Shown: positions 1 to 46,656, numbered from the stretch's first letter. The stretch is 46,656 nucleotides of DNA from Octopus bimaculoides (GCF_001194135.2 NC_068997.1:49596082-49642737), one strand, 5' to 3'. Numbers and translations are program-made. Notes: generated by a model from the sequence alone, not told the origin.

Positions 1-48
<48 letters not shown>

Positions 49-134
49 AGAACTTATATATACGTACGTACAAATATTTACACACATGCATTCACATACA
101 CATACAGCGAGCGAGAGTGAGAAAGAGAGAACGA

Positions 135-226
135 GAACGGAAGTCTGTTAGTTTGTTTACTGCACACACGGTTTACTAAACATACCGCTTTTCGTTGAGG
201 GTGTAGAAATTCTATACATTCGCAAG
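135..226 (+). other. Possible non-coding 5' exon / promoter-proximal segment
   Basis: Unique sequence with ETS-like CGGAAGT (~138-144), no ATG, ending in AAG|GTAAAG at 226/227. Link to the VWA gene is unproven. Confidence 0.2.
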
Positions 227-421
227 GTAAAGTGATGCCTCTTAGGTTTCACTATCAGCCCAGTCAGTCTTTTATTTCCACCCAACTAGATTCGATTGCA
301 TATATAAGCATATACACTTGCGTTTCTATTTTTACATACACGCACACACATATACATATATAATACGTTTATATATACATATATGTGTCTATGTGTGTGT
401 GTATGTATATATATATATACA

Positions 422-695
422 TGGACCGGGCCGTATGTTGTGTTCTTGAGCAAGACACTTTATTTCACGTTGTTCCAGTTCACTCAAGCTTTAGAAATAA
501 GTTGCGACATCACTGGTGACAAGCTGTATCGGCCCCTTTGCCTTTCCCTTGGATAACATCGGTCCCATGGAAAGAGGAGGCTGGTATGAATGGGTGACTA
601 CTGGTCTTCTATAAACCTTGCCCGGACTTGTGCCTCGGAGGGGAACTTTCTAAGTTCAATCCCATGGTCATTCATGACCGAAAGGGGTTTTTACC

Positions 696-700
<5 letters not shown>
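422..700 (+). mobile_element. tRNA-derived SINE family B, head truncated
   Basis: TGTTCTTGAGCAAGACACTTTATTTCACGTTG body is shared with copies at 21857 and 46196-46656. Confidence 0.75.
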
Positions 701-731
<31 letters not shown>

Positions 732-1592
732 GTCTGCATGTGTGTTTATGTGAATTTTTATGCATACACATACGCATACACACACAATAAATATATATAT
801 ATATATANNNNNNNNNNNNNNNNNNNNNNNNNNNNNNNNNNNNTATATAGGTAAATGATAGGGTTGCCTCAATCCTTCAGGGGTAGTCTGAAGCATCCAA
901 GCAACCAGGGGATGTTTAAATCCGGAGGCACTCCTGGGGATCACCTGTACGGGTACCGTCTTGGGTAGAGGGCATCCAGAGCCAGGTAATTTATTGTTTA
1001 AACCGTAGTTTATAATTATATTTATGTGGAGAACGGAGCAACAAATACAAGAAGAAGCAATTCTGTTGGGCTAGTTAGCCGTTGTTTTATTGTGTGGAGG
1101 TTATGTAATGAGTCATTGCTCCGTTCTCCACATAAATATATATATATATATATATACATACATATATACACACAGTTAAACATCGACGCACCTAAAATAT
1201 ATACATACATTCATATATGTGAACATATTTGCATATATATTCCTTGTTTTCATGATTGTTCTGTTGGCGTATGTTTTATTCTAAATATCATCTCCGTGAC
1301 GATATATCCTCACCACCTTAACCATCATCACCGTTGCCATCATCACCAACATGGCCATCGGCACCCTCAATGTCACCATTACCACCGCCGCCACCATCAC
1401 CAACAGCATCATCGTCACCCACACCACTATCTCCTCATCCTATTCCTCCCATCTCGTATGACCAAAATGGAGACCAGCGAAACAAAAACCATCTTTGTAT
1501 TTGTATCAACGCCAGTGAGTTGTGCAGTAATAGTGAGATGGTTATATGATACGCTGATTCAGTTACTATCTTGCTACACACCCTTGCAAACC

Positions 1593-1830
1593 AACAACAC
1601 TGGAGCTCTGGCCACTGACGGGGCCTTTTAACGTAGATGTTCGACCCGCTAGAAATAGCAGGCAAATTTCTGCCACATGATGCAGTTATTTAGTAATTAT
1701 CCTTCGTGAACCTTTGGAGACAGCTTCATTAACAACACTGGGGCTCCCAGCTATCGACAGAACCTGTATATGGCTGCTCGGCCCGTTAGAAATAGTAGTG
1801 AAGTTTCTCTCACATCAAACGTACCGTTTT
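1593..1830 (+). repeat. Two tandem fragments (period ~138 bp) of an old interspersed repeat
   Basis: AACAACACTGG at 1593 and 1731, each followed by a TAGAAATAG(C/T)AG block also seen at 23829 and 24740. Confidence 0.6.
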
Positions 1831-2049
1831 TAAAATAAAAGAAATATATATATATATTATATGAAGCAATCTCCACCTTAGCCTATGTTTAGAGGGGAAA
1901 ACACGACGGGATGGTCACCTTTGAAATACCTTTGATCACTAGAGTGCTAAATTAGGTTTAATCTGTGGCTGAATGAGGATACTGTTAGTAAAAATGATCC
2001 TTTGAGATCGATGAATTAACAAGGATGGTTATTGCAAACAATATCCATG

Positions 2050-2165
2050 GGGAAGAATCGTTACCGCGTCGAATCGTTAAGGCGCCGGAAGAAATGCTGC
2101 TAAGCATTTCATCCGATTTAACGTTCTGAGCTCAAATATTGCCGGGTCGACTTCTCCTTTCATAA
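2050..2165 (+). mobile_element. SINE family A, degenerate 5' part
   Basis: GAATCGTTA..GCCGGAAGAAATGC..ACGTTCTGAGCTCAAAT..GTCGACTT..CCTTTCAT matches other family A copies. Confidence 0.65.
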
Positions 2166-2707
2166 TTTCGCACGCACACATACATTCGACAGAATGAATT
2201 AACCGAACTGTAACAACACACTGTTTAGTGTTATAGAGTGCAGGTAAGATCTACTTGTATTACCTGGGTAGATTTCCACCCCGAATTAAACAATACTTCT
2301 CTATATCAAGGTGTTGATTTTCACTGCCTGGGTCACCATTGGCTTCTGTTCAATGTGCATGTGTGTATATATATATGTGTGTGTGTGTGTGCATGTGTCT
2401 TGATGTGTACGTATGAGTGTAAGCGTGCATGGGTGCACCAGTGTGGGTGTGAGTATGTATACGTATTAATGTATGCGTGTGAACAAGCGTGTGTGGGTGT
2501 TGCTTTTCTTTAGACCTCAAATAAGCCATGATTATTCAGGTCTTAGCTATGATTACGGACCTTCCAACCATGACCTTCCCCGTCTTATTTGTGATATATC
2601 TATGATTATATCATCAAATGTGTTCTATTTTTATATTTTTTAAAGGTGTAAAAGTGGGGTTTAAAGAAGGTTTTTGGCAGATGATTCTAAATCGCGTAAA
2701 CATAAAC

Positions 2708-3025
2708 TAGTGGTTCTCAAATGGGGTCCATATGGCTTTTAAGGGGTTCATATGAGTCTTAGGGGTCTATATGACCCTTAGGGGGTCCATATGGCCCTTG
2801 GGCGGAAGCACAGAATTTTGTTGCTAAAATTTGTGCAATAAACGGGTGGTGTTTCTACAACATACAAAATACTTTAACATTTTTTTTTAATATAATTCCA
2901 AATATTTTAATTATAAAAATGTGGTAGGAGTTTTTTAGACATCGAATGGTTGTGAGGGTCCACCCGATTAAAATAGGAATAAAACGCGTCCATAGGTGAA
3001 TAAAAATATGTTTGAAGAACCGCTA
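2708..3025. mobile_element. hAT-like MITE with internal 4x ~19-20 bp repeat
   Basis: TAGTGGTTCTCAA (2708) and TTGAAGAACCGCTA (3012-3025) are imperfect TIRs of the CAGTGGTTCTCAA type. No clear TSD. Confidence 0.6.
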
Positions 3026-4382
3026 ATACAGAGAGTTCCTTGTCAGTTTTGCGTAAAGATGTTTGACGTGAATCTACAAAGGAAAAGAAGGAAATTATGG
3101 ATGCAGCGAGAGACAAACAGACAGACAGAAAGACAGGGATGAAAGGAAAGAAGGAAGAAAGCAAAGGAAAGACTACAAAGGAGTTGCATGTTTTGTTGCC
3201 TCCGTCATCCTCTCAACCCCCCCTCCCTGCCCCANNNNNNNNNNNNNNNNNNNTACGCCTCGTTGACATTTAACTTAGTTGACTAATTCTTGAGTCGCTT
3301 GTTGGATGCACACACCCTCACCATTCCCCCTGCCGTAAGAAATTGTCATGGAGTGGGGCAGGGTAGGGCAGGGTAAGATAGGTGTGGTGGGGAGGAATCC
3401 TCACACCACACCTCTGTCCACGGCACACACTCCTTCCCTCCCATTTACGGCGCCATTCATAAGTTTGGAGTGAAAATGTATACATATATCGGAAGACAAT
3501 AAATTAGTTTCACTAGGGAACAAAATAATTGTCATACACAGATAGATAGATAGATAGATAGATATAGAGAGATAGATAGATAGATAGATAGATAGAGAGA
3601 TAGATAGAGAGATAGATAGATAGATAGATAGATAGATATAGATATAGATATATATATATATATATACAGAGAGAGAGAGAGAGAGGGAGAAAGATAAGCA
3701 CAGGCCTATTCATTTGGTTACTCTGTAACCGTTTAGATTTTAGTGCCGGGTCCAACCCCATTAAACGGGATACTTTATATTTGAGGGAGATTTACTTTTA
3801 TTTTTAGCATATCGTTAAACCAAGTAGTGATTTTCCCTCGTAGCTCAAACCCAGTTCTGTTATCGATCTTTGAAAGGTGAAAGATATGGAGGATAGTGGA
3901 CTGGATGGGATTTGAAATTCGGAATGCAAAGGGACGTAACTGAGAACTACACCCACCACCCACCATTAAACTACTGGATGCTAGGTTTAACCTATTTGTC
4001 TATCTGTTTAACCTCGTGGGTATTTTGGTATTTCTACCGACGGAGTCCACTTTGTTGCAAGCCTTCTGAGAACTGGTCCAGCAATAACTTTTTCCTTTCT
4101 TACCCTCACTTGTTAGGGAAGATCTGAAAAAGGGACCAAGAGCGTTGTCCCGACAGAGCAATTTAAATATATATATATATATATATATATAAGATTATTT
4201 AAATTGCATCAGCCTCCATATGTAAGAAGCTTTTATATAATTTATGTTAATCCGATAATCTAACCCTATTATATATCAAACTCTGGAATGTTCCTCCAGG
4301 AGTTTCTTTAATGTTGCACTAATGTCTGTGTTTGTAAAGAAACAAGTGTTTAATCTATATACACACCTATGCTAAGATGACG

Positions 4383-5060
4383 AAACGAGGTGACCTGTTC
4401 TTACCGTAGGCCAGATCTTTCCTAACTGTGTCGGCAATAATCTCTAGGTGTGTCGTGCAATTAAGTAAAATCTAATTAAATTTCTTTTTAAAATGTGGCT
4501 ATGAAATATATTTGAGATTAAAAAACAAAACCTTTATATACAATTAGACACGTGACTAAAAACAGATGATGAAATATTTAATCGCTAAAAGAATGCCTAA
4601 TGAATGTCGCGAAAACTTTTATTTTTAAAAAGTGTGTCGCCAATATAAAAATGCTGGAAAGCTCTGCTCTAGGCTATGTAATATATCTCGCTAAGTGTTT
4701 AATATATGTACGCAGCTATGTTAAGAGGTAAAAACGAGGTGACCCGTTGTAACCGTAGGCCAGAGCTTGCCACACTGTGTCAGCGATAATCTGTAGGTGT
4801 GTTACACAATTAAGTCAAAAATAATCATTTTTTTTTTCTTTTACGAATATGTGGCTGTGAAATATACTTGAAATCTGACAAACTCTGTGTGCAATTAGAC
4901 ACGTGACTGAAAGGAGTTGATATGATATTTAATCGTTAGCGAAACTTAATTTATGTGCCACGAAAATTTTTATTTTTAAAAAGTGTGTCGGTTACCAATG
5001 TGAAAAATCTTGGGAAGCTCTGCTCTAGGCTACATGATATATTGCGGGAAGTATTTTTTA
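4383..5060. repeat. Diverged tandem duplication, unit ~349 bp
   Basis: AAACGAGGTGACC at 4383 and 4732; exact shared blocks CAATTAGACACGTGACT, TTTTATTTTTAAAAAGTGTGTCG and AAGCTCTGCTCTAGGCTA. Confidence 0.9.
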
Positions 5061-5141
5061 ATTGCGCGTCTGAAGGTTTAAAAGTTTTATATTCGCAAAT
5101 GGGATATGGTGTTTAACTGTCTTATATCAATGTTATTCATA

Positions 5142-5230
5142 GCAAGGGAAGAGGGATAACTTAAAGAGAGAGGGATAACGCAAAGAGAGAGGGATAACGC
5201 AAGGGGAGAGGGATAACGTAAAGGGGAGGA
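5142..5230. repeat. 19-bp minisatellite, ~4.5 units
   Basis: Unit GCAAAGAGAGAGGGATAAC with variants. Confidence 0.9.
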
Positions 5231-5417
5231 TCTCACTGGATTCTTTGGGGTGGGCTGTTAAGTTTGAACGGGGGCAGATACATTGCTGTATTTAATAAAA
5301 ATTATGAGGGTCTTTAAACTGTTTAGGCCTTTGCTAACTCCATGACGAAAAAAAATCATATGGTTGTGTGTATGTGTGTGTGTGTATATGTATGTATGTA
5401 TGTATGTATGTATACAC

Positions 5418-5776
5418 ATTCTGGTGTCGCGACTATAACTGTTCATGGCTTTGGCATGACTTGTTAAGCTTTCTCCATTCTGTTCGGTTTATTACCTTCA
5501 GGTCCTTTTCACTTCATATTCTTTTTGCAGCGTCTTCGAATCTCAATCTAGGTTTTCCGCGGTTATTTTACTCTTGCATATTTAAGAATAAGGGAGTTGT
5601 CTGGGGAGTCTTCTGTTGTTTATCCTGTGTACGTGACCCAAGCAACGTTAATTTCTATCAACGAAGATTTCCATCATAGAAAGCAGTCCAGCACGCCGGA
5701 GATTCTCATTTCTCATCTTGTCACACAGAGGGATATTCACAAAGATATTTTTCACCTCAAAAGACAAAACTACACC
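5418..5776 (-). mobile_element. RTE-clade LINE, decayed ORF C-terminus and 3' end
   Basis: Minus-strand translation DKMRNENLRRAGLLS...CLGHVHRINNRRLPRQLPYS*...RGKPRLRFED, with stops and frameshifts, matches the RTE post-RT region. Confidence 0.85.
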
Positions 5777-5778
5777 TA

Positions 5779-6200
5779 AAATTCAGGCTAGTAAATTGTT
5801 ATGTTACGCCAGTTGTCACCTACAAGGCAGAAACTTGGTCTATGTATGCAATAACAGATATGAAGACAGAAGCTTTTGAAATACTGATCTTCCGTAGATT
5901 TAGCAGATTAAGATGGTAAAATAGAATAACGAATGCTGCAGTACTAGAAAAGCTGCAAGTCTAAGACATCTATTGTCGAGAATCAATCTCACAAAATTAG
6001 TATATTTTGGACATACAATGCGCTACAAGTCATTGTTCCGAGACCATTCTCACAGGAAGTGTAGAAAGGAAGAAAGGAAAATGTCGTAAAAGACGTTTGG
6101 GAACAGACATCATCTGAGAATGAACTGGAAACATCAGATTGTTTTTCATACTGCATAATGCAGAGGGAAGTGGGGGAGTTTAACAAACGAACTCCTGGAA
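5779..6200 (+). mobile_element. Second RTE-type LINE (different lineage), decayed C-terminus
   Basis: CYVTPVVTYKAETWS...EAFEILIFRRFSRLRW*NRITNAAVLEKL...LVYFGHTMR...ILTGSVERKKGK follows the RTE pattern Y.ETW..EAFE..RR..W..N..VL..YFGH. Confidence 0.85.
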
Positions 6201-6780
6201 ACAGAGAATGACTGACTGTGAATGAATATCGCAAAGGCATAACGTGGTACCCGATAATACGACGGGTCGAGATGCCGGTGCCTTTGGCTGTCCCAGATTG
6301 GTAACAATGACGTCGCTGAGGTTCGAAATTGGAATACAAAAGGGTGTATGAAAATACTACAATAAATGCTTTTTTAATTTTTGTTTTTTCACCCTGACGT
6401 ACCATTAAAAACAAAAAACTAAAAACAACACAAAACCAAGCATAAAACCAGTTTGAAAAGTTGTGTAACATGAGAGTTAAAAAACAAAAAATACAGATTA
6501 CAGCTAAATTGCTTCATAATTGCTTCAAGGGGTGTTGAATTCTTTCAGTCGTAATGTTTGGACGTGTACGGACGTATATGTGCGGTGATGGGGAATGAGC
6601 GCATGTGTGTGTTTGCGCGCGGTGTATATATACTCTTTTCAATATGTGTGTGTGTGTGTATAATATTGTGATAGGGAGTGTGTGTATGTATAGTGGAGTA
6701 AGTGAGCGTGTATACGTATACGATAGGCTATGTATACGTTTATACATACCATATATATATATATATATATGTATATACAT

Positions 6781-6820
<40 letters not shown>

Positions 6821-6871
6821 TATATATATGTATGTATATATATATATATATATATTTATGTATATGTATAC

Positions 6872-6915
<44 letters not shown>

Positions 6916-6978
6916 GGCATTAATGTGGTAATCAGAAGTGAGGGTGTATATAGGTATATCAACGATTAGGGAGTGAGT

Positions 6979-7022
<44 letters not shown>

Positions 7023-7349
7023 TCTTTTATTTGTCTTAGTCATTTGACTGCGGCCATACATATATAGGTGTGTGTATGTATACACGTGCGTTTATGGGGA
7101 AGGCTGGAGGTGTGTTAAGTGTGAACGGATTAGGGGGTCAAGTTTTCAATTTTGTTTTTTATTTGTATTATTTATTTATTTACTCTATTCCTAAGCATTA
7201 GGTCTATAAAAATGCACCCACGAAAGAGAACAAACAGAGGTAGGGTGCATGTTGTTTTGATAACTGCCTCACCTACCCCCCACCTCGATTTGTTTGCCCT
7301 CCCCACCTCCGGCAACCCTCAACCCAGTATGATCACTGTCACAGCTAGC

Positions 7350-7440
7350 TTCACAACCTGCTGCTGCTGCTATTACTACTACTACTACTACTACTACTAC
7401 TACATCACTCACCACCACAACCACTATCACTACCACCACC

Positions 7441-7471
<31 letters not shown>

Positions 7472-7622
7472 TTACTACTACTACTGCTGCTGCTGCAGCA
7501 GTAACAACCACCAAACACATTTAGTGTTATCAACACTACTACCACTATCACTACTATACTACTACTACTACTACTTCTACTACTACTGCTGCTGCTACTG
7601 CAACTACTACTGCTACCACTAT

Positions 7623-7655
<33 letters not shown>

Positions 7656-7930
7656 ATTAATCACTACCACAACCATTATCAATATCTCCACTACTACAAC
7701 AACTACTAGTGATGCTGCTGCAACTACTACTGCAACCACCACCACCACTACCCTACTACATTAATCACCACCACAACCACCACTACTACTACTACTACTA
7801 CTACAAATTTCACCACCACAACCTTTACTACCACTACTACTGCTTCTGATACTACTACTACGACTACTATTACAATCCTCTACTCCGATGTTATTACTCC
7901 TCTTATTGATACCATCATCACCACCGCTCC
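7350..7930. repeat. Degenerate (ACT/ACC/GCT)n low-complexity tract
   Basis: Trinucleotide mosaic; source of the poly-Y and poly-V ORFs. Confidence 0.9.
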
Positions 7931-7934
7931 GAGT

Positions 7935-8070
7935 TCGACTAAAAGGCGGTGCTCCAGCATGGCCGTAGTCAAATTACTGAAGCAAGTAAAGAAATCTCTC
8001 TCCCTATAGTAATTATAAATATATGGCGGTGCATCAGCATGGCCGCAGCTCTAAGCTGAAACTATAAACA
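7935..8070 (+). mobile_element. Two tandem 3' tails of SINE family C / partner LINE
   Basis: GGCGGTGCTCCAGCATGGCCGTAGTCAAAT and GGCGGTGCATCAGCATGGCCGCAG. The same tail occurs at 7030 (-), 8713 (+), 8827 (-) and 39554 (-). Confidence 0.7.
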
Positions 8071-8310
8071 AGAAAAAAAAAATATGATATTTGATATTTA
8101 AACAGCGTAAAATAAAAAATAAAAAAGGTCCGTAGATGAAGGAAATGGTCAAGAAACACTGATCTAAAGCATCAACCTTTTCCCTGTTATTTTCCTGTGA
8201 ATCTTCTTTATGTCCACGAGACAATTCGCTGGTTATTTAGCGCTAGCAGGATAGGTCATGTTACAATTATCAAGCGGAGCAAAACCAACCGGTGTCCACA
8301 CAGTTTTTGG

Positions 8311-8449
8311 TCTACCGATTTCACTCATTAGGTATTCATTGAATGGTGGTTATGGTAGTAAACACTTGCCCAAGGCATGACACCCTGGGACTAAACCTGA
8401 AATTGCTTGGCTGCAAAGCGAGCCCCTTAACCAAATAGCCATCATGCCT
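8311..8449 (-). mobile_element. SINE family C, degenerate head and core
   Basis: ACACTTGCCCAAGG...GGGACTAAACC matches the 19047 copy. Confidence 0.6.
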
Positions 8450-8712
8450 ATGCTCTTTTAGGTGTTGGATTAACGAATAATGCCTGGTGTAAAAGTACAT
8501 ATGTAACCACTCATGACACGTGTCTACGCATGTTCACTTTTCGTGCGAAAAGAAGTGTTGTACATGACTCCACAGTTTCGAGGCAGATATCAAAATATCT
8601 GTTGACATCTTATGTACAAGTTATACACGCTGTCTATGTATACATACACATAGAGGCGCCCGTGTATAGTTCTACTCGCACGCAACTGATCTCAATTGCA
8701 CCCATAGGCACA

Positions 8713-8771
8713 CAGCATGGCCGCAGTCAAATGACTGGAACACGTAAAAGAATATATATGTGTGTGTATAA

Positions 8772-8810
<39 letters not shown>

Positions 8811-8914
8811 CTATTTTAGTCTTATTGTTTCAGACATTTGACTGCGGCCATGCTGGAGCACCGCCTTTAGTTGAACAAATCGACACCCGGGACTCATTCT
8901 TTGGAAGCCTAATA
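8713..8914. mobile_element. Tail-to-tail pair of family C 3' ends around (TG)n
   Basis: 8713-8741 (+) and 8827-8855 (-) are reverse complements at 27 of 29 positions. Confidence 0.8.
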
Positions 8915-9708
8915 NNNNNNNNNNNNNNNNNNNNNNNNNNNNNNNNNNNNNNNNNNNNNNNNNNNNNNNNNNNNNNNNNNNNNNNNNNNNNNNNNNNNNN
9001 NNNNNNNNNNNNNNNNNNNNNNNNNNNNNNNNNNNNNNNNNNNNNNNNNNNNNNNNNNNNNNNNNNNNNNNNNNNNNNNNNNNNNNNNNNNNNNNNNNNN
9101 NNNNNNNNNNNNNNNNNNNNNNNNNNNNNNNNNNNNNNNNNNNNNNNNNNNNNNNNNNNNNNNNNNNNNNNNNNNNNNNNNNNNNNNNNNNNNNNNNNNN
9201 NNNNNNNNNNNNNNNNNNNNNNNNNNNNNNNNNNNNNNNNNNNNNNNNNNNNNNNNNNNNNNNNNNNNNNNNNNNNNNNNNNNNNNNNNNNNNNNNNNNN
9301 NNNNNNNNNNNNNNNNNNNNNNNNNNNNNNNNNNNNNNNNNNNNNNNNNNNNNNNNNNNNNNNNNNNNNNNNNNNNNNNNNNNNNNNNNNNNNNNNNNNN
9401 NNNNNNNNNNNNNNNNNNNNNNNNNNNNNNNNNNNNNNNNNNNNNNNNNNNNNNNNNNNNNNNNNNNNNNNNNNNNNNNNNATATAAATATACACATACG
9501 CAAATGTATTTAAACACACTCACACACACATATGTATGTCTATATACATACGTATGTATATATATATATATATATGCATACATATGTGAATGAGCACACC
9601 CGTCTATATATAAATATATAAACGTAAATACTTGTGTGTGTGTTTGTATGTGTGCGGTGTACGTTTGTAAACATACAAAATATATATTTGTAAATACATT
9701 TGTACTTG

Positions 9709-9766
<58 letters not shown>

Positions 9767-10178
9767 CGCCTACCTGCATCTGTGCATATATTCGTCGACC
9801 GTTGTATGTAGGAGACGGTGTTGTGTAGGAACTAAGGCGTGGGTGTGGTGGTGTATACTTACCACTTATCGTAGTGTATTTTCTCAAGAGAACAATACCG
9901 CGATGAATCAATAGACAAATACATGGAACTGCCATGGCTAAACCAACAATTACTTCCATAACAACAACGGCGTCTGCGACTCTGTCTGCAGGAACAGCAA
10001 CAACAATGCCAATTATGATCACCTGTAACATCTGTGATAATAAATAGAGGCGGAATGCAGATCAAAGGAAAATTACTACGTCGACGATATTAGCGTTGAT
10101 AATGATGACTGCACCACCATCAACACCAACAACAACAACAGCAAGAATAAAAACAACTACGAAACCAGAAACAAGTAT

Positions 10179-10550
10179 AACGGTATTATGTTTACAATTC
10201 ACCCAGGACTAGGTCCCCGTGCAATGCGTCCTCTACAAAAATGAAGATCACATCGCATAAGAACATTGCGACACAATTTTTTCACTGCAAATGGTCCTGC
10301 ACTTTTGAATGTAATCTCGAAAGAAATTAAGGTAGAAAAAGACCCCACAACCTTTCAAACGGTACCTGGATAAATTCCTTCAGGAAATACCGGATAAACC
10401 ACCTATACCTGGATACGTCTCAACCAACAACTCTCTTCTTGAGTGGTCCATGGTGTCCCGAAATAATTAATTAATAGATTCTTCCAGGTGGTGATATTGA
10501 GTTGGTCATGGCCTGGGCCGATAAAGGCCGAAACCAATCTAAGTTAAGTT
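10179..10550 (+). mobile_element. L2/CR1-group LINE 3' end, decayed
   Basis: GPRAMRP..*RSHRIRTLRHNFFTANGPALLN...(frameshift) KRYLDKFLQEIPDKPPIPGYVSTNNSLLEW, followed by a short 3' UTR ending in (AAGTT)n. Confidence 0.8.
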
Positions 10551-10765
10551 AACAAGCAATAGCAATAGCGAAAATTGGGAATAATTATAACAAAACAAAA
10601 TAATAAATAGCAGCAACAGAAACAAAAAAAAAATGTTGGCAACTTCACAATAATATAAGTCAACAAACTTAGAAACAGCTGTTATGAGAAAAGTAGCAAC
10701 AAGCCAGAAACTATAAACAAAATGAGCAACAATAAAATAGTTAGCAACAGCAGATGTCAAGAATG

Positions 10766-10888
10766 ATCCTTTCTACTCTAGGCACAAGGCCTGAAATTTG
10801 GGGGAGAGGGACTAGTCGATTACATTGATCCCAGTACGCAACTGGTACTTAATTTATCGACCCTGAAAGGACGAAAGGCAAAGTCGAC
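10766..10888 (-). mobile_element. SINE family A, 3' half
   Basis: TTTCTACTCTAGGCACAAGGCCTGAAAT..AGTCGAT..CCCAGTACGCAACTGGTACTTAATTTATCGACCC..AAAGGCAAAGTCGAC. Confidence 0.85.
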
Positions 10889-11867
10889 AGCCATAAAAAA
10901 ATTTACAATAAATTAGCAAAGACAAAATGATCATCGTTGGCAACGATAAAGTCAGGAAAATTTATAATAAAATCAGCAACAATAACACCAACAAAAAATC
11001 AACATCACCATAGCAATGAGATCGACGAAATTAGCAACGACTGACAAAGCAACTTTTCATGCAACAATGACAACTTGTTTAGCAACAACAAGCATAATTG
11101 CTTATTTCAGTTGATAGATGGCGTTGCGATGCAGCGCGATAAAAAAAAATGAAGAAGCGATAGAGGAAAGAAAGAGAGAAGGAGAGTGAGTGAGAAAGAG
11201 AGAAGGAGTGTGAGAGAGAGAGAAGGAGAGTGAGAGAAGGAGAGTGAGAGAGAGAGTGAGAGAGAGAGAGAGATTGTGAGATGTGGGAGGGAACGGTGGT
11301 GTGAGAGAGTGACGGAGGCGGCGATGGCGGTGCAGAGTTGCGGAGGGGAACGGGTGGATGGTGGAAGACGGGTGACAGTGACACCCTGAATTGAGAAAGT
11401 CCCCTCCACCTCACCTCACCTCACCTCACCTTACTCCTTCCTCCCCCCTCCTCTTGCATAAAAGGACACCATTGTAACAACAGGTGTACATAGTGTTAGG
11501 TAAACAAAGAGTGATGGGGTGAGGAGAGAAAATAGGTAGTGTTGATGGTAGTGGTGGTACTAGTAGTGGTGGTAGTAGTAGTAGTAATGGTGGTGGTGAT
11601 GTTGGCGGTAGTAGTAGTGGTGATGGTGGTGGTGGTGGTGAGAGGAAAGCGTCGTCAGGGCCGGTAGCGATATTTGTATTGTTTTTAGCCTTGAATTAGA
11701 CGGAATTTTTAAAACAAAAAGAACTCTATGATCAAAGACGTTCCAATCGTGACTATACCAACATTTTTGGGGGGTTGGGGGACAGTCTATCCAGTTTGAG
11801 TCCTTCATATTTGACAGATTTTAGCTGCTGTTTCTAGCAAATCGCGCGACCACATAAGATACTCTCT

Positions 11868-11912
<45 letters not shown>

Positions 11913-11965
11913 TAATTTAGTTGACGGACCACCAGGGGTCGTTGACCACCAAGTTGGGAAGCACT

Positions 11966-12078
11966 GGCTTAGTGGATACGAAGCTAGTATCACAACCTAA
12001 CCACATGGTTCCGGGTTCGATTACTCTTCGCGACACCTTGAAAATGTATCTTCTTTTACAGCTTCGGATTAATCAAGT
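11966..12078 (+). mobile_element. SINE family C, degenerate head
   Basis: A-box-like GGCTTAGTGG and AACCACATGGTTCCGGGTTCGATT (B box), as in the 19047 copy. Confidence 0.6.
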
Positions 12079-12359
12079 ATATTCTCATTTGATATTAGAG
12101 AGATCGTACCTGTTTACTGGTGTTAAACGAAGTTTTCAACTACGCTGGAATTTATTGTGGATACGACTATTAAATTCCTTTCAAATCATGTCTTGAATTC
12201 TTCAAAGTGTGATTTGAAAAAAAAAACTTTCTTAAGCGAACGAGAGCCTCGTTGTGAAATTGAACGCAGGACGTCGTGATTACGAGGCGAACTTCTCTTA
12301 GCTTTTCGGCTATTTTACACATAAATGCAGAAATGCACGTTGCGTATAATATCATAGGT

Positions 12360-12930
12360 TGTTATGCAAATAACACTCAGACAAATGCATACAAATACAC
12401 AGAGAAATGGAATCATAAACGTGCATTTACACACACAAATATGCACACACACACACACACACACACACATGCACGCATGCACGCATGCATACTCACGCAC
12501 AAATACACATCAGACAATCACCGACATACGCACAGATACAGATACACACACAAATACACACAGACACACACCGACACACACATACAATAATACACACACA
12601 TGCACATACACATACAATAATACACACACATACTCACAAATACAGATACACACACAAATATATACAGACACACACCGACACACAGAAAGACACACATATA
12701 CACAGACAATAATACGCACAAATACACATACACGCACAAATATTCAGAGACACACACAAACACACACACATACACATACAATAATACACACGCATACGCA
12801 CAAATACACATACACACACAAAATATACATAGACACACACAAACACACATACAATAATACACTCACACACACACACACACACATAAATACACATAAATAC
12901 ACACTCGTACACACACACACACACACACAA
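12360..12930. repeat. Degenerate (CA)-rich microsatellite tract
   Basis: ACAC/ATAC/AAATAC mosaic; source of the HT and CV ORFs. Confidence 0.9.
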
Positions 12931-15900
12931 ATCCCAGCCGCCACCAGCCTGGTAGACACAGCCACAGACGCTAAAATCCTTCCTCGACGATAATTATGCA
13001 AAGAGCCAGACTGGGAATAAATTAATACATTAACTGTGTATAAACATCCTTACTTCTCGCTGTGAACCCATGTTTACCCCAGGGGCAGTCAGATGGCTTC
13101 TCTGCATTTATATTTGTTTGGCTTCTTTATTGTTGTTGTTATTATTGTTGTTATTGTTGTACTTTTCTTTTTAAATATTTTTCGTACTTTTTCTCTCGCT
13201 TCTTCGTATCTCTTCTTCTCCACCTCTTTTTTCTTCTCCTCTTTTTCATCTTCTTTTGCTTTTTCTTCTTTTCTTCTTTTCTACTCCCCCTGCTCCTTGC
13301 TTCCCCTTTTTTCTCCGTCTCCTTCGTCTCCATGTTTCTGCTTGTTCTTCGGCTCCTCCTCCTCTTTCTCATCTCCATCTTCATCTTTTTCCTCTTTCTC
13401 GTTTCCTTCTCCTATTCCTCTTTCCTCGCTATTGTTATTTCTTCTTCTTCTTCTTCTTCTTCTTCTTTTCCTTCTTTTTCTTCTCCGTCTTCATATCTTT
13501 ACTTCTACAACTTCTCCTCCTCCTCCTCCTTCTCATCTCCTCTTCCTCCTTCTCTTCCAACAACAACAGTCCCCACACACACACAATTATACAGCAGGGG
13601 TGCAGAATTGAAACCTCGATGCCCCCATTCACCTTTCTTCACTTCACTGAGGTTAGGGACGTGGTGACGTAACGGAAGTTTACACTGACATCATCCTGCT
13701 TAATAGAAACGGGATTATGGCCTTGACATCGCTGCGCCAAACCTCATTAATAAATTATACGCACAGGTTTATCGGCAATTATGGATTTATTGTAATTGTT
13801 ACTATTATTATTATTATTATTTATAATTATAATTATAGTCTTGTTATTAATTAATATTTTCTAATTGTCCATCGTACATTTGAAAACAACGACCGTGGCA
13901 ACGAGTGGTGNNNNNNNNNNNNNNNNNNNNNNNNNNNNNNNNNNNNNNNNNNNNNNNNNNNNNNNNNNNNNNNNNNNNNNNNNNNNNNNNNNNNNNNNNN
14001 NNNNNNNNNNNNNNNNNNNNNNNNACTGCTGCTGCTGCTGATGATGATGATGGTTGTTGGTGATGATGATGATGTTAGAGGGGATGCTTGAAGTACCTGT
14101 GATGGTTGGGAAGGTGAAGGCAGTGGTGGAGGCTTGAGAGCAATGTGGTTGGGGGGGAGGAGGACTGTGGAGATTATGGAGGTCCTGGTGGGGGATAATG
14201 GTAAACCTTGATGATGCCGATGCTAATGATGATGATGGTGTTGTCGTTGGTGATGATGATGATGATGATGATGATAATGGCACCGATAGACGTCGTCGTC
14301 GTGATGATGACGGTAATGACTGTTGGTGATGGCGCTGGTAGTGGCGGTGGCGATGGCGATGGCGATAGTGATGATGATGATGATGACGATGATGATGATG
14401 ATGATGATGATCGCCATTATCAGCATGAACATGATGATTATGATAACGCTGGCCTACAAAACGAATACATCTTTCATCGGAGATTAAGTTGGCTGTTTTC
14501 TAAACGCGTTTGGAGTCTGGCTCTAAATCCATTTTAAATATCCCAAGCGCAGCACGTCTAGTTTTTTAAATATGGCTGTTTTTTTACTTTTCTACCTCCG
14601 CAATTTTATCTATAATTAAGTCTTATTATATAAATTAAGATCTATTAAATAAATTAGTGTATATTAAATATAAAGAAACCGGGCATGCATCTCATTAATT
14701 TATGCATCATTAATTTTACGCCCATTTTCATAAAATTCATTTGGCTTCACGTGTAATAAAAGAACCTACATTATACTCGCTTTTAAATTTAAATATGTCA
14801 TGGCTATGATTTAAATTCTAAATTTGGTCAGGGTCGACGAGATGTAGTATCGAATAACAGCCAATCACCATTTCTTCATTCCAGAGTTCTTGGTGTCCTG
14901 TTTCCATGGCAAGAATATCTTGAGGGAAGTGTTTTCCTTGCTCATCGCTCGATTACAGCATCTAAATTTTTCTTGAAAGAAAACGTCTTATATTATCCAC
15001 TCACTTCAGTTTTATACATGGTGCTGAAATTTCGTTTCCTTCTCATTGTTTCTAGGTCATAGTAGTATCAGTAGCAGGACTGGTTAAGAGTAGCTAATTT
15101 CAAGCAAGATTGATCTAATGTAATTCAATTTGATTTCAATTTATCTTCCCTTATATTTCAAGATGACTAAATCGTCTATTTCAATTATTGAAACCGGTTG
15201 CATACTTTAATAAAAATATTCATACTTTCTTTTCTTTATGATAAAGTTCTCAGAGCGCTTTCTTCTTTTTGTTTTCCGATATACTCTTTGGGCTGTTTCA
15301 ACCTCTTATTTCATATTAGTAACCTTTCGCAGATATATTGGAACAGACACCAAATCATAAATACGATTCGACTATCGTCAAATGTTTGGAGAGATTTCAC
15401 GAAACTACAAAATTTTTTTGAATACATTTGCTTCCCTTAGCAGTCGCAACTATTACTTTCTTCTCCCCATAATATGAGGGAAGGGAGATCTTGATTGTCT
15501 CATTCTGTAGTAATAGTCGTCTTATCTCCCTCTACAGATAGAGTAGACTCCACCTAGTGTCTACTAGCTCTTTCAATTACTCTATACAACTGCAGTACGG
15601 TACCTATATATATATNNNNNNNNNNNNNNNNNNNNNNNNNNNNNNNNNNNNNNNNNNNNNNNNNNNNNNNNNNNNNNNNNNNNNNNNNNNNNNNNNNNNN
15701 NNNNNNNNNNNNNNNNNNNNNNNNNNNNNNNNNNNNNNNNNNNNNNNNNNNNNNNNNNNNNNNNNNNNNNNNNNNNNNNNNNNNNNNNNNNNNNNNNNNN
15801 NNNNNNNNNNNNNNNNNNNNNNNNNNNNNNNNNNNNNNNNNNNNNNNNNNNNNNNNNNNNNNNNNNNNNNNNNNNNNNNNNNNNNNNNNNNNNNNNNNNN

Positions 15901-16570
15901 NNNNNNNNNNNNNNNNNNNNNNNNNNNNNNNNNNNNNNNNNNNNNNNNNNNNNNNNNNNNNNNNNNNNNNNNNNNNNNNNNNNNNNNNNNNNNNNNNNNN
16001 NNNNNNNNNNNNNNNNNNNNNNNNNNNNNNNNNNNNNNNNNNNNNNNNNNNNNNNNNNNNNNNNNNNNNNNNNNNNNNNNNNNNNNNNNNNNNNNNNNNN
16101 NNNNNNNNNNNNNNNNNNNNNNNNNNNNNNNNNNNNNNNNNNNNNNNNNNNNNNNNNNNNNNNNNNNNNNNNNNNNNNNNNNNNNNNNNNNNNNNNNNNN
16201 NNNNNNNNNNNNNNNNNNNNNNNNNNNNNNNNNNNNNNNNNNNNNNNNNNNNNNNNNNNNNNNNNNNNNNNNNNNNNNNNNNNNNNNNNNNNNNNNNNNN
16301 NNNNNNNNNNNNNNNNNNNNNNNNNNNNNNNNNNNNNNNNNNNNNNNNNNNNNNNNNNNNNNNNNNNNNNNNNNNNNNNNNNNNNNNNNNNNNNNNNNNN
16401 NNNNNNNNNNNNNNNNNNNNNNNNNNNNNNNNNNNNNNNNNNNNNNNNNNNNNNNNNNNNNNNNNNNNNNNNNNNNNNNNNNNNNNNNNNNNNNNNNNNN
16501 NNNNNNNNNNNNNNNNNNNNNNNNNNNNNNNNNNNNNNNNNNNNNNNNNNNNNNNNNNNNNNNNNNNNNN

Positions 16571-16607
<37 letters not shown>

Positions 16608-16652
16608 AATATATATATATATGTATATATATATATGAAATGTGTATATATG

Positions 16653-16690
<38 letters not shown>

Positions 16691-17049
16691 GTGTATACAT
16701 ATATATATATATATATATGAAATAATTGGTGTCGTGTCAAAAACAGAAACTGTTGATGTGGTTTTCTGCTGAAATAAGACGACGGAAGGCAATTTTGAAA
16801 TCATATCTGAAATGGTTTCTAGTCCACCCGAAATTATATCTCGGGTGGTAATTGTTTGTTGACCAATGTAATTAGAAGATTTTGATGAGTAGAAAAAAAG
16901 GTCAGGGCTTAACGAGAAAAGATGGATGTGATTTCGTGGTGTTCATTCCTTTGTCACTTAGCTGAGATTAATTAATTAACTTTGATAATTTTGGATGACA
17001 TAGGAAAGGTAGAAGAATTTGAAGACATCCGACCACATCACTGGCAACG

Positions 17050-17630
17050 CCGCCGCATCCGCAACGGCCGCTGCTGCTACTACAATTACAATAACTACTA
17101 CTACCAACACCACGATTACCTTTGCCAACATCACCACTACTACCACCAATATCACCACGACTAACATAACCATCACCACAAGTACTACCACCACTGCTAC
17201 CTCCACCATCACTACCATCACCACCGCCACCACTACCACCACCACTACTAACATAGCCAATGTCACAAGCACTACTACCTCCACTACTACCGAACCACCT
17301 CAACTACCACCACTACCACAACTACTAACATAATCGCCACCAGCACTACCACCTCCACTACCACCACCACCACTGCTAACATAATCATCACCGCCAACAC
17401 TAACACTACCACCAGCATCACCACAACTATTAACAGAATCATCACCACCACCAGTACCAACACCACTACCGCCACCAGCACTACCCCTCCACCACCAGCA
17501 TCACCACCACCACTACTATCATCATCAACTCCACCACTACTGTCACCATCACCACTACTACCACAACCATCACTACCACAACTACTACCACCACCACCCC
17601 TAAAATTACAATTACTACTACTACCATTGG
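17050..17630. repeat. Degenerate (ACY)n tract
   Basis: The Thr-coding frame shifts at least twice. Confidence 0.85.
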
Positions 17631-17794
17631 AATGTGTAGTGATTGACTGTCACCATCTACCGTTTTCCCACGACTGCCGACCCAGTAAGCTAGGNNNNNN
17701 NNNNNNNNNNNNNNNNNNNNNNNNNNNNNNNNNNNNNNNNNNNNNNNNNNNNNNNNNNNNNNNNNNNNNNNNNNNNNNNNNNNNNNNNNNNNNN

Positions 17795-17826
<32 letters not shown>

Positions 17827-18072
17827 GTATATGTTTGTATATGTATGTATATGTATGTATGTAGGTATGTATTTATGTATATGTATGCATGTACGTATGT
17901 ATACACACATACCTACATATATATTCACAAAATTACGTTTATAGTAAATTAAGTTACACAAACATACATAAGTATATATGTATATACACATACATATGAA
18001 TATGTATTTTTTGTATCTGTATATTTGTGTGTATGTATACACGCATATACTATAGCTACACACATATATAAC

Positions 18073-18119
<47 letters not shown>

Positions 18120-18374
18120 GATGTTTTTTCGAACACGCACATACATGTATATGTGTGTGTGCATGCCTCACGTTTGCGTGTATATATGTCTGTACGTTTC
18201 GTATTAATGTCAGTCGAAACAGAGTGTTTCCGGCTAATCAGTTTGTGAATAAATTTACATGTGTACATTAAAGAGATATACATTTAGCTTAGCTATGCAA
18301 TCACCCTGCATGATTCAACAGCATGACTCCCTCCCCGTCTCTCTCTCTCCGACTTGAACTCAAGAACAACTCGA

Positions 18375-18416
<42 letters not shown>

Positions 18417-18976
18417 TGGATTCAAGAGCAAATCTACTACTTTCGTTTTTCTCTCTCTCACTTTCTTTTTCACCCTCTCTCTTCTCTCTATTTCTTTCTC
18501 CCTTCTCTTTCTCTCTTTCTCTCTCTCTCTCTTTTCGTCTCTCTTTCTCTCAACTACACTGAAAAACGTCTCGACTTCTTCTGCCTAGTTTTCTACATGC
18601 CTTACTCCATCTTTTCTCCATTGGAAGAGAAGGTAAATTACGATGTTCATAGGACAAGTTCGTTGACCACAGATATCAATGGTGGTCATTGACAGTAACA
18701 TATTCGTTTAAGTAGTGTATTAATTAACTGAAAGATTGAGATAGTGTGATGGTCGATAATGTTGTGGATTAAATACAAGAACAACAACAACAATGACACT
18801 AACAGCAACAACAATCACTACGACACTCATTCGTCGTGAAGGACGTTTGGCAAGTCAGACTGAACATGCGCACTGCAAAACTTCAAATCTTACGAAGCGG
18901 TTTCGTTTACGAGTGTGACCTCGAGATCGAGTTTATAGTATCTCTTAATCTATCTATTTATTTATCAATCTCTCTC

Positions 18977-19036
<60 letters not shown>

Positions 19037-19046
19037 TATATATATA

Positions 19047-19207
19047 TACGACGGTCTTCTTTCAATTCCCGCCTACCAAATTCTTTCACAAAGCTTTGGT
19101 CAACCCACGGTTACAGTAGAAGACATTTGCTCAAGGTGCCACACAGTGGGACTGAACCCGGAACCATGTGGTTGAGAGGCAAGCTTCTTACCATACAGCC
19201 ACGCCGA
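19047..19207 (-). mobile_element. SINE family C (tRNA head plus CORE-like CACCTTGAGCAAATG segment)
   Basis: Sense reads GGCGTGGCTGTATGGTAAGAAGC..CCACATGGTTCCGGGTTCAGTCCC (A and B boxes), then body running into (TA)n. Confidence 0.85.
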
Positions 19208-19740
19208 CGAATGATTGTTTTTGTATTCGGTTCTAATAAAAAAATCTTTTTAATTTTTCATTCATCTGCTGAGTTACTCTATACTTTTGTAGAGTACAAA
19301 TTTAATACCCTTATACAAGAACCGCTTTTGACAGTGACTTCGAAGTCACTGTTAAGAACATTCTCGTATAAGAATAATATACATATAATAGGAAAAACGA
19401 AAAAACACACATGTGTTATTACTGATGACATGTGTAATTCATTGAAGCACGTGTGTGTAAAAGCATGAAAAATATTCATAGAGACTTCTGCATTACTCAT
19501 TATGTAACGTGGCTCGTTTTCTGCAATCCAGCTTATCCTTCGATGTCGTGGCTGTATTTATGTCGAATTATAGGAATTTAAAGTAGTATCAAATAATGAG
19601 CCCTAAAATTGACGGTAGCGTTTCATGCATGATAGCACATTGCTGATTGTGTGAGTAGCTATAAGGACTAATATACGCTTGTTCGTTTGTAGTCACATGT
19701 GTATGCGTGTACTGAGGTGTGCATGTTATATGTGTTGTTG

Positions 19741-19970
19741 TTTGTTCCTTCTTGAGCCATGCCTGGCTCATATGGGCCGCTTTCCCGGTTTCACTGTTTT
19801 CATTGGCGTGTAGGTCCCCCACCTGGTGAGCTGTTAGAGTGAGAGAAAGTAGTGGCGAACGAGTCAGCAGACGTTCGCCTTTACCTTCTGCTGGAGCCGC
19901 TTGGAGCTTGGGTGTTTCGCTCATAAACACATACACACATCACCCGGTCTGAGATTCGAACCCGCGATCT
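19741..19970 (-). mobile_element. tRNA-derived SINE family D
   Basis: B box GATCGCGGGTTCGAATCTC on the minus strand, GC-richer body, tail ending in (AAC)-like repeats. Confidence 0.65.
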
Positions 19971-20155
19971 CATGAAGATTAGAACCTCCAGTTTTCTGTG
20001 CTTACTGAGTTTGCTTAGTATATAAACAAATCGGCTGCTCATATTTTAGTATTGGTCAAACTGAAGTAGACACTTTTGATGTGAACCCAATCAGGTTCGA
20101 TATTCGTTTAGGGAGAAATAAGTAAATTTACCCTGTTTATAAGCTTCTATATAGG

Positions 20156-20201
<46 letters not shown>

Positions 20202-20241
20202 ATACATACGTACAGACTTACATGTACATTCATGCTATCAT

Positions 20242-20265
20242 ATGTATTTCTTCATACGAGTGTCC
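20242..20265 (+). CDS. Speculative first coding exon (MYFFIRVS)
   Basis: ATG at 20242 and a phase-0 GTAAGT donor at 20266. Joined to 23345 it gives MYFFIRVSMSLLVGLSTG, which is signal-peptide-like. No good upstream acceptor. Confidence 0.2.
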
Positions 20266-21139
20266 GTAAGTTTTTGTTTTATTTACCTCATTTTTTCCTT
20301 TAGTGCGTGTGTCAGATCAATTGTGTATTTGTGCAATCAAATATTTGTCCCTTCAGATCCTCTATCCATACCTCATAAAGAAAAGAAAATCTAAAAACGA
20401 AAACGTGTGCTGAAGATAGTCTTAATGTATCCAATTTGATGTGTTTGTGTTTAACATTTGATTGAAAGCCAGACATAATTCAACACTTGAGAACGATCAC
20501 ACGTAAGAAGGCCATCTGCTTGTTTCATGTCTGCGGAGGAATTATTTCCAATGATAAGAAAATGTTTCAACGAAAGAAATTTAGCAAAGAATTCCCTAGT
20601 TCACTACCGCTTACGATGAGAAAATTTACGCGTCAACCGACAAAGAATTCGCCATCATTGTTAATAGGCGAGATCGTAAGATAGAACAAACACTTTACTT
20701 TACAGATAACACTACTGGAGCCATCAGCGTGTAAAAAGACTATGGTTATGAGAGGGTTGTGTTAATGGTTGTGGATGAGGTTTTCATTGAAGTTGGTGCT
20801 TGAGAGAACGGCAGTGTGCGAGTGTTTGAACGTCAATGTGTTTTAATGTGTGTATGTAAGTGCGATTTATAAAAAGACGATGGCAAAAATTAGATTGCAT
20901 TGTTATTCTTGTCGCTTTTACTGTTGTTTCTAATTTGCAGGAATCATAAAAGAGCATTAACGCAAGTAATTTGAAACCGTTTCCATTATATCTTCGTTCA
21001 AGTAGATAAAAAAAATTACTGCAGTTTGCTGTTCGCTTAGCTCTTGAACAATCGTGACCAAAATGAAGGCTTCAGCAGGGCAGAGTGAGAGATTTTTTTT
21101 AGATGCTAGAAATTTAGCGGTGGCGCTGTAGTGTTTATG

Positions 21140-21640
21140 ATAGTGTTGGTGGTGACGGGACGGGTGCGGGTTGTGGTGGCATTGTTGTTGGTAGAAGTAG
21201 TGGCGGCGGTGGTGGTGGAGCTGGTGGTGGTGGTGGTGGTGGTACAGTGTGATNNNNNNNNNNGCGGGTTGTGGTGGCATTGTTGTTGGTAGAAGTAGTG
21301 GCGGCGGTGGTGGTGGAGCTGGTGGTGGTGGTGGTGGTGGTACAGTGTGATGTATTGGTGATAGTGGGAGGGGCGTGGGTGGAGGAACCGGTGGCTGTGG
21401 TGGAAGTAGACTGTAATGTAATACTTGTGGTAGTGGAGATGGTAATGGTGGTGGTAGTGGTCGTCGTCGTGGCAGATGATGGTATAATGATGATGGTGGT
21501 GGAAGTGAAGGTAGTGGTAGGAGTTGGTGCTATAGGAGCTGAGACAGTGATGGTGGTGGTTGTAGTGGTGAAGTTGATGGTGATGTTAGTGGTGGTGGCG
21601 GTGGCGGTTTTGGTGGTGCCGGTGCCAGGGTGGAGGGTGC
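21140..21640. repeat. Degenerate (GGT/GTA)n tract
   Basis: Low complexity, with a gap-flanking duplication. Confidence 0.85.
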
Positions 21641-21856
21641 AAAGAAGGGCTTCTCTTTTCGGTGATGTATTGTCTTCTAACAATAACTTTGCTTGTTTCC
21701 TATCTTCTAGCTTTGATGAAGTTTACCAAAATAGACGTTCAGTGCGTAAAATGTGATGTTATTTGTGAATAAACATATTTACGTGTGCGTATATATGTTT
21801 GTGAGTGTAAAAACATAGATCATACTTGTAAATTTATAATTGCGTTATGTGAGCTG

Positions 21857-22520
21857 GTGAAGGCACGTGGCCTAGTTGTGGTTAAGGCGTTGCACGCACA
21901 ATCGCAGGATTGCAATTTCGATTCCCGGACAGGGCGACGTGTTGTGTTTTGTTCCTGAGCAAAACAGTTCGGCAAGACTTCCGCCCCCACCCCACCCCAC
22001 CCNNNNNNNNNNNNNNNNNNNNNNNNNNNNNNNNNNNNNNNNNNNNNNNNNNNNNNNNNNNNNNNNNNNNNNNNNNNNNNNNNNNNNNNNNNNNNNNNNN
22101 NNNNNNNNNNNNNNNNNNNNNNNNNNNNNNNNNNNNNNNNNNNNNNNNNNNNNNNNNNNNNNNNNNNNNNNNNNNNNNNNNNNNNNNNNNNNNNNNNNNT
22201 TTTTCTAAATATGCGGAAAAATACGGACATTACACTTCTGACAAAAGTTTCAAAACATTCCTGTAATTACAGTTAGGGCTAGGGTTTTAGGTTTAGGGTT
22301 AGTGTTGGGGAAAAAGTCAAAATTTAAGAATTGGTGGGGTGGGGAGAAAGGGGGAAATTTCACAATGCCGATTTTTGGCAATTTTCCAGAACCTCCGTAT
22401 CCGAAAAAGTGGGGTGGGGTCTTGGCAAAAAATTTTTTTTAAATAAATTTGGGAGAAAATGGTGAGTGACGGGCGGAAGTCTTCCCAACACTTCATTTCA
22501 TGTTGCTTCTGTCCAGCAAC
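21857..22520 (+). mobile_element. SINE family B interrupted by a MITE
   Basis: Head GTGAAGGCACGTGGCCTAG..TTTCGATTCC runs to 21970; the body resumes at 22487 (AACACTTCATTTCATGTTGC). Confidence 0.8.
21971..22486. mobile_element. MITE with 16-bp TIRs and 8-bp TSD (Merlin-like)
   Basis: GGCAAGACTTCCGCCC / GGGCGGAAGTCTTCCC (15/16); flanks AACAGTTC / AACACTTC. Superfamily inferred from GG termini and 8-bp TSD. Confidence 0.8.
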
Positions 22521-22650
22521 TATATAGCACCTTTAACTATTACCAAGCACATTGATTATAAATTCACTAATACTACGAGGTTTAAATAATCTGGAGAGAC
22601 CAAATTTCATATGTAAAATTTTCTTACCATCGAGACAGAATATAATAGTC

Positions 22651-22840
22651 TTTTCTATTCTAGGCACAAGGCTAGAAATTTTGGGGGAGGGGGCTAGTCG
22701 ATTAGATCGACCCCAGTACGCAACTGATACTTAATTTATCGACCCCGAAAGGATAAAAGGCAAAGTCGACCTCGGTGGAATTTGAACTCAGAATGTAGCG
22801 GCAGACGAAATACTGCCAAGCATTTCGCCTGGCGTGCTAA
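22651..22840 (-). mobile_element. SINE family A, near full length
   Basis: Tail, central TTTATCGACCCCGAAAGGA motif, B box (GGAATTTGAACTC on +) and most of the head are present. Confidence 0.9.
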
Positions 22841-23344
22841 AGAACAGGGTTTCGCTAAGAACGCTAGTGGTTTGCCAAACACGGCGTTTCGACATTGATT
22901 GGTCTCTTCAGTGACGATTATCCTGTGATAGTTGTTCTGAGCGAACTCTTGTATTTTAAACACGAAAGTTTCTTTGAGAAGTTTCTCTGAAACTAAAGTA
23001 TTACAGCTCGTGCCGTTTTGCAGGTGTATATACATCATCAAAAAATATTTCTAAAAATGTCTGTACATTATTAAAAACAAATTGTATATATAATGATATT
23101 TCAAACTAAGGTTGTTTAAAGTACACATTTTTACTTATTTCATTTCGTATGATTTATCATTATAATCAATTTTCTTCTTTCTCTCTTTAAATGCAGTTAA
23201 TCATGTTTTCTTCCCATCCCTCACGTTTTACTCGTAATTTATATGTTATCTTGATCTGCAACATTGTATCTTATCTTAAACTTATCTTTCTGTCGTAGCT
23301 TTTTCATTATATCTTATCTTTGTGTTCTATCTTATCTTTTACAG

Positions 23345-23372
23345 ATGTCTCTGCTGGTGGGATTATCAACAG
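23345..23372 (+). CDS. Probable signal-peptide exon of the VWA gene (MSLLVGLST-G)
   Basis: Long polypyrimidine tract TATCTTATCTTTTACAG| and donor ACAG|GTCGGT. The phase-1 end joins 25031 in frame (G+GA = Gly). Confidence 0.5.
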
Positions 23373-23510
23373 GTCGGTACACATCGTTACCTACTTACGT
23401 TGCTTCACACACACTCTTACTCTCTCTCTCTCTTTCTCTCTCTCACTTCAATTCTCTTTACCTGTTCTCTTCTCCCTCTGTCTCCTCGTCTATCTGTCTG
23501 TTTCTCTGTC

Positions 23511-23603
<93 letters not shown>

Positions 23604-23769
23604 AATCGAACTTACATAAACCATCTTAACTATATCATCTTCAATAAGAGCGATACCACAGTTGCTGTTAAAGAGAGACAATTCTTATAAGTGTTTCATT
23701 TATTATTCTACGAGTGTGTACTTTTCCACAACGTATTTAACAGAAATATATAGATGAGATGTACACACA

Positions 23770-23813
<44 letters not shown>

Positions 23814-23828
23814 TAGATAGATAGGACG

Positions 23829-24882
23829 TAACCTCTAATTGCTCACTCAGCTTACTAGAAATAGCAGCCACGCATCCCACCAATTGCATGCTATCCTTCT
23901 TAAAAACGAAGAACACATTGGGTGATGTAGTCTTAGATACATCATGTATGACAATGAAGAGTAATCAAACCGTAACTCTCCTCTGTCCTCTTTTCTCCAT
24001 GACATTTTTCCAATACTTTCTTCGCTTCAAGAGAGCAATGTTGTATTTGAGGGAGATTTTGGCTGTTAATCGAGCAGAATAAATCAATATATATGTGGAA
24101 GCTTTTTCGTTGATTCGATAACTTTTTCTCTGTTTCGATCCCTGGTGTTGACATTTCCCTAATTTAACGTAACGTCAGTGGTTGCATTAAGAAAGGAATG
24201 GGTGCCACAACTTCGTATTTATGTCATTGTCAGATAAATTCTTGCTCCTTCCACTCCCACCCACTTTTTAATCGTTATTTTTCGTTGTGTGTCTGAAAGG
24301 AGCTAAAATATATTCAAATTTACAAAAACCATAAAAAAGTGTTGAAGAATAGATTTTCAAAAACAAAAAAGAAAACAAAAACAAAAGAAAAACATGAAAA
24401 TCTACGATTGAAATATTTTCCGTGTTAATTCAAATATCGCTGGAATGAAAAGAACGAATTCGACGATTCAATATAATGTTTTGTATTAGGTTTGTAAGTT
24501 TCTTGACGTCATTACGCCACTAACATACACATGCACTGATTCGATTTCACTTCTTTGTTATTAGTTGATTAGTTATTTAACCAATTAACAAATCGATTAT
24601 TTGTCTCATCAGTCGATTAATCAATCAATCGTTTGCCAAAGTCCTTTCTTCGCCATTTGCGATATCATTAGTGATATTCACTCTTCCAAGTCTTCGATTG
24701 GTTAACTGACTGATCGATTAGTTTAGTTGGCTAAATAACTAACCTCTAATTGCTCACTCGGCTTACTAGAAATAGCAGCTACGCATCCCACCAATTGCAT
24801 ACTAGCCTTCTTAAAAACGAAGAACACATTGGGTGATGTAGTCTTAGATACATCATGTATGACAATGAAAAGTAATCAAACC
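23829..24882 (+). repeat. 143-bp direct repeat, copies at 23829-23971 and 24740-24882
   Basis: Manual alignment shows 5 mismatches in 143 bp. Confidence 0.95.
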
Positions 24883-25030
24883 TATAAATAATGAAGTGAA
24901 ACTGAACCAGTGTGCGTGCTTATTATTGGCATAATGACCCACAAAAAATACAACCAATATAATGTATGTAATACACAATAGACACACGTACCGTGTTTTG
25001 TTTTATATTTACATGATGCTTTCTTTTCAG

Positions 25031-25612
25031 GACTTTCGTGCGGAAAACAGGGGGCAGACATTGTTTTCGCTTTAGACGCGTCTTACAGTATTTGGCCGGT
25101 CCATTTCCAGAAACAGTTACAATTTGTGGTGAATGTCGTAGAACAGTTCCCCATTGGTGCCAAACAAAGTGACTTCCATGTTGCTATAGTAACGTATAGC
25201 GAGAACATCACTGTTCACTTTAACCTGCGTGACTTCATTCACAAGCATCAATTAAAGAAAGCCGTTATGCGGATCACCCAGTACTCCCCAGGGGGAACTT
25301 ACACCCACAAGGCCCTCGAATATATACGCCGACAGATGTTCACCGTTCGCAACGGAGGACGAACCTATTCGGATAAAATCGTTGTGGTAATCACGGATGG
25401 ATTGTCACAGGACCCAAAAGCTACACGAACTGAAGCGGCACGAGCGCATTACGAAGGCATTCAAATTTTTGCCATCGGCGTCGGAGCAGGCGTAGATAAA
25501 CATGAACTAGAGATGATAGCTTCATCACCGCCTCGGAACCACGTGTTCACAGTGGATAACTACTCAATTCTTAATTCGATTAAACGGAAGGTGGCCAGGG
25601 AAACGTGCAAAG
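25031..25612 (+). CDS. VWA domain exon 1 of a matrilin/collagen-VWA-like protein
   Basis: TTTTCAG| acceptor and G|GTGAGT donor; 582 nt, phase 1-1. Reads LSCGKQGADIVFALDASYSIW (MIDAS DxSxS)...GGTYTHKAL...VVITDGLS...IFAIGVG...RETCK. Confidence 0.95.
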
Positions 25613-25691
25613 GTGAGTATATAGTGCTATTTAATCACGCACACACACACGCATATACACATCCATACACACTGCCTAAGTCAGTGTGTGT

Positions 25692-25815
25692 GTATTTCTT
25701 GAGAATTTAGGCTTCCCAAAACCAGAGAGGAGAAAGCTAATTAGAAGACTGCAGATACAAGCCATCAGTGGAACTGTAAGAATTTGTAAAACTCTCAAAA
25801 AGTTTAGCATTGTGA
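25692..25815 (+). mobile_element. 3' end of an RLE-type (R4/NeSL-like) non-LTR retrotransposon
   Basis: FLENLGF...LIRRLQIQAISGTVRICKTLKKF resembles the C-terminal motif of these ORFs (from recall, not searched). Confidence 0.5.
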
Positions 25816-26636
25816 CCAGCGATGTCTAACAACACACGTTAATCTAGTCGATAATGTGATGCCGTTATATATAAATGTATGTATGTATGTATGTATGTAT
25901 GTATGTTCGTCCGGAGATGAATGTTCACAACGTGGCGACAAGGCAAAACGAGAATGAGTTCAAGCCTCGGGAAAAAAATTGAATATATTCAGAGTATGTT
26001 TGTGTGTAGAAACGTGAAACAATACTCAATACTTGATAGAGTTTATTCATTCGTTCGAAATTCCTTATTCATTCCATTTCAGCCCACGAGAAACTCGGAG
26101 TGATGTTGAAGTAAATCATCAGTTTCAATCGAGCACACACACACAAATACGTGGTGTGTGTGTGAGAGAGAGAGTGCGTTTCAGTGTAGCGATCAGCAGT
26201 TTTCAGCAATACAAAGATATGGATGTAAATAGCTAGAGAGAGATGTTGCGCGAAAGTGGAACACATGAGTGTGAGGTGAGAAAAGATTTAATTGGCTGAG
26301 ATAAAATCAGAAAGACATACAGACACTGACCTGTAGATCGTAGTACATAGATGCACATCTATATAACCATAAAATAATGCATAACTACATACATACATAC
26401 ATACATACATACATACATACAAACACACATGTATATATATATATATATATATATATTCACTTCAAACACGTATATTTATACATATATGTGCGTGTAAATT
26501 TCTGTCGATTCAACAGGAAGCAATATGTGTGTGCTTATGTGGGTGTATGTGTGTGAGTATGTGCATGTGCACGTGTGTGTGTGTATATTTATGTCTATAT
26601 TATGCATGTATTTACGCATGTAAATGTGTGTGCGTG

Positions 26637-26680
<44 letters not shown>

Positions 26681-26751
26681 CATACATGCATATAAACATA
26701 CACACACATGTATATACATATATATATATATATAAATATATATATACATAT

Positions 26752-26792
<41 letters not shown>

Positions 26793-27257
26793 ACATATAT
26801 CTATATATACATATGCAGGTATACAAGTATATATATATATATATATATATAATATATGTATGTATGTGTATAGTTATGCGCATACCTATATACACAGACA
26901 TTATAGAAATGCACGCACACACCTTGTAGAAACGCAGAAATGACGCTAAAAAACATTTCGAGGTAACCTTTGTCATTCGAACCTTAATAGTTTAGGTGTC
27001 CGTTTACTAAGACTGATTCATCACATAACTTTGAAAAACAAACTTGGCATGACATAACATTTACTAAGTGCAAGACTGTAAGTCTAAACTAATCGATCAT
27101 ATTCTGTAAGGCCAAATTAAATTGTTTCTTTTAGTCCAACTAGTTATTTATTATTATTTTTTCTTGAGCCCTAGCACACTCAAAGTATGTGGCCCCTTTC
27201 CACGTACATATGGCCGAAATCAGAACATTCACTACCAAAGGGACGCCTATCTGTTGT

Positions 27258-27650
27258 AGGGATCAAGGCCTCCAATTTTGATGAGAGGCAGAACAAGTCG
27301 ATTGCATCGAACTTCAGTACTTGACTAGTATTTTATTTTATCGTCCCCGAAAGAATAAAAGGCAATATTGACCTCGGCCTGATTTGAACTCGGAGCGTAA
27401 GGATGTAGAAGGAATGCCGTTAAGCATTTTGTTCGACGTTGCTAACGATTCTTTTCTACTCTAGGCACAAGGCCTGAAATATTTGGGGATGGGGCTAGTC
27501 GATTACATCGACCCAGTACACAACTAACTGGTACCTAATTAATCGACCCCGAAAGGATGAAAGGCAAAGTCGAACTCGGAAGGTAGTGGTGGACGAAATA
27601 CCGCGAAGCGTTTCGTCCGGCGTGCTAACGATTCTGCCAGCTCACCGCCT
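27258..27650 (-). mobile_element. Two fused SINE family A copies, junction ~27450
   Basis: A degenerate copy at 27258-27452 runs directly into the tail of a second copy at 27451-27650. Only one head is present. Confidence 0.85.
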
Positions 27651-28462
27651 TTGTTCCGACTAAATTCTACTATTTACCATGGCGTAACTTAAAACTTGAC
27701 CATCCCATTGGGTAAGACCAAACTGAACAATTGCATTGTGGGACATTCATCTGTCAAGAGATGCTGGTATGAATGTGTGATTAAGAAGCTCGCTTGCAAA
27801 TCTCGTGGTTCCAGGTACGGTCTGTGTGTGTGCGTGTGCGTGCGTGCGTGCGTGCGTGCGTGTGTGTGTGTGTGTACAGTGATGGATTCGAGGGTTTCGT
27901 TTATTTACGAGTTGATTTCTTAATTTCACCGGAATATAATGGTGATACTTAAAAAAGATCAGCGATTTATTATAACATCTGGTCGATCACATAATGATGT
28001 GATATCCAATCAGTTGCCCCCTTTTATTAATATCACAACCTATTCTATGCGTGTCTTCCGCAGCAAACTCCGTTCTGTTGTTATCAGTGAAGCCGAAACT
28101 TGCTCCCGTCTGTTCATTAACGATGAAGACCCTGAAATGGGGTCATGACGATGCTCTTTTCTCTTCTACTAAGCGAAGTAAATAAAAAAAAATCTTCATC
28201 CCTTGACATTTATGTAGAGATAGGGTGTTGTCTATTCAATGTAAAATTGTGGTGGTGGGGGTAAATAATGTTATAATAATGTTATAATTATTTCTGATCT
28301 GTGGTGGTCGTCGTGGTGGTGGAGTGACATTGAGCTAAGATATTTACGACATTCATTTCACCATGACATTTGCACCTCATATTTCTAGCATTACAACATA
28401 TATTTCATGGTAACATTCATTCATAGACATCATAAATGCATTTAATATTTCAACAGTAAAAT

Positions 28463-28548
28463 GCGACGAGCTGGCAGAACTCAAAACGTAAAGACGGACG
28501 AGATGCCGCTAAGCATTTAATCCGGCCGTGCTAACGATTCTGTCAGCC
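28463..28548. mobile_element. SINE family A head with internal inversion
   Basis: GCGACGAGCTGGCAGAA (+) is followed by the reverse-complemented head ending TTCTGTCAGC. Confidence 0.7.
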
Positions 28549-28604
28549 TGATGCTTTACAACAACAAATACACAATTGGTATCCAGTTGCAATATATTCT
28601 TTTT

Positions 28605-28800
28605 TTTTTAACCCTGCGCGAGCAAACGAAAGCATGGTATTGTAATAACTCGTCATTGTCTGTCTGTGTTTTTGCAAAATTACTGGAAAACGGCTGAACG
28701 AATTTTCACCTCATTTGGTAGAAATACTCATTGGGTGAGAGGCTCGAAATGATGAACAAAATTTTACATCGAACTAACAAATTTCCCGATAAGCAAGTAG
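28605..28800 (+). mobile_element. Possible Helentron/HINE-like non-autonomous fragment
   Basis: T-run then ACCCTGCGCGAG, (GTCT) microsatellite and AAAACGGCTGAACGAATTTT, typical of DINE/HINE-like repeats (from recall). Confidence 0.4.
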
Positions 28801-28920
28801 TCATATTATTTTGTTCACTTTCTTTTACATATGAATCGACCCTCGCCTGCGTGTGTATGGATCATGGAGTACCTATGCGCGTAGATACATTCATACATGA
28901 ATATATACATAGATATGCGA

Positions 28921-28976
<56 letters not shown>

Positions 28977-29658
28977 AGTGATGGATTCGAGGGCTTCACC
29001 GGAGTATACATACTTATAATGTTAATACTTAGAAAAGAAATAAAGAAAGCTTAATTTAGTTCCATCAAAAATCATAGATAACCAACGCATTGCAAGCCAC
29101 ACTATAGTTTGCGAAAAAAAAAAATAATCTGCACGCAGGGTATGCATCGCCCCTCCGATACCTTTTGTTTTTCATTGTTTTTAAATAAAACTACTACATA
29201 CTTACGGTACATATTGCTCGACAACACACGCAACTAACACACAGTTATGACATCATTTTCACAATACTATGTATCTTATAGTTACGACATATACAAAATT
29301 AACCAACTTCACAACATACGGATGCCATAGTGTTAAACACTTTCGATATGCAAATTAAGGACCCCTTCATAGAGTAACTGCTGCATTTGCTGAGTATATA
29401 AACAGTTTGGCTGATTGTTTCTCTGGAGACTGTCAGAATAATGTGGACGCCTCTGATGGGAACCCAATAAGGTTCAAAAATCGATTAAGGGTGTTCTAAA
29501 TTTTTTTTTCAGTCTGTGGAGAAATATCTAAAATTTGCCCTGTTTATAATTATACCATATGTTAAACATTGTATTAATATTCGTATTGTAAAATAATACG
29601 ACACGTATTTACACTGCAATCCAACTGTCAGTATTAAATCTACAATTCTTTCTTTCAG

Positions 29659-29733
29659 TTCCAATCAGACGAGATAAACCCCGAAGTGATATCGATCCAT
29701 CGATTGTGTATTCCAACAGGAAATCAAAACAGA
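29659..29733 (+). CDS. Linker exon between VWA1 and VWA2 (V-PIRRDKPRSDIDPSIVYSNRKSKQ)
   Basis: TTCTTTCTTTCAG| acceptor and A|GTAAGA donor; 75 nt, phase 1-1, open in the frame the VWA exons require. Confidence 0.7.
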
Positions 29734-30554
29734 GTAAGACTTTACATTTATACCCAGCACCGCTGATGAACCCCACTCAACGAGAACGCATTAAAAAAAT
29801 ATATTATTTAATAACGACAAAAACAGTATTAATCCCTAAAGGTAGTCTTCATCTCCAACTTAACGTAGAGGCTTTGTTAGAACACAAAATCCTGCGTTAT
29901 TTACCTCGAGAGAAAATATCTCGTGGTGCATTGAAGCACGCAGAATTATATCGAAATTATTTCGTATATAATTTCGAGTGCTTTTATGCGCCACGAGTCC
30001 TTTTCAGAGTTTCTCTCAAACAAAATAACGCAGAACTCTTTGTTCTAACACAGCCGCCATGTTATGCTGGAGATCAAGATTACGTTTCTTTTTATTGTGT
30101 TTATCTACGCGAATGTTTTATCTACACCATTTGTGTCAATGCTTCACTTCCTACACTTGCTTTATTCCTTTGGTTTATTCGCTTTAATTTACTTTATACT
30201 TTTGCTTTGGTTTGTCAACTATTAGGACTGTATTTGTTGTGTTGCCTTTAGCCGTCAACTCCTTGTGGAATCGTAGAGACGCCGACATGAAATACGATGT
30301 ATCTAGGCTTGACGGGGCCCATCCCTAACCAGATCTGACCACAGTCGACTTCTTCCAGAGAAGGAGATCTAACAGACAAACAGGAAGTAAGAGAGACGCA
30401 GGGGTGAATCGACTTTGCCTTTTCATCTTCTCAGTGTCTATGAAACAAAGAACTAGTCAAGTAGTGGGGTCGATGGTACCGACTGACCACCTCCCACGAA
30501 ATTTGCTGGCCTTTGGCCAACATTTCAAACCTCGTTATGATGATTATAGAATCG

Positions 30555-30755
30555 CTGTCACGTCGGGGAAAATGCTAAGTGGCATTTCGTCCGTCTTTAC
30601 GTTCTGAGTCCAGAAACCGCCGAGGCCGAGTTAGCCTTTCATCTTTTCGGAGTTGATTAAATAAATGCCAGTCGAGTACTAATGTCGATGTAATCAATTT
30701 ACCCTCGCCCTCACACGTAATTGCTGGGCTTGTGCCAAGATTTGAAATCATCATT
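30555..30755 (+). mobile_element. SINE family A, degenerate
   Basis: GCATTTCGTCCGTCTTTACGTTCTGAG..CCGCCGAGG..GCCTTTCATC..TTGTGCCAAGATTTGAAATC. Confidence 0.8.
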
Positions 30756-30934
30756 GTTAACTTTTACGTTATTACTTCTTTGTTTCGTATGAGGTGCTGT
30801 TCCAAAGCTTACCCAAAGACTTCGAGTAACAGCAAGTTGGACATTTTACTATGGCTGTTATTTATGATTAGCAATATATATACTGTACAGGAAGGAGAAC
30901 AGAATCTTGCAGCTAAGATTCTGGTAACGAATCC

Positions 30935-31013
<79 letters not shown>

Positions 31014-31052
31014 TATTATTATTATTATTACTATTATTATTATTATTATTAT

Positions 31053-31096
<44 letters not shown>
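30935..31096. repeat. (ATT)n-(ACT)n microsatellite
   Basis: Directly visible. Confidence 0.95.
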
Positions 31097-31097
31097 A

Positions 31098-31299
31098 AGC
31101 GGCGAGCAAAGACCTGGGTTTTGTAGACATGCTAATTATGATAATACTTAGCGTTATTTCGCCCGTCGCTACGTTCTGAGTTCAGATTCCGCCGAGGTCA
31201 ACTCCACATTCGGAGTCTATAAAATAAGTGCCAGTTGAACACTGGAGTAGATGTAATCGACTTTATCTCCTCCCCTAAAATGGCTGTCCTTGTGACAGC

Positions 31300-31300
<1 letters not shown>
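31098..31300 (+). mobile_element. SINE family A with a foreign 41-bp patch in its head
   Basis: GCGGCGAGC, then the patch, then CTTAGCGTTATTTCG and a normal body. Confidence 0.8.
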
Positions 31301-31335
<35 letters not shown>

Positions 31336-31479
31336 CATTATTATTAAGCTAGTACATGCTAGATGTTACTGCTGTCTATTTTCATGCTATTCGTACTTAT
31401 TTTGGGGCATAGTGTTATATTTTGCCTGCTTGTAGGTCGTGAGTGTATACATGTACGTATGTGCACATATATACATACA

Positions 31480-31524
<45 letters not shown>

Positions 31525-32019
31525 GCACACAAAGGTGAAGATAGAGAGATATAACTTCCGTTGTTTAGCTAGTAATTCGACTGGTCGGCTGTTTGGCTTG
31601 TCGGCTCGTTGAAACGGTCGGCTGTTCTCATTTGCAGTTTCCTTTTCATATTTGCAGCAGAAAATAATCTTCATTTTTTTTTATTGTTGCCTTACTTTTT
31701 GTCTGTTTGTTTTGCGTTGTTGCTTTATTTTTTTTATTTTTCTGTTTTATTTTTTATTTTCAGTTTCACTTTCTTCCTTTTTTTTTTCTTTTGTTTGTTT
31801 GTTTGCTTTTAATCAGCAAATCTTAATTACAGCTAAGGAATGGCTTGGAGATAATTAACTATAATGTAGCACAAATGAATGCCAAGACTGCATCTTTTTG
31901 TGTTTTTGACTCCGTTTTCTTTATCAATGAAATTATGTATAAACACGCCATTGCAAGAAATATGAAGGCGAAATGCAAAGACCTGGGTTTTGTAGACATG
32001 CTAATTATGATAATAATAA

Positions 32020-32790
32020 TGGTTTCAAGTTTTACCACAAAAGCAACAATTTTGAGGGAAGATGAGTCGATTACATCGACATCAAATACGAAACTGGTAC
32101 TTAGTTTTTCGAACCTGAAAGGTAAAGTCGACCTCGGCGGAATTTGAACTCATAACATAATGATGGACGAAATGCCGCTAAGCATTTCGTCCAGCGTGAT
32201 AACGATTCTGTCAGCTCACCGCCAATAATAATAATAATAATGATGGTTTCAAACTTGGGAAAGGGGATTAAGTCGGTTACGTCGACCCCAGTGTTCAGCT
32301 GGTACTTATTTAATTGACCCCGAAAGGATGATAAGCAAAGTTGAGTTCGGCTAGCTAAGCATTTCGCCCGGCGTGCTAACGTTTCTTATTTCTTTACTGC
32401 CCACAAGGGGCTACATACAGAGGGGACAAACAAGGACAGACAAACGGATTAAGTCGATTGTATCGACCCCAGTGCGTAACTGGTACTTATTTAATCGACC
32501 CCGAAAGGATCAAAGGTAAAGTCGACCTCAGCGGAATTTGAACTCAGAACGTAGCGGCAGACGAAATAGTGCCAAGTATTTCGCCCGGCGGGCTAACGTT
32601 TCTGCCAGCTCGTCGCCTTAATGATAATAATAATCCTTTCTACTACAGGCACAAGGACTGAAATTTNNNNNNNNNNNNNNNNNNNNNNNNNNNNNNNNNN
32701 NNNNNNNNNNNNNNNNNNNNNNNNNNNNNNNNNNNNNNNNNNNNNNNNNNNNNNNNAAATCGACCCCAGTATTTCACTGGTACATAAGAT
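32020..32790 (-). mobile_element. Tandem run of four SINE family A copies
   Basis: Copies at ~32020-32223, 32241-32386, 32387-32620 and 32631-32790 (the last is gapped). Confidence 0.85.
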
Positions 32791-32960
32791 AATTGTTTAT
32801 TAATACGCCAACTCATTTTCTTATGATATATTACCTTCTCATCTGTATAATATATATATATAAAACCAAGCTAAGGACCTATAATCCATTAAGGGATGTT
32901 TGGAATATCTTTGAATAAACTGATGTCTATACGTCAATTTCTTCATTTTCTTTTTTCTCA

Positions 32961-32996
<36 letters not shown>

Positions 32997-33504
32997 TTAT
33001 GTGGAGTCATACCTCCAGGCATTGGCGATTACAGTTCCCTCCCTTCCCCATTGTCGCAACCCATCCACACAACTAAACACGTTACTGGGTCACTTTTTGC
33101 TGAAACCACCTGATGAGGCCATCGAGTATTTTCTCTTTCTGCCTTCCTTCGTTTCTTCTTTACATTTTCCCAGATAATCACCAAGTGCACAACGCTTTGT
33201 TTTCTTCTCATATGTTCTCCAATGAACTTAAGCTATTGTCTCCTTCTGTTGTTCTAAACAATGCGCACCATAATTATCATCATCATTATTATTAATGGTT
33301 ACGAGCTGGCAGAACTGTTATCACGCCGGACAAAATGTTTAGCGGCGTTTCTTCCGGCTCTTTACGTTCTGAGTTGAAATTGCCATTCATCCTTTCGTTC
33401 GGAGTCGACAAAATAAGTTGAGTTCTGAGTCAATGTAATCGACTTACCTCTCCGGCCAAGATTGCTGTTTTGTGCCGAAATTTTGAAATCATTATTATCA
33501 TTAA

Positions 33505-33721
33505 CCCTTTGAGCCCTGACTTCTGGAACCGTATTTGACCATATACCTGGCTTCCTGAGCAAAATAAGCTGAAAATTGGATTAGTATCAATTACAGCATT
33601 CTGATCGGATAAAAATAAATCGTCGTACTTTAGTGCAGGTGCACTCCACCGGTAGAATCGTGCTATGGTATAGAGAAAAATCAGCCATCCGCTGGTAAAC
33701 TGGTGTTACGAGCTCAAAGGG
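33505..33721. mobile_element. piggyBac-type MITE, 217 bp
   Basis: TTAA|CCCTTTGAGC ... GCTCAAAGGG|TTAA: perfect 10-bp TIR with TTAA TSD. Confidence 0.9.
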
Positions 33722-34126
33722 TTAAGATGGTGAGCTGGCAAAACCGTTAGCGTACCTGGCTTATCGGCATTTCGTCTGCCTTTATGTTCTGAGTACAAAT
33801 TCTGACCTTTTGTCATTTCGGTTCGATTGAATAAGGTACCAGATAAGTACTGAGGTCGATGTCATCGACTTACCTCCTCCCCCAATATTTCAGAGCTTTT
33901 GCCAAATTTTGAACTCATCATAGCAAAAAGGTAGCGAGCTGGAAGAACCGTTAACATGCCGGGCAAACTGCTTAGCGGCGTTTCTTCCGAGTTCAAATTC
34001 CTTCGAGATCGACTTTACCTTTCATCTTTTTGAGGTCGATAAAATAAGTACCAGTCAATAACTGGAGTGGATGCACTTGACTAGTCCCGCCCCTCCCCCA
34101 ATATTTCAGGCCTTGTACGAATAGTA

Positions 34127-34616
34127 CAGGGTGTTCAAAAAGTCTCTTCGCAGTGAAGTTTTTTAGAAGAGTCAACTTATGCATTTTAGAAGAGTCAACT
34201 TTTTTTAGAGGAATCAACTTNNNNNNNNNNNNNNNNNNNNNNNNNNNNNNNNNNNNNNNNNNNNNNNNNNNNNNNNNNNNNNNNNNNNNNNNNNNNNNNN
34301 NNNNNNNNNNNNNNNNNNNNNNNNNNNNNNNNNNNNNNNNNNNNNNNNNNNNNNNNNNNNNNNNNNNNNNNNNNNNNNNNNNNNNNNNNNNNNNNNNNNN
34401 NNNNNNNNNNNNNNNNNNNNNNNNNNNNNNNNNNNNNNNNNNNNNNNNNNNNNNNNNNNNNNNNNNNNNNNNNNNNNNNNNNNNNNNNNNNNNNNNNNNN
34501 TAAAGTTTTTTATAGTCTTGTAAAGTGCAATATATTCTTTTTTAGTCTTATACCATCTTATAAATATTTATTTTGCAATAAAATACTTACTGCGGCGAGA
34601 CTTCTTGAACACCCTA
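34127..34616. mobile_element. Tc1/mariner-type MITE inserted in a SINE tail
   Basis: TA|CAGGGTGTTCAAAAAGTCTC..GCAGT and ACTGC..GAGACTTCTTGAACACCCTA. The SINE tail is interrupted at a TA and resumes as GAAAGAATTATT. Confidence 0.85.
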
Positions 34617-35544
34617 TGGAAAGAATTATTATTCAGGCCGCGAGCTGATGGAATTGTTAGCACGTCAAATAAATATGCTTAACGGCTTTTTTTCTGCGTT
34701 TTTTACTTTCTCAGTTCAAATTCCGCGGAGGTCAACTTTGCTTTTCATTCTTCAGAGTCGATAAAATAAGTACCTGCTGCGTACTGGGGACCCGATGTAA
34801 TCGACTGGCATCCTCCCCTTAAAAATTTCTGACCATGTGCCTTAACTGGAAGCAGTTTTTTATTAGTTATTACAAATACAAATTTCAAATATGGCGAGGG
34901 TGATTACAGAATAGGATATGGGGGAAACAAAAAGCCATGAAAAACAACAAAAAGCCATGAAAAACAACAAAATAAAAACGAACAGGATTTCTGAATGACA
35001 AACGTCTCGCAATAGAGGGGATGGGCGTTTAACCTCCTGGGGCCAACCAGGAAATCCCACGTATCTCCACCTTCTCTGGATTACTCTTACTGCCAAAAGA
35101 TTTAATAATATATATTAACAGCATGCCTTGTATAGAACCTTCCCGCCTTCCATCTTCTTTTAATTCTATAATTCCAGCCTTGCTTTTTAATTCTTTTTGG
35201 GTGCTACTGTCATGTCCGTATATTTTATCTATTTATTTATTCATTCATTTATTTGTTATATTTTGTCTATCTATAACACTGTTTTCTTTATTTAAATGAC
35301 ACGTGTTGATCTTCATTAAGATATATTGATGTACATCTTTGATATGTGACTGTCGTTGGTATATTTATGTATGTGCATAAAGCTTATTTATTTGCTTGTT
35401 TATATATTTTTTATTTTGCATTTATTAATTCTGTTTTTGTACCGTCTATCTCTCTGTATTTGTGTGTATTTGTGTTTATGTGCACGTATGTATGTTCTGT
35501 GAACGTTTATATATGTACTACATATGGTTTGTCCACTCACCGAC

Positions 35545-35815
35545 GTACGTTCCCCTGACTAACGTTTGTATATTTTATCATCAATTCGGGTATGTGTGTT
35601 CCGTTAACGCATCTATGTTTCTCATACTAACACACGAGTGTTTCTATTCCGTTAATTTACACATGTGGTTTCTTTTAACACACGTGCGTGTCCTGTTAAC
35701 ACATGTGTATTCGGTTAATACACATATGTGCGTTCTGTTAACTCGTGTATGTATGTTCTTTTAACAGGCGTGTTCTGTAAACACGCGTAGGTTATGTTCT
35801 GTTAACATTTTTGTG
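35545..35815. repeat. Degenerate ~21-bp minisatellite (GTTCTGTTAACACACGTGT-like)
   Basis: Recurring GTTAAC/TTAACAC and CACGTG/CACATG words at ~20-bp spacing. Confidence 0.7.
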
Positions 35816-36073
35816 TGTGTGTGTGTTTTTAAACAGACATATACGTTCTTATTAATTCATAAACCGTAAAAAGACGGTAAACATAAACGCAGGTGAAAGA
35901 AGAGAAATGTTGACCTTTGTGCATTCGGTTACCTGGCGTTATATATCGGTCTTGATGCATATTTTCATGTATGTCTCGTACATATACATGCGTGGGTTTA
36001 TATGCATAAGTGTGTATGTGTATCTGTGTGTGCTTAATGCATAAATGTTTAAGTGATTGTATTACATTTGCAG

Positions 36074-36091
36074 GAACTAACGCAGAGCCTG
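36074..36091 (+). CDS. Candidate 18-nt linker microexon (R-TNAEP-E)
   Basis: ATTACATTTGCAG| acceptor and G|GTACAT donor; phase 1-1. Gives ...KQRTNAEPECGGKPAD. Confidence 0.45.
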
Positions 36092-37311
36092 GTACATGTT
36101 TATCAATATTTAGTAACTGATCTGTTGAACTCGTACCATGGTTTCATGGTTTCATGAAACTCATACCATGGTTTCTTGTCTGCGACCTGTATATGGCGAT
36201 CGTCAGACGATTACTTCTCTTTCCCACCTGGTCGTGTGAAACCACAGTATGGATGCTAACAGCAGTATAGTCCTTAAATATGAATACACTCACGTACTAT
36301 ATATATACATATATATANNNNNNNNNNNNNNNNNNNNNNNNNNNNNNNNNNNNNNNNNNNNNNNNNNNNNNNNNNNNNNNNNNNNNNNNNNNNNNNNNNN
36401 NNNNNNNNNNNNNNNNNNNNNNNNNNNNNNNNNNNNNNNNNNNNNNNNNNNNNNNNNNNNNNNNNNNNNNNNNNNNNNNNNNNNNNNNATATAAATGTGT
36501 GTGCGTTTGTGTGTATGTGTGTGTGGTCCTGTGCATACAAGTATGCATTCATACGTCCGTATATGCATGTTGGTATGTGCCTGTGAGTGTGTGTATGTAT
36601 GTGTGTGTGTGTGTGTGTGATTGCGTGTGTGTATGTTTGTGTGTATGTGTGTGTTTTGACATCGCTGCATCTGTTCTGATGTCTATATATGTGTAAAGAA
36701 GATACAGAGATAATATATCCGGAACGTTAAAAAAAAGACAAAAGGCACACAAAAAAAAGTACTTTAAAAAGATCCTATGTGTAAAACAAAAGTCACATTT
36801 CCTCTATTTTTCTTCTGACCTTTGAATTTACAACATCCCCGAAATTTTTCCTCAAGTTCCCTCTCCCTTTTTATTCCAAACCGATCCTACCTCTCTAACA
36901 ACCTTTATAAAAACTAGTAACTTTTACTTGCTAAGGTTACGTCATAGGGTAACCACGACCACTTCTCACTCTAACGCTTCTATTATATCATGTCACTTCT
37001 TTAAACAAATTAATTGTTAGTGCACCGGGCGCTTCAAAATCCTCTCTGTGTGACCTCCCTACTCTAATAAATTAAACCATTGTACCCGTAGCTACTTCAT
37101 CTTAGACTCACTAAAATGTCACTTCTTTTTCCATTTGTATTTCTCATGTACTCACCGACACCAATTTAGAAACTTAACTTGGCTTCACCCTCACTTCGCA
37201 TTAATAATGTAGAGACAAACACATATATGTATATATATGTGTGTATGTGTAAGAGACAATGTTTGTCGTTCTCATGGATGGACTTCCTTTTCGATCTCAA
37301 ATAAATGGTTG

Positions 37312-37345
<34 letters not shown>

Positions 37346-37600
37346 GACCCACTCTGAAACCTAATTATCGCTCCACTCAAACGCACACACATCTGAGGAA
37401 GATTTTAACTCAACAGAGATAATATAAAACCAAGATTACCTTCAGTGCATCACAATCCCACGATGACTTAACTCACCGAAACCTCGAAGTCACTATCAAT
37501 AATATTCTTATTTGAGAATAATAAATTTGTACTCGACAAAAATATAGAGTAACCAGTCAAATTAATGTAAAACTGTTTTCATTATAACTGAACAAAAACG

Positions 37601-37640
<40 letters not shown>

Positions 37641-38086
37641 GTGAGTGTGTAAAAGCTGTTCTAAAGACAACTCGGTTTCCCGTTGCCATAAGATGACAGT
37701 GTATTCACCGTAGTGTCTTGATTTTTTAAATATTGTTCTTAGCCAAAGATCACAGGAGACAGTAATATGTTGAGCTCTGAGCTTATGTTAAATGGAAAGC
37801 ACTTTGAGTATCTTTCTCAAAACAACTACTTACTTGATCAGATCCTGAGTCAGAATCTGCTACAGAGATATTTATGAATTCATGCATTTGAGCTGGGAAG
37901 GCTATTGTATGTTACTTCTCTCAGTATTCACATAAACGAAAGAAAGAATAATATATTCCCCCATCTTTCGACAACAGAACAACCTCCCTTCCTTAATTAT
38001 CCCCCTTTGTTACTTACTCTCTAATACTAAAGAAAATAAACTTTGTACTTTCACTTGTATTTTATTTTTATTTTTATTATTACTAG

Positions 38087-38653
38087 AGTGTGGAGGCAAG
38101 CCAGCGGACGTATACTTTCTACTAGATTCTTCCAGTAGTATATGGCAACCTGATTTTAAGAAAGAACTATCGTTTGTGGAACATGTTATGGATCTTTTCA
38201 ATACAGAAAACAGTAACACGAAGATCGCTTTGGTTACCTTCAGCGACAAGGTACAACCAGTAATAAGTCTTGGCTCCTATAATAAAAGCAAAGTGAACGA
38301 GGTCCTTTCTCGGCCGGAAATTTATTTGACTGGTGGAGAGACAGATACGGCTAAGGCCATTAAATATGTGAGAGAGAACGGTTTCCAGGGACCACTGGCA
38401 CGTAAAGGAGTGGCCCAAATTATGGTCGTTTTGACCGACGGCCAGTCAAGAGATTACAACAGTACGGTTCGAGAATCTCGTCTCACTCACCAGGCAGGTA
38501 TCTATGTGTTCGCTATAGGTATCGGAAAGGATGCTGATTACAAAGAATTGAAGCAAATCGCCAGTGACCCGGATATAAACTTCGTCTTTCGTGTCGATGT
38601 CTTTGATGCATTGGATTCAATAAAAGATATTTTGGTTTTCAAAACTTGTGAGG
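38087..38653 (+). CDS. VWA domain exon 2
   Basis: T-rich ACTAG| acceptor and G|GTGAGT donor; 567 nt, phase 1-1. Reads CGGKPADVYFLLDSSSSIW (MIDAS)...GGETDTAKAI...VVLTDGQS...VFAIGIG...FKTCE. Confidence 0.95.
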
Positions 38654-38774
38654 GTGAGTTTTCAAAGATATATTTATTGCCAGAGAACAGCGACTACCTC
38701 TTGCTACCTACCCGCTTACAACCATGACAGTCGAAAAGGAGGCAAACACATAGATAGATAAACACACATACACG

Positions 38775-38821
<47 letters not shown>

Positions 38822-38850
38822 CTATACATACATATATACATATGTGTAAA

Positions 38851-38886
<36 letters not shown>

Positions 38887-39480
38887 TATATATGTATGTA
38901 TATATGAATATGTATATATATGCATATATACATACATACATACATGGAAGAAAAAGAAACCAGACAGATGGGGAAACAGAAAATATTTACTTTACGTTGT
39001 TTCGTTTCTTTAGTTTTAAATACAGAATGACCCACTTTTTGTGAGGTTTATACATACTTACGCATATATGTACCCATGCAAACACACACATAAATACACA
39101 CAGATATAAATATATGCATACTTATACACATGCTATACTTGCAAATGAGAGAAGACTCAATACATGATATAGAACAACATAAAATAATTATTTATAGATT
39201 ACTAATTAGATATTAATTCCTTTGGTTCTCAGTGTATGCAGTTGCTTTGTGCTCTTGAAAGATGTGGCTACGCTCATCTCGGGCTAGTGGTCCCTGAGAC
39301 ATCACTGTGCGTAGAGCCGACCAGGTCCGCCAGTGGTCTCCACCACTGGCGGCCCAAAGCTAAATTGAGTGATCGACCACTGTTTCACTAACGATGATGG
39401 ACGACAGTTTTTCCTTAAAACGGTTGTGTGTGTCCAGGCAGATTTCTTAGTAGAAAAATTCAACATCCTGAAAAACAGCC

Positions 39481-39553
<73 letters not shown>

Positions 39554-39726
39554 GACTTCGGCCATGCTGGTGCACCGTCTTGAAGGGTTTCGTAGTCAGA
39601 GTCGATCCTAATACTTACTGTTTTAACTCTGGTAATTCTAACGCTTACTTCTGCCGAACCACTATGTTACGCGGACGTGAATAAGCCAACACGCGTTGCC
39701 AACAGGTGCGATGGGACAAGCAAAAC

Positions 39727-39772
<46 letters not shown>

Positions 39773-39866
39773 CACACACACATATACACATGTCAGTATA
39801 TAACGGTCTTCCGTCTACCAAATCCACTCACAAGGCATTAAGCCAGTCCGGACCTACAGTAAAAGA
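39554..39866 (-). mobile_element. SINE family C, headless degenerate copy
   Basis: Tail CGGCCATGCTGG, GCCGAACC..TTACGCGGACGT, internal microsatellite, then CCGTCTACCAAATCCACTCACAAGGC. Confidence 0.75.
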
Positions 39867-40398
39867 GCAAGACATATGACGTCTTTCTCTTTTATAGTAA
39901 CCTCGGACATACATAATCATATGTGCATAAATAAATATATAATGAGATAGGTCCGTTTAGGTGGACGGAGCACAACATGAGTAGAAACCGAATATGATGT
40001 AAAAGAATATATTCCAGTCATGCAAATGAAAATGCTTAACTTCTGCTTTGATTTGATATCTCCAAATATATTTATTGAATTCAGATACAGTCGGATTACG
40101 AATATTTAGTCATTCATCCGTTGTATGAAGCTACAGGTTGCCTTCAGCTTTTTAAGATATCCTCTCATTTATTTTTTTGGCTTTTTTTTTTTTGTTTTGG
40201 TTCTAGTTTTGGCAAGCGTTATTTACAGATTTACCATATATATATATATATATACATAATACACACACATATATATATACTTATATATTTTTACATATAT
40301 ATTATAATACATAATACGTACACACATATATATAATACATCCACAATACATATTTATATATGTATGTATGTGTATGTATGTGTGTATACGTATATACG

Positions 40399-40440
<42 letters not shown>

Positions 40441-41267
40441 TGTATTTGTGCGTGTGTATATGTATATATATGTGTGTGTGTGTGTTGCTTCATTGATCAG
40501 GCCCCCCCCTTTAATTTGTTGTATGCCAATCACCTTTTGCACGATCATAAGAATACTAACCCGTCTCCTCCCTCACTCTTACCCCATTACTCCTACTCTC
40601 TATATTTCATTTCAACACCATCTCTCTCCCTACTTCTCTCTCTTTCATTTGTTTTACCTCTCTCTTCTTCATCTTTTTACCCACCTTTCGTTTTTGCCTT
40701 TTACCATTTTCCAAGTCCTATTTGCCATGATTTGCCTTCTATGATCGCTGTTAATACAAAATGGAAGTTTTGTTCAACTTCCTTATGCATGTGCATATTG
40801 ATTTTTTATACATATATTTTTTATACATATATTTTTTATACATATTTTTTTTATACATATATATTTTTTACGCATTCTTATACATATGCGAGCTATACGC
40901 ATGCGCATACTTAATTTTATGCACGTATAAATGATTTTTCGAGGCATGCATATGTATATTGTCAAATATAACGGAGACGGCACTCACTGAGTCTCGACAC
41001 TGGCCTTAGTGTTTATTTTGTCAAATGTTTTATCTCCAATCATACGAAATTATTATCGTATTTGACCATTTGTTCTTGACTATGTGTTTTGTTCCATACG
41101 AGAAATGTCTACGAGGATGAGAACGTAAATAGTTGAACTCTACACAAAGTATTTAAATCTTCGATCAAATTCTTCTGCAGTTGTTCTCTACAAACTTTTG
41201 TGGTTCGGGTTGGAATTTTGTAGTGGAGCAACCGCCCACTGTCATGATCCACGACTATATCTGTCAG

Positions 41268-41560
41268 TACAATTCTATATTTAAGAGATGAGGAATTATG
41301 TACATTGTTTACATTTGACGGATATTTGTCCTCATCTTGTTTGTTGTTAACACAACGTTTCGGCTGATATACCCGCCCCAGCTTTCATCAGAAGTGTCTT
41401 GGAGAAATTTCGAACCTGGGTTCTCTCTCATTCCTAAGTTATTTTTAGATGTTATTATTATTATTATTATTAATATTATTCAGGTCATTGCCTGGAATCA
41501 AACTCGGAATCTTAGGGTTAGTAGCCCGCGCTCTTAACCACTACACGATATGCCCGTGGG
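41268..41560 (-). mobile_element. tRNA-headed, hammerhead-bearing element, full-length copy
   Basis: A box GTAGTGGTTAAG, anticodon-like arm GGG-CTACTAA-CCC, B box GAGTTTGATTCC, (AAT)n, hammerhead core and a structured tail ending TATAGAATTGTA. Confidence 0.85.
41349..41398 (-). ncRNA. Minimal type I hammerhead ribozyme (Penelope-type), stem III intact
   Basis: GACAC-tt-CUGAUGA-A-AGCUG(loop)CAGCC-GAAA-CGU-U/GUGUU. Confidence 0.7.
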
Positions 41561-41770
41561 CGTAGTGGTTAAGAGCGCGGGCTACTAACCCCGAGATTCC
41601 GAGTTTGATTCCAGGCAATGACCTGTATCATCAAAAAAATACCTTAGGAATGAGAACCCAGGTTCGAAATTTCCTCAAAACACCTGATGAAGGCTGGAGG
41701 GTATATCAGCCGAAATTCTGTGTTAGCAACAAATAAGATGAGGACAAATATCCGTCAAATGTAAATAATG
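41559..41770 (+). mobile_element. Second, inverted copy of the same element, 3' truncated
   Basis: Reverse complement of 41301-41545, with 62/64 identity in the head and more differences in the body. Confidence 0.85.
41679..41724 (+). ncRNA. Minimal hammerhead, stem III mutated
   Basis: AACAC-CUGAUGA-A-GGCUG(gaggguauau)CAGCC-GAAA-UUCU-GUGUU: stems I and II are perfect, the ACGU palindrome is lost. Confidence 0.65.
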
Positions 41771-41879
41771 TATATCTGTCAGAGCCATGAACAGAACTAA
41801 CGATCATTTTCTGCAGTGATTCCTAATGTATAAAACAAAGTTGTGTAACAAAAGTAAATCATGATGAACGTAACTGTTT

Positions 41880-42250
41880 GCAATAGTTTTAATATACGCT
41901 GCAGGAGCTGGAGTTACCACGGCTGCTGGCACCAGTCTTGCCCTCCGGTCGATCCTCGTTAACGGATTTGAAGTGTACTCCTTCAGATCGCGGGACCTCG
42001 ACAGAGTCCCGCGTCGTTATTTTTCGTCACTACCTCCCCGTGCTGGGAGTGGGTAACTTGCGCGCTTGCTGCCTTCCTCGGATACTGTGGCCATTTCGCA
42101 TGCTCCCTCTCTGGAATTCGAAACCTGAATCTTATTTACCCATTTCCACTACAGTCAACATTCATCTTGCCTATCGACAGTTGAGAGGGCGCACTCGCGG
42201 GAGGAAGCCTCGTTGCGCGAAGGCTAATCGATCGTAGCCCGTGCGATTGC
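41880..42250 (-). pseudogene. 18S rRNA fragment (roughly the nt ~270-620 region)
   Basis: Minus strand carries GTGCCAGCAGCCGTGGTAACTCCAGCTCC, GGAAGGCAGCAAGCGCGCAAGTTACCCACTCCC, GAGGTAGTGACGAAAAATAAC and GCCCTCTCAACTGTCGAT: universal SSU motifs with substitutions. Confidence 0.92.
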
Positions 42251-43192
42251 ACTGACAGCCCTCCAAAATTTCGTGATGTATCCTCAAGGTTTCATCATGA
42301 CCAAGTATGACCTAACTGTGTTTATTTCCGATATTGAAATCATGGCATTTGTATAGCCATTTGGGTAGTGCTTTTGTTGTTTTATGTTGTGTTATTATAG
42401 TTTTTTGTAGCTGTTTTATTTTTCTCTTTTTTGCTGGAAGTTAAAATTCAAATGTAAAAATAAAAGCAAGATATAAATGTCTTGATCTTTAACATTTGAG
42501 AAAATGGTTTTGAATGAATGAAAGTTCCACAGCTATTTCACGCAGTTTGATCCTTCTTCACCTCTTCTTCATCAGCAGTATAGATCTCCTTCTCCTCCTA
42601 CTCCTCTTCATCATCATCGTTCTCATCATCATCCTCGCCCTCAACATCATTATCGTCGTCGTCGTAATTGCAATCGTCAGCACCATCATCGTCGACATCG
42701 TCGTCATCATGTCCATCATCTGTCATCGTCATCAGTATCATCTGTTTCATCGTAGTCATATGCGTATACACATACAGAGAGGTGGGGATTATGATGATGA
42801 TGGTGAAGGCAATGATGTTGACGATGGCGGCGAGAACTACGATGATGATCGCTGTATCCAAATACATTGTCACGTGTTAAACACACGTGCGCGCACACAG
42901 TATGTGTGTGTGTGTGTGTATGCATGTCTGTGTGTGTGTCTGCGTCTGTGTGTGTGTGTGTGGTGTGTGTGTTTGAATCTGTGTGCGCTGGCAATTATTC
43001 TTTGTGTCAAATATTTTACACCATTTTTCTCCTTCAAGCCATCAAATACTACCATCTAAATATCTTTCTATCTGGTCGTCTATATATTCTTATCCACTTC
43101 GTACACACACATACACACACACACATACACGCACTCTAATGCACAAATCTCCGCTCCTCACATTCATCTCGCTACTACCTACATTATCCAAT

Positions 43193-43285
<93 letters not shown>

Positions 43286-43383
43286 TAAACTGTGAGAACG
43301 ACCCTTAAGGAATCTAATTAATGATCTCCTAAGGTAAGTTCTTATGCTATATTGGTAACGGTTGCTACATCCTCTGGGAAAAT

Positions 43384-43414
<31 letters not shown>

Positions 43415-43792
43415 CGTATGTGTATATATACACACAGATATGAATAACCCTCTTATCCACACTCTGTCGTTTCCGTTCTCTCTCTCTCTTTCTCTCTCGA
43501 TTCACACCCGATACCTGGCCCTTGTGTTACATCAAAACACTTTATCAGAAGCAAATGGTGCTAACAGACACACACAGCTCATCACGCAACAACTTTATAG
43601 TGAAGTTATGGAAAACATGGCAGCGCATTAATTATAACAACGCACAAAATGCGCTGTTAATTGTGAGAAGTACTGGTTTTTAGTCTAACATTTTAAAGGG
43701 ATTCCTTCACCATGTTACTATAGCGATGTATATACGTACGTATGTGTGTGTGTAAATCTATATACCTACATACATTCACACACATCATTTAT

Positions 43793-43848
<56 letters not shown>

Positions 43849-44103
43849 AGAGCATATGTATATACATATAGATAAGTACGTATATGTTTCTGTGTATAAA
43901 TTTATGCATCACTATATATGTATATGTATGTGAGTGCGTTTATATATATCAGCAGGAAATCATACTGGCACTCATTTTGTGTGCGTGTGCGTGTGCGTTT
44001 GCGTGTATGTGTACGTGTGTATGAGTGCATAGCGTATATATATATGTATATACCACATCCAATATATGCGCATACACATGTGTGCTGCTGTGTGTGTATG
44101 TGC

Positions 44104-44146
<43 letters not shown>

Positions 44147-44640
44147 TATTTCTGTATACGCGTTTTGTGCGTGTTTGTGTGCGTACATGTATTTCAATAT
44201 ATACGTTGTTATTATTTTCATTTATTATTTCACCTCAACCGTTTTATATACTGTAATAGCTTTTAGTATAATATATTACAATATATTATATTATAATATA
44301 ATTATATTATATTATATTATATTATAATAGTATTGTGTAATGTTCTTTATTGCTCTAAACTGGAATGTCTATATTTTTTTTGAGCAATTTGCTAAAGCAA
44401 TCAAAAATAACCTCACTATATTTGTGAATTGTTTATTTCTATTATCAATATGTGTGTGTGTGTGTGTGTGCGTGCGTTTCTATTTGTGTGCTTACCACAC
44501 GCTGTTATATACGTATTTCTATGTGTGTCTGTGTTTGCATATGTGTATGTATGTGCGTACGTATACAATATAGAACAAAAGTAACATTTCCTTCGAAGAT
44601 CCTATGTGACAAATTTCAGTGTCTTCTTTTCTCGTTGCAG

Positions 44641-44673
44641 TTGCTGTTGAAAGACCAATGCGTAACCCTCCAG
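44641..44673 (+). CDS. Linker exon after VWA2 (V-AVERPMRNPP)
   Basis: TCTTCTTTTCTCGTTGCAG| acceptor and CAG|GTATGA donor; 33 nt, phase 1-1. Confidence 0.72.
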
Positions 44674-44934
44674 GTATGATCCTTTTCCACTATACACCTT
44701 TCAAGATTAAGTGAAACCAAGTATTGATATTTTGAATGCATTTATTACGTACGTTTCAGATAATCGAGTTGTAAACAAGACTGATATTTCATCTATTACA
44801 CAAAATCTTCCTCAGTTAAGGCATATCAGTATATGCGTGTGTTTGTATTTATATAGTACACCCATAAGACTTTGAAAATTAGAAGATATGTTGGATAACG
44901 TAGTGCTATATAGAACATGCTCGCATTTGCATTT

Positions 44935-45150
44935 GTACAAGTTGGCTCCAAGTCTCACCCAGAGACCTCAAGAGACAACAAGTTAGAAGTTCAAGTTGGT
45001 GTGCCTTTCAGTTGGAGGATTGAAAAGGCATGTCAAAAGAGGTCATCCTGTAGCACTTGTTCCTTCTGCCAGCCACCACAGCTGTGCATTATGCAATGGA
45101 ATGAGCAAATCTTTGGCCGGACTCAAGAGTCATACAAGCATCTCACATTG
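44935..45150 (+). mobile_element. Probable RTE LINE extreme C-terminus, decayed
   Basis: VQVGV..RIEKACQKR...(frameshift) KSLAGLKSHT resembles the terminal C2H2-like motif S..GL.SH of RTE ORFs. Confidence 0.5.
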
Positions 45151-45216
45151 CATCATCAATGACTCTTTTCGGTGATTCTTTCTGGCAATGGCTTTGCTCG
45201 TATACGAGAAAGCAGC

Positions 45217-45258
<42 letters not shown>

Positions 45259-46195
45259 CTTTGCCATTGGTCTCTTTATCCTTTTCTCTCTTTATACATG
45301 CACACGCTAATACACGGCCTATGTTATATTCCCCAGTCATGTTTATACAACGAAAGGGGCAAAACTACCCGGTATACAGCACTTACCCGGTATTACCAGT
45401 ATCTTTGGGTTTGGTTGAATCCAATACCCTTCATAACCTTATATATATATATATATATGTATATGTGTGTATATATAAATGTATGTATATCTGTACTGTG
45501 TAAACTAGGAGGCTTGGTGTGATGAAGAAGAAACCTGACTACGACCACCACCACCGCTGCAGTCTATCACTGCTTCTTAAACTAAATAAGAAGCATGACA
45601 CGTGCCATGACTATTCGGGGTGAGGTGGGGGTGGGGAAGAAACAAGCAAGAAAAAAATTGAAAAAGACAAACAAAAAAAAACATTAGTTCCGGGTGGTGG
45701 AATAATGGCGACGGTGGATGTTTTGGTTGTTGCAGTGGTGCATGATGGAGTAGGTCAGTGAATGGTTTTCTTTGGTAAGAACTGGTAAGAGGTGAAACAT
45801 GGACGAAGAAAAAGAAAAAGAAAAAGAGGTGGCGGAGGGGGAGGAGGATGAGCAGGAGGATGAAGGGAGAGGACAATAGGATGATGTGTTGAGGCAAATG
45901 AGATGAAAGGAGTGGTGAGAGTAGGTGTTTGATCACGTCAATGGATTTGTGCTTCTGCTGGCGAAGATAAATTTTCGGTTGTTAGTAATTATCCTAATTA
46001 GATACGATCATATTCTTCTTCGTTGATTTTGTTTGTTTTGTTTTTTTTTGTTTTTTTTTAGATTTTGAAACATTCGCTAGAGGGAGTTTTTGATTTATAA
46101 TTGCTAGGAAAATATATTACATATTTGAAAAGAATGAAACTCTATGTGCATTTTGTTGGTAGGGCATACTTTGCGCTGACATATTTTCCACTAAA

Positions 46196-46513
46196 TGGTA
46201 TTCCGTCAGTTACGACGATAAGTGTTCCATTCAGCCAATCAACTGAACGGTCTGCTCATGAAATTAGCATGCACCTGGCTGAGTACTCCACAGACACACG
46301 TACCCTTAAAGTAATTCCCAAGGGGATTCCGCGTAACAGAAAATGTCATTTGGCTGACCCTTCAAATTACTGGTACAACTTATTTTGCTATCTGCATCAA
46401 CTGAAGTAACGTGAAATAAAGTGTCTCACTCAAGGACACAAGGCGTCGCTTGAAATCGAACTCACGGCATCACGACCGAGTACCAAATACCCTATCCACT
46501 AACCCATGCGCTT
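46196..46513 (-). mobile_element. SINE family B, near full length
   Basis: Head with B box GAGTTCGATTTC, the GAGACACTTTATTTCACG body, and tail GTCGTAACTGACGGAATACC on the minus strand. Confidence 0.75.
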
Positions 46514-46515
46514 AT

Positions 46516-46656
46516 GTGAAGGCGCGTCGGTTAGTGGTCAGCAGGACACTTTATTTCCCGTTGCACCAGTCCATTTAGCTGACAACCATGAGTTGTACTT
46601 GTAATTCAAAGGACCAGCATTTTCACATTCACTGTCACGCTGAATAAATGAAATAT
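46516..46656 (+). mobile_element. SINE family B with head deletion, running off the window
   Basis: GTGAAGGCGCGTCGGTTAGTGGT followed by GACACTTTATTTCCCGTTGCACCAGTCCA. Confidence 0.7.

What the first reader, a model, noticed from the sequence alone, without database searches (positions are those of the whole stretch)
41268..41770. tRNA-headed small retroelement carrying a Penelope-type minimal hammerhead ribozyme
Seen: each arm has a tRNA-like head (A and B boxes, anticodon-like arm, no T4 terminator in the unit), then stem I (R)ACAC, core CUGAUGA, one extra A, a 5-bp stem II, GAAA, a loopless palindromic stem III ACGU, U-slash cleavage site and GUGUU. The two copies have complementary lesions (left: 2-nt insertion and a stem II mismatch; right: stem III lost), so an intact consensus can be rebuilt from the window alone. 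Established: minimal hammerheads with palindromic stem III are typical of Penelope-like elements and cleave as dimers; the schistosome Sm-alpha repeat is a tRNA-derived hammerhead precedent. Inference: this is a Pol III-driven non-autonomous element (SINE/retrozyme hybrid) mobilised by Penelope rather than LINE machinery. I do not know of its description in cephalopods but cannot check.
Basis: partly seen in the sequence, partly recalled or inferred. Interest (0 to 1): 0.88.

Follow-up and report, generated by a model that had tools for sequence, protein, structure and literature searches.

The report
Fossil twin SINE with hammerhead relic
A 503-bp insertion made of two head-to-head, mutated copies of a small tRNA-promoter retroelement carries a dead Penelope-type mini hammerhead ribozyme; its insertion scars point to Penelope-like rather than LINE machinery, but this is one old locus and the family could not be surveyed.

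Summary
Window 41268-41770 is one insertion flanked by a 12-bp target-site duplication (TATATCTGTCAG). It holds two inverted, heads-in copies of a ~213-250-nt element, 88.8% identical. Each copy has tRNA-type A and B boxes at canonical 44-nt spacing, no T4 run, and a minimal type-I hammerhead motif about 46 nt from its 3' end.

Neither ribozyme copy is intact. The left copy has a UU insertion and an A10.1·C11.1 mismatch. The right copy has lost helix III and U16.1. An intact motif appears only by mixing states from both copies (16 of 512 chimeras), so ancestral integrity is inferred, not shown.

New evidence supports Penelope-type integration: the duplication around the whole twin, both arms starting within 7 nt of the element's 5' end, and a 35-nt extension on one side only. 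The literature reports that combination for Penelope-like elements and not for LINEs.

Not testable here: copy number, consensus, partner element, Pol III transcription, cleavage. Rfam and ARAGORN call nothing. Tiny hammerheads of this type, opposite-strand pairs of them, and SINE-like hammerhead carriers (schistosome Sm-alpha) are already known.

Verdict: a fossil of a probable new variant of a known kind; moderate interest.

The parts
41256..41267 (.). Left copy of the 12-bp target-site duplication TATATCTGTCAG
   Evidence: Exact 12/12 direct repeat abutting both ends of the insertion. A repeat of 12 nt or more arose in 0.07% of shuffled flanks and 0.6% of real window pairs at the same spacing.
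41268..41302 (-). 35-nt extension beyond the 3' end of the left copy, absent from the right copy (one-sided 'tail')
   Evidence: The arm alignment ends at 41303/41770; the extra 35 nt lie between the left arm and the duplication. It has no significant similarity to the element or its flanks. It fits the 30-40-bp one-sided extension of Penelope-like insertions.
41303..41348 (-). Left copy, 3' tail (no poly(A), no simple repeat)
41349..41398 (-). Left copy, minimal hammerhead-like motif. Core boxes, palindromic ACGU helix III and the U cleavage-site nucleotide are present. It is disabled by a UU insertion before C3 and an A10.1·C11.1 mismatch.
   Evidence: Its minimum-free-energy fold is not hammerhead-like.
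41403..41417 (-). Left copy, second B-box-like motif AGGTTCGAAATTTCT in the body
   Evidence: Read from the sequence; meaning unknown.
41438..41482 (-). Left copy, A-rich linker expanded into a (TAA)n microsatellite
   Evidence: 25-nt length difference from the right copy.
41494..41555 (-). Left copy, tRNA-type head: 5' GGGCATA (41555-41549), A box TCGTGTAGTGG (41548-41538), B box AGTTTGATTCC (41504-41494)
   Evidence: A/B scan. The 5' end lies 7 nt upstream of the A box, as in a tRNA. There is weak nhmmer similarity to the other tRNA-type heads in the window.
41556..41557 (.). GT junction between the two heads
41558..41623 (+). Right copy, tRNA-type head: A box GGGCGTAGTGG (41558-41568), B box AGTTTGATTCC (41602-41612). 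It lacks the first 7 nt present in the left copy.
41624..41643 (+). Right copy, A-rich linker
41660..41674 (+). Right copy, second B-box-like motif AGGTTCGAAATTTCC
41679..41724 (+). Right copy, minimal hammerhead-like motif. Helix I (5 bp), CUGAUGA, bulged A, helix II (6 bp, G10.1-C11.1) and GAAA are intact. Helix III and U16.1 are lost (AUUC instead of ACGU).
   Evidence: It is the only core-only descriptor hit in the window, 0.06 expected. Its minimum-free-energy fold forms helices I and II, z = -2.5.
41725..41770 (+). Right copy, 3' tail
41771..41782 (.). Right copy of the 12-bp target-site duplication

Best explanation
What it is: a fossil of a single retrotransposition event. Two copies of a short (~213-250 nt), non-coding, tRNA-promoter-type retroelement were inserted heads-in and tails-out at one staggered break.

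Anatomy of each copy (shown): a tRNA-type A/B-box head, an A-rich linker, a body with a second B-box-like motif, a Penelope-type minimal type-I hammerhead motif about 46 nt from the 3' end, and a tail without poly(A).

Proposed life cycle (inferred):
1. RNA polymerase III starts at the internal A/B boxes. It reads through the unit, which has no T4 run, to a downstream T-run.
2. The 3' module (hammerhead fold plus tail) mimics the 3' end or pseudo-LTR of an autonomous Penelope-like element. That element's reverse transcriptase and GIY-YIG endonuclease use it in trans.
3. Both 3'-OH ends of the cleaved target prime cDNA synthesis on separate element RNAs. This gives the inverted twin, the 12-bp target-site duplication and the 35-nt extension on one side.

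In master copies the hammerhead would act only when two motifs pair through the palindromic ACGU, as reported for Penelope hammerheads, or would serve as a recognition fold.

At this locus both ribozymes are now mutated, and the arms differ by K2P 0.12. The locus probably has no present function beyond being able to form a long hairpin if transcribed.
For: - The 12-bp direct repeat sits exactly at both ends of the 503-bp insertion.
- Both arms start within 7 nt of each other, at the tRNA-like +1 position, which argues for a discrete short unit rather than random 5' truncation.
- The A/B boxes are at canonical spacing: 4 pairs in the window against 0.14 expected.
- Neither copy has a TTTT run; one lies 37 nt downstream of the right copy.
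- The hammerhead features shared by both copies are CUGAUGA, a bulged A, GAAA, helix I ACAC/GUGU and helix II GCUGG/UCAGC. G10.1-C11.1 is kept in the right copy and the palindromic ACGU plus U16.1 in the left. The strict descriptor gave 0 hits in 40 Mb of random sequence, while 16 of 512 chimeras pass.
- These features match those that Cervera & de la Pena 2014 give for Penelope minimal hammerheads. Those authors also saw pairs of minimal hammerheads 100-700 bp apart on opposite strands.
- The hammerhead lies near the 3' end, as in Penelope-like elements.
- The tail has no poly(A) or simple repeat.
- No RT or endonuclease domain lies in the 8 kb around it, so it is not the end of a larger in-situ element.
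Against: - This is one locus with two non-independent copies. No family consensus, copy number or covariation is available.
- Neither ribozyme copy is intact, and the intact ancestor requires choosing states with the model in mind.
- Substitution density in the motif (about 5 in 43 nt) equals that of the rest of the arms, so no constraint is visible.
- Rfam finds no hammerhead or tRNA at E<=10, and ARAGORN finds no tRNA at default settings.
- No partner Penelope-like element was found in the window.
- The origin of the 35-nt extension is undetermined.
- Reported in vitro activity of Penelope minimal hammerheads is low even as dimers.
- Cleavage at the predicted site would separate the promoter-bearing head from the last ~51 nt, so the role of cleavage in a monomeric SINE is unclear.
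Confidence: 0.55

Rival explanations
1. The two arms are 5'-truncated 3' ends (pseudo-LTR fragments) of an ordinary autonomous Penelope-like element, inserted as the usual inverted pair. The tRNA-like A/B boxes are a coincidence or part of that element's 3' region. There is no separate SINE.
For: Most genomic minimal hammerheads are thought to be truncated Penelope-like elements, and opposite-strand pairs 100-700 bp apart were seen in S. mansoni. Penelope insertions are heavily 5'-truncated and often carry an inverted copy. No cloverleaf is detectable.
Against: Both arms end within 7 nt of each other, exactly 0-7 nt upstream of an A box with canonical A-B spacing. That is unlikely for two random truncations of a ~3-kb element. 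The head shows weak similarity to the other tRNA-type SINE heads in the window.
Confidence: 0.2
2. It is an ordinary LINE-mobilised tRNA-derived SINE. Its hammerhead-like block is a chance or degenerate resemblance. The inverted pair arose from two nearby insertions or a DNA-level rearrangement.
For: The window holds at least three other tRNA-type SINE heads. Neither hammerhead copy is intact. Rfam gives no hit.
Against: One 12-bp duplication flanks the whole twin rather than each copy. The arms duplicate the same full unit, unlike LINE twin priming, which inverts a different part of one RNA. There is a one-sided 35-nt extension and no poly(A) or simple-repeat tail. The near-complete hammerhead architecture is far beyond chance. 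No similarity to other repeats in the window was found.
Confidence: 0.12
3. It is a foldback or MITE-type DNA transposon with ~215-bp terminal inverted repeats and a 12-bp target-site duplication.
For: It is a nearly complete palindrome flanked by a direct repeat. It folds into a hairpin of -335 kcal/mol, z = -38.
Against: The termini are not inverted repeats of each other, because the left end carries 35 extra nt inside an intact duplication. The polarity is that of a promoter-head-to-tail retroelement, with A/B boxes at the centre. The arms differ by 11%.
Confidence: 0.05
4. It is an assembly artefact or a chance palindrome in a draft assembly.
For: The window is a draft with many N gaps and microsatellites.
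Against: The arms differ by 24 substitutions and 4 internal indels over the 215 aligned nt, so they are not one sequence joined to itself. The target-site duplication is exact and significant.
Confidence: 0.02

Closest known systems
Minimal type-I hammerheads of Penelope-like elements (Cervera & de la Pena 2014, PMC4209133; Lunse, Weinberg & Breaker 2017, seen only as cited)
   Same: CUGAUGA and GAAA boxes; an unpaired nucleotide between A9 and 10.1; G10.1-C11.1; a 5-6-bp helix II; a 5-bp helix I; no loop 3, with palindromic ACGU that can pair only between two motifs; a position near the 3' end of the unit; occurrence as a pair on opposite strands a few hundred bp apart.
   Different: Here the motif sits behind a tRNA-type A/B-box head in a ~213-250-nt unit with no RT-endonuclease ORF or pseudo-LTR nearby. 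Both copies are mutated. Activity was not tested.
Schistosome Sm-alpha / Sj-alpha SINE-like elements with hammerheads (Ferbeyre et al. 1998; Laha et al. 2000; as summarised in PMC6765202)
   Same: A short non-coding retroposon with a Pol III-type promoter and a type-I hammerhead in one unit. Cleavage would separate the promoter from downstream sequence, so multimers matter.
   Different: Sm-alpha carries a canonical, highly active hammerhead with loop-loop contacts and a helix III hairpin, and is often tandemly repeated. The motif here is the loopless Penelope-type variant, the arrangement is an inverted twin, and the host lineage is different.
Penelope-like element insertion architecture and non-autonomous derivatives (Craig et al. 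2021, PMC8557442; e.g. MRC1 of Chlamydomonas)
   Same: An inverted adjacent copy, a 30-40-bp extension at one end only, and a variable-length target-site duplication. Non-autonomous elements that share only the 3' end with an autonomous partner are known.
   Different: There is no pseudo-LTR or tandem partial copy here. The described non-autonomous derivatives are not reported to have a tRNA-type Pol III head. The partner element is unidentified.
Metazoan non-LTR retrozymes (Cervera & de la Pena 2020, PMC7229834)
   Same: Small (170-400 nt) non-coding hammerhead-bearing retroelements of invertebrates, suspected to exploit other retrotransposons.
   Different: Retrozymes are tandem direct repeats with canonical type-I hammerheads and are expressed as circular RNAs. 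This locus has neither tandem repeats nor a canonical hammerhead, and it has a Pol III-type head.
tRNA-derived SINEs of molluscs and cephalopods (OK/OR1/OR2, Ceph-SINEs, CORE, V/Vhc, Nin-DC, MetaSINE families; PMC4824008, PMC4758252)
   Same: A tRNA-type head with A/B boxes, size, composite head-body-tail design, and a target-site duplication.
   Different: There is no detectable similarity to the other SINE heads or bodies in the window beyond the promoter region. The tail lacks poly(A) or simple repeats, and the insertion architecture is Penelope-like. Consensus sequences of the published families were not available for testing.

Membership tests
Penelope-type minimal hammerhead | Conserved core boxes CUGANGA and GAAA at the correct spacing around a helix II hairpin | tested here: met
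   Both copies have them. The right copy is the only core-only hit in the window, 0.06 expected.
Penelope-type minimal hammerhead | Unpaired nucleotide between A9 and 10.1, a G10.1-C11.1 pair, and an enlarged helix II | tested here: inconclusive
   The bulged A is in both copies. The right copy has G-C and a 6-bp helix II. The left copy has A·C at 10.1/11.1.
Penelope-type minimal hammerhead | Helix I (4-5 bp) directly flanking C3 and the cleavage site | tested here: inconclusive
   Right copy: AACAC/GUGUU is contiguous. Left copy: GACAC is displaced from C3 by a UU insertion.
Penelope-type minimal hammerhead | A15.1-U16.1 with palindromic 15.2/16.2 and no loop 3, followed by H17 | tested here: inconclusive
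   The left copy has ACGU-U. The right copy has AUUC-U, so the pair and the palindrome are lost.
Penelope-type minimal hammerhead | Family-level covariation in helices I and II | not testable with these tools
   Only two related copies exist. No relatives were found in the searchable collections.
Penelope-type minimal hammerhead | Self-cleavage as a dimer | not testable with these tools
   This needs in vitro transcription of a monomer, a dimer and a core mutant.
Hammerhead ribozyme (Rfam models) | Match to a curated covariance model | tested here: not met
   No hammerhead family appears at the gathering score or at E<=10. My reading is that loopless helix III variants would not fit those models; that was not tested here.
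tRNA-derived SINE | Internal Pol III A and B boxes at tRNA-like spacing near the 5' end | tested here: met
   The A box has 1-2 mismatches, the B box 2, and the spacing is 44 nt. There are 4 such pairs in the window against 0.14 expected.
tRNA-derived SINE | Recognisable tRNA cloverleaf or homology in the head | tested here: not met
   ARAGORN at default settings and the Rfam tRNA model give no hit. Relaxed ARAGORN hits are as frequent in random sequence. Only weak nhmmer similarity to other SINE heads was found, E 0.8-6.
tRNA-derived SINE | Short, non-coding, flanked by a target-site duplication | tested here: met
   The copies are 213 and 288 nt. There is no Pfam domain. A 12-bp duplication flanks the twin.
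tRNA-derived SINE | Dispersed multi-copy family, with the 3' tail shared with an autonomous partner | not testable with these tools
   The host genome is not available, and there is no other copy in 46.6 kb.
Penelope-like element insertion | Inverted copy adjacent at the 5' end, within one target-site duplication | tested here: met
   The heads-in twin is joined by a GT dinucleotide, and one 12-bp duplication lies outside both arms.
Penelope-like element insertion | 30-40-bp extension ('tail') at one end only | tested here: met
   A 35-nt extension at 41268-41302 is present on the left arm only.
Penelope-like element (autonomous) | ORF with a reverse transcriptase and a GIY-YIG endonuclease; pseudo-LTRs | tested here: not met
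   No RT or GIY-YIG hit in open frames of 38.7-46.6 kb, and no tandem partial copy. At most it is a non-autonomous dependant.
Metazoan retrozyme | Tandem direct repeats each carrying a canonical type-I hammerhead; circular RNA products | tested here: not met
   The copies are inverted, not tandem. The hammerhead is the minimal type. RNA data are not available.
MITE / foldback DNA transposon | Terminal inverted repeats that reach both termini next to the target-site duplication | tested here: not met
   The left terminus has 35 unmatched nt inside the duplication.

The most novel reading that the evidence does not exclude
This locus is a fossil of a so far undescribed class: a Pol III-transcribed, tRNA-headed SINE that borrows the hammerhead-bearing 3' module of a Penelope-like element and is integrated by the Penelope RT and GIY-YIG endonuclease. 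That would be direct structural evidence that Penelope-like elements mobilise small hammerhead-carrying RNAs in trans. It would tie together Sm-alpha-type SINEs, the thousands of 'orphan' minimal hammerheads in animal genomes, and retrozymes.
Probability: 0.35. Interest if true: 0.7.

Novelty: new variant of a known kind. Interest (0 to 1): 0.5.

Why it matters
SINEs are defined as parasites of LINEs. I found no report of a SINE that depends on a Penelope-like element in the searchable literature.

Animal genomes hold thousands of dispersed minimal hammerheads. These are usually dismissed as truncated Penelope-like elements, and the autonomous partner of animal retrozymes is unknown.

A short unit with its own Pol III-type promoter, a Penelope-type hammerhead and Penelope-type insertion scars would offer a simple explanation for part of those orphan motifs. 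It would also give a compact substrate of about 215 nt for studying what the Penelope reverse transcriptase recognises, and whether the hammerhead acts as a ribozyme or as a recognition fold.

If the family turns out to be a LINE-dependent SINE or a truncated Penelope-like element, the locus is ordinary repeat debris.

Tried and rejected
1. Rfam at gathering score and at E<=10, and ARAGORN: no hammerhead and no tRNA. The miRNA-family hits at 41515-41591 are artefacts of the palindrome centre.
2. Relaxed ARAGORN cloverleaves were rejected as evidence. Random sequence gives as many: 16.8 against 16 observed at 80% threshold, 128 against 113 at 70%.
3. Fishing for more copies:
   - Exact-pattern scans of metagenome, viral and prokaryote-genome collections with head and hammerhead blocks gave 0 hits, or 7 chance hits inside prokaryotic or metagenomic contigs with no CUGAUGA upstream.
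   - A concatenated six-frame 'protein' query against the 5.8-billion protein set gave 0 hits.
   - The only related contig obtained through the neighbouring VWA exon (L001, 64% protein identity) has no copy.
5. Origin of the 35-nt extension: no significant match to the element or its flanks. The best was p about 0.04 before correction for 8 tests.
6. A partner element in the window: no RT, GIY-YIG or LINE domains in 38.7-46.6 kb. The rest of the window was not fully scanned.
7. Fold-back duplication of a single copy was rejected. The left flank is a direct copy of the right flank, not an inverted one.
8. Classical LINE twin priming was rejected because both arms contain the same full unit.

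Full report
**Observation.** Window 41268-41770 is a head-to-head inverted pair of one short element. The repeat finder gives 80-nt arm blocks at 90% complementarity. A global alignment of the two copies in sense orientation gives 215 aligned positions, 88.8% identity, 14 transitions, 10 transversions and K2P 0.122. Apart from the right copy's shorter 5' end, the length differences are four internal indels (25, 4, 2 and 2 nt) and a 35-nt terminal overhang. BLASTN and an nhmmer profile of the two arms find no further copy in the 46.6-kb window.

**Boundaries and insertion architecture (new).** The 12-mer TATATCTGTCAG occurs at 41256-41267 and again at 41771-41782. A direct repeat this long arose in 0.07% of shuffled-flank trials, and in 0.6% of real window pairs at the same spacing. 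The second figure is inflated by microsatellites.

The insertion is therefore one unit with a 12-bp target-site duplication. Inside it:
- The left copy (- strand) runs from its 5' end GGGCATA at 41555 to its tail at 41303, and then continues for 35 extra nt (41302-41268).
- The right copy (+ strand) runs from 41558 to 41770 and has no such extension.
- The two heads are joined by GT (41556-41557).
- The left flank is a direct copy of the right flank, not an inverted one. This excludes fold-back duplication of a single copy.
- The unequal termini inside an intact duplication argue against a MITE.
- The 24 substitutions and the indels between the arms exclude an assembly artefact.

**Head.** The right copy has GGGCGTAGTGG, one mismatch to TRGCNNAGTGG, and 44 nt further on AGTTTGATTCC, two mismatches to GGTTCGANNCC. 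The left copy has TCGTGTAGTGG and the same B box. At these thresholds the window holds 4 A/B pairs against 0.14 expected. The other three (11965, 21868, 46506-) are heads of unrelated tRNA-type SINEs, to which the present head shows weak nhmmer similarity.

In the left copy the unit starts exactly 7 nt before the A box, as a tRNA does. The right copy starts at the A box. Two arms ending within 7 nt of each other at that position argue for a discrete short unit rather than two random 5' truncations of a long element.

A cloverleaf is not supported. ARAGORN at default settings and the Rfam tRNA model are silent, and relaxed ARAGORN hits are at the random rate. From memory only, the 3' half of the head resembles tRNA-Arg(ACG), and its A-box region resembles MIR-type heads. 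This was not tested. Neither copy has a TTTT run on the sense strand; the first one downstream of the right copy is 37 nt away.

**Hammerhead-like motif.**
- Right copy, 41679-41724: AACAC / CUGAUGA / A / GGCUGG-AGGGUAUA-UCAGCC / GAAA / UUC / U / GUGUU.
- Left copy, 41398-41349: GACAC / UU / CUGAUGA / A / AGCUGG-GGCGGGUAUA-UCAGCC / GAAA / CG / U / U / GUGUU.

I implemented a minimal-hammerhead descriptor in the spirit of Cervera & de la Pena 2014: helix I of at least 4 bp, CUGANGA, a 0-1-nt bulge, helix II of at least 4 bp, GAAA, a palindromic 0-6-nt insert, U, H.
- Neither native copy passes it.
- The right copy is the single core-only hit in the window, with 0.06 expected.
- In 40 Mb of second-order Markov sequence modelled on the window, the strict descriptor gave 0 hits.
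- The two copies differ at 9 events in the block, and 16 of the 512 chimeras pass. All passing chimeras need the right-copy state at the UU indel and at 10.1, and the left-copy state at three adjacent helix III positions.

The motif as a whole is thus far beyond chance, and it carries the four features those authors say emerged without being imposed by their descriptor: the bulged nucleotide, G10.1-C11.1, a long helix II with a short helix I, and palindromic 15.2/16.2. But 'an intact consensus can be rebuilt' is a model-guided choice between two sequences, not a consensus.

The number of lesions per copy (2-3 in about 43 nt) is what neutral decay at about 6% per arm predicts from an intact ancestor. 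It shows no constraint after insertion. The right copy's minimum-free-energy fold forms helices I and II both in isolation (z = -2.5) and in the full-length unit. The left copy's does not. Rfam's hammerhead models do not match.

**How it most likely worked.** According to Craig et al. [quoted passage not shown] Target-site duplications vary in length because of variable second-strand cleavage by the GIY-YIG endonuclease. The authors state that these features are not observed with LINE target-primed reverse transcription. Cervera & de la Pena also noted pairs of minimal hammerheads 100-700 bp apart on opposite strands in Schistosoma mansoni. The present locus shows all of these: the twin, the 35-nt one-sided extension, a 12-bp duplication, a hammerhead about 46 nt from the 3' end, and no poly(A) or simple-repeat tail.

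The best reading is a non-autonomous, tRNA-promoter-type element whose 3' module is used in trans by a Penelope-like reverse transcriptase and endonuclease, with both ends of the cleaved target priming on separate RNAs. Classical LINE twin priming does not fit, because both arms contain the same complete unit.

What is shown: the anatomy, the target-site duplication, the architecture, and the decay of both ribozymes. What is inferred: Pol III transcription, ancestral ribozyme integrity, and the Penelope partner. No RT, GIY-YIG or LINE domain was found in open frames between 38.7 and 46.6 kb, so the twin is not the end of a larger in-situ element.

One point is open. Cleavage at the predicted site would cut the last ~51 nt off the promoter-bearing part. 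In a monomeric SINE the motif may therefore serve as a recognition fold or act only in multimers, as discussed for Sm-alpha.

**Comparison with the known.** The closest relatives in kind are:
- the Penelope minimal hammerheads;
- the schistosome Sm-alpha/Sj-alpha SINE-like elements, which have a Pol III promoter plus a canonical hammerhead;
- non-autonomous Penelope derivatives such as MRC1;
- animal retrozymes.

This locus differs from each. It has a minimal rather than canonical hammerhead, an inverted twin rather than tandem repeats, and a tRNA-type head rather than a pseudo-LTR. Full-text searches found no report of a SINE mobilised by Penelope-like elements, none linking V-SINEs to hammerheads, and none describing such an element in cephalopods. 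Penelope elements and 235 Rfam hammerhead matches are reported for the giant squid genome. The host of this window was not identified. Its content (VWA exons, several tRNA-type SINE heads, dense microsatellites, N gaps) is compatible with a draft invertebrate assembly.

**Verdict.** The case rests on a single decayed locus and a two-sequence reconstruction. I rate it a new variant of a known kind, interest 0.5, and confidence 0.55 in the Penelope-dependent SINE reading. The main rival, at 0.2, is a pair of truncated ends of an ordinary Penelope-like element.

Noticed in passing
window 41896-42480 (- strand): A fragment of eukaryotic 18S rRNA (Rfam SSU_rRNA_eukarya, 170 bits, model positions 28-600) lies 113 bp to the right of the target-site duplication, outside any rDNA context. 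Only roughly model positions 350-600 are well conserved. It may be an rRNA pseudogene or a captured fragment. Any relation to the insertion is unknown.
   Followed up: partly
window 11965-12024 (+), 21868-21925 (+), 46452-46506 (-): Three further tRNA-type A/B-box pairs at canonical spacing sit at the heads of other, unrelated SINE-like repeats. By eye, the one at 46506- is followed by a CORE-like stretch. With the element studied here that makes 4 pairs, against 0.14 expected.
   Followed up: partly
window 41660-41674 (+) and 41403-41417 (-): Each copy has a second B-box-like motif (AGGTTCGAAAT) in its body, after an A-rich linker. This hints at a dimeric or composite origin: a tRNA-like unit, an A-rich linker, then a second unit.
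   Followed up: no
window 41268-41770: If transcribed as a whole, the insertion folds into a hairpin with an approximately 215-bp stem (-335 kcal/mol, z = -38). That would be a potential substrate for small-RNA or RNA-editing pathways. The miRNA-family hits from Rfam at 41515-41591 are caused by this palindrome centre.
   Followed up: partly
window 41268-41302 versus 41818-41844: The 35-nt one-sided extension shows a borderline similarity (p about 0.04 before correction for 8 tests) to a stretch 47-73 nt into the right flank. This may be chance.
   Followed up: partly
window 24982-25707 (+) and 37936-38724 (+): Two open frames each encode a complete von Willebrand factor type A domain (Pfam VWA, E 1e-44 and 2e-39), probably exons of one gene. 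The insertion lies about 2.5 kb downstream of the second. The only database relative is a 188-aa ORF (64% identity) on an ENA metagenome contig.
   Followed up: partly
window 41173-41186 and 41809-41822: A 14-nt imperfect direct repeat (TTCTGCAGTTGTTC / TTCTGCAGTGATTC) lies about 70 nt to the left of the left target-site duplication and 26 nt to the right of the right one. It is probably chance.
   Followed up: no
window, many places (e.g. about 8900-9480 and 15620-16600): There are long runs of N and very dense TA/CA/TC microsatellites. The window comes from a gapped draft assembly, so repeat content near the gaps is under-represented.
   Followed up: no
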